In this document: one piece after another, positions 1-43,260 of the stretch
Numbering within the stretch: position 1 is the stretch's first letter
Layout of the letters: every line of letters begins with the position of its first letter
Virus record (IMG/VR): IMGVR_UViG_3300036660_000029
Span: 1 to 43,260 of that record
DNA length: 43,260 nt
Origin: a virus
Taxonomy: Duplodnaviria; Caudoviricetes
Direction: 5' to 3' (one strand)
Notes under the pieces: model-generated
Database searches by the model: none
What the model saw: the letters and a program-made list of their open reading frames with translations, nothing else
What the model was told of the DNA's origin: nothing
Translations under genes and position numbers: made by a program

Positions 1-127
1 AGGTATGACAGACCTTTTTATCACTCACTTAAATATACTCATTGGTGGCAGGACAATGCTGGATACTACCGTAACCCAAATCACTTGAATGTGGTTAAGC
101 TGGATTTAATAAAAGATATTCCCTTCC
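1..127. repeat. Terminal direct repeat, copy 1 (circular-assembly overlap)
   Basis: aggtatgacagacc...gatattcccttcc at 1-127 is identical to 43134-43260, and the reading frame continues across it. Confidence 0.97.
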
Positions 128-246
128 AGGATAAGACAATTGGCGAGGACGGATGCTGGTCAGAGGATATATTTAAAGCCGGGGTTTTGAAAACAGAATA
201 CGAAATAATCAAACCATTTTATAGATACTTATGCAGGACAAAATGA
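1..246 (+). CDS. 3' part of a GT2-like glycosyltransferase that starts at 42816 (about 187 aa on the circle)
   Basis: Frame 1 reads RYDRPFYHSLKY...FQDKTIGEDGCWS...LCRTK to TGA at 244-246. It has the GED motif of GT-A enzymes and is missing from the ORF track because it is split. Confidence 0.85.
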   Translation, partial: RYDRPFYHSLKYTHWWQDNAGYYRNPNHLNVVKLDLIKDIPFQDKTIGEDGCWSEDIFKAGVLKTEYEIIKPFYRYLCRTK

Positions 247-482
247 GCAACAAGAAAGCAATTCGAGAACTAGCAATGTTTACCGTATTAGGTACGATGT
301 TATGCGATATAAACCGGCCTCGATTTACGCCTGAAAGCAAGGCAAAATTAAGAGAGTTGAGAATGCAACAAGGTTTTGAATCTCAGCCTAAAAATAAAGG
401 ATTAAAAGAGTTTAATATTGATGGTAAAATAGTATGGTCTATAAACGAAAAGAACGCTATTAGAAAATCTAGGCCTATATGA
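243..482 (+). CDS. Hypothetical protein
   Basis: ORF track gives 231. ATG at 243 overlaps the upstream TGA (ATGA), so it is the likelier start. Confidence 0.7.
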   Translation: MSNKKAIRELAMFTVLGTMLCDINRPRFTPESKAKLRELRMQQGFESQPKNKGLKEFNIDGKIVWSINEKNAIRKSRPI

Positions 483-1234
483 AGTTACTTAGCTACTCCC
501 TATTCGGCTCCCGTACAACCGATAAATGGTTATTCAACTTTTACCTCCGGGGCTTTGTCTGGAATGTAAAAATGAACCGCTTATTATATCCGGGCTGGCA
601 AACACACGTAGAACTTGACAGCGGAACATTTTCGGACTACGATCATATCTTTACAGAACTGCAAAAGCATTACGGTATAAGCTATAATATAGATGCAGAG
701 GACGAATTATGCAAATCAATGCTATGGCGATTCAAGCCTGTATTTTGGCCTAATAGCGAAATGGTATTATGTAGAGATGCGGATGCGATAACTACGGCAA
801 GAGAGTGTATAGCTGTTCAGGAGTGGGAGGAATCGGGAATGAGAATACACGGCATAAATGACAACCGGGCGCATCAATTACCGTTAATGGGTGGCATGGT
901 CGGTTTAAAATGCGATGCGATACGTGAAGAGTTTGGAACATGGGATAACTTCATGGATGGTGCCGGTGATTTATCTAAACACGGTTCAGATCAGAAGCAT
1001 ATTATGAAGCAATTGCACAGACCGGGCACTAATTACACGCTAATAACTAATATGTTAGGGCGTGGTAGTGATCATTCAAATCCGTTATGGACTTCTGATT
1101 TAACATGTAGGCATATCGGGAGTGCTGGAGTTGTGGATATGGAAACGATACGGTTCTTTAATAAGCACGATGCAAATTCGGGATTTATTAAGACAGAGAA
1201 GATTTATAAAGAGGTATTTTATTGGTGGTTATGA
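479..1234 (+). CDS. Putative GT-A fold glycosyltransferase-like protein
   Basis: N-terminal SYSLFG, WRF, DxD motif (CRDAD), MGGMVG and SDQ; soluble. Confidence 0.6.
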   Translation: MKLLSYSLFGSRTTDKWLFNFYLRGFVWNVKMNRLLYPGWQTHVELDSGTFSDYDHIFTELQKHYGISYNIDAEDELCKSMLWRFKPVFWPNSEMVLCRDADAITTARECIAVQEWEESGMRIHGINDNRAHQLPLMGGMVGLKCDAIREEFGTWDNFMDGAGDLSKHGSDQKHIMKQLHRPGTNYTLITNMLGRGSDHSNPLWTSDLTCRHIGSAGVVDMETIRFFNKHDANSGFIKTEKIYKEVFYWWL

Positions 1235-1413
1235 AAGAATTAAAAATATACGAATTTCAGGCAAAGCAAATTGAAGATACTTTTAGGATGGTTTCAAATT
1301 GCTTGGAAAGCAAGGATAAGAAAACGTGCCTTGACCGTGACATTATGCAGTCTTGGGAAATGATCAAGAATATTATTAACGAACAGCCAGATAAACAAGT
1401 TAAGCGATTTTAA
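1231..1413 (+). CDS. Hypothetical protein
   Basis: ATG at 1231 overlaps the upstream TGA. Confidence 0.65.
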   Translation: MKELKIYEFQAKQIEDTFRMVSNCLESKDKKTCLDRDIMQSWEMIKNIINEQPDKQVKRF

Positions 1414-1416
1414 TTT

Positions 1417-2079
1417 ATGAGAACAGTAGTAATTTCACACAACAACAACCCGGAATACGCATTCTTTGAGCCTGTTGTTAAATGGGCATGGAAGCGTCTA
1501 GGATGGGACGTATTAACAATGGTGACAGATAGTGTTATAACCTCGCAATGTATCCGCTTGTACGCTCATACGTGCGTTACACCCGATACGATGTTAATGA
1601 CATCGGATATTGATATGTTGCCGTTGTCTAACTATTGGAGGCCGAACAATGCGGACATAACATGCTACGGGCGTAATTTATCAGACAGGCATCAGCCTAT
1701 TTGCTATATCGCAATGCCAGGTAGACTATGGAGTGCGGTTATGGGTAATGACATGAAAGGCGATATTAAGCAATCAAGTGAATCGTGGACAACGGATCAG
1801 GATATAGTAACGGCTAAACTTAAATGGTTTGTATGGAATGAAATTGACCGCCCTATCTCACCACTTACAGGCTACCCAGTAGGGCGTATTGATCGTAGTG
1901 CATGGGATAAGTCACTACGGCAAACCGAACGCATAGACAGCCACTTATTACGTCCAGGCTGGACAGATGAAAACTGGACTAAGATAATCGCATTAATAAC
2001 TGAATGCTTAGACCCGACTATTGAAGATTTACACTTTTTACACACTCATAGAACACAATGGATAAAATCGCATTCTTAA
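1417..2079 (+). CDS. Putative glycosyltransferase (GT-A, DxD)
   Basis: LMTSDIDMLPL DxD motif, TDQ, RIDRS, DSH. Confidence 0.6.
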   Translation: MRTVVISHNNNPEYAFFEPVVKWAWKRLGWDVLTMVTDSVITSQCIRLYAHTCVTPDTMLMTSDIDMLPLSNYWRPNNADITCYGRNLSDRHQPICYIAMPGRLWSAVMGNDMKGDIKQSSESWTTDQDIVTAKLKWFVWNEIDRPISPLTGYPVGRIDRSAWDKSLRQTERIDSHLLRPGWTDENWTKIIALITECLDPTIEDLHFLHTHRTQWIKSHS

Positions 2080-2687
2080 CCCTGGCAGTGGGTGATCCAC
2101 GGTATATTGAACAGCAAAACCGTCTGATTGAATCAATAAAGCTTTATCACCCGGAGGCTAGGATATATAAATGGACAAACGAATACCCGGAGGGCTCCAG
2201 GCCTCACGATGAAAGCATGTACGGATTTAAAGTGCATGCCGTTCAACATGCTATATGCAACGGATATACAAAAATCATTTGGGTAGATACGGCATGTATT
2301 TTAGTTGACCGGGTAGATGATTTGTTTGAACTTGCAAAGCAATACGGTGTAGTAGCCGCAGAGGATGCAAATAAGTTAGTGCAATATTGTCATCCAGACG
2401 CTTGGAAATGGTTTAAGGAGCCCGTAAATAATGATTATCATCTAGTGGGTGGTAGCCTATTTGTATTTGACTTCGATAATTATCTTTGCGAGGTGATATT
2501 TGATAAATGGGCACAGTCTGAATTAGCTGGGCAATTTGGTACTAAAGATACAAGGTTAGGGCATAGACACGATGAAAGCTGTATGGCATTAGCTTTATAC
2601 AGTGCAGGGAGTAAGCCGGTGCCATATCCCGAATGTAGGTATGACGATGTTCCTGATAGAATCATGGTTAAAAAACACTTCAAATGA
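2058..2687 (+). CDS. Putative glycosyltransferase / nucleotide-diphospho-sugar transferase
   Basis: FLTLA start strand, FKVHAV, IIWVDTAC and HRHDES resemble GT-A enzymes. Confidence 0.65.
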   Translation: MDKIAFLTLAVGDPRYIEQQNRLIESIKLYHPEARIYKWTNEYPEGSRPHDESMYGFKVHAVQHAICNGYTKIIWVDTACILVDRVDDLFELAKQYGVVAAEDANKLVQYCHPDAWKWFKEPVNNDYHLVGGSLFVFDFDNYLCEVIFDKWAQSELAGQFGTKDTRLGHRHDESCMALALYSAGSKPVPYPECRYDDVPDRIMVKKHFK

Positions 2688-2869
2688 ACAAGCCAAGTAA
2701 TAAACTAAAAATAGGGAGATATCAAATAAGTTGCTGTATGTACTTACTTGCGAGAATTGACATTATACCCAGTGTTAATGCTGAAAAGGTTGGCAGATTA
2801 AACGTGCTTCAATTTGCATGGCTTTTCTTTTCCTTAGAATTAACACTTAGAAACATTAACGAAGATTAA
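2684..2869 (+). CDS. Hypothetical protein
   Basis: ORF coupled to both neighbours. Confidence 0.55.
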   Translation: MNKPSNKLKIGRYQISCCMYLLARIDIIPSVNAEKVGRLNVLQFAWLFFSLELTLRNINED

Positions 2870-3445
2870 ATGAACATACAAACAATTGGAGAGCATTCCA
2901 TAGATACAGACCTTTTAACGGTTGGTATAGCCATTGACGTAGGCTGTTTAGGCTTTGAATTTAGCAAAGGTATGCGGGATTTAGGATGTGAAGTGCATGC
3001 ATTTGATCTGATCCATTTAGAGGACAAACCAGCCGGGATTTACTTCTCAGTTGCAGCTATAACTGATAAAGACGAAAAGGTACACGTAATGAACACGCCT
3101 GATCGTCAAGCATGGCACCTGAATAAAAAGGGCGGAATTGTAGTAGATTCAATTAGTATAAACAAGTTGTACGGCTTCTTTGCTGGTCAGGAAGTGGATG
3201 TGTTGAAGCTGGATTGCGAGGGCTCAGAATACGATATATTATCTGATCCAGGTTTTAGACCGATACCACGGCAAATCTCATTTGAAATGCACTATCATTG
3301 CCATAAGACAAAACATGAGCGGCTATACGCTAAATGTATCGCAAATCTTGAAAGGTATTATGTGCCTATTCAACATGAATGGGATGCGAGGCATGGGAGC
3401 GGATTAAATTTATGGGATAGTTTGTGGATAAAAAAGGGATTATGA
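2870..3445 (+). CDS. FkbM-family SAM-dependent O-methyltransferase
   Basis: IDVGC SAM motif and VLKLDCEGSEYDIL FkbM signature. Confidence 0.85.
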   Translation: MNIQTIGEHSIDTDLLTVGIAIDVGCLGFEFSKGMRDLGCEVHAFDLIHLEDKPAGIYFSVAAITDKDEKVHVMNTPDRQAWHLNKKGGIVVDSISINKLYGFFAGQEVDVLKLDCEGSEYDILSDPGFRPIPRQISFEMHYHCHKTKHERLYAKCIANLERYYVPIQHEWDARHGSGLNLWDSLWIKKGL

Positions 3446-3585
3446 AAAGATTGGCCAAAGCAATATTGATACTTATTTTAATAAACCTCGTCATTTCTTG
3501 CTTTGCAATGAGGATAAAACATCCTGAATATACAGAAACTCAATTATTTTTTAATATACCCAAAGCATTTATTTGGAACTTATGA
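3442..3585 (+). CDS. Small membrane or signal-anchored protein (47 aa)
   Basis: Hand translation MKRLAKAILILILINLVISCFAMRIKHPEY...IWNL; ATGA overlaps at both ends. Confidence 0.6.
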   Translation: MKRLAKAILILILINLVISCFAMRIKHPEYTETQLFFNIPKAFIWNL

Positions 3586-4094
3586 CAAAAGAACAATTTT
3601 TAAGTAACGTTTCATCCTGGAACGATCATCTGCCTTTATTATGGCTGGCATTACAGGAAACTAAAGGCTCAGTAGCCGAATTTGGATCAGGGGACGGAAG
3701 CACGCCCTATCTACGTGAATATTGCAAGGATACGGAACGTGAGTTTTTCACTTATGACAATAGTCCTGAATGGTGCCATACAACAGGCTCTACGTTCGTA
3801 AACTGGTCAGACGCTTCGCTATATCGTGAGTATGATGTTTGCTTAATAGATCACGCTCCAGGTGAGTTAAGGCATGAGGCGATAGCGATATTAAAGGACA
3901 AGGTGAAAATCATTGTAATACATGATAGCGAGCCCATAGGTTGCGGAAATTACAAGCTGCATAAGATTTGGCATCTGTTTAAATATATTGTTCACCTCAA
4001 ATCAGAGGGTGCCTGGGCAACGGCTGTTAGTAATCATATTGATGTTACCAAATGGGCTGGTCAGGAATTAGCGGGGTTTAAGATAGATGTATGA
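3582..4094 (+). CDS. Class I SAM-dependent methyltransferase-like protein
   Basis: VAEFGSGDGST motif I, CLIDH and IHDSE. ATG at 3582 preferred over TTG at 3573. Confidence 0.7.
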   Translation: MTKEQFLSNVSSWNDHLPLLWLALQETKGSVAEFGSGDGSTPYLREYCKDTEREFFTYDNSPEWCHTTGSTFVNWSDASLYREYDVCLIDHAPGELRHEAIAILKDKVKIIVIHDSEPIGCGNYKLHKIWHLFKYIVHLKSEGAWATAVSNHIDVTKWAGQELAGFKIDV

Positions 4095-4735
4095 AAATAG
4101 GTATAGGAATTACAACAACTTCAAACCGTTCAGAGATAGCGGAAAGGAATATTGAAACTATACGGGCTTTATCCGCGGGTTGTAAAATAGTTGTTGTTAA
4201 GGATGTGATAGGCATTGCTAAAGCTAAAAACGAATGCTTGAGGCAATTAGATGATTGCGAGCATATATTTTTATTTGATGATGATACGTACCCAAAAAAA
4301 GATGACTGGTATTTGCCATACATAGAAGCACTTACCCCTCACCTATCATTTACATTCTCAAAACTACACAACGGAGCTACTAACGGGAATAGGGTACTTG
4401 ATGGGAAATTCATGGGACTTAATATATTCCAAAATCCTTGCGGTTGTATGATGTATATTCATAAACGATGCTTAGATGTTATCGGAGGCTTTGATGAACG
4501 CTTTATAGGCTGGGGGTATGAGCATGTTAACTTCTCGCAACGGGTATTTAATGCAGGCTTAACCCCTTACCCGTTTATGGATGTTGCCAACAGTCTGGAA
4601 TTACTGCACTCAATGGATTACTACGGAGAGGTTAAAAGCAGTGTTAACGGCATGGATAGGATGAAATATATCCAGAATAACAGACCGATTTATGAGATGG
4701 AGAGTTTGAGTAAGGAGTTTATAAAATATAAATAA
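4091..4735 (+). CDS. GT2-family glycosyltransferase
   Basis: IGITT, KNECL, FLFDDD and GGFDERFIGWGYEH. Confidence 0.85.
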   Translation: MKIGIGITTTSNRSEIAERNIETIRALSAGCKIVVVKDVIGIAKAKNECLRQLDDCEHIFLFDDDTYPKKDDWYLPYIEALTPHLSFTFSKLHNGATNGNRVLDGKFMGLNIFQNPCGCMMYIHKRCLDVIGGFDERFIGWGYEHVNFSQRVFNAGLTPYPFMDVANSLELLHSMDYYGEVKSSVNGMDRMKYIQNNRPIYEMESLSKEFIKYK

Positions 4736-4998
4736 TGACAGCAGAAGAAACATTAAACGTTGTAGCTAAAGAAAACGGATACGCCAGTTATTTGGATTGC
4801 ATTACTTTTGGTAATACATACTATATACACCTTATAGCACGATTATCAGCAGAGCGTTATGCTTTAATACAAATAGAGAAAGACAGAAATAGTATAAAGG
4901 ACATATGGAAGCCACTTGCACCATGCGATATGGATACTATGCAAAATTGGAGAAACATTCGGAACGGAATAGACCAAATTGAAATCCAATTAGACTAA
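4735..4998 (+). CDS. Hypothetical protein
   Basis: ORF coupled to the upstream gene by TAATG. Confidence 0.65.
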   Translation: MTAEETLNVVAKENGYASYLDCITFGNTYYIHLIARLSAERYALIQIEKDRNSIKDIWKPLAPCDMDTMQNWRNIRNGIDQIEIQLD

Positions 4999-5535
4999 AT
5001 GAAAATCCGCTACATAACACCGTTTTCCTTTGAAAAAAACATCGGCAAAGCCCTAAATGAATCCATAGAAGAATTACCAGACGATTGTTTTGTGGTTTGT
5101 CGTGACGGCGATACCTTATTCATGCTACCTGATTGGGGTATGCAGATCAAAGAGATTATAGAGGCAAATCCCGATTATCACATTATCGGATGTATGACAA
5201 ATCGGCTATCTGTTCCACAACAATTAGCTCCCGGAATGTTTGACGAATCTGATATTGGTAAGCATATAGAAACGGCTCAAACCCTGCAACAATACAGAAC
5301 AGAGGTCGTAAAATCGAATATAGCGGCTGGTTTATGTATGATCTTTCATAAATCGGTATGGCAAAAATGTAAATTCAAAGAAAATACTGTTATATTTGAT
5401 AGGATATTCTGCATAGAGGCTTCAAAAAATGGCTTCAATATCGGGATAGCTAAAGGGTTGTACTTATTTCACCTTTACAGGTGGGGTAAAAAGAACCCGG
5501 AACAGTACAAAGACCACCTTAACCCCTTTTTATAA
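4999..5535 (+). CDS. Putative GT2-like glycosyltransferase
   Basis: YITPF, GKALN, CRDGD DxD, AGLCMIF, D..FC and YLFH; TAATG-coupled to the neck gene. Confidence 0.7.
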   Translation: MKIRYITPFSFEKNIGKALNESIEELPDDCFVVCRDGDTLFMLPDWGMQIKEIIEANPDYHIIGCMTNRLSVPQQLAPGMFDESDIGKHIETAQTLQQYRTEVVKSNIAAGLCMIFHKSVWQKCKFKENTVIFDRIFCIEASKNGFNIGIAKGLYLFHLYRWGKKNPEQYKDHLNPFL

Positions 5536-6122
5536 TGGAATACCAGGTTAAAGTTTTAGAAGATGTTGTAACCGAACCCGTAACATTAGCGGAGGTTAAA
5601 TCGTGGTGTCAAATAGATGCTGATTATTCCTCAGAGGATAGCACACTGGCAATAATGATTTCATCGGCCCGTGAGAAACTTGAAGGCGAATTAAACGTTT
5701 TCTTTGGCGTAAAAACAATAGAGGTTCAATTTTCGGGATCATTTTTTAGATTGCCATACGGCCCTACTGGAAATATACTATCATTTTATAATGTTGGAGA
5801 TGACCCTTATGCAGATATTGAATATACTTTGCATGGCTTAACCTTTAAATCCATGTGTATCGGTCACGTTAATGCCTCTGAATGGTTTTATCCTATTGCA
5901 GGGAGCTACCCCGAATTGTGGCGTAACTTAGATCATTTGAACATAAATACTTATAATGTTATGTATACTACCGGGTATATAACGTTACCACGCTTACTTA
6001 AAGAAGCTTTATTAATTCAAATAGATTACGATTTAAAAGCACGTGGTATGCCGGGAATGTCTGCATTGAGTCCGGTAGCTGTTCAGAAAGCACAAAGGTT
6101 TAGTCAAAATTTGGTATTATGA
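5535..6122 (+). CDS. Head-tail connector (gp6-like)
   Basis: EPVTLAEVK...ED..L...I.SAR motif, GY..LP..LK.A.L, and gene position. Confidence 0.85.
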   Translation: MEYQVKVLEDVVTEPVTLAEVKSWCQIDADYSSEDSTLAIMISSAREKLEGELNVFFGVKTIEVQFSGSFFRLPYGPTGNILSFYNVGDDPYADIEYTLHGLTFKSMCIGHVNASEWFYPIAGSYPELWRNLDHLNINTYNVMYTTGYITLPRLLKEALLIQIDYDLKARGMPGMSALSPVAVQKAQRFSQNLVL

Positions 6123-6292
6123 TGGCAGAGTTAAGGGTAAAAATATCATCTATTTCAGACGCATACTGGGCTGGATACCGGCGCGGTGTAAGAGATTGTG
6201 ATGAGGTTTATTATCTAAAAACACATGAAGATCAATTAGAGTCTGCTTTAAATATTGAGGGTATTGACTTAAACACGGAGGATGAATTATGA
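6119..6292 (+). CDS. Hypothetical protein (57 aa)
   Basis: Hand translation MMAELRVKISSISDAYWAGYRRG...TEDEL; ATGA overlaps at both ends. Confidence 0.6.
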   Translation: MMAELRVKISSISDAYWAGYRRGVRDCDEVYYLKTHEDQLESALNIEGIDLNTEDEL

Positions 6293-6633
6293 TCTCGGGA
6301 TTACTTAACCAACGCATCGAAATATACACGAATACGATCACACGTAGGGCGGACGGGGGTACTGAGCCGAATAATGAGTTATACTGGGCAACTAATGCAA
6401 AGGTTAAACAGTTGCGTTCATCCCGGAATCAGGAAGCAAATCAAGTGCAAATGAGCCAAATATTTAGCTTTGAGATTCGTTATCGCAGGGATAAGAATAT
6501 CCAAAATGATATGCTACTTTACTGGAGAGGTACTTGGTTAATAATACAAGGGTATATGCCGGACGTAGTTTATAACGATTGGGTAAAATTTGATGCAGTT
6601 GCAAATAATACGGGAAATTTAGTAACAACGTAA
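6289..6633 (+). CDS. Head closure / head-tail adaptor
   Basis: G.LNQRIEI...DGG...WA..K and FEIRYRRD..DM pattern. Confidence 0.8.
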   Translation: MISGLLNQRIEIYTNTITRRADGGTEPNNELYWATNAKVKQLRSSRNQEANQVQMSQIFSFEIRYRRDKNIQNDMLLYWRGTWLIIQGYMPDVVYNDWVKFDAVANNTGNLVTT

Positions 6634-7124
6634 TGGCAGTCAAGGGCGTTCAACAAACATTAAATGCAATACGCAACTTTCAAGAAGTAATTCAGGAAGA
6701 TGTAAAAGATAGTGTTGAGAAATGGACTTTGATAATTTTACGTGAAGCGATTAATAACGCTCCCGGAGCCGGAGATTTAGTAGCAACACAACACGGAACG
6801 CAAAAAATAGAAACGGGGGTAAATCAATACATATCAAGTGAATTAGTTAACAACGGATTTACGGGGCGTGTATTCTTAGAGGCAGGCGCAAGCTTAATGG
6901 CTATATATTTAGAATTTGGAACGGGTAAAAGCGCTCAAAACTACGTGCCAACTTTACCAGCAGAATGGCAAGCATTTGCAAAGAAGTATTATATTAACGG
7001 GAAAGGAACTTTGATTAAACACCCTTTCTTATTGCCAGCGTTTTTTAATAATCAGTTTAAGTTTCTGTATGATATGCAAAAGGTATTAAAAAGCCATGGT
7101 ATTAATTCAACTGTTATATCATGA
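6633..7124 (+). CDS. HK97 gp10-like neck / tail-completion protein
   Basis: NAP...G.L, YLEFGT and HPFLLPA motifs. Confidence 0.8.
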   Translation: MAVKGVQQTLNAIRNFQEVIQEDVKDSVEKWTLIILREAINNAPGAGDLVATQHGTQKIETGVNQYISSELVNNGFTGRVFLEAGASLMAIYLEFGTGKSAQNYVPTLPAEWQAFAKKYYINGKGTLIKHPFLLPAFFNNQFKFLYDMQKVLKSHGINSTVIS

Positions 7125-7588
7125 TCGAAGTTAAGACAGCATTAAGAACAGCCTATTTTGGAGCCCTGCAAAATAATATAAATTATCTTGGTGTGAATAT
7201 TCCTATGGATCAGGATTTCTTTAACGGTGTGCCTGCAACGTTACCGATAGGCAATAGTACGCAAGTTCAGGCTTACGTTATATTTCAAAACCAGACCGTT
7301 AATGATAATAACAGTCCGTTTTGCCACGTAAATCAGAACACATCCTGCCAGTTAGATATAATTACGCGCTTTAATGCGAACTCAGGCAACTCATATCATG
7401 CCGAACAGATCACACAAAAGATATTTGATTTACTCTTTACATCAGACCCGAAACGTATTATCTTTACATTGACAGGCTTAAACATGTGGCGCGGGTGGTT
7501 AGAATCAAGCCGGGCATTAGTTCAGGAAACATCAGATGAACGTATATTTAGAAATATTCTGATTTTTCAACATAGTATTTCACAATAA
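7121..7588 (+). CDS. Putative tail terminator
   Basis: Position just before the tail tube gene, and size. Confidence 0.6.
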   Translation: MIEVKTALRTAYFGALQNNINYLGVNIPMDQDFFNGVPATLPIGNSTQVQAYVIFQNQTVNDNNSPFCHVNQNTSCQLDIITRFNANSGNSYHAEQITQKIFDLLFTSDPKRIIFTLTGLNMWRGWLESSRALVQETSDERIFRNILIFQHSISQ

Positions 7589-7621
7589 AATAGTATATAT
7601 TTACAATAAAAAATTATAACC

Positions 7622-8092
7622 ATGTCAGGAACAACTCAATTAGGAACACTTTACCCGTTGTACGTGAATCGGGTAACAGCGATTACAGTCTACGGCGGAG
7701 ATATAGCTTTCCCAGGAGAGTTTGATTTGGTGGCCTGTTTAACCAATACAGGATTTGATGGTAGCACGGACGGAATAGATGCATCGTCTATGTGTTCGGG
7801 TATCTTTAAAGACAGTATCCCAGGTCAGGTAGGCTGGACAATGTCAGGAACGGGTGAAAGTATTAACATCACCGGAACAGATGGCAGGGTAAGCCATAAC
7901 GATTTATCGGAGATGTGGAAAAAACGTACCGTAGCATGGTGGGCAATATATGACGATGCTTTATCAAGCGTTCGTTATGGTTTGGGATATATCTCAGCTT
8001 ATGCAGATGCTAACCCAAACAATGCCGTTAAAACATTCACAATCACAATACAGGGTAAAGGCGAGCCGTTCACTCAGGTAGCTACGTCTTAA
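7622..8092 (+). CDS. Major tail tube protein
   Basis: VACLT...IDASSMCSG...PG..GWTMSG and TFTITIQGKG. Confidence 0.8.
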   Translation: MSGTTQLGTLYPLYVNRVTAITVYGGDIAFPGEFDLVACLTNTGFDGSTDGIDASSMCSGIFKDSIPGQVGWTMSGTGESINITGTDGRVSHNDLSEMWKKRTVAWWAIYDDALSSVRYGLGYISAYADANPNNAVKTFTITIQGKGEPFTQVATS

Positions 8093-8487
8093 TGACGAAC
8101 CCAAGAATAGACATCGAAATACAGGGGGTTACTCACTCTCTGTATTTTGGTATGTCAGCAATTCAGATATTTTCTGAAAAGTCAATACATGAGCTTCAAT
8201 TATTATCCGCTCAAAATCCTAAAACACCACTTGATAAATTACAGGCAGACCCGGTCAAATCGTTTGCTTATGTAGTTTACGGGGGCTTGTGTAATACAGC
8301 CGATATTAACGAACAGCAACGGCCTACGTTTACTGAGTGTTATGAAATAGCGGAAAACATTCTGTATGAAGATGAAGCCGTGCAAAAGTCTGTATTCGAT
8401 TGCTTCAATAACAGCCGGGCGCATAAGGCATTGAAGGAACGCCTTTCCGGTATCCAAAAAAAAAGCCTTCCCGTTCCAAAAAAATAG
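8092..8487 (+). CDS. Tail assembly chaperone (G-like)
   Basis: Lies between tube and tape measure genes and ends at slippery A-runs. Confidence 0.75.
   Translation: MTNPRIDIEIQGVTHSLYFGMSAIQIFSEKSIHELQLLSAQNPKTPLDKLQADPVKSFAYVVYGGLCNTADINEQQRPTFTECYEIAENILYEDEAVQKSVFDCFNNSRAHKALKERLSGIQKKSLPVPKK
8455..8484 (+). other. -1 programmed ribosomal frameshift site(s)
   Basis: CAA AAA AAA and CCA AAA AAA, both A-AAA-AAA heptamers. The -1 frame is open into ORF 8529-8795. Confidence 0.75.
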
Positions 8488-8528
8488 TCCCTACTGATTG
8501 GGATTCCATTAAGTCCTATGCCTATGGT

Positions 8529-8795
8529 ATGGGCTTAAAGCCGTGGGAGTTTATTAGGCTATCCGAATACGATTATTATTTAATATGCATTGGTCAAAAG
8601 AATGTGGATCAAATACAGCTGCAACATCTTAGAAAATCATGCTGGATTACTCTTTGCGGTTATGCAGACCCGGCAACAAGGCCGACTAGCGAACAGGTTT
8701 GGTGGCCTTTAGATAATGATCCCGTGTATGTGCCTATTAATAGAAAAAAAGTTGTTAAATTGCATACTAAAATTATGTCCTTAGTTTTTAAGTAA
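8529..8795 (+). CDS. Tail assembly chaperone C-terminal (T-like) segment, probably made as a frameshift fusion
   Basis: In the -1 frame relative to 8092; MGLKPWEF..LS..Y pattern. Confidence 0.7.
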   Translation: MGLKPWEFIRLSEYDYYLICIGQKNVDQIQLQHLRKSCWITLCGYADPATRPTSEQVWWPLDNDPVYVPINRKKVVKLHTKIMSLVFK

Positions 8796-10720
8796 TGGAA
8801 GCAAAATTAAACGTAGAAATCGGTGCGGAAATACAAAAACTAAATACTGGTTTTGCCCAGGCTATTAAGACAGTCGAATCAGGAGCGTCCAAAATAGATT
8901 CAGACGTAAAGAGGGTAGAACGTTCATTCACGGTACTTAATAATACTAAGTTTACTTTTGGTTCTAACTTTCAGACAGCATCAAGTAAGTTAGCGGCGGA
9001 TGCTGCAAGAACAAGTTCCGTTCTGGGAGGCTCACTTGTAAAGGGTTCAAACTCAGCCGCTTTTGCATTAACGAACTTAGGGCGTGTTGCTCAGGATGCA
9101 CCATTTGGGTTTATTGGTATTCAGAACAACTTAAACCCGTTATTGGAATCATTTGCAAGATTAAAGGCCGAAACTGGCTCAACAGGGGCGGCCTTAAAGG
9201 CTTTAGGTTCGTCACTTATCGGCCCGGCCGGATTAGGGATAGCATTGAGTGTTGTATCGGCTGCATTTTTATTTTATCAGCAATATGTAAGAAGTACAAA
9301 AAACGCAACAGAAGAGATAGTAGATGTAAATAAAGAATTTATATCGTCTTTAACTCAGGTTCAACAAGCGCAATTAAAGGGCTCTCAAAATGCCGTAGCG
9401 GAATTAACAACGCTCAAACTTTTATATGCTCAAACGCAAGATGTAACGGTATCGTTAAAGCAAAGAATTGATGCAGTAGATCAATTACAGCAAAAGTACC
9501 CATCGTATTTTAATAATGTAAAAGATGAAGTAATATTAGCCGGTAACGCAAAAGATGCCTATATCGCACTATCTAAAGCAATTCTGGCAACTGCCAGAGC
9601 AAGGGCAGCCGAAGAGTTGATTGCAGAAAACACAAAACAGCAATTAGTTAATGAGCAAAAAATAAAAGACTTAGAAAAACAAGGCTTAACAGTTGCCCGT
9701 GAATTACGAAAAGAAAAGGAATTAGAAGCCGCAATAGTTGCCGCTGGTGGTTCTGAAAGTGAAGGAGCTTTAAACGTAGAAAAAAGACGTAACGAAATAT
9801 CAATAGAAATAGCTAAAAATAAAATAGCAAATAATGCACTTGAGGCCAAAAATTCAGAATTGGTTAAATCTGTAAATATTGAAATAGAAAACGGTGCAAG
9901 GCTAACGGGTGGACTAGGTGATGAAATAAAGAAAAACGTAGAAAAAACAGAAAAGTTAAAACAGGTTACGCAGGAATGGCTAGACTTAATGTTTGCCAAA
10001 GGTAGGGATAAAGCAGTTAGCGGACTTTCAACAGATAGCGGACTTTCAAGCAATAGTTTACTCGGTGATATAACTGCAAAATCACAGGCGGCTGGATTAG
10101 CAAAATTACAGAAGGACACTAAGCAATACCTAGAACATGTAGATGATTTTTCAAAAAATGTTACAGCTATAATAAACAATGGTATAGTTGAAGGGCTTAG
10201 TGGGGTAGGTGAATCACTTGGCAGTGCCCTTGCATCAGGTGAAAACGTGTTAGAGGCTTTCGGCAATTCGGTTTTGTCAACAGTTGGTAGTGTTTTAGTT
10301 CAATTCGGTAAAATGACTATTGCGGCTGGCGTTGCATCGCTGGCGTTAAAGAGTGCTTTAAAATTAGGCAATCCATTTGCAGCCATAGCCGCTGGTACCG
10401 CCCTTGTTGCGATAGGCTCTTTAGTTAGAGGGCTTTCATCAGGTAGTAATAGCAGTCAGGAAGGCTCAGATAGACCCCGTAAAATACCAGGTTTCGCAAA
10501 CGGCGTTCGTGATTTCTCAGGAGGAATAGCCGTAGTTGGTGAGCGTGGCCCCGAATTAGTTAGCCTCCCAACCGGTTCAAGTGTTATACCAAATCATAAC
10601 CTGTCATCATTTGGGGGCGGAGATATTACATTCAATGTATCCAGCCGAATAGATCAGTTAGGTAATTTAATCACCGCTATTGACCGGGAAAGGTCAAGGC
10701 TTAGAAGGGTGGGCGCATAA
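8795..10720 (+). CDS. Tape measure protein
   Basis: 641 aa, Ala/Gly-rich and helical; QDAPFG..GI.NNL, and C-terminal FANG...VVGERGPELV.LP.GS.VIPN. Confidence 0.9.
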   Translation: MEAKLNVEIGAEIQKLNTGFAQAIKTVESGASKIDSDVKRVERSFTVLNNTKFTFGSNFQTASSKLAADAARTSSVLGGSLVKGSNSAAFALTNLGRVAQDAPFGFIGIQNNLNPLLESFARLKAETGSTGAALKALGSSLIGPAGLGIALSVVSAAFLFYQQYVRSTKNATEEIVDVNKEFISSLTQVQQAQLKGSQNAVAELTTLKLLYAQTQDVTVSLKQRIDAVDQLQQKYPSYFNNVKDEVILAGNAKDAYIALSKAILATARARAAEELIAENTKQQLVNEQKIKDLEKQGLTVARELRKEKELEAAIVAAGGSESEGALNVEKRRNEISIEIAKNKIANNALEAKNSELVKSVNIEIENGARLTGGLGDEIKKNVEKTEKLKQVTQEWLDLMFAKGRDKAVSGLSTDSGLSSNSLLGDITAKSQAAGLAKLQKDTKQYLEHVDDFSKNVTAIINNGIVEGLSGVGESLGSALASGENVLEAFGNSVLSTVGSVLVQFGKMTIAAGVASLALKSALKLGNPFAAIAAGTALVAIGSLVRGLSSGSNSSQEGSDRPRKIPGFANGVRDFSGGIAVVGERGPELVSLPTGSSVIPNHNLSSFGGGDITFNVSSRIDQLGNLITAIDRERSRLRRVGA

Positions 10721-13134
10721 TGGCATCTTGGATAGTTGACGAATTTAAGGTAAAGCCTGCGGGGCTTTTAGCCGCATGGAGATATAAGCGTGTTTTAGTT
10801 AGCGATTCAGGTATCATCACTAATGAGGATGTTCCGGGAAAGCCTGACATGAACCTACCGTGTACAACTGATTATCGCAAAACAGACCGCCGTATATTCC
10901 CAAAGGATAGTACTGGCCAGCCGTTAATCGTTCAATTCTGTAACCTAGATACTAAAACTAATTATCGGGTTTATGCTCAGGACTGCACACCATTTGCATT
11001 TGTTCAGCTTGATGTTAACGCTACTAAATGCGGGTACTTAACCCCGTTACCTACACCCGGTTCACCAACTTTGCCATTTTCATTACCTACATACGGGGCG
11101 TACACCACTTTAGAGGATTGCACAGATACAGGCGAGCCGTTAATCGTTAATTTATACCGTAAAAACTATACAGGCACAGTTAGCGATTTAGAAACCGCTG
11201 GCAATAGTCCAGTTGTATTATCGTATCGAGAACCTTCATTAGGAGAGTACGGGATACAGGCGTGCGAGTGCGTGTTATCGTTTCGCTCAACTAGCAACTT
11301 CTCATTAGCTCAGTTTTATACTCAGGATGAGCGGGAATGGTTATTAGAGGTTATAGTTGCCGGGGTTACTAAGTTTAAGGGATACTTAACCCCGGATAGT
11401 GCCACTCAGGAATTTAAATCCGCTCCAGCCGTTGTAACATTAAGGGCAAATGATGGGATAGGAGCGTTAAAGAATGTAACCTACCCTATGCCGGTTGGTA
11501 CTAAAAATAATTTACGTCAATCATTTGTAGACATACTATCCTATGCAATGGCAGTAACTAACCTGCAATTAGGGTTTAATACGGTCAATAATTTATATGA
11601 AAGCAAAAACCTGACAGGCTTAGATGATGACCCTATGGCTCAGAATAAAGTCAATCCATTACGGATGTCGGATGGTCAGGGCAATATATATAACGCATAC
11701 GATGTTATCGAAACACTATGCCAGCAATTCGGGGCAACATTTAGACAGGCAGATGGGGCGTTTCATTTCATTAGAAACAGTGAAATGACTAATGAAGTTA
11801 TCCGTAATAGGGTGTATAACAAAGATGCGTTCTTTTTACGTGGTGAGAATGTAGACAGACTACGTACCGCCGGGGCTTCTGATCAGGACGTTATCTTAAT
11901 AGGCGGAAACCCTACTATAAGCCTAGGCAATGCTTACAAGCGTGTCGAAGTATTAATGAAATACGGAGATATTCCTTCAATTATATTTAATGGTGATTTT
12001 GAGCTATACACGGCTCCTAATTTCCCGTTCTGGTCAAAGGTGGGAGGCATAGATATTACTAGAATACAGCGCACCGTTAATGGTTCGGGAGGCACCCCGG
12101 TAAATATTGAAAACTATGCAGCACAATTCAATCTAAAGGCAGACAATGCGAAATACTTTGAGGCCGAAGCTATCCCGGTTCTAAAAGGTGATAAAATAAG
12201 TTTTGGGATTAGGGTATCGGCTCAGAAGTTTAGAAGTACTCACGGTTTACGGATCAGGTTTAAGATTGGCAATAATTGGCTATATAACGATCCTGATAAT
12301 AACCCGGATACATACGATTGGATAACAAGCCTGGAAACTGCAACACTATTTATCAATCAATCAAATACGGCTGTATATTATTCTTTGTCTTTACCCGACA
12401 TTCCTATTAATGGTGACTTAACTATTCAAGTATTCGGCTTTGAGGATAGAGGAACAGGAAGAACAGACCTTAACCCGGTGTTATGGATTGATGATGTTTC
12501 ATTAAATAAAAGCAATTCTATTGACAAAAATGCAATAAATGGTATATTATCAATATCAGATCAGAACGCTTTTTACACTTTAAAGCCGGATCGTATTGAA
12601 TTAATATATGGTGATTACGATACATCTAATTTTCAGGTAAGGCCAGAACGTGCGCCACAACCAACAATAGAAAATAATATGTTTGCTATCTATACAAGTG
12701 ACGGCTCATATAGTACGGGATGGTATGAGTACGGACTGAGTAAGGCCCCGGCAATAATCGGGCTGTCTTTAGCACGTAGCATATTAAAGATGCATCAACA
12801 GCCGTATAGAAAACTATTCACGGATTTAGAAGGTGATAATCTTTCAATTAACGATATTTATCAAATTAGCGTACCGAATGAAACTGATTTCTCACAAAAG
12901 AAATTTATTATACTATCAGGAGATTTTGATTTAAAGCATCGTAAAGCATACAGCGTTCAATTAATGGAGGTGTTTTATAAGAACATTGTAACGAATGATG
13001 CAAGTGTTCCGCATAAAAGTGGAGTATTCGATATTAAAGAACAGTTAAGTATGAGCATAGATCAAAACCCTAGCAATATATCACAATCGGGAGGCGGAAT
13101 ATTTACTGAACAATTTACGCAAGAATTTAGTTAA
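10720..13134 (+). CDS. Tail tip / baseplate hub-like protein
   Basis: 804 aa directly after the tape measure gene; LRANDGIGALK, NGDFE domain, and IFTEQFTQEF end. Confidence 0.65.
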   Translation: MASWIVDEFKVKPAGLLAAWRYKRVLVSDSGIITNEDVPGKPDMNLPCTTDYRKTDRRIFPKDSTGQPLIVQFCNLDTKTNYRVYAQDCTPFAFVQLDVNATKCGYLTPLPTPGSPTLPFSLPTYGAYTTLEDCTDTGEPLIVNLYRKNYTGTVSDLETAGNSPVVLSYREPSLGEYGIQACECVLSFRSTSNFSLAQFYTQDEREWLLEVIVAGVTKFKGYLTPDSATQEFKSAPAVVTLRANDGIGALKNVTYPMPVGTKNNLRQSFVDILSYAMAVTNLQLGFNTVNNLYESKNLTGLDDDPMAQNKVNPLRMSDGQGNIYNAYDVIETLCQQFGATFRQADGAFHFIRNSEMTNEVIRNRVYNKDAFFLRGENVDRLRTAGASDQDVILIGGNPTISLGNAYKRVEVLMKYGDIPSIIFNGDFELYTAPNFPFWSKVGGIDITRIQRTVNGSGGTPVNIENYAAQFNLKADNAKYFEAEAIPVLKGDKISFGIRVSAQKFRSTHGLRIRFKIGNNWLYNDPDNNPDTYDWITSLETATLFINQSNTAVYYSLSLPDIPINGDLTIQVFGFEDRGTGRTDLNPVLWIDDVSLNKSNSIDKNAINGILSISDQNAFYTLKPDRIELIYGDYDTSNFQVRPERAPQPTIENNMFAIYTSDGSYSTGWYEYGLSKAPAIIGLSLARSILKMHQQPYRKLFTDLEGDNLSINDIYQISVPNETDFSQKKFIILSGDFDLKHRKAYSVQLMEVFYKNIVTNDASVPHKSGVFDIKEQLSMSIDQNPSNISQSGGGIFTEQFTQEFS

Positions 13135-13146
13135 TTTTATAAAATC

Positions 13147-13707
13147 ATGGGAGTTGTAGACGATTTACTGGCATACGATGCAACGGTACTAGCAAATGTA
13201 ACCGTCAAGACTGCCATAAACAGTATTGACCCGGTAGTTGTCGGTAATATTGGAACAGATTTATCTGCAACGATTTCACCGTACATGGCAACGATTAACC
13301 AGGAAGGTATTTCTTCTGGTAACTCAGTACCTTTAGATATTAATGGGGCAGATGGTGATAGGTATTACTATAACTCAGGTTCGACAACTACGGAATACCG
13401 TAAAGAGGGCGCTGTATGGGTTAGTAAAGCAACCATAAGCGGAACAGGTGGAAATAAGCAAACCATTGCTAAAAGTCAAACCGATTTAATTGAGGATGGA
13501 GCCGGGACGGGTAATTATTACCTTAAATATACAGATGCAAGTGGTTTAGCAATAACAGCCGGAATACGCCCATACTCAATTAACAGCGTTCAGGGCACTC
13601 ACGAATATGGCATCCCTGCAATAGTAGAAGATGATGATACATGGGATTTTCCTAGAATATACGGATTTCAAAATGTTACACAAACGATAACAATTTACGG
13701 AATATGA
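13147..13707 (+). CDS. Putative minor tail / fibre-attachment protein
   Basis: Position, and GADGDRYY...Y.K..W motif typical of fibre domains. Confidence 0.5.
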   Translation: MGVVDDLLAYDATVLANVTVKTAINSIDPVVVGNIGTDLSATISPYMATINQEGISSGNSVPLDINGADGDRYYYNSGSTTTEYRKEGAVWVSKATISGTGGNKQTIAKSQTDLIEDGAGTGNYYLKYTDASGLAITAGIRPYSINSVQGTHEYGIPAIVEDDDTWDFPRIYGFQNVTQTITIYGI

Positions 13708-16034
13708 AAAAGCTACTCTTATTATTACTATTACTACCATTTCTGGCAAATGCTCAGATTAACGGGACGCTTCAAAAAACCAGTGCAACCGATGAGGTGA
13801 GAGGCGCTTTTGGAAGCATAGGTATAGATACCTTATCTCAGATATTTAAGAACGCAAAAACCGCCTATGTTGACACGTTAGGCAATAACACGACTGCAAA
13901 GATTGGCCGAACAGATAAGCCATACGCCACCATAACAGCCGCTATTGACGCTTTAGGTTCATCCGGGATCATTCAAATAGGGGTTGGACGTTTTGCAAGT
14001 CCTGATAGTTCTAAGATTAAAAGTAATTACTGGTTTAAGGGATCGGGCAAGCCTGTTCCAAACTGGACAATTAATGTAAATAGAACGAAAACAGCACCTA
14101 CAAGACTTATAAACGGAACGGTTTTATATGGGGTTTTTGACGCTTCACGGGAAAAGAATATAAGCGTTTCTGATCTTGGAATTGATGTAGGTAGTTCTTG
14201 GGCTACTACTTTTAATGCAGGCGTTGCTAAAGATGCGTTACTTTTTGCAGCTACGGATTTCATGGTATCTAAACCGCCACTACCGGGCATTGTAGTTAAA
14301 AACGTATCAACATTAGGTAAGGATGCAACAAGTTCATTTCATGCGGCTTTGTTTGAAAATCTTTATTATCCGATAGTCAACAATCTATCAACCTATTATT
14401 TAGCCGCAGGGATTGTAATAAAAACTACGGGAGGTACTTATACAGACCTTCAAGCTTTTGGTCATACCACAGCAGGTCTATATATTAAAGCTAATGATGC
14501 GATTGTTTGCCGCGACCTCGTAATTTCAAATGTCACAGTTAGCGATATTAACAATTACGACAACGGAGGGATTTTATTTACGGCAGAAGCAAATATTTTC
14601 AATGTTCAGCTTACTAATTTTTCAGTACGGAATGTAACGGGGGTGGGGTTAAGATTATTTGACAACGGGGCGGTAATTGATAACGCTTTAATTGCAAATG
14701 GAACTATTGATTCAGTGAAATATGCTGGTGGATCAACATTAGGTCACGGGGTACTTGGGACTTTTAATTATTCCAACCTAAGTAATATAGTAATAAGAGA
14801 TGTACAGGGTTCTGCTTTTAACATGACCGGCATCCTTAATTCTTCATTAAGTAACTTAAAAGCGACTGTATCTGGTGGGTATAATTTTATTTTAAGCGCA
14901 GATGCTAGTTCCCCTACTAAAGTAAGCAATATATATTCTTACACTGTATTACCTACCGGTCTCGGTATTAGCTGGTCAGGAACGGGAATATACGGAACAG
15001 ATATTTTTAATTCAGGTACAACTTCCGGAACTCCGTTAACCGCATTAAATGCTGCAACATCTGTAATAACCGACAATACGACATCGAATACTACGGTATA
15101 TCCTGCGTGGACTATCGGAGCGTCTTATAATTCTCTCGCTAGTATATCGAGTACTAAACTCAGCTTTAATCCATCTACGGGGATACTATCAGCAACAGGG
15201 TTTAGTGGCGGGCTAACAGGCAACGCAAGTACTGCTACAAGCTCTGCAACATTAACAACCACAAGAACGATTTTCGGACAAAACTTTAATGGATCGGCAA
15301 ATGTAAGCGGCGCGGTTACCGCAACAACAATAGATGGAACAATCGCAACCTTTAACTCATCAACGCCCTCTAAATTTTGGGATGGCTCACAGGGTCTTTT
15401 TATAGGCCCATATACAGGGGGTGGCGGGTTTGGTGCTATCTACTCAACTGGAGTTACTCCGGGGGCAACTAATTATATGCTGATTGGTAGAGGGGATGTT
15501 GTAGGAATAAACGCAACCGGAACAGCATCTTTAAATGTTGCCGGGAATGCTATTGTAACAGCAAATTCAACCGGATTGACCATAGCACCTACCCCCACAA
15601 CCTCCGCTAGTACATACGATATACTAACTAGGAATACAAGTACGGGGGTAGTTGAGAAGGTGGCGAGTAGTACATCGTCTAGCGGAACCTATACGCCGAC
15701 ATTGACGAATATTACTAACGCCCCAACTATTTCAGGTGCGCAACATTTTTATACAAGAGTAGGTAATATAGTCACTGTGTATGGAAGAGTTACTATATCG
15801 CCTACTGCATTTGCAGGAACAAGTACTCAAATAGAAATATCTTTGCCGGTAGCATCAAATTTTACAACAGTAGAAGATTTAATCGGTATAATATCAAGTA
15901 ATTTAATAGGTGGGTCGAATTATTCAAATGTTACATTTAATTCAGATTCTACAAACGACAGGGCACAGATAGATTTTAGTGCAAGTGCATCAAGTATTAG
16001 TATCCAATACTCTTTTAACTATATAGTAAAATAA
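13704..16034 (+). CDS. Beta-helix tail spike / fibre-like protein with an N-terminal Sec signal peptide
   Basis: MKKLLLLLLLLPFLANA-Q; G...KPYATITAAI cap; repeated Asn/Ile/Ser strands; C-terminal GTYTPTL...YTRVGNIVTV fibre domain. Confidence 0.7.
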   Translation: MKKLLLLLLLLPFLANAQINGTLQKTSATDEVRGAFGSIGIDTLSQIFKNAKTAYVDTLGNNTTAKIGRTDKPYATITAAIDALGSSGIIQIGVGRFASPDSSKIKSNYWFKGSGKPVPNWTINVNRTKTAPTRLINGTVLYGVFDASREKNISVSDLGIDVGSSWATTFNAGVAKDALLFAATDFMVSKPPLPGIVVKNVSTLGKDATSSFHAALFENLYYPIVNNLSTYYLAAGIVIKTTGGTYTDLQAFGHTTAGLYIKANDAIVCRDLVISNVTVSDINNYDNGGILFTAEANIFNVQLTNFSVRNVTGVGLRLFDNGAVIDNALIANGTIDSVKYAGGSTLGHGVLGTFNYSNLSNIVIRDVQGSAFNMTGILNSSLSNLKATVSGGYNFILSADASSPTKVSNIYSYTVLPTGLGISWSGTGIYGTDIFNSGTTSGTPLTALNAATSVITDNTTSNTTVYPAWTIGASYNSLASISSTKLSFNPSTGILSATGFSGGLTGNASTATSSATLTTTRTIFGQNFNGSANVSGAVTATTIDGTIATFNSSTPSKFWDGSQGLFIGPYTGGGGFGAIYSTGVTPGATNYMLIGRGDVVGINATGTASLNVAGNAIVTANSTGLTIAPTPTTSASTYDILTRNTSTGVVEKVASSTSSSGTYTPTLTNITNAPTISGAQHFYTRVGNIVTVYGRVTISPTAFAGTSTQIEISLPVASNFTTVEDLIGIISSNLIGGSNYSNVTFNSDSTNDRAQIDFSASASSISIQYSFNYIVK

Positions 16035-16041
16035 ACACAAT

Positions 16042-16275
16042 ATGAACAGACTACAATTTGAAAAGAAAATATCACCAACTCAGCCAAAGGGATTGTTATG
16101 GAAATTACTTTCAGCCGCTATCCTGAAATGGCTGTATGAGAATGCAGAAGTTATTTTACCTATCTTGATTGAAAAGGTATTCGGAGTAACTAAGGCTAAC
16201 AGGTTTCTGAATGCTATGATGGGTGATGATAAGCCTGATAAAGGCACTACACCACCGCCACCTTTCACAAATTGA
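16042..16275 (+). CDS. Hypothetical protein (lysis region)
   Basis: Amphipathic ORF with a poly-Pro end. Confidence 0.6.
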   Translation: MNRLQFEKKISPTQPKGLLWKLLSAAILKWLYENAEVILPILIEKVFGVTKANRFLNAMMGDDKPDKGTTPPPPFTN

Positions 16276-16631
16276 GATACGGCTTAGTCATACTATATTT
16301 AATTAATGCAGGACTTTATCTATGGTTTAGTCCCGCATTAAAAGATAAGTACGTTAATGAATTTTCGGCATGGTATTTTGGATCGGAGGGAATATTTATT
16401 TCATTAATTTTATTTCTGGCCGTTAGTTGTAAGAATTACATTGAAAAACAATTAATTTACATTTTAGCTATATTTATTTTTATAAGATCAATGCTTTATA
16501 TTTTAAATTATACACTTATCTTTACAATTAACAGCCGTATGCACATGGTACATTTGGCACTTTTTTCGCTTGTATTTGTATTACCAACATTTATAAGCGC
16601 GTATAGACATGGATACTTTAAGAAGAATTAA
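16272..16631 (+). CDS. Multi-pass membrane protein (about 4 TM)
   Basis: Four hydrophobic segments; TTG start overlapping the upstream TGA. Confidence 0.6.
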   Translation: MRYGLVILYLINAGLYLWFSPALKDKYVNEFSAWYFGSEGIFISLILFLAVSCKNYIEKQLIYILAIFIFIRSMLYILNYTLIFTINSRMHMVHLALFSLVFVLPTFISAYRHGYFKKN

Positions 16632-16632
16632 G

Positions 16633-16878
16633 ATGCCAGAAGATTCAGTTCCGATAATAAAGCATGTATTGGACTTAGCCACAACCTTTATACCCTATAC
16701 TGTAGTATTTGGTATTTTCTGGAAAATCATAGATGCGATTTTTAAGTATGCAAGCGAGGGAAGAGATACAAGAACTATTGAGCTTATTGACAGGGAAACA
16801 AAGGATTTACGGACGGATATGAAAGATTTAACCAAATCAATAAATGTATTAAGTTCGCAAATAGAAAGGAAGTTTTGA
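16633..16878 (+). CDS. Holin-like single-TM protein with coiled-coil tail
   Basis: One TM segment then a charged heptad tail; immediately before the endolysin. Confidence 0.5.
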   Translation: MPEDSVPIIKHVLDLATTFIPYTVVFGIFWKIIDAIFKYASEGRDTRTIELIDRETKDLRTDMKDLTKSINVLSSQIERKF

Positions 16879-16879
16879 A

Positions 16880-17344
16880 ATGACCGTACAACAATTAAGA
16901 GATAGGATAGCTGAATTACTGGGGGATAAATATATCTCTGAGTGTGAGGGGCGTTATTTCCTTCAATTCGATTCAAGCGATGATTTAACCATATCAGCAT
17001 TACCAAATTTCACACTTGAAGAACTATTAACTAAAAATAAAGTTGATACGTTTACTAAGCTTGAATTGGGTGTTTTGGTACTATTACAGACGATTAGAGA
17101 TGAGTTCGGCTATCCGGTGGTGGTTAGTTCGTCTTACAGGTCAAAGACGTACAACAAGTCAAAGAGTGGAGCAACAGCAAGCCGACACATGATAGGTGAT
17201 GCCATTGATTCACACCCGAAGGATTCAAAGAGATTAATGTCGTATAAAAAACTAATTATGGGTATGGATATACCCGGAGGTATGGGAATTTATCCCCAAT
17301 TTGTGCATATTGATACCCGCCCCTGGAAAGCTCGTTGGTACTAA
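16880..17344 (+). CDS. Endolysin, peptidase M15 family
   Basis: SSYRS..YN...GA..SRH..G.AID and FVHIDTR zinc motifs. Confidence 0.9.
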   Translation: MTVQQLRDRIAELLGDKYISECEGRYFLQFDSSDDLTISALPNFTLEELLTKNKVDTFTKLELGVLVLLQTIRDEFGYPVVVSSSYRSKTYNKSKSGATASRHMIGDAIDSHPKDSKRLMSYKKLIMGMDIPGGMGIYPQFVHIDTRPWKARWY

Positions 17345-17354
17345 ATAACGAAAT

Positions 17355-17624
17355 ATGAAAAATTTCTTTGACTATATCGAAAAATTCCACTTCAAAAACT
17401 TATTTGCATTATTGTTGTGCTATAAGATGTTAGACCTCCTGGATGAAAAGAGTAGCCTTAGAGATATTTTAATAGTTTTGCTTACACTTATCATTAAACA
17501 TTACTTTGATAGCAACACCGGGGCCGTAAAGCGTGATGAGGTAATATCTCAGGCATTAACTCAGGCACAAGGCAAAGTATCTCCAACCGTTGAGAATGCC
17601 GAAACTGTAAACGTAAAGAAATGA
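17355..17624 (+). CDS. Putative holin
   Basis: Hydrophobic segments ending I..HYFDS...KRD; follows the endolysin. Confidence 0.5.
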   Translation: MKNFFDYIEKFHFKNLFALLLCYKMLDLLDEKSSLRDILIVLLTLIIKHYFDSNTGAVKRDEVISQALTQAQGKVSPTVENAETVNVKK

Positions 17625-17707
17625 GAGAGCATCTGCCAGCTTTAATCGGATTGTTGATAATACTAGCAATGGTTTTACTTATACGCAAGCAACGGCACAA
17701 CGGTTAA
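17621..17707 (+). CDS. 28-aa hydrophobic peptide with cationic tail
   Basis: MREHLPALIGLLIILAMVLLIRKQRHNG; ATGA-coupled. Confidence 0.45.
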   Translation: MREHLPALIGLLIILAMVLLIRKQRHNG

Positions 17708-17936
17708 TCGTAATGCCTTTTATCATTGCAGTTATCAAAGTCCTGGCAGTAGATCACAACTACTATTACACAGGCGAAAAGTAAGCATGCTATTTCTTGT
17801 AAGTGTTCCATAATACTATAATTTGTTCAGTTAATGCTACTGTTACCCCTATTACAGTTGAGACGACAAATACCCAAAATAGGTAAGAGCCAATTATTTG
17901 TAGTGTTTCCATATATTAAAGTTAAGGTTAATTTAA

Positions 17937-18113
17937 TTAATGTAATGTTAGTTCTTTAATTACCAATGCAGTAGAATCGTTTATATATTTTTCTGCTTTA
18001 TACCTATCGCTAAAGCATCCTAGTATCAATAAATCTGATTTTCTAAGGACTATAAATACTGTTTGGGTAGTTATAGGAACTACGGGTATTAATTCTTTTG
18101 AATATTCTTGCAT
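17937..18113 (-). CDS. Hypothetical protein (58 aa)
   Basis: Hand translation MQEYSKELIPVVP...KELTLH, downstream of the lipoprotein gene. Confidence 0.5.
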   Translation of the reverse strand: MQEYSKELIPVVPITTQTVFIVLRKSDLLILGCFSDRYKAEKYINDSTALVIKELTLH

Positions 18114-18118
18114 AACTA

Positions 18119-18451
18119 TTATAATTTATATTCTAAATAAACCGACTTCTCTGTAAATACCTGCGCCTTAACCACCCTACCATCTATCAATACTCTAAGC
18201 GTTGAGGTCTGATTTGGTACTCTAAAGACAAATACCTGAATGATGTATTTTTGAGTACTCACAGGAATAGTTTTTGTCCAGGATTTCCCGGTAAACTCAA
18301 AAAGTGTTTGCAATCCATGTTCAGATGTGTATTCCCCTGCATAATTACCGCTAACGTTTGTACTAAACTCGAAGGTGATCTCCCTGAATTGGGGTACATC
18401 TTTTTTGCAACTTGCTAGTGTTAGTAGTAGTATTAGGTAGAGGGGTTTCAT
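18119..18451 (-). CDS. Lipoprotein
   Basis: MKPLYLILLLTLASC-KKD lipobox with Bacteroidota-like charged residues after the Cys. Confidence 0.8.
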   Translation of the reverse strand: MKPLYLILLLTLASCKKDVPQFREITFEFSTNVSGNYAGEYTSEHGLQTLFEFTGKSWTKTIPVSTQKYIIQVFVFRVPNQTSTLRVLIDGRVVKAQVFTEKSVYLEYKL

Positions 18452-18455
18452 ACTA

Positions 18456-18812
18456 TTACTTATTAGTTGTTGGTTTTGGTGGGAGGTTCATCCAAAATGC
18501 AAATTCATCACAATGTTTTACCATGCTCCAATCATGAATTGATACAGATAAACTTTTTTGATCTTCATTTAATTTGCGGTATAAAAGAACTTTGCCGTTC
18601 TCGTCTGCATCTTCAAGTTTTGGCAATCGTTCCTTTACACTTATCCATCCCTGTTGGGGGTCTAATGATTTGGAAGTATCACCCAAACTATCCTCAATCT
18701 CCTGTAAATCATCAATTCGATCTTCAAACTCTGAATCCTGTTCGTTATCGGGGTGTGCCATTAAGCAAAGTTTGACCGACTGTATTTTATGGAGTAGTGT
18801 TTCTTTTTCCAT
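18456..18812 (-). CDS. DUF551-like phage protein
   Basis: WISVKERLP...WMNLPPKP signature. Confidence 0.7.
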   Translation of the reverse strand: MEKETLLHKIQSVKLCLMAHPDNEQDSEFEDRIDDLQEIEDSLGDTSKSLDPQQGWISVKERLPKLEDADENGKVLLYRKLNEDQKSLSVSIHDWSMVKHCDEFAFWMNLPPKPTTNK

Positions 18813-18834
18813 TGTATTCCTGTTTAGTGTGAAA

Positions 18835-18842
18835 CAAAAGTA
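18835..18842 (-). promoter_or_regulatory. Leftward -7 promoter element TACTTTTG
   Basis: Matches Bacteroidota TAnnTTTG, upstream of the gene starting at 18812. Confidence 0.6.
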
Positions 18843-18869
18843 TACATAAATATAATATGTTGTATACTT
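18838..18869. promoter_or_regulatory. Inverted repeat AAGTATACA-N14-TGTATACTT, candidate operator
   Basis: Perfect 9-bp arms between divergent promoters. Confidence 0.5.
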
Positions 18870-18886
18870 TATTTAAAATAAATTTA

Positions 18887-18894
18887 TATCTTTG
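18887..18894 (+). promoter_or_regulatory. Rightward -7 promoter TATCTTTG
   Basis: TAnnTTTG 4 nt before ATG 18899 (near-leaderless). Confidence 0.65.
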
Positions 18895-18898
18895 TTTT

Positions 18899-19066
18899 AT
18901 GAATGAAAATAAACGCAGCCCCGGACAGCCAAAGAAATTTGGTTCTAATAGTCGTATCCTTAGTTTAAGAGTACCGGCAAATAAGTACGAACATTATAAA
19001 AAAGTGTTTCGAGATTTTGTTAATGTTAGCGAAAAAGTAAACAGTAATAATAATGTTACACTTTAA
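18899..19066 (+). CDS. Small DNA-binding regulator (ribbon-helix-helix-like)
   Basis: PGQPKK hook-like segment, then LSLRVP strand and a helix. Confidence 0.55.
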   Translation: MNENKRSPGQPKKFGSNSRILSLRVPANKYEHYKKVFRDFVNVSEKVNSNNNVTL

Positions 19067-19092
19067 TGTATACATTATATCATTATTAGTAT

Positions 19093-19100
19093 TACATTTG
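19093..19100 (+). promoter_or_regulatory. -7 promoter TACATTTG of the early operon
   Basis: TAnnTTTG 21 nt before ATG 19122. Confidence 0.65.
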
Positions 19101-19121
19101 TCCTATACTAAATCAAACAAA

Positions 19122-19253
19122 ATGAAAACATCAATCACACTATCAGAAAAAACAGCTTACGGTATTATGATAGCCGGTACTGCATTAATTACAGGCCTGT
19201 TTATTTACATGCTGGCCTATGGAGATTTTGGATCAATTTATATAGCGTTTTAA
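19122..19253 (+). CDS. Small membrane protein
   Basis: One TM segment; A-rich initiation region before ATG 19122. Confidence 0.6.
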   Translation: MKTSITLSEKTAYGIMIAGTALITGLFIYMLAYGDFGSIYIAF

Positions 19254-19255
19254 CC

Positions 19256-19480
19256 ATGACCAACGAACAATATTATGACAACCTGTACGAGCGTGCAGAG
19301 AGCGTCAATGAAAATGAATGTCCCGATTGTAACGGAACAGGTAAAGAACTAGAAGTGTATTCTTGCTGCGGTGACATCGTGGAAAGTGCAGATCACGACA
19401 ACTGCAAAACTTGCGGTGAGCATTGTGGTTATGTGTTTGAAGATTGCCAGAGTTGTAACGGCGAGGGGGTGGTGATATGA
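19256..19480 (+). CDS. Cys-rich zinc-finger protein (CxxCxGxG repeats)
   Basis: CPDCNGTG, CC, CKTCGEHC and CQSCNGEG. Confidence 0.7.
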   Translation: MTNEQYYDNLYERAESVNENECPDCNGTGKELEVYSCCGDIVESADHDNCKTCGEHCGYVFEDCQSCNGEGVVI

Positions 19481-19677
19481 AACTAAACGAAAACGGGAAC
19501 GTGGAGCTTTACGACTGGCAGGTCAGAAACTTAGTATCTGGCATGAAAAATAATATCGAATTGCTTGAGAAACTCAGAGACCCATTGGCGGGTCTTATTG
19601 TGAGTTTCATCAAAGACGATATGGACACGTTCAAAAAGCATTGTGGAATAGAAACAATTAAAAAACCAATAATATGA
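19477..19677 (+). CDS. Hypothetical protein
   Basis: ATGA-coupled early ORF. Confidence 0.65.
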   Translation: MKLNENGNVELYDWQVRNLVSGMKNNIELLEKLRDPLAGLIVSFIKDDMDTFKKHCGIETIKKPII

Positions 19678-19928
19678 AAATTGAAATTAGTAGTACGTCT
19701 AAAATAGAAGTGGAAATTGAGATTCCTTCTTATTACCAAAAATCATGTCACTCTTACAAGGTGGTTTCTGAAAAGAAGGTTTTAAACCTTTGCGATCTTG
19801 AAGGTTATGAGGCAATCAGTCAATTAGGGATAGGGGTTTTATTCGCTTGCGGTGAGCCAAATAAGATCACAGCCAAACAGTTTGATGATAAAATGTATGA
19901 GATTTCAAATAAACTTCAATTATTATGA
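19674..19928 (+). CDS. Hypothetical protein
   Basis: ATGA-coupled early ORF. Confidence 0.65.
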   Translation: MKIEISSTSKIEVEIEIPSYYQKSCHSYKVVSEKKVLNLCDLEGYEAISQLGIGVLFACGEPNKITAKQFDDKMYEISNKLQLL

Positions 19929-20125
19929 AACTATTAAACATCAAAAGCTCCGCATTCCCGAACGGTGATTACAAAACTTATTCATTCGGGATGCCAAAAC
20001 CTGAGTTGTTGCCTCATAATCACCCGGTTGTACAGGCTATGGCATATCAAAGGGCGGTTAATGAATTTAACGGGTGCAAATCGGCATTAAGGCAAGCGAA
20101 ACGAATAATAAATAAGGTGAGATGA
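19925..20125 (+). CDS. Hypothetical protein
   Basis: ATGA-coupled early ORF. Confidence 0.65.
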   Translation: MKLLNIKSSAFPNGDYKTYSFGMPKPELLPHNHPVVQAMAYQRAVNEFNGCKSALRQAKRIINKVR

Positions 20126-20511
20126 AAAGCATAAACGAAATGTCCAGAAAAGATTTTGAGTCTGTTCCGGATCGTGAAAACTGGAATAGCAAAATTGAGT
20201 TTAGAAGTATGGTAATTTTACCGCAAAGAACTAAGCACGATTCTGGTTATGCTTGTATGGATTTTGTTGCAGTAGATAAAAATGATTTTCCTATTTGTAG
20301 GCTTTCCGGATGTTCGGACGTTATTCACTTTGATGGAATTTCAGGAATGAAGTGGAATGGGAATGGCTTTGAAAACTTTCCGAAGAGTTCTGCATGGTCA
20401 ATAGACTGCCTGTTTAAAAGTAAACTTTTAAGGGTATTTTCAAGGGCAAATATTACGTGCGGCCCATCTTTATCATCATTTGAAATTTACGCTAAAGATA
20501 TTGAGCCATGA
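20122..20511 (+). CDS. Hypothetical phage protein
   Basis: ORF with HDSGY..M and SGCSDVI motifs. Confidence 0.7.
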   Translation: MKSINEMSRKDFESVPDRENWNSKIEFRSMVILPQRTKHDSGYACMDFVAVDKNDFPICRLSGCSDVIHFDGISGMKWNGNGFENFPKSSAWSIDCLFKSKLLRVFSRANITCGPSLSSFEIYAKDIEP

Positions 20512-20621
20512 GCAACCCCGCATCAGATCGCGCCTTTTGGCTCATTATGTTTGCATGTGCAATCCTGGCAATAACTTTTCTTTGCGAGGTTTTTGTTAGA
20601 TTTTATTTGGATGTGATATGA
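20508..20621 (+). CDS. Small membrane protein (37 aa)
   Basis: MSNPASDRAFWLIMFACAILAITFLCEVFVRFYLDVI; ATGA overlaps at both ends. Confidence 0.55.
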   Translation: MSNPASDRAFWLIMFACAILAITFLCEVFVRFYLDVI

Positions 20622-20860
20622 GACAGGACAAAGAACGTGAGGCAGAATTTCAACCTAAACGGATTGAATACGCTATACAACAATTAGAAAAGCTGGGCAT
20701 ACATATTATGTATCAAGATAATACTAAAATCCAATTTCAGCATTTAGGTAAAAAAGTGACCTTGTTCCCATATTCGGGCTGGCATTCAGGAACTACTATT
20801 AAAGACGGAAGGGGTATAGAATTATTATTGATACAATTACGAAATACAATGAATGTTTAG
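20618..20860 (+). CDS. Hypothetical phage protein
   Basis: FPYSGW.SG..I..GRG...LL motif. Confidence 0.7.
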   Translation: MRQDKEREAEFQPKRIEYAIQQLEKLGIHIMYQDNTKIQFQHLGKKVTLFPYSGWHSGTTIKDGRGIELLLIQLRNTMNV

Positions 20861-20958
20861 TATATTAGTAACACCGACTGGAACCGGTATCAACTTACTT
20901 AAATAGCCTTATTTCGGGGGCGGGGCGTTCCAGACCCAAACCCAAGTAAGGCTTTTTT
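20861..20958 (+). promoter_or_regulatory. Structured leader 1: promoter TATATTAG, 5' hairpin, terminator with complementary loop
   Basis: Hairpin loop CTGGAAC (20878-20884) is complementary to GTTCCAG (20927-20933) inside the terminator at 20905-20958. Confidence 0.7.
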
Positions 20959-20970
20959 ATTATAATCAAA

Positions 20971-21870
20971 ATGGCAAAAGAAAACACAGAATTAGCAACA
21001 ACGCAAAGCAATGAACTTGCTAAAAAACCAGCAACCCCAATGCAAGCTATTAAAAGCTACTTTACAGCCGATTCGGTAAAAGGACGCTTTCATGAAATAA
21101 TGGGTAAAAAGGCGCAGGGATTTGTGGCCTCTATTTTACAGGTGGTTTCACAAAGCGAGGCACTGCAAAAAGTAGACCCGGCAACGATATATCAATCGGC
21201 AATGATGGCAGCAACGTTGGATTTACCTATTAATCAAAACCTGGGATTTGCCTACATTATAGGCTACGGTAATAAGGCAACGTTCCAAATGGGTTATAAG
21301 GGATATATTCAGCTTGCTCAAAGGTCAGGACTGTTTAAAACCATTTCCGCCGCTCCGATATTTGAAGGACAACTAATTGAGCAAAACCCGCTGACCGGAT
21401 TTGTATTTGACTTCACCAAAAAATCAAGTGAAAAGATAATTGGTTACGCCGCATACTTTGAACTATTGAACGGGTTTAGCAAAACTATGTTCATGACCGA
21501 AAAGGAATTGAATGATCACGGTGCTAGATTTAGCCAAACATTTAAAAAAGGATTTGGACTTTGGAAAGAAGATTTTAACAGTATGGCAATTAAGACAGTG
21601 CTTAAACTATTGCTTTCAAAGTTTGCTCCGCTTTCAATTGAAATGCAAAGGGCTGTCATTGCAGATCAATCAGTCATACACGATGCCGAAACGCTTGATG
21701 TTGACTATGTAGATAATACCGAACAGTTTAAGACAGGGGCCGCAGAGGTAGAAATGGATAACCTGATCAATCAAATAAATTCAGCTAAATCAAAGGCCGA
21801 ATTAGAATCGTTAGGCACCATTCCGGATCAGTTGCTTGATTTATATAACGAAAAACTCACATCGTTATGA
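20971..21870 (+). CDS. recT: RecT-family single-strand annealing recombinase
   Basis: AATLDLPINQNLGFAYII, FQMGYKGYIQLAQRSG and MAIKTVLK.LL. Confidence 0.9.
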   Translation: MAKENTELATTQSNELAKKPATPMQAIKSYFTADSVKGRFHEIMGKKAQGFVASILQVVSQSEALQKVDPATIYQSAMMAATLDLPINQNLGFAYIIGYGNKATFQMGYKGYIQLAQRSGLFKTISAAPIFEGQLIEQNPLTGFVFDFTKKSSEKIIGYAAYFELLNGFSKTMFMTEKELNDHGARFSQTFKKGFGLWKEDFNSMAIKTVLKLLLSKFAPLSIEMQRAVIADQSVIHDAETLDVDYVDNTEQFKTGAAEVEMDNLINQINSAKSKAELESLGTIPDQLLDLYNEKLTSL

Positions 21871-22523
21871 TAGTTAGATATGACATAGAACAGGGTTCGG
21901 ATAGGTGGCACAAAGAACGATACGGCAAAATATCAGGCACATCATCAAAGGGTTTATTTGTTGACAGCGATACGCTTTTAAATAGCCTGATAGCTTGCAA
22001 TTTAGAGCCGTTTCATTTAGAGCCTCCGGGTTATCAAAATGATGCAATGATAAGAGGAAATGAACTTGAACCTTTTGGCAGAATGGAATTGAGCCGAAAA
22101 ATTAAAATAAAGTTAGTTCAAGCAGGGTGGATTCAGTCAGATATTTCAATAGTCGGTATTTCACCGGATAGTATTTCGGAATGTGAAACTATTGCTTGCG
22201 AGTTAAAATGTCCTGGCCGTGATGTTCATACATCCACTTTAAGGGAGAACAATATCCCATCAAGTAATATACATCAATGCTTGCATTATTTTACATCTCA
22301 CGAAAAGCTTAAAGAATTACACTTTGCATCATTTAGGCCAGAATCAAAAATCAGGCTATTCCATAAGGTATTAACCCGTGAAAGCATTATTAATATAGGA
22401 ACCGCTAAAACCCCTAAAATGTTTAGTATTGAGCATTTGGTTAAACTAGCTAGAAATGAAGCTATGGCAATAGAAACTAAATTATACCAGGAATTAGAAG
22501 CAATTTTAAACGTAAAGAAATGA
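21867..22523 (+). CDS. YqaJ / lambda-type exonuclease
   Basis: QGS..WH..R.G.I.GT, RG.ELEP, SPD and ELKCP. Confidence 0.88.
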   Translation: MIVRYDIEQGSDRWHKERYGKISGTSSKGLFVDSDTLLNSLIACNLEPFHLEPPGYQNDAMIRGNELEPFGRMELSRKIKIKLVQAGWIQSDISIVGISPDSISECETIACELKCPGRDVHTSTLRENNIPSSNIHQCLHYFTSHEKLKELHFASFRPESKIRLFHKVLTRESIINIGTAKTPKMFSIEHLVKLARNEAMAIETKLYQELEAILNVKK

Positions 22524-22801
22524 TATTAATATCTGTTAAGTCCGAGGTGATTGATTTCCGGAGACAGTTTGAAAAGGATTTGGATGCTGAAAGGTATTTG
22601 AAGAGGATTAAGCGGTTAATTAATTTACATAGAGTGTATTTATTAAGGCCGCTTAAACGCGAGATAGCGAAACACCGGCAAAGATCGTTTAATAAAATGA
22701 GAGCGATTCGTTTTTATAAGTACGGAATGCAGACCGCTATCCCGTTACGCATAGAGATTATTAACACAAACGCAAACCAATTACAACTACAAATCAAATG
22801 A
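22520..22801 (+). CDS. Basic hypothetical protein
   Basis: ORF coupled at both ends. Confidence 0.6.
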   Translation: MILISVKSEVIDFRRQFEKDLDAERYLKRIKRLINLHRVYLLRPLKREIAKHRQRSFNKMRAIRFYKYGMQTAIPLRIEIINTNANQLQLQIK

Positions 22802-23880
22802 ATTTTACAGTAACACAAAAAGAATTGAACGCCACCTTAAACGTAGTAATTAAGGCCGTAAAGCAAAACCCGGTATTCCCGATACTTGAACATGTTAAGG
22901 TTAATGTAACAGAAGAAACAATTGTTTTAACTTGTTCAAATCAGAATGTTGAACTATCTGCAACGATTAATGCCAAAAACAAGGATGCGGTTTCATTTTG
23001 CATACCAGCTAAAAAGCTAAGCGATTTAGTCAAGAACCTTGCAGATCAGCCATTGTCATTTGAAGTAAAGGACGGTAAAGCAAAGATCAAATCAAGTTCT
23101 GGTAAATACGAAATACCCACTGAAAGCGTGGAAGATTTTCCGGTATTCAATAAAGATAAAGACGCGGATACGTTTTCAATTTCTGCAACTGACTTTTTTA
23201 ACGGTATTAATAAAACTGAATTTGCAGTATTAAAAGAGAGCGTAGAATCAAGGCCAAACATGGCAGGGGTATTTATTGAACTTAGTGATAAAATAATCTT
23301 TACAGCAACGGATTCACACCGTATGAATCATTGTGAGTTTAAGGCCAGCCCAGCAAAAGGCAGCTTTATTATTCCTTCAACATCTTTGCCAGCTTTGCCG
23401 GATGCAGAAGGCCAGGTATTATGTTCATTATCAAAGAACTCAATCAGCCTTTCATTTGAAAACGGTATTGAGTTTAACTCTTCTTTAGTTGATGAGAAAT
23501 TTCCTGACTATAAAGCAATTATACCTGTAAATGAAAAGGGTTTTGAGGTTGGGAAGAATGAAATAATCGGGGCCTTAAAGCGTGTTATCGGTTTTGCTAA
23601 CGGGATCACAAAACAGGTTAAATTAACATTCGGTAAAACAGTGATTTTATCAGGTGAGGATAAAGCATATTCAGAGAATGCAGAAGAAACCTTAAACGGG
23701 AAATGGCTATTTGATGATTTGCAGATAGGGTTAAACGGTTCAATAATGCTTGAATCATTGCAAAGTCTTGACGGCGATATTGCTTATTTCTCATTATCGG
23801 AAGCTAATAGAGCGGTTATATTAAAAGATGATCCAAAAAGTGAAAATTATATTTTATTAATGCCCATGGTTATAAGTTAA
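22798..23880 (+). CDS. dnaN: DNA polymerase III beta sliding clamp
   Basis: 360 aa; PILE, RP.M.GV, ATDSHRM, FPDY..IIP and terminal LLMPM. Confidence 0.92.
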   Translation: MNFTVTQKELNATLNVVIKAVKQNPVFPILEHVKVNVTEETIVLTCSNQNVELSATINAKNKDAVSFCIPAKKLSDLVKNLADQPLSFEVKDGKAKIKSSSGKYEIPTESVEDFPVFNKDKDADTFSISATDFFNGINKTEFAVLKESVESRPNMAGVFIELSDKIIFTATDSHRMNHCEFKASPAKGSFIIPSTSLPALPDAEGQVLCSLSKNSISLSFENGIEFNSSLVDEKFPDYKAIIPVNEKGFEVGKNEIIGALKRVIGFANGITKQVKLTFGKTVILSGEDKAYSENAEETLNGKWLFDDLQIGLNGSIMLESLQSLDGDIAYFSLSEANRAVILKDDPKSENYILLMPMVIS

Positions 23881-23885
23881 TTTTA

Positions 23886-23986
23886 TATCTTAGTGTTATG
23901 CTTACTGGAGATTAAGCAATCGAAAACATTTAACCGGGTATAGCCGGGTGCGGATCTCCAGTCCAATCCCGGCTGTACCTTTTTTT
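23886..23986 (+). promoter_or_regulatory. Structured leader 2: promoter TATCTTAG, 5' hairpin, terminator with complementary loop
   Basis: TGCTTA-CTGGAGAT-TAAGCA hairpin. ACTGGAGAT (23904-23912) pairs with ATCTCCAGT (23954-23962) in the loop of stem GGTATAGCCGGG/CCCGGCTGTACC, which is followed by a T7 tract. Confidence 0.75.
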
Positions 23987-23993
23987 ATTTAAA

Positions 23994-25385
23994 ATGAAAC
24001 TACAACCACAATTATTTAACGACAAAATCGAATTTGAAAATGTCGTGTCCGTTATCGGCTCAGGCTACGAGGGCCAAGTATCAAAATTAGCCGTAGAGGA
24101 CGGGGTAGCCTATCGGGCAGCTAGAAAAAACATGCAGATACATTCTGCTATTATTCTAAAGATTAACGATGAATTTTCCGGGTTTATGACCTATGAAATC
24201 AATCATGACGCAAAAGAGTTTTGTCTTTTGCAGTCTGCTATGGATTTAAAGAAGAAAAACAAAGAGGTTTATTCGGGCATGGTAGGCGAAATCATTAAAC
24301 AAAACACCTACGGATATCCGATGGTAATGACCGTAAGTCAAAAGCACGATTTAGAAAACCCTAAAGTTTTTTCAGCTATTGGATTTAAAGAATATCTAAA
24401 CATGAGCGGATATTCCTACATGGTATACGGAGAATTTGAACAGGTAAGGATGAAACGTCTTGCACACGCAACAATGACTAATGTCTGGAACTCAACTAAA
24501 GGGGATTGGCTTAAAATGAAAAAAGGCTGGAACGAACAAATAGAAGCGGCTGGAGAAAAATACGAAATTGCAAACCCTAAATTTGCTTCACGGGATGGTT
24601 GCTGGCAGGGTAAAAACGGTATGTCGAATGTTGTTTTGGCAAATCATAGCATTGGCGAAGACGGCGAAGTCCAGCACAACAAGGGGAAATCATTTAACGG
24701 TAACGCATCTGTTCTTGACCCGGTTGCTTGCGAAGTTATCTTGCGCTTCTTTATGCCTATTGAAGGTAAGAGGGTTTACAATCCGTTTGGTGGAGGGGTT
24801 CAGTTTGGATTTATTTCAGGTGCGTGTGGTTACGAATACCTATCAAGCGAGATAAGGCAAAACCAGTGCGATGCTAATAATGCGATTTGTCAGGACTTTG
24901 ACGCTAAATGGCATCAATCCGATTCATCCACGTTTACCCCAGAAAAGAAATATGATTTAGTTTTCAGCTGTCCACCGTATTACAAAGTAGAGGAATATCT
25001 AGATTATGACGGAAAAGCTCCAGAAGGTGAACTAAATACCATCCCTAACTATGAGGCATTTAGAGATACCTTGTTTGAGGGTTACAAAAAAGGCATCGAG
25101 GCAATGAATGATAATTGTTTCTTTGTTGTAATGACAGGTGACAGCCGAGATAAAAACGGGGCGTATTACGGTTGTGAAGCCGAACATGAGATTTGGTTCA
25201 AGCAGCAAGGTTTACATATTTATAATAAGATTGTATATTTAGAATGTGAGTTTACAAGACTTGCACACGCTAAGAGGACTTTGCATTACCGTAAATTCCC
25301 GAAAAGAGAACAAAAGATATTGGTTTTCTACAAAGGCGATATGACAAAGATTAAAGATCGGTTTGTAAATATAGGCCGCTTGTAA
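23994..25385 (+). CDS. Amino (N6-A / N4-C type) DNA methyltransferase with a putative N-terminal GNAT-like domain
   Basis: YNPFGGG motif I and FSCPPYY motif IV; N-terminal FSGFMTY...LLQSAM...FSAIGFK resembles GNAT. Confidence 0.75.
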   Translation: MKLQPQLFNDKIEFENVVSVIGSGYEGQVSKLAVEDGVAYRAARKNMQIHSAIILKINDEFSGFMTYEINHDAKEFCLLQSAMDLKKKNKEVYSGMVGEIIKQNTYGYPMVMTVSQKHDLENPKVFSAIGFKEYLNMSGYSYMVYGEFEQVRMKRLAHATMTNVWNSTKGDWLKMKKGWNEQIEAAGEKYEIANPKFASRDGCWQGKNGMSNVVLANHSIGEDGEVQHNKGKSFNGNASVLDPVACEVILRFFMPIEGKRVYNPFGGGVQFGFISGACGYEYLSSEIRQNQCDANNAICQDFDAKWHQSDSSTFTPEKKYDLVFSCPPYYKVEEYLDYDGKAPEGELNTIPNYEAFRDTLFEGYKKGIEAMNDNCFFVVMTGDSRDKNGAYYGCEAEHEIWFKQQGLHIYNKIVYLECEFTRLAHAKRTLHYRKFPKREQKILVFYKGDMTKIKDRFVNIGRL

Positions 25386-26221
25386 TGCGTGAGTATTCAG
25401 AGAAAATATCGCTAACCCAAAATTCAAGAGGTATCTATTCTTTAGATACCTCTATCGGGTGTGCTTCTGGAATGGAAAACGAAGCCGGTGGTTGCTATAA
25501 TGACTGCTACGCTGCAAAATCTGCAAAGTTATACGGTTATGATTTTAGTAAAACAGTTTTAAGGTCATTTGAAAACGAACGCCAAAGAATACAGATAGTA
25601 AAGAAAATAGGCCGCATAGGTTTAGATTTTGTACGTATCGGAACAAGTGGCGATCCGTCTGAAAACTGGCAACATACTATTTCGATAATTAAGCAAATAG
25701 AGCACTGTAATAAGCAAATCGTAATCATAACCAGGCATTGGACTGAATTAACAGACGAACAGTTACAATATTTTAGCACTATTAATATTTGCATAAATAC
25801 AAGCATTTCAGCACTTGATAAGCCTGAATTATTAGATAGTTGCCTTAACCAATACGAACGGCTTAAACCGTACTGCAAATCAATTTTAAGGGTGGTATCA
25901 GCTAGTTTTAACTTAGATAATCCAGGAGGCCACAGAATGGCTAAAATACAGGCAGCATTATTTAAGAATGATGCCGTGATTGACACTGTATTAAGGGTAA
26001 ATAAAAGCAACCTATTAGTTAAGAGCGGTGTAATTAACGTAACGAAAAGCGAGTTTTTAGGTAAAAAGGCACTTATTAGTAAGTACAATAAAAGCACTTA
26101 TTTTGGCAAATGTTCAACATGTCATGAGATGTGCGGATTGAATGTAAAATCTGAATTACAGCATCCTGAAAAGCCTGGAACGGTTAAACAATTAGGAATA
26201 TTTAAAAGTAAACGGAAATGA
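25385..26221 (+). CDS. Radical-SAM-like Fe-S protein
   Basis: GC-x10-C-x3-CYA, RIGTSGDP, ITR, SISALD and C-terminal CSTCHEMC; Cys spacing is atypical. Confidence 0.55.
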   Translation: MREYSEKISLTQNSRGIYSLDTSIGCASGMENEAGGCYNDCYAAKSAKLYGYDFSKTVLRSFENERQRIQIVKKIGRIGLDFVRIGTSGDPSENWQHTISIIKQIEHCNKQIVIITRHWTELTDEQLQYFSTINICINTSISALDKPELLDSCLNQYERLKPYCKSILRVVSASFNLDNPGGHRMAKIQAALFKNDAVIDTVLRVNKSNLLVKSGVINVTKSEFLGKKALISKYNKSTYFGKCSTCHEMCGLNVKSELQHPEKPGTVKQLGIFKSKRK

Positions 26222-26613
26222 AACAAAAAAACCTATTCGGTGATGAATTTAAGCCGGCAGAAAATACAAAATACTCATCTAAGATTGACGCTCCTATTTA
26301 TGAGCCAAAGAATAAAAAGCCGCATGTTTTAGAACTTGTTAATGAAAGCAAATCTAAAAGAATGATTAAAGAGATTGAAGCCTCGGGTATCCCTAAAGAA
26401 GAAAAGAGATTTTTAATTGAGGCTGCAAAAAGGCACAATGTTTTTAATTATGAAAAGATTGCTGATTATTATGCTCATTCAAGTGCAGAGGTTCAGAACT
26501 TGATGGAAAACTCGGCTTTAGTTATTATTGATTTCAATAAAGCGATTGAATACGGATATGTGAAATTATGTGATGATATTAAATCTCAATACCTAGAAGA
26601 ATATGGAGAATAA
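26218..26613 (+). CDS. Hypothetical protein preceding the glycosyltransferase
   Basis: YSSKIDAPIYEP...IADYYAH...MENSALVIIDF; overlaps the next gene. Confidence 0.7.
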   Translation: MKQKNLFGDEFKPAENTKYSSKIDAPIYEPKNKKPHVLELVNESKSKRMIKEIEASGIPKEEKRFLIEAAKRHNVFNYEKIADYYAHSSAEVQNLMENSALVIIDFNKAIEYGYVKLCDDIKSQYLEEYGE

Positions 26614-27463
26614 TTCTTTTGCGGTTTTTATCTTGACTCACGGGCGGCCAGATAACGTCAAGACAGTGAAAACACTTCAAAGGTGTGGCTATACAGGTAA
26701 AACATATTTCATCGTAGATAATGAAGATGTATCTATTGATAGGTATATCGAAAATTTCGGGTCAGAATACGTTAAGGTTTTCGATAAAAAGGCAATAGCC
26801 GATAGTGTTGACGAGGGTAATAATTTTGATAATAGAAAGGTAATAATACACGCTAGGAATGCTTGTTTTGAGATAGCAAAGGAATTGAATGTAAAGTACT
26901 TCATTCAGCTTGACGATGATTACAAGGGCTTTGGTTACAGGCTTTTAATAAACGAAAAAGGGATTCACGTACCCATAAAGAGCCTAGATTCATATTTTAT
27001 AAAGCTAATTGCTTTTTACGAAACAAGAAATTTTTTAAGTATATCGTTTTCTCAGGGTGGTGATTTCATCGGAGGTCTAAACAACGGCAAAAAACTTTAC
27101 AGGTTTAGCAAAAGAAAATGCATGAACTCTTTTTTGTGTTCAATAGATAGGCCATTTAAGTTTATAGGTTCAATAAATGAAGATGTAAATACTTATACAT
27201 CTCTTGGTAGTCGCGGCGATCTGTTTTTGACAATACCGTTTGTTTCTTTAGACCAAGAAGCTACTCAAAGCAATAAAAGCGGTATGACAGATGTGTATGC
27301 GCTTTCTGGAACATATGTTAAATCATTCCATAGCGTTATGATGCATCCGTCTAGCGTTAAAATTGCCTTAATGCTAAGTAAGCACACTAGAATACATCAT
27401 GCAATAAAATGGATTAATACAGTACCGGTAATCATTAATGAAAAACACAAAAAACATGTTTAA
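26603..27463 (+). CDS. GT-A glycosyltransferase resembling phage DNA-base (TAGT-like) glycosyltransferases
   Basis: FILTHGRP, ARN, QLDDDY, INEDVN and Q.N.SGMT motifs. Confidence 0.65.
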   Translation: MENNSFAVFILTHGRPDNVKTVKTLQRCGYTGKTYFIVDNEDVSIDRYIENFGSEYVKVFDKKAIADSVDEGNNFDNRKVIIHARNACFEIAKELNVKYFIQLDDDYKGFGYRLLINEKGIHVPIKSLDSYFIKLIAFYETRNFLSISFSQGGDFIGGLNNGKKLYRFSKRKCMNSFLCSIDRPFKFIGSINEDVNTYTSLGSRGDLFLTIPFVSLDQEATQSNKSGMTDVYALSGTYVKSFHSVMMHPSSVKIALMLSKHTRIHHAIKWINTVPVIINEKHKKHV

Positions 27464-27668
27464 TAAATTCGGATATTTCAAAGAGTATTACGTAGGCAAT
27501 AAGTTTATAGGGCTTATCAAGTGCGATAAAGACCGGGATACATTTGGATTTTTCGGTCAAAAAGACGAGGTTTTAAATGAAGACATAGTATTCCCCAACA
27601 AGAGTAAAATCAAAAAAGGTACTAAGGTTCAAACCATGCTTTTTGAGTTTTGCGGACTAACTAAATAA
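27456..27668 (+). CDS. Hypothetical protein
   Basis: ORF; start is 27456 or 27438. Confidence 0.6.
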   Translation: MFNKFGYFKEYYVGNKFIGLIKCDKDRDTFGFFGQKDEVLNEDIVFPNKSKIKKGTKVQTMLFEFCGLTK

Positions 27669-27692
27669 ATTAAACAATCTAAACTTAAAAAA

Positions 27693-27914
27693 ATGGAACA
27701 GAATCAATCAGTTAAAGCACAAATCAAGTCCTATTTGCAATCAGGCAAAATCCTTACATCTTGCACAGCCGCAAAGCAATTTTTAACAGCCGATTTACGC
27801 AAATATATATCTGTTCTCAGGTCTGAGGGCTTGAAAATATCGGATGAGTTAGTTGAAAACAACAATAAAAAAAGGTTTAAAAGGTACTTTATTTTACAGG
27901 ATGGAAGCGTATGA
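27693..27914 (+). CDS. Winged helix-turn-helix protein
   Basis: I..YLQSGK.LT...A...LRKYISVLR.EG..I pattern. Confidence 0.7.
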   Translation: MEQNQSVKAQIKSYLQSGKILTSCTAAKQFLTADLRKYISVLRSEGLKISDELVENNNKKRFKRYFILQDGSV

Positions 27915-28239
27915 CATTAGGGGCCAATATGCTTGGTCTGAATCGGGTATGGCTTTGTTACAAGAAATTCAAATAATCATTGACGATAACGGAGGATATG
28001 AAAAGTATTTCGAAATTGTTCACCGGGAATCACAGGAAAACCTATATAAAACCGACACCTTAAAGTTTAGATCAGATGTTTTAAAGATGGTTAACCGTAT
28101 TCATAGCCACGACATACCAGGAATTTTAGGTATTTCACAAAGCAGATACCAGGCTATTTTAAAAGATTTAGGATTAATCGGGAAATTAGTTCGTAGAAAA
28201 AAGAAGATAAGGACAAATACTTTCCCGACTTATCTATAA
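27901..28239 (+). CDS. Hypothetical protein with C-terminal HTH-like segment
   Basis: IPGILGISQSRY...L..LG; ATG 27901 preferred. Confidence 0.55.
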   Translation: MEAYDIRGQYAWSESGMALLQEIQIIIDDNGGYEKYFEIVHRESQENLYKTDTLKFRSDVLKMVNRIHSHDIPGILGISQSRYQAILKDLGLIGKLVRRKKKIRTNTFPTYL

Positions 28240-28245
28240 AATTGT

Positions 28246-28361
28246 TATATTAGTAACTAGCTACAACATTATAAAATGATATTTAAAACATCCCTTTCAC
28301 CGTCTTTTACCGGCATCCGCTGGAGTGTTGTAGCGACTTTTTTTCGGTGGAAGGGTTTTTT
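28246..28361 (+). promoter_or_regulatory. Structured leader 3: promoter TATATTAG, 5' seed, terminator with complementary loop
   Basis: GCTACAACA (28260-28268) pairs with TGTTGTAGC (28326-28334) inside stem CCCTTTCACCG/CGGTGGAAGGG, which is followed by T6. Confidence 0.7.
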
Positions 28362-28373
28362 AACTTATTAAAA

Positions 28374-29144
28374 ATGGCAAAAGACCCCGCATTTTTATTT
28401 TATTCATCTGATTTTTTGTCTGGCATCCAGGATTTAACTATGGAAGAAAGAGGCCAATATATAACTCTTTTATGCTTGCAACATCAAAAAGGTAGGCTGT
28501 CTGACAAGCTAATTGCACTAAGCGTGGGCAATGCCGCGGCAGATGTCATGGCAAAGTTTCGGCAGGATTCTGCATCGCTCTGGTATAATGATCGGCTAGA
28601 GGTGGAAACACAGAAACGCAAGGAGTCTGCCGAAAAACAACGTAAAAGAGCCGTAGATGGCTGGGAAAAGAGAAAAAAGGATGCCGGATTAAATGCCGTG
28701 GCATACGCCGTGGCAATGCCTTTAGAAGATATAAATGAAAATAGAAATAGAGATATAAATATAATTGATAATGAAAGAGAAAATAAAATTAAAGAAGTTT
28801 CATTAAAAATTTTAACCGACTTTAACTTTACTGAAATAAGGAACGCAAATCATTTAATGAAAATAGGCTCATTTGTAAGACTTCTGTTTGCAAACAATAA
28901 CTTTGATTATTTCAAAGAACAATATCCGGCGTACTGGAAATACAAAAAACAATCAGGATCAGAAACGCAATCACTTGATACATTTTTAAACAACGGCTGG
29001 GATAGGGAGGTATGGACTGAAAAATTAAAACAACATGGAGAATCAAGACAATCAACTAAAAACGCAAAACAACAATCAGTTGCAGAACTTAGAGAGGCAG
29101 CCCGCGCTGTTATTGCAAACCATCAATCCCAAAACGGTAGCTGA
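28374..29144 (+). CDS. Replication initiator (DUF1376 / YdaU-like N-terminus)
   Basis: MAKDPAFLFYSSDFL...LTMEERGQYITLLC; contains internal iterons and an AT-rich linker. Confidence 0.8.
   Translation: MAKDPAFLFYSSDFLSGIQDLTMEERGQYITLLCLQHQKGRLSDKLIALSVGNAAADVMAKFRQDSASLWYNDRLEVETQKRKESAEKQRKRAVDGWEKRKKDAGLNAVAYAVAMPLEDINENRNRDINIIDNERENKIKEVSLKILTDFNFTEIRNANHLMKIGSFVRLLFANNNFDYFKEQYPAYWKYKKQSGSETQSLDTFLNNGWDREVWTEKLKQHGESRQSTKNAKQQSVAELREAARAVIANHQSQNGS
28531..28800. other. Putative replication origin (iterons plus A-rich tract)
   Basis: TGCCnnGGCA-like repeats at about 28532, 28544, 28694 and 28706, then a purine-skewed AT-rich tract. Confidence 0.6.
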
Positions 29145-29745
29145 TATTATTTCTAGTACTAACCCATCAGTTGTAAGATTGGTTCAGATTAACGGTGAGC
29201 CTGTCATTAAAGCGTTACTTGTTGATATTATTGCAGATGTTGTAGAGTTTTTCAGTTTAGGTAAATCAATGAGCGGATCACAGATAGCATCCACGGTTGA
29301 ATTAATAATTGAAGCATACGGATCATATAAATTTGATGATTGGAAACTATGCTTTAAAATGGCAAAGCTAGGGAAATTTGGCACTGTCTATGATCGAATT
29401 GATGGGAATGTAATATTTGATTGGTTCGACAAATATCTCGAAATACGATCCACTGAATTTGAATCAGCAAGGGCAAAAGAAAACAGATTATACAGCGAAC
29501 CCATTAAAAGCTATCCGTTAATCCCTATGCCAGAGTACGTTAAAGAATTAATTGATAAAAAAGTGATTGTTAAAGAGCCTGGCAAACAATTAAATCAGAC
29601 AGATGCTCAAAAGCAGATCAATGTTTGGATAAATGAATTTGATCGAATATGTACTATGCAAGGTTCGCAGGATGGGAAAAGGTTTATTTTACAAGATGAC
29701 ATAAAAATGGATATTGGTGAGTATTTACAATATAAAGCACAATGA
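29035..29745 (+). CDS. Putative replication accessory protein (helicase-loader position)
   Basis: Follows the initiator; D.KLCF..AK.GKFG.VYDRIDG..IF.W. Confidence 0.5.
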   Translation: MENQDNQLKTQNNNQLQNLERQPALLLQTINPKTVADIISSTNPSVVRLVQINGEPVIKALLVDIIADVVEFFSLGKSMSGSQIASTVELIIEAYGSYKFDDWKLCFKMAKLGKFGTVYDRIDGNVIFDWFDKYLEIRSTEFESARAKENRLYSEPIKSYPLIPMPEYVKELIDKKVIVKEPGKQLNQTDAQKQINVWINEFDRICTMQGSQDGKRFILQDDIKMDIGEYLQYKAQ

Positions 29746-29811
29746 CAACTTACCAAACAACCAAAGGAGCAGTTACAGTAATGACCTGGGATGAATATTT
29801 AAAATTGAAGC

Positions 29812-30138
29812 ATGAGAATTGATTATAAACCGTTATCGGTAAACGAATGCTGGAAAGGCCAAAGGTTCAAAACAGATAAATATAAAAAATATGAGAATGA
29901 TATATTATTCTTATTACCCCTCCACGCTTTACCACAAGCTCCATACGCTATTATTATAACCTTTGGGGTAAGTAACCTTGGAGCCGACATAGATAACCCT
30001 GTAAAGCCGTTTTTAGACATCCTTCAAAAGAAGTACGGTTTTAATGATAGAGATATATTTGAGATGCACGTTTATAAGCTAAAAACGGATAAAGGTAAAG
30101 AGTTTATAAATTTTGTGATTGAGGGTGTAATACGATGA
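29812..30138 (+). CDS. rusA: RusA-like Holliday junction resolvase
   Basis: PLSVN, DIDNPVKPFLDIL and NDR.I. Confidence 0.85.
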   Translation: MRIDYKPLSVNECWKGQRFKTDKYKKYENDILFLLPLHALPQAPYAIIITFGVSNLGADIDNPVKPFLDILQKKYGFNDRDIFEMHVYKLKTDKGKEFINFVIEGVIR

Positions 30139-30365
30139 GTAACAACTACGAACTACAACTCATAGATTGTAATTGCAATGATTGCAAGCACATGATCAGG
30201 GATTTTGCAAAACAGATATTTCACAAAGAGCATTATGCAGGTACTGGAATAACTGACAGGTTGCAATTTGGGCATTGTAGTAAGTTTGATAAAGGGGTGA
30301 GTTTTATCCCGGTTACGTGTCAATTAGAAACGCAAACGTGTTTTGAACATAGGAAAGATAATTAA
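30135..30365 (+). CDS. Small Cys-rich protein
   Basis: CNCNDC...C...C...CFEHR. Confidence 0.65.
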   Translation: MSNNYELQLIDCNCNDCKHMIRDFAKQIFHKEHYAGTGITDRLQFGHCSKFDKGVSFIPVTCQLETQTCFEHRKDN

Positions 30366-30371
30366 TTATGT

Positions 30372-30379
30372 TACATTTG
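30372..30379 (+). promoter_or_regulatory. -7 promoter TACATTTG before the packaging genes
   Basis: TAnnTTTG in the intergenic gap. Confidence 0.55.
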
Positions 30380-30403
30380 ATTTTGCAGTGAAAATGTAGT
30401 GAG

Positions 30404-30769
30404 ATGAACGATGAAAACCTAACTTCTTATCAACCAGGCCAATCAGGCAACCCTGCTGGTAAGATACCAGGCACTAAAAACCGCTCAACAATAGCCCGTA
30501 AAGTGCTAGAAATGAGGGCAATGTTTCCAAAAGAGAAAATGGAAGCACTGAGATTAATATACCCTGAGATATGCGAACAAAGCACCGTAGAAGAGATGAT
30601 GACTATTGTAATGGCTAGTCAAGCAATCGAGAAAGGTGACACAAATGCTTATAAAGCCTTGCAGGACTCAGCATACGGTGCGCCAAAACAAGAAGTAACC
30701 GGGCTTGACGGTATCCCGCTATTCCCAACCCCTATAGGCTTCACGGATGGAAGTGCTAAAACTAAGTAA
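30404..30769 (+). CDS. Terminase small subunit (DUF5681-like)
   Basis: PGQSGNPAG..PG..N start, A..GD..A...L.D..YG; overlaps the large subunit. Confidence 0.75.
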   Translation: MNDENLTSYQPGQSGNPAGKIPGTKNRSTIARKVLEMRAMFPKEKMEALRLIYPEICEQSTVEEMMTIVMASQAIEKGDTNAYKALQDSAYGAPKQEVTGLDGIPLFPTPIGFTDGSAKTK

Positions 30770-32057
30770 GAAGTATGAGCCGTTATTTGCGTGGCTATCC
30801 GCACAACCCGGCGATCCATTGCATAGGGTAAGTACCGTAGTCGTAACGGGAGGGCGTAACAGTCAAAAGTCCTTTGCAGTAGGAACATTCTCATGCGTTG
30901 CAGCCAAAGACTTCAATCATAGGGTACTTTATACCCGTTACACCCTAACAGCGGCAGAGGATTCGATTATTCCTGAATTTGCCGAAAAGGTAGAGATACT
31001 CAATGCCTACGATGCTTTCACGATTAACAAAGATCGTATTGAAGGTACCCGTAATCAAAGCAAAATAGTTTTTAAAGGTATCAAGACAAGTTCAGGCAAC
31101 CAAACCGCAAACCTCAAATCACTTAAAAACTTCTCTATGTTCATCTTAGAAGAGGCAGAAGAAATGCCCTCATTTGATGATTGGGATAAAATAAAGAAGT
31201 CAATACGTGCAACAGATGTACGGAATTTGTCAATATTACTACTTAACCCGGCTACTAAAGAGCATTGGATATATCAAGAGCTATTCGAGGCAAACGGTGT
31301 GCAAGAAGGGCATAACGGTATTGTCGGCAACATCTTATTTATCCATGCTTCATACTTCGATATGGAGCGCGAATACATTGCAGACGATATATGGGAGGAC
31401 TTTGAGGCTAAACGTATTGATTATGAACGTTGGCTGGATGTTCCGCAAGATCAAAGAGATAAACTACCGGCCAGGCTTATTAAAAACGCTCTGTATTATA
31501 AGCACGTTGTATTAGGTGGATGGCTCGATAAAGCGGAGGGCGTAATTTACACTAACTGGTCAATAGCACCATTTCAAGAGGTTTCACCGTCTGTTTATGG
31601 TCAAGATTTTGGATTTAGTGTTGACCCTACAACATTAGTTAAGACTTCAATAGATCAAACCCGTAAAAAAATATACTTGCAAGAAATGTTATACCAGCCA
31701 CGGATGACAACCACCGATATTTATGTATCTAACATGCGATACGCAAACGGGAGGCTTATTTATGCTGATAGTGCTGAGGTGAGGCTAATAGCTGAAATAG
31801 CTACAAAAGGGTGTAATATTATCGGATGTCCTAAACCTCCCGGCTCAATCTTAGCTGGAATAGCTATCTTACAGGACTATGAGTTGGTTATTGACCCGGG
31901 AAGCTTAAACTTAATCAAAGAGTTGAACAATTATGTATGGCATGATAAAAAGTCTAAGATACCCATTGATGCATACAACCACCTTTTAGATGCTGTCAGG
32001 TATGCGATATACCCTCAATTGTCAGCTAAAAAAGAACGTACTTTTTTTGTAGGATAA
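30747..32057 (+). CDS. terL: Terminase large subunit (PBSX / SPP1-like)
   Basis: TGGRNSQKS Walker A, ILEEAEE Walker B, LNP, GQDFGFSVDP, ADSAE and NHLLDAVRYA. Confidence 0.95.
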   Translation: MEVLKLSKKYEPLFAWLSAQPGDPLHRVSTVVVTGGRNSQKSFAVGTFSCVAAKDFNHRVLYTRYTLTAAEDSIIPEFAEKVEILNAYDAFTINKDRIEGTRNQSKIVFKGIKTSSGNQTANLKSLKNFSMFILEEAEEMPSFDDWDKIKKSIRATDVRNLSILLLNPATKEHWIYQELFEANGVQEGHNGIVGNILFIHASYFDMEREYIADDIWEDFEAKRIDYERWLDVPQDQRDKLPARLIKNALYYKHVVLGGWLDKAEGVIYTNWSIAPFQEVSPSVYGQDFGFSVDPTTLVKTSIDQTRKKIYLQEMLYQPRMTTTDIYVSNMRYANGRLIYADSAEVRLIAEIATKGCNIIGCPKPPGSILAGIAILQDYELVIDPGSLNLIKELNNYVWHDKKSKIPIDAYNHLLDAVRYAIYPQLSAKKERTFFVG

Positions 32058-32074
32058 TTTATTACTTTTACATT

Positions 32075-33619
32075 ATGCAAATTAAAACTCAACTAAAGCA
32101 ATGGGCTCTTAAACAGTTAGGGTATAACCCTGTTTTAGGGGCTGGATTTGCATACAACTTTGGCCGTGCCTTTACATGGCTTAATGGAAATGGTATATCA
32201 GGGTATAACAATAAAATTGTCTATGCTGGCCTTAACCTAAAGATCAGAAAGCTAGTTGAACCTGATATGATTGTGTACAAGGTCAAGAATAAGAAGGCTT
32301 TAAGAACATTCTATAAAAACGATACCTCAAACAATGCAAGGGTGGTATCTAAAGCTATTGCGCTTGATGAAATAGACGAACACCCGTTAATTGAACTATT
32401 AGAACGCCCCAACGATTTCCAGACCGGCATTGAACTAATGGAACAATTCTGGTTTAACTATGAATTTGGAGACGGGTACTTAATTGCATTAGGTTCTCAG
32501 GACGGCCCCGGAGCGGATAGCCGTAAATTCAAACCTAACTACCTATACGCCCCGAATCGTAACCGGGTATTGTGTGAAAAATCAAATGACCCATTCAATC
32601 CTATTTCAGTTTATCGCATAACCTTAAATAACGGTGAACAGCTTACATTAGACCCAAATCAGGTATTTCATTTAAAGAAATGGAACCCTGAAAACAATGA
32701 GGTTAACGGTCATTCGTTCATGAACCCGGCTGGTAAGACAGTCAGCAAGAATGAGGAAAACCAGACCGCACAGGGTTCTGCATATATGAACGGAGGCCGT
32801 GGAACAATATTCTCATCTGATTTGATGACAGATGGAGCCGGTGGAGTAGTTGAGAAAATGACAGGTGATCAAATGTCAAAGCTGAAAGACGCTATGATTA
32901 AGGACTATACAGGCTCAGTCAATAACCGAAAAATGAACTTCATTAACGGCAAAGTAGAAGTTCAAAATTATGGTGATACATTAGCTGAGATGGAGTTAAT
33001 AGATGCTGAGAAAGCTGATTGGAGAGATATGTATGCAGTGCTAGGTATTCCGGTTGCACTCGGCCCCGATACCAGCGCATCAACCGAAAGCAATGTAAAA
33101 GCTGGATATAAAGCATTGGTAACTAATACAATCGTCCCTGAACTACGCAAATTCGATATGAAGTTTAAGCGTTGGATTGAACTTTGGTATGGACTTGACA
33201 TAATCGCATCTCATGACCTGACTGAGTTTAATGAGTTAGCTCCCGATTTGGAACTGTTGTCAAAAGTGTATGGCAAACCTACTTTATCAGAGGATGAGCG
33301 CAGAGCCTTATTTAATTTCGATGAAATGTCAAACGGGTTAGGTAAAACTATGTTAGTTCCTTCTGGACTTATGACCTTAGAGCAAATAACTGAGCCTATG
33401 GAAGAACCTGATCCAGAGGGCAAACAATATGACTACCAAATGCCAGGCAAAACCGAAAAGGTTAAGGTGAAAGAATTAGCTCCGATAATAGAACTTGACT
33501 TTATATCTGCCCGTGACCTGGTTGGTTCGTCTAACCCGGCTGGATTTAAAAGCAGACAGGATAGTATTAAAAGAGAACTCAATCGCTTGAAACAGGAAAT
33601 AAACTATTTGTATGCATGA
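32075..33619 (+). CDS. Portal protein
   Basis: HPL..LL.RPN..QTG, GDGY, VFHLK.WNP and GIP..L; follows terL. Confidence 0.9.
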   Translation: MQIKTQLKQWALKQLGYNPVLGAGFAYNFGRAFTWLNGNGISGYNNKIVYAGLNLKIRKLVEPDMIVYKVKNKKALRTFYKNDTSNNARVVSKAIALDEIDEHPLIELLERPNDFQTGIELMEQFWFNYEFGDGYLIALGSQDGPGADSRKFKPNYLYAPNRNRVLCEKSNDPFNPISVYRITLNNGEQLTLDPNQVFHLKKWNPENNEVNGHSFMNPAGKTVSKNEENQTAQGSAYMNGGRGTIFSSDLMTDGAGGVVEKMTGDQMSKLKDAMIKDYTGSVNNRKMNFINGKVEVQNYGDTLAEMELIDAEKADWRDMYAVLGIPVALGPDTSASTESNVKAGYKALVTNTIVPELRKFDMKFKRWIELWYGLDIIASHDLTEFNELAPDLELLSKVYGKPTLSEDERRALFNFDEMSNGLGKTMLVPSGLMTLEQITEPMEEPDPEGKQYDYQMPGKTEKVKVKELAPIIELDFISARDLVGSSNPAGFKSRQDSIKRELNRLKQEINYLYA

Positions 33620-34040
33620 TAACGATTTAGACTTTGATACTTTAATGCATCAAAAAGAGGTTGTTGAAAGCCTCAATGGGATTTCTTTGAGCCTATCACA
33701 GCTTAAAAGCGAAACTATTAGCTCTGATTTAATCGAGCATCAAATAGAGGCTGTTAACCGCTTTGCCGAAACAATCAAAGCAATGCCGGCACCAGAAGTT
33801 AGCGTATCGGTCAATAACGAGGCATTAACGGTGTCAATAACCGATTTAGCAAATAGTATAGTTAAAGATCAAAAGGTTTTATCAGAGGCGATTGAATTAC
33901 AGGCAGATCAACAAAAACAGATCGCATTATCTATAAAAGAATTAACGGCGGAGATCGCTAAAAAGAGGGAATGGATTTTCACTCATAAAAAAGACGATAG
34001 AGGCGATATTATATCCACAACAGCAATACAAACAAGATAA
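33612..34040 (+). CDS. Hypothetical coiled-coil protein of the head module
   Basis: Helical, with P.V.V.V and terminal W.F...KD..G.I. Confidence 0.65.
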   Translation: MHDNDLDFDTLMHQKEVVESLNGISLSLSQLKSETISSDLIEHQIEAVNRFAETIKAMPAPEVSVSVNNEALTVSITDLANSIVKDQKVLSEAIELQADQQKQIALSIKELTAEIAKKREWIFTHKKDDRGDIISTTAIQTR

Positions 34041-35797
34041 TGGCAGATAATATAACGGTAGCAACCACGAACGATGCAGCGGGTGCGGCGCATCAAAAGG
34101 TAGTCAATGAATATCTAAACGCAACCGGGGTGCCTACACCCGTATCAGCCGCAAACCCATTGCCAGTGCTTGCATCAATGAGTACGGCTGGTTTAGCTAC
34201 CGATACTGGCCAGAATACCGGGAATGCTTCTTTGGCATCTATTGATACTAAGCTGTCAAACCCTTTGCCGGTTTCAAACGCCGTATTGAGTACATTGGTA
34301 GTTACTTTGGGTAAATTACAGGTTGAATTACCATCAGGGGGTTCTGGCCTTACTAATGCCGAAATTAGAGCTACACCGCTTCCTGTTAGTGGAACGGTTA
34401 CGGCTAATACAGGATTAACTCAGCCGATTACAGATGCTCAGTTAAGAGCAACCCCCTTACCTGTTTCTTTTACAGGCGGAGGTGATGCAACAGCGGCAAA
34501 TCAAACTACTGAAATAGCTAAACTTACAAGTATTGACGGTAAAGTACCCGCATTAGGCCAGGCATTAGCTGCGGCTTCAACACCAATAGTTTTAACAGCA
34601 GCTCAATTAGCAACCTTAACACCTTTAGCTCAGATAACCGGATTTGCAACATCTGCAAACCAGCAAACAAATGCAATTACAGACGCTCAAATTAGAGCGA
34701 CTGCGTTACCTATATCGGGTACGGTAACGGCAAACACTGGATTAACACAACCATTGACCGATACGCAAATTAGAGCGACAGCATTAGCAGTTAGCGGAAC
34801 ATTCTTTCAAGCTACTCAGCCGATTTCAGGTACTGTAACATCTAATGCTACCCTTGCAGCCGAAACAACAAAGGTAATTGGTACGGTTAACGTTGCAGGT
34901 ACTATTCCAATTTCGGGAGCCTTAACAGACACTCAATTACGTGCAAGTGCTGTTCCGGTAACATCTAATGCAGGAACAAACTTAAATACATCTGCATTAA
35001 ACTTAGAGGCAACACAGGCATTAATAAAAACAAATACAGATAAGATACCCGCGCTAGGTCAAGCCCTTGCAGCGGCTTCATCTCCGGTGGTATTAACAGC
35101 CGCTCAAATCACAACCTTAACACCTCAGACAAACGCTTTAACGGATGCGCAATTACGTGCTACGGCTGTTGCTATTAGTGGAACAGTTACTACAGGCGGA
35201 TTAACCGACACTCAGATCAGGGCAACGGCTTTGCCTGTATCATTAGCATCCGTTCCATCTCATGCTGTAACTAATGCCGGTACATTTGCCGTTCAAGCAA
35301 CACTACCGGTGGCGGCAATTACTTACTCAGCCGTAGGGACTAACTTAGTACCAGCAACCGCTGTAACTGATTTGGTTACTATTTACGGTTCAGCAACAAA
35401 GACAGTAACAATTTTAAATATTTGGGTTACAGGCGTTCAAACTACGGCTGGCCAGGCATCGTTTCTATTAATAAAAAGATCGGCAGCTAATACAGCCGGT
35501 ACTTCAACAGCTTTAACTAGAATACCATACGATGCAAACGATGCGGCCGCAACCGCTACCGTACTTGCATATACAGCAAATCCAACAGTGGGTACTGCAA
35601 TAGGTAATGTAAGAGGTGATAGGGCCTTTTTGCCGGGTGCTGCAAGTGCTTCGGATGCCCAGGGTTTATCTTGGGGGTTTCTCGGGGCTAAACAAATAAC
35701 TTTAAGGGGTACGGCCCAGGGCGTATGCATTAACTTAGCCGGGGCAACTTTAGCCGGCGGTTCAATTAACGTAACGATTGAGTGGACTGAGGCATAA
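34040..35797 (+). CDS. Thr/Ala-rich repeat protein, putative head fibre or decoration
   Basis: Seven [LI]T[DN]x[QE][LI]RA[TS] repeats, two PALGQALAAAS.P.VLTAAQ..TLTP blocks, and a beta-rich C-terminal domain. Confidence 0.6.
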   Translation: MADNITVATTNDAAGAAHQKVVNEYLNATGVPTPVSAANPLPVLASMSTAGLATDTGQNTGNASLASIDTKLSNPLPVSNAVLSTLVVTLGKLQVELPSGGSGLTNAEIRATPLPVSGTVTANTGLTQPITDAQLRATPLPVSFTGGGDATAANQTTEIAKLTSIDGKVPALGQALAAASTPIVLTAAQLATLTPLAQITGFATSANQQTNAITDAQIRATALPISGTVTANTGLTQPLTDTQIRATALAVSGTFFQATQPISGTVTSNATLAAETTKVIGTVNVAGTIPISGALTDTQLRASAVPVTSNAGTNLNTSALNLEATQALIKTNTDKIPALGQALAAASSPVVLTAAQITTLTPQTNALTDAQLRATAVAISGTVTTGGLTDTQIRATALPVSLASVPSHAVTNAGTFAVQATLPVAAITYSAVGTNLVPATAVTDLVTIYGSATKTVTILNIWVTGVQTTAGQASFLLIKRSAANTAGTSTALTRIPYDANDAAATATVLAYTANPTVGTAIGNVRGDRAFLPGAASASDAQGLSWGFLGAKQITLRGTAQGVCINLAGATLAGGSINVTIEWTEA

Positions 35798-35803
35798 AAT
35801 ATT

Positions 35804-35989
35804 ATGTTATTATTACTAGACTTAGTATTAAAAGGTGCAATTATAATAGAAGTACCACCACCAACACCACCATCAGGGGGCGGAGGTGCACGGGATAGGA
35901 AACGGCCTCATATCCAGCAAACGGATATAAGAAAAAACAATAATGAAATAATACTTGAAACAATTAAAATTTGGATGGTATGTCACTAA
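35804..35989 (+). CDS. Hypothetical protein
   Basis: PPPTPPSGGGG linker. Confidence 0.55.
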   Translation: MLLLLDLVLKGAIIIEVPPPTPPSGGGGARDRKRPHIQQTDIRKNNNEIILETIKIWMVCH

Positions 35990-36159
35990 GATATTTTGAA
36001 ACGATGCCAGATTTGGCCACTAAACATAAAAGGCAGATCAACAAAGATATGTCAAGCGATGAAATACATGAAGAGGCCGTATTTATTGCCCTGCAACGCT
36101 ATAAAGAGTTAAGCTCTGAGTTAAACGTTCTTAAAAAAGAGGTAAATGACAACCGTTAA
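35971..36159 (+). CDS. Hypothetical protein
   Basis: ORF; start uncertain (possibly ATG 35980). Confidence 0.5.
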   Translation: MDGMSLRYFETMPDLATKHKRQINKDMSSDEIHEEAVFIALQRYKELSSELNVLKKEVNDNR

Positions 36160-36295
36160 AGATGCGGAGTTAGATCAGATCATTGAGATAGCTATTCCGT
36201 TTAGAGCGAAGGACTGCCCTGTTGAACGTAGACGAAAAGAGTACTCACGTATCGAAACTAAAAAACGCCTGTTGAAATACATCTCCGAATTATGA
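36146..36295 (+). CDS. Hypothetical protein (49 aa)
   Basis: MTTVKDAELDQIIEIAIPF...YISEL; ATGA overlap with the MuF-like gene. Confidence 0.55.
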   Translation: MTTVKDAELDQIIEIAIPFRAKDCPVERRRKEYSRIETKKRLLKYISEL

Positions 36296-37110
36296 CCGAA
36301 TCACAAAAGCAATCTATACTATACGCCCGGCAACATAGAATATATGAACGGCGGATGTATCCTATATTTTTGAGTGCTTTGCGTAAACAGATTGAGCCTG
36401 TTTTAGCGTGGGTTGCTGAGTTCGGGATTAATCCGCCCTTAGATGCACTAATTAAACCCTCCGTATTCCGCATACCGATTAGACAGGCGTATGAGATCGT
36501 GGGTACTTTGGCCGCTAAACGTGAATACTACTACATGCGAGAAATGGAGGGCAAAGGTTTTATTGATTTCCTTGTTGATAAATGGAGAGCGTTATTCAAT
36601 GACTATGCAACTACCTATGCATACCGTATCGAAAATGATTTATCTGAAACCACAAAAGAAGAGATCAGGATAGCGTTAAGATATGCTTATGAGAATACCT
36701 TAAACGCAAATCAGACGGCTGCATATATTCGTAAATCAGTGTACAATGAAATAAGCCGTACCCGTGCTGTAATGATAGCTAGGACAGAGGCGACAACGGC
36801 CAGCAACTTAGGTAAAGAGATCGGAGCTAAAGAGTGGTTAAAAGAAACTGGTCAGGCCGGGTATAAGCAATGGCTGGGGCGTGGAGATAGTAGAGAGCGA
36901 GGTTTTGGAACAGACCATGGTCACTGGGATTTAAATAATGACATTATCCCGATTGAACAGGACTGGACATTAGTAGACGGTAAAGGCGTTGTTTCACATG
37001 GACAACGCCCTGGAGATACAAGGCTCCCGGCAAATCAGCGGATTAGATGTAGATGTACTCAATTATTTATGAGTGCTAGGAGGTATGAGAGGATGCAGAG
37101 GGGTTTATAG
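36292..37110 (+). CDS. Minor head morphogenesis protein (MuF / SPP1 gp7-like)
   Basis: RA.MIARTE...A.N, K.W...D.R.R..H and PGD..LPA...IRCRC. Confidence 0.9.
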   Translation: MTESQKQSILYARQHRIYERRMYPIFLSALRKQIEPVLAWVAEFGINPPLDALIKPSVFRIPIRQAYEIVGTLAAKREYYYMREMEGKGFIDFLVDKWRALFNDYATTYAYRIENDLSETTKEEIRIALRYAYENTLNANQTAAYIRKSVYNEISRTRAVMIARTEATTASNLGKEIGAKEWLKETGQAGYKQWLGRGDSRERGFGTDHGHWDLNNDIIPIEQDWTLVDGKGVVSHGQRPGDTRLPANQRIRCRCTQLFMSARRYERMQRGL

Positions 37111-37362
37111 CTTAATTGGCTTTTCCATACCTATATAAAAACAATCTTCTTCGATATTCCGTGATTCCAAAATAAGCATATCGCCAAAATGCTTTTTACC
37201 ATCAAAAGGGCGCATTGCAATAGTTATCTTTAATTCATTCTCAAGATTTCTTAATAAAGAAGGATGCAACACTAAAAACAACGGCGATTTTCCGTACTGG
37301 TTAATAAAATTACCTCTTGCAATGAATAGTTTTGCTGCTATTGAAATATTTCCCATAATCAA
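37105..37362 (-). CDS. Hypothetical protein
   Basis: Third gene of the reverse-strand insert. Confidence 0.6.
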   Translation of the reverse strand: MIMGNISIAAKLFIARGNFINQYGKSPLFLVLHPSLLRNLENELKITIAMRPFDGKKHFGDMLILESRNIEEDCFYIGMEKPIKL

Positions 37363-37580
37363 GACGGAATTATAGGATCATTAACAATATCTTCTAATAT
37401 CATTCTGAACATTTCGCTACGTCGTATAACAGCGGAGTATATTTGGTATCTACAATCTTGATACTTAACCATAATGGTATAAAATGTAAATTCCTGCCAT
37501 TTATGACCCTGCCTGATAAGAGCATTTTGAATATCAAGCCCTGAGTATTCCTTAAATTCGGCTGTTATGTTTTCGACCAT
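37359..37580 (-). CDS. Hypothetical protein
   Basis: ATGA-coupled reverse-strand ORF. Confidence 0.6.
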   Translation of the reverse strand: MVENITAEFKEYSGLDIQNALIRQGHKWQEFTFYTIMVKYQDCRYQIYSAVIRRSEMFRMILEDIVNDPIIPS

Positions 37581-37582
37581 GG

Positions 37583-37780
37583 TTACTTTTTTATCCAGTG
37601 AGTATCTACGTATCCAAAACCTAGTCTTTCCATAAATGACTTGATAGTATTAAGCTTTGCCGTACCCGTTTTAATCGCTCTGAGTGTATTGCTAAATGTG
37701 CTTTGAGCCATGCGAGGCTCACAGTACTCATAAGGTTTATTCTGAGTACGTAAATATTCAACCACCTGATCTGTATTCAT
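37583..37780 (-). CDS. Putative HTH DNA-binding protein
   Basis: MAQSTFSNTLRAIKTGTAKLNTIKSFMERLG resembles an XRE-type HTH; ATG at 37780 follows a promoter. Confidence 0.5.
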   Translation of the reverse strand: MNTDQVVEYLRTQNKPYEYCEPRMAQSTFSNTLRAIKTGTAKLNTIKSFMERLGFGYVDTHWIKK

Positions 37781-37785
37781 ATATT

Positions 37786-37793
37786 CAAATATA
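37786..37793 (-). promoter_or_regulatory. -7 promoter TATATTTG
   Basis: TAnnTTTG 5 nt before the minus-strand ATG at 37780. Confidence 0.6.
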
Positions 37794-37846
37794 GTGTTTT
37801 TTATTTCAGTGAGTACTATATTTTTTCTATTTATTTTTATAGGCAA

Positions 37847-38488
37847 ATGGAAGATTTAACCAAAAACCACGCATCTGAAGTAAAAGAGCTTGACGATAAG
37901 AAAGGGTATGTTGAGGCCATTGCGAACGCTTACAACAATGAGGACAGTGACGGAGATATTTCTCATCCCGGCTCGTTTATGAAAACTGTATCCGAAAACC
38001 GTAAAAAGTTGAGGGTATATAAAAATCATGACACTAGCTTATTGGTCGGCGTTCCAAAAGAGTTAAGGCCAGAGCATCCGGATGGATTGTTTACCGGAAC
38101 TCAGTTTAATATGGAAACCGCATTAGGCAAAGACATGTTTAACGATGTTAAGCTAATCCACTCGAATAACCAGGATGCTGATTTGTCAATCGGTTATAGG
38201 GTCGTACGGAGAGATCAGAAAAACTCAAAGATAATTACTGAATATGCCCTGAGAGAATATTCATTCCTTACAAGTTGGGGCGCAAATCCTAACGCTATTG
38301 TGTTGGGTGCCAAATCTGAATCACCGAAGGATATTATAAAATATTTAACCACGATGTATAACCTTCCTTATTCAGATGTACGTCTGATGCAGGTTGAAAG
38401 CATATTAAAATCACTCGCAGATGCGCCGTCTAAGGACACCCACTTTGTAGAGCCGGTAAAATCCATTTACTCATTATTATCACACTAA
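37847..38488 (+). CDS. HK97-type prohead protease
   Basis: DSDGDI..PGSF..T, NHD, LSIGY and EYS....GANP.A. Confidence 0.92.
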   Translation: MEDLTKNHASEVKELDDKKGYVEAIANAYNNEDSDGDISHPGSFMKTVSENRKKLRVYKNHDTSLLVGVPKELRPEHPDGLFTGTQFNMETALGKDMFNDVKLIHSNNQDADLSIGYRVVRRDQKNSKIITEYALREYSFLTSWGANPNAIVLGAKSESPKDIIKYLTTMYNLPYSDVRLMQVESILKSLADAPSKDTHFVEPVKSIYSLLSH

Positions 38489-38490
38489 AA

Positions 38491-39786
38491 ATGACAACAG
38501 AAGAAATAGCGGAAAAAGAAGCCGCATTGAAAGTAATTAAGGACACCGCAGAGAATGCAGCCGAACTGTATGTAGCGAAGAACCTAGAAAAATTCCTAAA
38601 AGCCGAGGTTGGAACCCCGGATGCAAAAGCGTTAATTAAGCAGATTGCACAGGAAGCCTTAGACTCTTTAGAGATCAAAGAAGCTGACGGCAAAAAGACT
38701 GCCTTAAAAACTCTTTTGGATGAAATGCAAGATCAGCATGACAAATTATCTGCAAGGGTGAAAGGTTTTGCCTCTGGGACTGAAAATCAGACTAAGAGTT
38801 GGTCAGAGCAAACAAATGAAGGATTGGCCCCGCATATCAAAGCTCTTTCAGAAATGAAGGACAATATGAAAGCTGGCGGAGTATCCTTTAATATGAAAGC
38901 AGCCGGTACTATCACAATAGCCGGTAATTATTCAGGCGGAACAGTTGGACTTTCAACATTTGATCCTGAATTTGCACGTATCCAAAGACGTAGGCCGTTT
39001 ATGCGTGAACTGGTTAGGGTATTAACTACCGATAACCTTTACATTGCCTGGGCAGAACAGGAAAACCCTGATCCGGGTGTAGCTGGTCAAGTTGCAGAGG
39101 GTGCGGCTAAACCACAGACTGATTTTGATATGGTGGAACGTTCTGCAAAAGTAGAAAAAACCGCTGTATGGATTAAAGTATCCAAAGAGGCTCTGGCAGA
39201 TATTAAGTTCTTGCGTTCTGAGATTGACACTGAGCTACGTGAGTTAGTAGAGCTTAAATTAGACGAGCAGATATTATCAGGTAACGGAACATCTCCGAAC
39301 CTTAAAGGTATCTTGCAATACGCTCCTGCCTTTAACGGTGGTGGTCAGGTAGTACCTAGTGCAAATCGTTATGATGTATTGATCGCTTCAATCGCTCAGG
39401 TGGTTGCCGCAAACTTTATGCCTGATACGGTTGTTTTGAACCCTGTTGATTTCTACGGCATGCAGTTAATCAAAGACAGTCAGGGACGTTATCTTATCCC
39501 GCCTTTCATGAGCAATGGTTACTACACAGTTGGTGGTTTGCAAGTTGTTCCTAACAACGGTGTAACTTCTGGTTCATTCCTGGTCGGTGACTTCAAAAAG
39601 GATAACCTGGCAATACGCGAGGAGTTCAATGTTCAAATCGGTTATGTAAATGACGATTTTACAAAGAACTTAGTAACTATCCTTGCTGAACTTCGTGCAG
39701 TAAACTATATCAAGACAAACCATGTAAATGCATTTGTTCAGGGTACGTTTATCGCGGCTGAGTTCTTACTAGAAAGGACTACCTAG
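38491..39786 (+). CDS. Major capsid protein (HK97 fold, N-terminal delta / scaffold domain)
   Basis: VAEGAAKP, VSKEALAD, D.QILSGNG, LNPVD, KDSQGRY and GDF motifs. Confidence 0.95.
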   Translation: MTTEEIAEKEAALKVIKDTAENAAELYVAKNLEKFLKAEVGTPDAKALIKQIAQEALDSLEIKEADGKKTALKTLLDEMQDQHDKLSARVKGFASGTENQTKSWSEQTNEGLAPHIKALSEMKDNMKAGGVSFNMKAAGTITIAGNYSGGTVGLSTFDPEFARIQRRRPFMRELVRVLTTDNLYIAWAEQENPDPGVAGQVAEGAAKPQTDFDMVERSAKVEKTAVWIKVSKEALADIKFLRSEIDTELRELVELKLDEQILSGNGTSPNLKGILQYAPAFNGGGQVVPSANRYDVLIASIAQVVAANFMPDTVVLNPVDFYGMQLIKDSQGRYLIPPFMSNGYYTVGGLQVVPNNGVTSGSFLVGDFKKDNLAIREEFNVQIGYVNDDFTKNLVTILAELRAVNYIKTNHVNAFVQGTFIAAEFLLERTT

Positions 39787-39803
39787 TATTAACTAACCAA
39801 TAG

Positions 39804-39834
39804 AAAAACCTCTGCAAATCGCAGGGGTTTTTTT
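39804..39834 (+). terminator. Intrinsic terminator after the capsid gene
   Basis: AAAAACCTCTGC-AAATC-GCAGGGGTTTTTTT. Confidence 0.85.
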
Positions 39835-39867
39835 GTGTGTAAAAATAAATGAAAATAAATTATACAA

Positions 39868-39892
39868 GTGTTACACCAATGTGTTACCTTGC
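39868..39892 (+). promoter_or_regulatory. Candidate promoter (TACCTTGC) with tandem GTGTTAC operator repeats
   Basis: GTGTTAC at 39868 and 39881; the second overlaps a -7-like element. Confidence 0.5.
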
Positions 39893-39913
39893 ATTATTAT
39901 AATACAACAACTT

Positions 39914-40063
39914 ATGCCAAGATCAGAACGTATTTACATGCCTATCACTCCAAAGCAAATGGAGATAGTGCAAAAACTAATGAAGCAAGAGGGTAAATCT
40001 AAAGCCCAAATAGTAGCTTTAATTTTCGGAGATGGACTTAAATTAGTGGATAATGGAAAGTAA
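39914..40063 (+). CDS. Ribbon-helix-helix-like regulator
   Basis: MPRSERIYMPITPKQMEIVQKLMKQEGKSKAQIVALIF, a strand-helix-G.SK-helix pattern. Confidence 0.65.
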   Translation: MPRSERIYMPITPKQMEIVQKLMKQEGKSKAQIVALIFGDGLKLVDNGK

Positions 40064-40241
40064 GGCTTACATAACAGATGTTACGGTTAGCGATGTTAAA
40101 TTAGAGTTTGACAGGCTAGATGACGGGACTAAAACCAATCTTAGGTATACGGCTGTTATTTCCGCAAATGCAGTATCTAGGGGTAAAATGACGCTAGAAC
40201 AATTTAAAGACGAAATATTTAAAGCGATGGATAATGAATAA
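40053..40241 (+). CDS. Hypothetical protein
   Basis: ORF overlapping its neighbours. Confidence 0.6.
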   Translation: MESKAYITDVTVSDVKLEFDRLDDGTKTNLRYTAVISANAVSRGKMTLEQFKDEIFKAMDNE

Positions 40242-40446
40242 AGAACCCTATGAAAATAAGCTCCTTAATCCCATTATTGAGAATAAGGTCAGCAAAGAGC
40301 ATCTATCCGTTATTGAGTTAACCAAACGCCACGCATACGACCTAGAACAGCGTATAGCAATGCTTAAAAAAGTTGATCCTGATAATGAGCAAATAGTTAT
40401 TTTGGAACAAAAGCTGGAAGCTGAAAGGAGGTTTGTGAAGAGATGA
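40234..40446 (+). CDS. Hypothetical protein
   Basis: ORF overlapping its neighbours. Confidence 0.6.
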   Translation: MNKEPYENKLLNPIIENKVSKEHLSVIELTKRHAYDLEQRIAMLKKVDPDNEQIVILEQKLEAERRFVKR

Positions 40447-40526
40447 GACACATACGAGCCTATATCCTTATAATCATAGGATTTGCGGGATTAATTATTT
40501 CGATATACCACTTATGTAAACCGTAA
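40443..40526 (+). CDS. 27-aa membrane peptide
   Basis: MRHIRAYILIIIGFAGLIISIYHLCKP; fills the gap exactly. Confidence 0.45.
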   Translation: MRHIRAYILIIIGFAGLIISIYHLCKP

Positions 40527-40527
40527 T

Positions 40528-41208
40528 ATGATCAGCGTAATACATCCGAGCAGGGGGAGGCCAGAATTAGCGTTTGATACTATGGTATCTAAGTGGCTAT
40601 TAAAAAATGATAGCGGTAAAAATATTCAATATATAGTATCGGTAGATGAAGATGATCCTGAATTATATAAATATAAATATTGGTTTACCGAGGTTTGCGA
40701 GGGCATAGGTTTTGTTGTCAATCCCAATAAATCGGCAATAGATGCAATAAACAACGCCGCCAAAATAGCAACAGGCGATTTACTTGTCGTCATAAGCGAT
40801 GATATGGACTGCCCCGAACGCTGGGATACCTTACTATTAGAAGCCATTGGTGACAAACAAGACTTTTGCGCTAAAACCTCAGACGGTCATCAGGACTGGT
40901 TAATCACTTTGCCGATTCTTGATAGAACTTTCTATAATAGATTTGGATACGTATACCATCCCGATTTTAAGCATATGCATTGTGACTTAGACCTTACGTG
41001 CAGGGCGTGGATGTTAGATAGGTATATTGAATTGCCTTTGACATTCAAACATAATCACTATTCACTAACTGGGCAGCAGCCAGACGAAATTAACCGCAGA
41101 AACAACGCAACATGGGGGCACGGGAGGATGACATTCAATGAAAGACTGGCAAGGAATTTTGATCTGGCAGGCGGCCTTAAGCCATTACCTATTTTACCTA
41201 AATACTGA
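40528..41208 (+). CDS. GT2-like glycosyltransferase
   Basis: ISVIHPSRGRP, VSVDEDD, AINNAA..ATGD, ISDD, CD.D and H.H. Confidence 0.8.
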   Translation: MISVIHPSRGRPELAFDTMVSKWLLKNDSGKNIQYIVSVDEDDPELYKYKYWFTEVCEGIGFVVNPNKSAIDAINNAAKIATGDLLVVISDDMDCPERWDTLLLEAIGDKQDFCAKTSDGHQDWLITLPILDRTFYNRFGYVYHPDFKHMHCDLDLTCRAWMLDRYIELPLTFKHNHYSLTGQQPDEINRRNNATWGHGRMTFNERLARNFDLAGGLKPLPILPKY

Positions 41209-41774
41209 TGAAAAGACCTTTATACCTTTTAAAATTACCGGCTCCAATAATTGATTTGGACGGGGAAATATGGAAACCCGTTATTGTTAATATCATTCAT
41301 TATAAGTATGAGATAAGCAACATGGGAAGATTAAAGTATTTTTCAAGATCGGCTCCCAGATTGGTAAGCACATCAAAGAAACCTAATATGTACAGTTGTC
41401 ATACATTGTATGGCTATGGAGAAACACCGGATATTAATATATCTATACATAGGCTAGTAGGTTTGCATTTTGTTGAAAACCCAGATAATTTACCAGAGGT
41501 GAACCATAAGAACGCTATCAAAAACGATAATCTGCATAGCAATTTGGAATGGGTAACTAAAAAAGGAAATTCTCAACACGCATTAATAAACGGGTTGCGG
41601 ATATTCAAATACGGGTCGGACAATAAATCTGCAAAGTTGGCTATAAATATAGAAACCGGGATATTTTATGATACAATAAGAGATGCGGCCAAAGCACACA
41701 ATCTTAAACACGGTACCCTTACACATAGACTTTCAGGAAGATTAGTTAACAACACATCTATTTTAGTTGTATGA
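41208..41774 (+). CDS. NUMOD4-HNH homing endonuclease
   Basis: EIWKPV, YEISNMGR, HRLV..HF...VNHKN..K.DN...NLEWVT and a C-terminal NUMOD1-like segment. Confidence 0.92.
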   Translation: MKRPLYLLKLPAPIIDLDGEIWKPVIVNIIHYKYEISNMGRLKYFSRSAPRLVSTSKKPNMYSCHTLYGYGETPDINISIHRLVGLHFVENPDNLPEVNHKNAIKNDNLHSNLEWVTKKGNSQHALINGLRIFKYGSDNKSAKLAINIETGIFYDTIRDAAKAHNLKHGTLTHRLSGRLVNNTSILVV

Positions 41775-42442
41775 ACCTCCTTATAAAATACGCAACCCGT
41801 GGCCGCAGATCGTTGTACAATCAAGCGATCAGGAATGTAGAAGCTATGACAGCCGGAACATATCAGTTAGTAGTATCTGCTGATAATTGCGATCCGTGTA
41901 TGCAGGGATTAAATATTAACTACGATGCCAGAACCTCTAAGATCGGAGCTATTAATAGGGATTTAGATAATGTCAAATTCGACTGGTTAGTGAACTTTAG
42001 TGATGATATGATTTTCACCGCTCCGGGTTGGGATCAAAGGATGCTACGAAAAATCCGCTCCATTTGGGGTGATAGCACTGACTTCTTTGCTCATTTCAAT
42101 GATGGCTTTGTTGGTCATAAATTACCCACTATGTCCGTTATCGGCTGGGACTATTACCAACGTGACAAATACATTTATCATCCCTCATACAAGTCCGTAT
42201 CATGTGATGCGGAGGCTATGTTCGTGGCTATGATGCGAGGCAGGCACCACTATTTCCCGGAGGTGTACTTTAATCACATACACCCGGCAAATTTGCGTTT
42301 TCCATCTGATCAAACGTATAGGGATAATGATAAGTTTGGATCAGAGGACACGGCTAACTATTTTGAACGGATGTCAAGATGTTTTGAAGTTGAAAACCCG
42401 GTAATGGTGCCGGATGAAATTAGGAGGGCAATGAAGATATGA
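41771..42442 (+). CDS. GT2-like glycosyltransferase (distant paralog of 40528)
   Basis: KYATRGR, KIGAINR, FSDDM, YIYHP.YK...CD.E and H.HP. Confidence 0.75.
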   Translation: MNLLIKYATRGRRSLYNQAIRNVEAMTAGTYQLVVSADNCDPCMQGLNINYDARTSKIGAINRDLDNVKFDWLVNFSDDMIFTAPGWDQRMLRKIRSIWGDSTDFFAHFNDGFVGHKLPTMSVIGWDYYQRDKYIYHPSYKSVSCDAEAMFVAMMRGRHHYFPEVYFNHIHPANLRFPSDQTYRDNDKFGSEDTANYFERMSRCFEVENPVMVPDEIRRAMKI

Positions 42443-42828
42443 AAGCAAATGAATTAAGGATAGGGAATACAATAATGTCTATGGCTGGCATTGTTACTGT
42501 AAGGTCCATTAATGATGCAAGCGATGGGCATTACATTGGAATGAAAGAATTTGTGTTCGCATCTAATATTAGCGAGTTTTCAGGCATCCCATTAACTGAA
42601 GAATGGTTGTTGAAGTTTGGGTTTAAATACCAACGTCCAGGAATTGGTGGTCAAGATTCATGGGCTGGTTACGGGTTTTGGCAATTACCTAATAATGAAT
42701 TTAATCTTATAGGAACAAAGTCAGGAACAGTATATTTTAACAGGTGTTGGGATTGGCAAATCAAACACGTTCACCAACTCCAAAACCTTTACTTTGCCTT
42801 AACCGGAACTGAATTATGCAAAAGTTAG
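42439..42828 (+). CDS. Conserved hypothetical phage protein
   Basis: MKANELRIGN...IPLTEEWLLKFGF...HQLQNLYFALTG.EL. Confidence 0.75.
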   Translation: MKANELRIGNTIMSMAGIVTVRSINDASDGHYIGMKEFVFASNISEFSGIPLTEEWLLKFGFKYQRPGIGGQDSWAGYGFWQLPNNEFNLIGTKSGTVYFNRCWDWQIKHVHQLQNLYFALTGTELCKS

Positions 42829-43260
42829 CTTTACTTATCCCAACATTAGACGGGCGTGAGCAATACCTAGAGAGGCTATTAACCGTATTACGCCCTCAAG
42901 TCAATGCGTACGGTGATAATGCCGAGATAATCATACTAAAGGACAACCGTGAGAAAACAACAGGATGGAAGCGTAACGCACTTACCGAAATGGCTATCAT
43001 CTCAGGTGCAACACATCGGGCGTTCATAGATGATGATGATACAGTTACAGACGATTACATGGATTTAAATATGCCGGGAGTTATGCAGGATTTTGACTGT
43101 AATTCATTGGTAGGTCTGTATTTCTTAAACGGTAGGTATGACAGACCTTTTTATCACTCACTTAAATATACTCATTGGTGGCAGGACAATGCTGGATACT
43201 ACCGTAACCCAAATCACTTGAATGTGGTTAAGCTGGATTTAATAAAAGATATTCCCTTCC
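42816..43260 (+). CDS. 5' part of a GT2-like glycosyltransferase continuing through the junction to position 246
   Basis: MQKLALLIPTLDGREQYL.RLL...KRNAL...AFIDDDD.V..DY; open to the end of the window. Confidence 0.85.
   Translation, partial: MQKLALLIPTLDGREQYLERLLTVLRPQVNAYGDNAEIIILKDNREKTTGWKRNALTEMAIISGATHRAFIDDDDTVTDDYMDLNMPGVMQDFDCNSLVGLYFLNGRYDRPFYHSLKYTHWWQDNAGYYRNPNHLNVVKLDLIKDIPF
43134..43260. repeat. Terminal direct repeat, copy 2
   Basis: Identical to 1-127. Confidence 0.97.

Follow-up and report, generated by a model that had tools for sequence, protein, structure and literature searches.

Background

To our knowledge, the timing and dosing of replication genes by virulent Bacteroidota phages that lack a repressor have been little studied. 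RNA leaders upstream of replication genes are known from other replicons: with the c4 RNA of phages P1 and P7, for example, short complementary blocks lie in an early-terminating phage leader. In the guanidine-IV (mepA motif) riboswitch, a 5' hairpin loop kisses the loop of the terminator hairpin, and this kiss competes with the growth of the terminator within a narrow transcription window and is reported to favor read-through (PMC11611296, excerpt). The I-complex plasmids, including ColIb-P9, combine a leader ORF (the repB/repY leader peptide) with a long-range pairing (a pseudoknot) ahead of the initiator, together with the antisense RNAI (PMC10286972, excerpt), whereas the P4 CI RNA (seqA/seqC) and IsrK of Gifsy-1 place short complementary blocks in an early-terminating leader before replication genes (PMC4825925, excerpt). 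In the PeSL cassettes of T4-like phages, an intergenic promoter and stem-loop are kept while the flanking genes are swapped (PMC2839356, PMC4122927, excerpts). Here we describe a family of phage leaders that shares features with all these systems, its first two members in the analyzed genome, L1 and L2, resembling guanidine-IV, and the third, L3, resembling the I-complex plasmids.

Leader anatomy and promoters

The window, that is, the whole analyzed stretch of 43,260 nucleotides, is a complete 43-kb genome of a Bacteroidota-type phage; neither an integrase nor a repressor was found among its 63 proteins by PHROG annotation. Each of the three leaders, all on the plus strand, lies between a promoter and one block of DNA-replication genes, also on the plus strand. 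The module behind L1 (20971..23880) encodes RecT, a YqaJ exonuclease, a small ORF and the DNA polymerase III beta clamp; that behind L2 (23994..28239) encodes a DNA methyltransferase, a ParB-like protein, a TET-associated glycosyltransferase and small ORFs; and that behind L3 (28374..29745) encodes a putative replication initiator (PHROG primosomal protein, weak DUF1376) and the next gene. The label “GNAT-methyltransferase” in the initial annotation holds for the methyltransferase domain, which PHROG supports, but not for GNAT, with 0 Pfam hits.

The box, seed, stem, anti-seed, U-tract and ATG originally reported for each leader are all in place. In L1, the promoter -7 box TATATTAG, a TAnnTTAG variant, occupies 20861..20868, with the upstream gene stopping at 20860. 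The 5' hairpin P1 (20873..20888) lies at the predicted +1 and carries the seed CTGGAAC (20878-20884) in its loop, and the long stem P2 (20905..20958; stem proper 20905-20953, -22.6 kcal/mol) holds the anti-seed GTTCCAG (20927-20933) in its apical loop and is followed by U6 (20953-20958) and the ATG at 20971. In L2, the -7 box TATCTTAG (23886..23893) precedes a P1 hairpin (23899..23918) with the seed ACTGGAGAT (23904-23912) in its loop, an A-rich spacer directly 3' of P1 (23919..23936), and P2 (23937..23986; stem proper 23937-23979, -27.2 kcal/mol) with the anti-seed at 23954-23962, U7 at 23980-23986 and the ATG at 23994. In L3, the box TATATTAG recurs at 28246..28253, and the seed GCTACAACA (28260..28268) lies near the predicted +1, outside any hairpin, its pairing extending to 11 bp with one G-U. 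A candidate leader ORF of 31 codons (28276..28371), predicted from the sequence, spans the whole L3 stem and ends 2 nt before the initiator ATG at 28374; P2 (28292..28361; stem proper 28292-28355) consists of an 11-bp outer helix and an inner hairpin (28310-28323), with the anti-seed at 28326-28334 and U6 at 28356-28361.

The stems begin 36-43 nt after the box, the anti-seed lies 19, 17 and 21 nt from the stem end in L1, L2 and L3, and the predicted terminated RNAs are 88, 90 and 106 nt long, respectively; the kiss duplexes are predicted to be strong (-8.9 to -11.7 kcal/mol). A single common layout had been proposed for the three leaders. The parts are indeed common, but there are two sub-types, hairpin-loop kisses in L1 and L2, where the previously missed 5' hairpin presents the seed in its loop, and, in L3, a candidate leader ORF preceded by an unpaired 5' seed. 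Similarly, the seed codes, described as different, do differ in their letters overall, but L1 and L2 have ACTGGA in common, and 7 nt of the L1 head can pair with the loop of L2, so that the codes are not fully different.

When the 25 nt after the box were shuffled, an equally long match to the leader's own loop arose in 93/5000 (L1), 2/5000 (L2) and 15/5000 (L3) cases. A pattern detector applied to both strands of the window reported exactly three sites, compared to a maximum of one site in 30 block shuffles (reached in 7 of them), a control that was tuned in that the detector was loosened after its first version found L3 alone. The -7 box consensus and a transcription start 4-5 nt after the box have been described (PMC6847099); by that account, the window box has an A at a position where T is nearly invariant in F. 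johnsoniae. TAnnTTAG, the rarer form of the more usual TAnnTTTG (in 3 of the 52 L1-type relatives described below), is present at the reported sites but not enriched genome-wide (27 found vs 40.9 expected). No additional -7 boxes were found between the leader boxes and the ATGs, so that expression of the genes probably depends on transcription passing the hairpin. No RNA dataset was listed for 20500-28800, which has no bearing on whether the region is expressed. A sigma-70 promoter scan, which addresses the wrong promoter type for this DNA, stayed at background level.

Conservation of the pairing

A seed-blind pattern search for L1-type leaders yielded 110 loci and 76 distinct matches, 52 of these with an ORF within 45 nt. 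Among the 52, head and loop of the same leader match over at least 6 bp in 50 and over at least 7 bp in 36, compared to 18.5% and 5.2%, respectively, of 2652 swapped pairs; the 24 matches lacking an ORF are near background (6/24 and 3/24). In 48 of 50 relatives, as in L1 and L2 but not in L3, the seed is enclosed by a helix of 3 bp or more, and this 5' hairpin loop pairs with a terminator-like loop. Model R2, which was built without L1, scores L1 at 40.9 bits (E 1e-4), and L450, a near relative of L1, has a compensated seed.

The search for L3-type leaders, also seed-blind and with no ATG required, gave 94 loci and 61 distinct matches, of which 44 with a downstream gene were kept. Matches of at least 9 to the own loop are present in 40 of these 44, compared to 177 of 1892 swapped pairs. 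Across 50 aligned L3-type rows, the seed helix is 98.2% paired (33-50% for slid partners), with two-sided changes at 6 of 9 pairs (107 cells) and a mid-helix G-U pair in 20 rows, a sign at the RNA level. Model R1, built without L3, retrieves L3 as its top match in the window (24.1 bits, E 0.016). The excess of own over swapped pairs, the two-sided changes and the compensated codes show that the seed-loop pairing inferred in the initial annotation is real and under selection; as also proposed there, structure rather than sequence is kept, the three copies in the window being unlike in sequence.

For L2, a search with the stem pattern produced 130 distinct matches, none with promoter and seed; R2 did not match L2 at E<=5, blastn against cultured phages gave only noise (E=1), and the leader is absent directly upstream of three relatives of the L2 methyltransferase. 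With no sequence relative found for L2, its pairing is supported by a single sequence.

Diversity of the codes

There are about 40 different best-match seeds among the 52 L1-type leaders and 20 among the 50 L3-type ones, and alignment A2 contains no invariant column within the seed. Where a contig has two distinct leaders (11 contigs), their codes are always different, and codes also change between near-identical leaders; in two cultured phages, leaders that are 93% identical differ in the code by two compensated bases. Such diversity, along with the replication genes and nucleases behind the leaders, would fit an action in trans, whereby the free anti-seed loop of a released leader binds the seed of newly made transcripts so that these terminate, resulting in copy-number feedback or in exclusion of co-infecting phages with the same code; a precedent is the short IsrK, which targets its own read-through RNA in trans (PMC4825925, excerpt). 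However, variability is no higher in the columns of the seed (1.01 bits) than in those of P3, an ordinary inner helix (0.99 bits), the released RNA would contain its own seed as well and require processing to free the loop, the L1 and L2 codes overlap, and a nearly identical L1 with the same seed resides in another contig with unrelated flanks. We consider trans action rather improbable, and assign the same standing to the notion of an RNA address code in virulent Bacteroidota phages, under which the leader of each replication or nuclease module would have its own code of 7-11 bases that decides read-through, with released RNAs as code-specific brakes in trans. If true, such a code would give lytic phages plasmid-like copy control and incompatibility without the need for a protein, a ligand or an antisense gene. 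The comparison with P3 lends no support to diversifying selection on the code.

Carriers and distribution

The cultured carriers are Flavobacterium phages snusmum6-1 and hattifnatt9-1 and Tenacibaculum phage Gundel_1; the Flavobacterium phages, described as virulent (PMC7077304), have up to three leaders each, with compensated codes. The temperate Leeuwenhoekiella phage Arctus_1 showed no leader, and blastn of L1 and of one L3-type leader against cultured phages returned nothing meaningful. A Pfam scan of 78 first genes behind leaders identified replication genes and nucleases and 0 transporters. The relatives of RecT are mostly distant, and those inspected have no leader directly upstream, with one located further upstream in L001, L002 and L490. 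In GTDB, the L1-type pattern occurs at 120 loci, 14 with an ORF, and the design in L609 only, a 7.5-kb Flavobacterium MAG contig; R2 matched 2 of 151 genomes of that Flavobacterium-MAG family, one match (L803) being real. The family appears to be restricted to phages; the chromosome scan with R2 missed its own positive control, so that it does not establish absence from chromosomes. Consistent with the initial annotation, no named family matches: Rfam 15 at the gathering threshold gave 0 hits in the window (best E=1 within 20700-28500), and in 19 relative loci only two DUF805b hits, both away from the leader. Part of the family may sit among the unnamed candidates of Fremin et al. 2023.

Control by a separate RNA, be it immunity of the P4 CI or P1 c4 type, as initially suggested, or plasmid-type antisense control, would be in line with short complementary blocks upstream of replication genes and with one carrier that is a provirus with an integrase. 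Against it, tyrosine integrase (PF00589) was found in only one of 10 carrier records (a serine recombinase or a prophage kept in a plasmid-like state would escape this screen), the cultured Flavobacterium carriers were described as virulent, and there were 0 Rfam C4 hits. In a scan limited to the -7 type of promoter, antisense boxes were found in 0/3 window leaders, 0/50 L3-type and 4/52 L1-type leaders (about 9 expected), and the intergenic gaps of the window contain no extra seed or anti-seed copy. The anti-seeds of L1, L2 and L3 each occur once at full length, with other 7-mer copies outside the listed gaps; eight other records contain 0-2 extra copies, counted irrespective of context. We regard this type of control as extremely unlikely, and the trans RNA invoked originally is likewise unsupported. 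A shared phage protein, the other proposed input, fares no better: comparison of 37 window proteins identified no small one common to 10 carrier records, and hence no candidate for a shared phage antiterminator. No regulating input was found among antisense RNAs and shared small phage proteins.

Geometry of the leaders

The distance from anti-seed to stem end is 16-20 nt in 44 of 50 relatives. The spacer has an A+U content of 84% and contains a motif that, by a loose pattern, recurs in 41 of 48. AGUA..GAA loop-E letters, another sign at the RNA level, are present in 14 of 52. Because the anti-seed is wholly in the loop, base pairing alone leaves kiss and terminator compatible, and their mutual exclusivity would be a matter of geometry. 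The pairing might instead be a structural lock that folds the leader or the released 90-110 nt RNA compactly, with both ends protected, and stabilizes the RNA or clears the start region, the terminator being leaky. Both sub-types have a paired 5' end (in 31/48, P1 begins 5-7 nt downstream of the box, and the L3-type seed is at offset 4), the kiss duplexes are strong, the 20-nt spacer of L3-type leaders could span a 15-bp stem, and initiation in Bacteroidetes needs low structure near the ATG (PMC6847099). However, spacers as short as 9-13 nt face stems of 13-19 bp, and taller stems come with shorter spacers (rho -0.45, n=48, for sequences related to each other), which speaks against one relaxed fold holding both kiss and stem; furthermore, the fixed distance from anti-seed to stem end suggests timing, and a plain weaker promoter would be a simpler way to dose. 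We deem the lock unlikely.

The candidate leader ORF

An ATG at the place of the leader ORF is present in 49 of 50 L3-type relatives, with a stop inside the stem in 48 of the 49, whereas peptide and frame vary. This ATG is 9-12 nt from +1 in 47 of 49, the seed covers the bases just before it, and a C at -3, a poor start context, occurs in 27 of 49. The U-tract is interrupted (TATTT in 49 of 50) and the stem ends 7-17 nt before the downstream ATG, which fits translation control better than termination. The pairing might represent an OFF state, or control might be exerted at translation: the seed helix would hide the start of the L3 leader ORF or steady a hairpin with a long loop, and binding of a ribosome or host protein to the A-rich spacer would switch expression ON, in agreement with the position of the seed, the weak U-tract with a stem inside the -20..+20 initiation zone (PMC6847099), and the A+U-rich spacer with its motif. 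L1/L2-type leaders do not conform: a leader ATG is present in 9 of 52, not above background, so that a leader peptide was rejected as a general feature, and the L1 and L2 stems fold well unaided. Overall, we find an OFF state quite unlikely.

Proposed mechanism

The leaders are made of the same parts, pair as established by covariation, keep a fixed spacing and are portable between genes. From these sequence features, we lean slightly towards each leader being a self-contained cis transcription attenuator in which pairing before hairpin closure favors read-through. A promoter, likely of the host type, would fire at each leader, and the first RNA bases are predicted to pair with the matching loop inside the U-tailed hairpin. 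If pairing precedes hairpin closure, transcription would continue into the DNA-replication genes; if not, an RNA of 90-110 nt would be released. The anti-seed probably emerges from the polymerase with about 10-15 nt still to go to the stop point, and the pairing, when made first, would close a ring through which the tethered 3' arm could not wind. In L1 and L2, the pre-formed 5' hairpin would make the kiss fast; for L3, ribosomes translating the leader ORF would keep the stem from closing before the seed has paired. Only the match counts, leaving the code letters free. The input would be elongation speed (plus translation for L3) rather than a ligand or antisense RNA, and the same hairpin might also trim read-through from the upstream module. 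Opposition of a kiss to terminator closure, as originally proposed, has its precedent in guanidine-IV (PMC11611296, excerpt), but a switch that works only from the local start site is unsupported because the 5' hairpin of L1 and L2 should fold locally whatever lies upstream.

Thus, the leader likely sets the amount of transcription that passes into the replication genes. The family is a widespread one, absent from Rfam 15 and from the literature that we found, and provides a concrete handle on the dosing of replication genes in virulent Bacteroidota phages, with the L3 type tying the same design to a leader ORF. Given the cultured carriers, two of them with a natural compensated pair, the mechanism is directly testable, and orthogonal code pairs could serve as regulatory parts for Bacteroidota.

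Comparison with known systems

As with PeSL, promoter and stem-loop persist next to changing genes, L1 being nearly identical in another contig with unrelated flanks and 50 L3-type leaders preceding 22 gene starts. Compared to PeSL, where stem-loops located between or on promoter boxes stop upstream transcripts (PMC2839356, PMC4122927, excerpts), the leader hairpin is in its own transcript and engages in long-range pairing; PeSL are near-identical repeats within one genome, whereas the leader copies in the window are not sequence repeats. Recombination joints between leader copies, as in PeSL mini-circles, were not seen in three contig runs, a scope too small to conclude absence. In lysogens, the P4 CI, c4 and IsrK systems work in trans through a third RNA that undergoes processing; the phage leaders have two blocks that pair in cis and mostly non-integrating carriers. 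The L3 type departs from I-complex control in having no antisense promoter box, a U-tailed stem, no Shine-Dalgarno logic, as befits Bacteroidota, and 22 or more distinct gene starts downstream of 50 leaders. With respect to guanidine-IV, the leaders are phage-borne, have no guanidine exporter downstream and no Rfam match, and do not conserve the ligand-binding letters. In guanidine-IV, conservation of the kiss letters is about 97% and certain compensatory swaps do not work (PMC11611296, excerpt), whereas in the phage leaders, the letters are free and differ from copy to copy. Such retention of a long-range pairing with freely changing letters is not seen in known kissing-loop attenuators.

Genomic context

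The window, which ends in a 127-nt direct terminal repeat (1-127 and 43134-43260) and is classed as 100% complete, is a complete genome, probably circularised. By PHROG and Pfam, it encodes RecT, an exonuclease and a beta clamp (20971-23880), a block with a methyltransferase, a ParB-like protein and a glycosyltransferase (23994-28239), and a putative initiator starting at 28374. Neither an integrase nor a repressor was found among the 63 window proteins, and a PF00589 search gave no match. The promoter boxes suggest a Bacteroidota host; the -7 element of Bacteroidota, TAnnTTTG, sits 4-5 nt ahead of the start (PMC6847099). The public runs that contain this stretch are ice metagenomes, one of them possibly its source.

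The methyltransferase, ParB-like and TET-associated glycosyltransferase genes in one block (23994-27463), together with several further glycosyltransferases (4091-5535 and 40528-42442), might constitute a DNA or virion modification system. An 11-bp inverted repeat (25427-25453) lies close to where the ORF behind the methyltransferase begins. At 17937-18856, where a temperate phage would have its repressor, three ORFs run leftward (one of them with DUF551) beside a divergent gap of 44 nt; no repressor family matched there. A strong, ordinary terminator-like hairpin (39787-39832) directly follows the major head gene on its 3' side, and the other 100-nt gap (20509-20621) seems, by eye, to hold a short hydrophobic ORF of ~37 codons, below the ORF cut-off.

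The three leaders of the window

L1, L2 and L3, the leaders ahead of the RecT, methyltransferase and putative initiator genes, respectively, have their boxes, seeds, stems, anti-seeds (reverse complements of the seeds) and U-tracts exactly where the initial annotation placed them. Each box begins 0-6 nt past the upstream stop codon, and there is no second such box between the leader box and the next ATG. The single layout proposed for all three holds for these shared parts but not for the seeds: a hairpin at the predicted +1 presents the L1 and L2 seeds in its loop, whereas L3 has an unpaired seed and, after it, an ORF of 31 codons (28276-28371) running across the stem; both the hairpin and the ORF had been overlooked. 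Shuffling reproduced seed-loop matches as long as those observed in 93 (L1), 2 (L2) and 15 (L3) of 5000 trials, and a pattern detector, loosened after an earlier version picked up L3 only, found exactly L1, L2 and L3 in the window vs 0-1 site in 30 shuffles. The seeds are distinct blocks, as first described, except that those of L1 and L2 have six letters in common, ACTGGA (20877-20882 and 23904-23909). CTGGAG is also present within the L3 inner hairpin (28319-28324).

Cross-pairing over 5-7 nt is possible between leaders, including L1 and L2. Feedback in trans by a released RNA is a reading that we consider improbable. Control by a trans RNA or protein, as envisaged initially, was not borne out: there is no antisense promoter box at the three window leaders or at 50 L3-type relatives (with an unpaired seed and a leader ORF), no additional seed copy in the intergenic gaps of the window, and no small window protein found to be shared with 10 carrier records. 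Antisense immunity appears extremely improbable. The seeds are no more variable than the inner helix.

The L1-type family

A pattern consisting of the box and stem base only, with the seed unspecified, matched 110 viral loci (76 distinct matches), of which 52 had an ORF of at least 40 codons within 45 nt and were kept, and 24 were dropped. Perfect head-loop matches of at least 6 bases were present in 50 of the 52 and of at least 7 bases in 36, vs 18.5% and 5.2% of swapped head-loop pairs; among the dropped matches, the counts were 6/24 and 3/24. These leaders comprise ~40 different seeds, with a helix around the seed in 48/50, the anti-seed in the apical loop in 47/48, and 16-20 nt between the ends of the anti-seed and the stem in 44/50. 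With four questionable rows and L450, a near relative, set aside, the remaining 47 of the 52 rows gave a model that scored L1 (E 1e-4) and L3 (E 0.025), did not match L2, and also matched an element in a genome-bin contig with its own 10-base match. L450 keeps most of L1, with seed and loop changed together. A contig (depth 149) of the public sequencing run X3 contains L1 (20861-20936) amid unrelated flanks; the near-identity begins at the box's first base, and a pair at the base of the stem is compensated. Therefore, the leader travels as a cassette.

Two loci, L386 (5103) and L763 (7873), have near-mirror codes (seed letters), with a CTTCCAC seed and GTGGAAG loop in one and the reverse in the other. 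Several seeds have palindromic cores, and leaders L001 (2417-2540), L002 (1840-1960) and L449 (1550) contain an additional hairpin, located in the spacer or within the stem.

The L3-type family

This second form first became visible among relatives of the initiator gene. With neither seed nor ATG specified, a pattern matched 94 loci (61 distinct), 44 of which passed a stem-and-ORF filter; matches of at least 9 bases, one G-U allowed, were present in 40 of these vs 177 of 1892 swapped pairs. In an alignment of 50 rows (six shorter-stemmed members added by hand, 11 left out), 98.2% of the seed helix is paired, and two-sided changes affect 6 of its 9 pairs, in 107 cells; the rows are related, so these figures count sequences, not events. 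Such covariation was reached in 0/500 shuffles, partners slid out of register were 33-50% paired, and the outer stem and inner hairpin covary too. Covariation in homologous leaders thus bears out the seed-loop pairing of the initial annotation. A model made without the window ranked L3 first (E 0.016).

The 5' hairpin is absent from all 50 rows. In 49, an ATG lies 13-19 nt ahead of the stem, and 48 of the 49 ORFs starting there end within the stem, with variable frame and peptide. L733 and L775 differ by the loss of one base ahead of the stem and the gain of one ahead of the stop, which together leave the leader ORF at 13 codons in a different frame. In two loci (L097 988-1020, L095 2319-2351), the Rfam DUF805b RNA motif is located ~500-800 nt upstream of the L3-type leader. 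The L3-type relatives have weak U-tracts and stems close to the ATG, features that speak against attenuation; the pairing as an OFF state or a translational state seems quite improbable.

Distribution

The first genes after the 52 L1-type leaders encode, by Pfam, helicases/primases (9), methyltransferases (7), nucleases (7), initiator-like proteins (3) and other proteins (6), with 20 lacking a Pfam match; therefore, the design is not tied to homing endonucleases. Two matches were flagged in 17 of 171 longer loci, and 11 carry two distinct leaders, with different codes in all 11; two loci, like the window, carry one leader of each type. In GTDB, one of 120 loci matched by the L1-type pattern is a true element, and an integrase (PF00589) is present in one of the 10 carrier records.

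Among cultured phages, the Flavobacterium phage snusmum6-1 has three leaders (9708, 13649, 14684), matched by three in the Flavobacterium phage hattifnatt9-1, and Gundel_1 has one (33891) in the 30 kb examined; the third hattifnatt9-1 leader and that of Gundel_1 were read from folds and did not pass the detector. Between the two Flavobacterium phages, the third leaders share 93% identity and show a compensated two-base code change. Both phages were isolated as virulent (PMC7077304); the main text of that paper mentions neither promoters nor terminators.

Proposed mechanism

From the observed parts, covariation, spacing and portability of the leaders, we infer their function in its entirety: on balance, we lean slightly towards transcription attenuators in which pairing of seed and anti-seed (the kiss) before hairpin closure would favour read-through. 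Because replication genes must be expressed through it, the U-tailed hairpin must leak or switch. Given the fixed 16-21 nt distance, the anti-seed would emerge just ahead of possible stem closure; a kiss formed first would close a ring through which the polymerase-tethered 3' arm could not wind. Beyond the weak U-tracts and ATG-near stems of the L3-type relatives, it counts against attenuation that the kiss and terminator structures have no bases in common and that no regulating input was found when looked for. The pairing could instead be a purely structural lock, which we regard as unlikely; spacer length falls with longer stems (rho -0.45), a trend more in keeping with competition than with a single static fold.

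Comparison with known systems

No leader matched Rfam 15, in agreement with the initial failure to name a family, and a full-text literature search, with most subscription papers outside its scope, returned no published description of the design. The literature covered includes PMC2864571 (motif table) and PMC10690425; overlap with unnamed candidates of the latter, consulted without its alignments, is possible. Overall, this is a real, uncatalogued family of phage leader RNAs in two sub-types, likely attenuators judging from the sequence analysis. The leaders fail tests that define PeSLs, and also tests that define P4 CI and P1 c4, to which they had initially been likened. They likewise fail defining tests of I-complex plasmid control, the system that L3 is predicted to work most like, and of guanidine-IV, the closest overall in predicted working, where a kiss competes with a terminator as proposed here (PMC11611296).

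What the first reader, a model, noticed from the sequence alone, without database searches (positions are those of the whole stretch)
23994..27463. Putative novel DNA hypermodification operon: GNAT-methyltransferase fusion, atypical Fe-S enzyme, partner protein and glycosyltransferase
Seen: four coupled genes behind their own leader, in the replication region and far from the structural GT island. They encode an amino-methyltransferase with CPPY and a GNAT-like N-terminus, a C-x10-C-x3-C protein with a second Cys cluster, a 131-aa protein and a GT-A enzyme. Established: phage base-glycosylating GTs usually act on hydroxymethyl-pyrimidines made by TET/JBP or thymidylate-synthase-like enzymes, and Mu Mom is a GNAT-fold DNA modifier. 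I see no TET/JBP or hydroxymethylase here. Inference: a post-replicative route in which methylation or acylation and radical chemistry create the acceptor for a sugar, giving a possibly new base.
Basis: partly seen in the sequence, partly recalled or inferred. Interest (0 to 1): 0.75.

Follow-up and report, generated by a model that had tools for sequence, protein, structure and literature searches.

The report
Two stacked phage DNA-modification cassettes
The four genes are two separate, widespread phage gene pairs that happen to sit side by side: one pair (an acyltransferase-fold/methyltransferase-fold fusion plus a radical-SAM-fold protein) likely puts an undescribed, larger-than-methyl group on DNA bases, and the other (a sugar transferase plus a small partner) likely sugars DNA without the usual hydroxylating enzyme.

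Summary
The genes and motifs are real, but they are not one pathway. The window is a complete 43-kb phage.

Pair A+B: A has a GNAT fold plus an amino-methyltransferase fold; B has a spore-photoproduct-lyase-like radical SAM fold. A lies beside B in 83 of 83 B-anchored loci, and the two are fused in 9 of 22 A-anchored loci.

Pair C+D: C is a ParB C-terminal-like domain and D a TAGT glycosyltransferase. They lie together in 79 of 80 D-anchored loci, none with A or B. Only one other record has all four genes.

Distant relatives of A's transferase are fused to or flanked by PLP enzymes or SAM decarboxylases. A therefore likely transfers SAM's aminocarboxypropyl arm to a base amine, which the GNAT and radical SAM domains would tailor (inferred, untested).

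C+D phages lack TET (0 of 14 near-complete records) and thymidylate synthase (0 of 20), so the sugar acceptor is unknown. Phages with one pair still avoid restriction palindromes, which argues against blanket protection.

This scan noted the A+B trio before on another genome (e1-9771722). Verdict: new variant of phage DNA hypermodification; interest 0.62.

The parts
23881..23993 (+). Intergenic leader with a strong hairpin (about 23936-23981) followed by a U-run ending just before A's ATG; terminator or attenuator-like, not conserved in sequence
23994..25385 (+). Gene A, 463 aa. Residues 11-147: GNAT fold without the usual glycine-rich CoA loop. Residues about 150-448: class I SAM-dependent amino-transferase fold (motif I NPFGGG before motif IV SCPPY), related to phage ParB-fused 'CPPY' methylases (phrog_498)
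25385..26221 (+). Gene B, 278 aa. Radical-SAM fold, best solved match spore photoproduct lyase; non-canonical C-x10-C-x3-C triad and a second C-x2-C-x3-C triad; partner of A, fused N-terminally to A in other genomes
26218..26613 (+). Gene C, 131 aa. Stand-alone form of a domain that elsewhere is the C-terminal part of phage ParB-like proteins (phrog_620 positions 125-215); partner of D
26603..27463 (+). Gene D, 286 aa. TAGT-family GT-A glycosyltransferase (PF20691; phrog_842) with R15, DDD104-106 and ED193-194 conserved

Best explanation
This phage carries two independent gene pairs side by side: A+B likely hangs an amino-acid-derived group from SAM on DNA bases and tailors it, and C+D likely adds a sugar to DNA by a separate route. 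SHOWN: the folds and motifs; A and B travel together or fused; C and D travel together; the pairs almost never share a genome; C+D genomes lack TET and thymidylate synthase matches. INFERRED, step 1: A's C-terminal domain uses its PPY motif to attack SAM with an exocyclic base amine (adenine N6, cytosine N4 or guanine N2) in replicated phage DNA. It most likely transfers the 3-amino-3-carboxypropyl arm rather than the methyl. Step 2: the GNAT-fold domain acylates the free amine of that arm; the donor is uncertain because the CoA loop is degenerate. Step 3: B, an SPL-like radical SAM enzyme, remodels the adduct by hydrogen abstraction (rearrangement, shortening or ring closure). The order of steps 2 and 3 is unknown. 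Separately, D glycosylates DNA with C as its ParB-derived helper, on an acceptor that no known phage hydroxylase makes. Both marks would be sequence-limited, and stacking them would widen nuclease protection. My odds: two independent pairs 0.9; A+B makes a larger-than-methyl DNA base 0.55; the aminocarboxypropyl route specifically about 0.3; C+D glycosylates DNA 0.6.
For: Pairing: A in 83 of 83 B-anchored loci (55 non-redundant B genes); C in 79 of 80 D-anchored loci (60 non-redundant), the miss being at a contig edge. Of 22 A-anchored loci, 18 have a B-family gene (9 fused in one ORF) and 2 have a canonical Radical_SAM gene in its place. Independence. Folds: B to spore photoproduct lyase 4fhc, Z 11.7, rmsd 4.2, 223 aligned, with radical SAM enzymes in the first 37 rows. 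A to NatC 7l1k, Z 16.0, rmsd 2.2, 130 aligned, and to Trm11 5e72, Z 17.4, rmsd 2.5, 178 aligned. Chemistry lead: of 12 cultured-phage neighbourhoods of A's transferase relatives that I opened (29 records matched), 4 have a PALP-family PLP enzyme, in one polypeptide with the transferase in Pam4 and ZS04 and adjacent in Mae-JY30 and Vincenzo. Two have a SAM decarboxylase directly downstream (ZRG1, P2559S). The PLP gene is in 24 of 80 further viral loci and is scattered over the tree, 14 changes for 21 tips. The sister of the A clade, L339, swaps the GNAT for a domain weakly like the tRNA-dependent lysyltransferase LPG_synthase_C (E 0.011, below cut-off). All these partners act on amino acids or amines, not on methyl groups (established knowledge). 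Precedent: PLP, radical SAM and GNAT enzymes tailor amino acids on phage DNA (PMC8989533, passages). Position: between the sliding-clamp and primosomal genes.
Against: No chemistry was measured. A's transferase is only 25-34% identical to the PLP- and decarboxylase-linked relatives and sits on a long separate branch. In the 80 distant loci, 56 show no PLP gene and none shows a SAM decarboxylase, and 4 of the 12 cultured neighbourhoods show no accessory enzyme. No PALP gene in 17 A+B records. Two A-anchored loci have no radical SAM neighbour (L326, L339), and no B match in their incomplete genomes. The best fold matches of A's transferase are tRNA guanine-N2 methyltransferases, ordinary methyl donors acting on RNA. 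The GNAT domain lacks R/QxxGxG and may be non-catalytic. 9 of 14 A+B-only and 13 of 14 C+D-only genomes still strongly avoid two or more 4-bp palindromes, so neither pair gives broad protection from restriction.
Confidence: 0.5

Rival explanations
1. A is a plain DNA amino-methyltransferase (m6A, m4C, or an unusual m2G). B then acts on the methylated base or repairs a DNA lesion as spore photoproduct lyase does, and the GNAT fold is a docking or regulatory domain.
For: Motifs I and IV are intact. Closest folds are methyl-transferring Trm11/TrmN/Trm14. Most distant relatives have no tailoring enzyme nearby (56 of 80). The GNAT CoA loop is degenerate. B's best match is a repair enzyme. A+B genomes still avoid palindromes.
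Against: A simple methylase needs no fixed radical SAM partner, yet 20 of 22 A loci have one and 9 are fusions. GNAT-domain residues Y40, A43, R44, N46, Q48, H50 and S51 are invariant in 138 sequences. PLP and decarboxylase partners in the wider clade have no substrate in a methyl group.
Confidence: 0.2
2. Elp3-like route on DNA: B's 5'-deoxyadenosyl radical activates acetyl-CoA held by the GNAT domain, the carboxymethyl radical adds to pyrimidine C5, and the transferase then methylates or alkylates the product, as Elp3 and Trm9 do on tRNA (pathway recalled; the Elp3 comparison was prompted by earlier finding e1-9771722).
For: In fusions the order is radical SAM, GNAT, transferase, and the radical SAM-GNAT order is that of Elp3 (recalled). 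The partnership is near-obligate.
Against: The GNAT lacks the canonical CoA pyrophosphate loop. The transferase has a PPY amino-acceptor motif rather than a carboxyl-methyltransferase site. Its relatives work without any radical SAM or GNAT.
Confidence: 0.12
3. A+B modifies host or phage RNA (for example tRNA) rather than DNA.
For: Top fold matches are tRNA m2G methyltransferases, ahead of METTL5 (Z 14.6). Radical SAM and GNAT enzymes are common tRNA modifiers (established knowledge).
Against: Relatives of the transferase are ParB fusions, often next to terminase genes (ParB in 59 of 80 loci). B's best match acts on DNA. Compact RNA enzymes may outscore DNA methylases on Z only because the latter carry large extra domains (inference).
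Confidence: 0.1
4. One reading: one four-gene route in which A and B build the acceptor that D glycosylates.
For: The genes are translationally coupled here. A second phage, L007/G048, has both pairs 700 bp apart in the same order. The two genomes with both pairs avoid palindromes least (0 and 1 strongly avoided).
Against: TAGT in 1 of 50 A+B records and 1 of 16 near-complete ones. B in none of the 49 D-anchored records. L007 has two unrelated ORFs between the pairs. The low-avoidance signal rests on two genomes (hand-computed exact p about 0.06) and may reflect host or lifestyle.
Confidence: 0.08

Closest known systems
Thymidine hypermodification pathways of phages M6, ViI and PaMx11 (Lee et al., PMC8989533; passages read)
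   Same: Post-replicative tailoring of an amino acid on DNA by an SPL-like radical SAM isomerase (M6 gp53), a PLP enzyme and a GNAT acetyltransferase (PaMx11 gp48).
   Different: Those start from 5-hydroxymethyluracil, a kinase and an amino acid:DNA transferase. Here no thymidylate synthase homolog is found, and the entry enzyme would be a SAM-dependent PPY transferase. B's cysteine spacing differs from gp53's CxxxCxxC.
Phage ParB-fused 'CPPY' methylases (phrog_498; e.g. Vincenzo gp1 with 'carboxylate deaminase' gp2, ZRG1, P2559S, Pam4)
   Same: Same transferase domain, 25-34% identity, with shared SxxDP, PF(A/G)GG and CPPY motifs.
   Different: A replaces ParB with a GNAT fold and pairs with a radical SAM fold; it forms a separate, long-branched clade. 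I found no biochemistry for this clade in my searches.
TET/5mYOX-associated glycosyltransferases and ParB-dependent T-dioxygenase islands (Pyle et al., bioRxiv 10.1101/2023.12.21.572611, passages; O'Toole et al., PMC13229309, abstract and sections 9, 12, 13)
   Same: D is a TAGT-family GT-A with the R...DDD...ED motif, and its partner is ParB-derived.
   Different: No 5mYOX/TET or thymidylate synthase match in this genome or in near-complete C+D genomes. C lacks the ParB nucleotide-binding domain that those papers show is needed to activate 5mYOX.
Mu Mom (Silva et al., PMC13219725; passages)
   Same: GNAT fold proposed to act on phage DNA.
   Different: Mom is a single enzyme that uses Gly-tRNA directly on adenine. 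A's GNAT is fused to a SAM transferase, and no library gave a Mom match.
Elp3 with Trm9 (recalled)
   Same: Radical SAM, GNAT and methyltransferase folds in one route.
   Different: Acts on tRNA U34, has a canonical cysteine motif and a CoA-binding KAT domain; A's transferase is of the amino-acceptor PPY type.

Membership tests
TAGT glycosyltransferases (PF20691) | Profile score above the curated cut-off | tested here: met
   108.6 bits against 27.5, residues 6-223
TAGT glycosyltransferases (PF20691) | GT-A motif R...DDD...ED(Y/F) as given by Pyle et al. | tested here: met
   R15 in 57 of 57, D104-D106 in 56-57 of 57, E193-D194 in 56-57 of 57; the next residue is V, with Y at 198 (motif)
TET/5mYOX or ThyS-linked DNA glycosylation pathway | A 5mYOX/TET or thymidylate-synthase-like acceptor maker in the genome | tested here: not met
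   None in the window's genome. PF12851 in 1 of 50 D records and 0 of 14 near-complete ones; PF00303 in 0 of 20. Divergent 5mYOX can escape PF12851.
5mYOX-activating ParB | [quoted passage not shown] | tested here: not met
   C has no ParB_N and matches only phrog_620 positions 125-215. Homology of C to the ParB176 C-terminal domain was not tested.
Radical SAM superfamily | Partial TIM-barrel core | tested here: met
   Model pLDDT 93; 4fhc Z 11.7, rmsd 4.2, 223 aligned
Radical SAM superfamily | Canonical CxxxCxxC motif and PF04055 cut-off | tested here: not met
   Spacing is C-x9..11-C-x3-C in 85 of 89 rows. No Pfam hit for B; 3 of 97 relatives hit PF04055 weakly. B is filed as radical-SAM-like; non-canonical triads exist in the superfamily (recalled).
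Radical SAM superfamily | [4Fe-4S]-dependent reductive cleavage of SAM | not testable with these tools
   Needs anaerobic reconstitution and 5'-deoxyadenosine detection
GNAT acyltransferases | GNAT fold | tested here: met
   Residues 11-147: 7l1k Z 16.0, rmsd 2.2, 130 aligned; Atlas lead 0.89
GNAT acyltransferases | CoA pyrophosphate loop R/QxxGxG/A (motif recalled) | tested here: not met
   The matching stretch reads LKKKNKEVY, consensus LNKKDKxIY, with no conserved glycine
Mom family | Sequence or fold match to Mom with its HTH-like insertion | tested here: inconclusive
   No Mom-named hit in Pfam, PHROGs or NCBIfam; Mom is not among the 50 fold rows shown
Amino (N6A/N4C/N2G) methyltransferases | Class I fold with motif I FxGxG-like and motif IV (D/N/S)PP(Y/F) | tested here: met
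   NPFGGG and (S/T)CPPY conserved in 138 sequences, with C in the first motif IV position; 5e72 Z 17.4
Amino (N6A/N4C/N2G) methyltransferases | Transfers the methyl group of SAM | not testable with these tools
   Needs isotope-labelled SAM and LC-MS
Elp3 | Radical SAM plus KAT domain with Elp3 fold similarity | tested here: inconclusive
   The domain order in fusions matches; Elp3 is not among the rows shown

The most novel reading that the evidence does not exclude
A+B is a new entry route to DNA hypermodification: a methyltransferase-fold enzyme that transfers SAM's aminocarboxypropyl arm to an exocyclic base amine, possibly guanine N2, followed by acylation and radical remodelling to a base not yet described. 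It would be one branch of a large phage family whose other branches use PLP enzymes or SAM decarboxylase. C+D would in addition glycosylate DNA with no hydroxymethyl base, and phages that stack both pairs would escape most restriction.
Probability: 0.3. Interest if true: 0.85.

Novelty: new variant of a known kind. Interest (0 to 1): 0.62.

Why it matters
Known purine and cytosine amino-methyltransferase folds on DNA are assumed to add only methyl groups. If A's clade transfers the other arm of SAM, many phage genes annotated as 'DNA methylase' make bulky bases (about 3,100 stored viral stretches were estimated to match the clade's patterns). A+B would be a compact two-gene route to a new base and one of very few radical SAM enzymes acting on DNA. 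The C+D pair poses a second testable question, what a TAGT glycosylates when no TET or hydroxymethylase is present. It occurs in cultured phages (HHTV-2, phiLdb where the GT gene is split, and by C homology several E. coli and Vibrio phages), so virion DNA can be analysed directly. For annotation, the result warns against reading the four genes as one operon.

Tried and rejected
1. Four-gene pathway: rejected on co-occurrence.

2. Riboswitch leader: no Rfam family near its gathering score, and no sequence conservation upstream of the other A genes printed. An alternative pairing seen by eye (23904-23912 with 23955-23963) is not in the predicted structure.

3. Target motif from word bias: in flank loci (45 A+B against 50 C+D) AG and GA looked depleted. 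This did not hold in near-complete genomes (14 against 14; p 0.11-0.12), where only AAAG passed Bonferroni among 136 4-mers. No motif can be named. For one search, G058 was not fetched, G041 was read for 20 of 34 kb, and five others lacked their last 1-5 kb.

4. Sequence searches of solved structures gave nothing significant. B has no match in 50,697 cultured phage records.

5. Complex prediction for C with D was not available, so binding is untested. Foldseek searches did not run; only the VIA searches did.

6. P0398 looked like a C-D fusion but lacks D's first 70 or so residues, so I give it little weight.

7. Literature: ten searches found no paper on this trio, on ParB-methylase/PLP/SAM-decarboxylase clusters, or on TET-less TAGT pairs. 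Iyer et al. 2013 (NAR 41:7635, citation recalled) is not held and may already have predicted such neighbourhoods. No supplements were read; the 5mYOX and GT mining tables of O'Toole and Pyle could list C+D contigs.
Full report
CONTEXT. The window is a complete circular phage record: it has a 127-nt terminal repeat and 100% estimated completeness. It has siphovirus-type head, tail and lysis genes and a RecT, exonuclease, clamp and primosome region. A Bacteroidota host is likely from related records but was not established. The four genes lie between the beta-clamp and the primosomal genes.

OBSERVATION. All four ORFs, their overlaps and motifs are as described. The coupled run continues into a 76-aa ORF, so D is not a natural end. 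The leader is a terminator-like hairpin (z -3.99) with no Rfam family and no conserved counterpart. No TET or thymidylate synthase is found in the genome.

GENE A. Pfam and NCBIfam give nothing; PHROGs matches the C-terminal half to phrog_498, DNA methyltransferase. There are 2,345 relatives among 5,632 candidates. The model (pLDDT 82) has a GNAT domain at residues 11-147 (NatC Z 16.0, rmsd 2.2, 130 aligned). It has a class I transferase at 150-448 whose best matches are tRNA guanine-N2 methyltransferases: Trm11 Z 17.4 and 17.2, TrmN 16.3, Trm14 16.0. The GNAT keeps an invariant patch (Y40, R44, N46, Q48, H50, S51) but not the glycine-rich CoA loop.

GENE B. No library hit, 1,348 relatives among 1,963 candidates, and none in cultured phages. 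The Atlas points to GP88 and Radical_SAM clusters. The model (pLDDT 93) matches spore photoproduct lyase best (Z 11.7, rmsd 4.2, 223 aligned), followed by other radical SAM enzymes. Both cysteine triads are conserved. B is radical-SAM-like with a non-canonical motif; cluster binding is untested.

GENES C AND D. D is a TAGT-family GT-A with its catalytic motif intact. C matches only the C-terminal part of phrog_620. In 15 of 79 loci it lies in an ORF of 220 aa or more, and those printed begin with a ParB-like domain. Cultured phages show the same ParB-C plus glycosyltransferase layout in 2 of the 4 neighbourhoods opened (phiLdb, HHTV-2); in the other two the next gene is unannotated and I did not test it.

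TWO PAIRS, NOT ONE OPERON. Of 83 B-anchored viral loci (27 and 56 new ones from the best 80 of 183), 83 have A and 1 has C and D; 62 have at least 2.5 kb downstream. On whole records, TAGT is in 1 of 50 A+B records and B in 1 of 50 C+D records, both being G048. Of 22 loci found through A, 18 have B, 9 of them in one ORF with A. Two have a canonical radical SAM gene instead, and two have none. Both pairs sit among varied neighbours, as mobile cassettes do. These samples favour close relatives; distant B and D loci were not surveyed.

WHAT A+B LIKELY DOES. The transferase has 25-34% relatives in 29 cultured phage records, mostly ParB fusions. Of 12 neighbourhoods opened, 4 have a PALP-family PLP enzyme (two in the same polypeptide), 2 a SAM decarboxylase, 1 a second methyltransferase, 1 an unassigned gene, and 4 nothing evident. 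In 80 further viral loci, chosen by likeness to a PLP-linked member, ParB is in 59, the PLP gene in 24 and SAM decarboxylase in 0. On a FastTree tree of 87 domains (107 extracted, near-identical ones dropped, Pam4 and ZS04 left out because the domain is split), PLP-linked tips are scattered: 14 changes, against a shuffled mean of 19 and minimum of 15. The A clade with L339 is separate, on a long branch. PLP enzymes, SAM decarboxylase and acyltransferases all need an amino acid or amine, which SAM's aminocarboxypropyl arm supplies and a methyl group does not. I therefore infer aminocarboxypropyl transfer to a base amine, then acylation and radical remodelling, in the manner shown for amino acids on thymidine in phages M6 and PaMx11 (PMC8989533, passages). 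This crosses a long evolutionary distance. No PALP gene is found in 17 A+B records.

WHAT C+D LIKELY DOES. Characterised phage GT-A enzymes glycosylate hydroxymethyl- or hydroxy-pyrimidines made by 5mYOX or thymidylate synthase homologs (passages, abstract, passages). Here PF12851 is in 1 of 50 D records and 0 of 14 near-complete ones, and PF00303 in 0 of 20. O'Toole et al. note that many 5mYOX escape PF12851, so a divergent dioxygenase is not excluded, though no recurrent candidate appears among the 70 largest neighbour clusters. By analogy with the ParB helpers of T-dioxygenases, C most likely helps D engage DNA. The acceptor is unknown: an unmodified base, the backbone, a host-made mark or a protein are all open.

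EVIDENCE AGAINST A DEFENCE ROLE. 9 of 14 A+B-only and 13 of 14 C+D-only genomes avoid two or more 4-bp palindromes at log2 ratio -2 or lower; the window avoids none and G048 one. One pair alone gives no blanket protection. The low avoidance with both pairs rests on two genomes. No target motif could be derived.

NOVELTY. Post-replicative DNA hypermodification is a known kind of system; this route is not described in the papers my ten searches reached, and Iyer et al. 2013 could not be read. These are unchecked notes, not support. I had reached the two-pair and aminocarboxypropyl readings before that call (notebook); the Elp3 rival came from it. A by-sequence look-up found nothing.

VERDICT. 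Observation confirmed; interpretation partly supported. New variant of a known kind, interest 0.62. The most novel reading has probability 0.3 and would deserve 0.85.

Noticed in passing
window 40528-43260 and 1-5535: A run of at least eight glycosyltransferase- or methyltransferase-like genes lies between the major capsid gene and the head-tail adaptor; four have PHROG glycosyltransferase hits. It is a candidate virion-protein glycosylation island, interrupted by an HNH gene at 41208-41774.
   Followed up: no
window 22798-23880: Phage-encoded full three-domain DNA polymerase III beta clamp directly upstream of gene A. Phage phiCTP1 also has a clamp gene two genes after its related transferase.
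   Followed up: no
window whole genome and G048: The two genomes with both pairs barely avoid 4-bp palindromes (0 and 1 at log2 ratio <= -2), unlike 22 of 28 single-pair genomes with two or more.
   Followed up: partly
L339:3347-4987: In Riemerella columbipharyngis, A's transferase is fused to a weakly LPG_synthase_C-like domain instead of the GNAT, with no radical SAM neighbour.
   Followed up: partly
L029:7341-7877 and L329:5341-6246: A canonical Radical_SAM gene (over the Pfam cut-off) replaces B directly downstream of A.
   Followed up: partly
L169:2012-4501 and L173:2065-4503: In phages Pam4 and ZS04 a PALP-family PLP domain is inserted between motif I and motif IV of the transferase.
   Followed up: partly
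L043:966-1634 (minus strand): One record carries both an A+B pair and a second, distant transferase that groups with the SAM-decarboxylase-linked ones.
   Followed up: no
upstream of A in L004, L005, L012, L042, L069, L071, L080, L086: Unrelated hairpin-like leaders followed by a T-run just before the start codon recur, judged by eye. They may be a general attenuator layout in these phages.
   Followed up: no
P0364: A distant B-family domain is fused to a long C-terminal region that looks like a DNA ligase or nucleotidyltransferase by eye.
   Followed up: no
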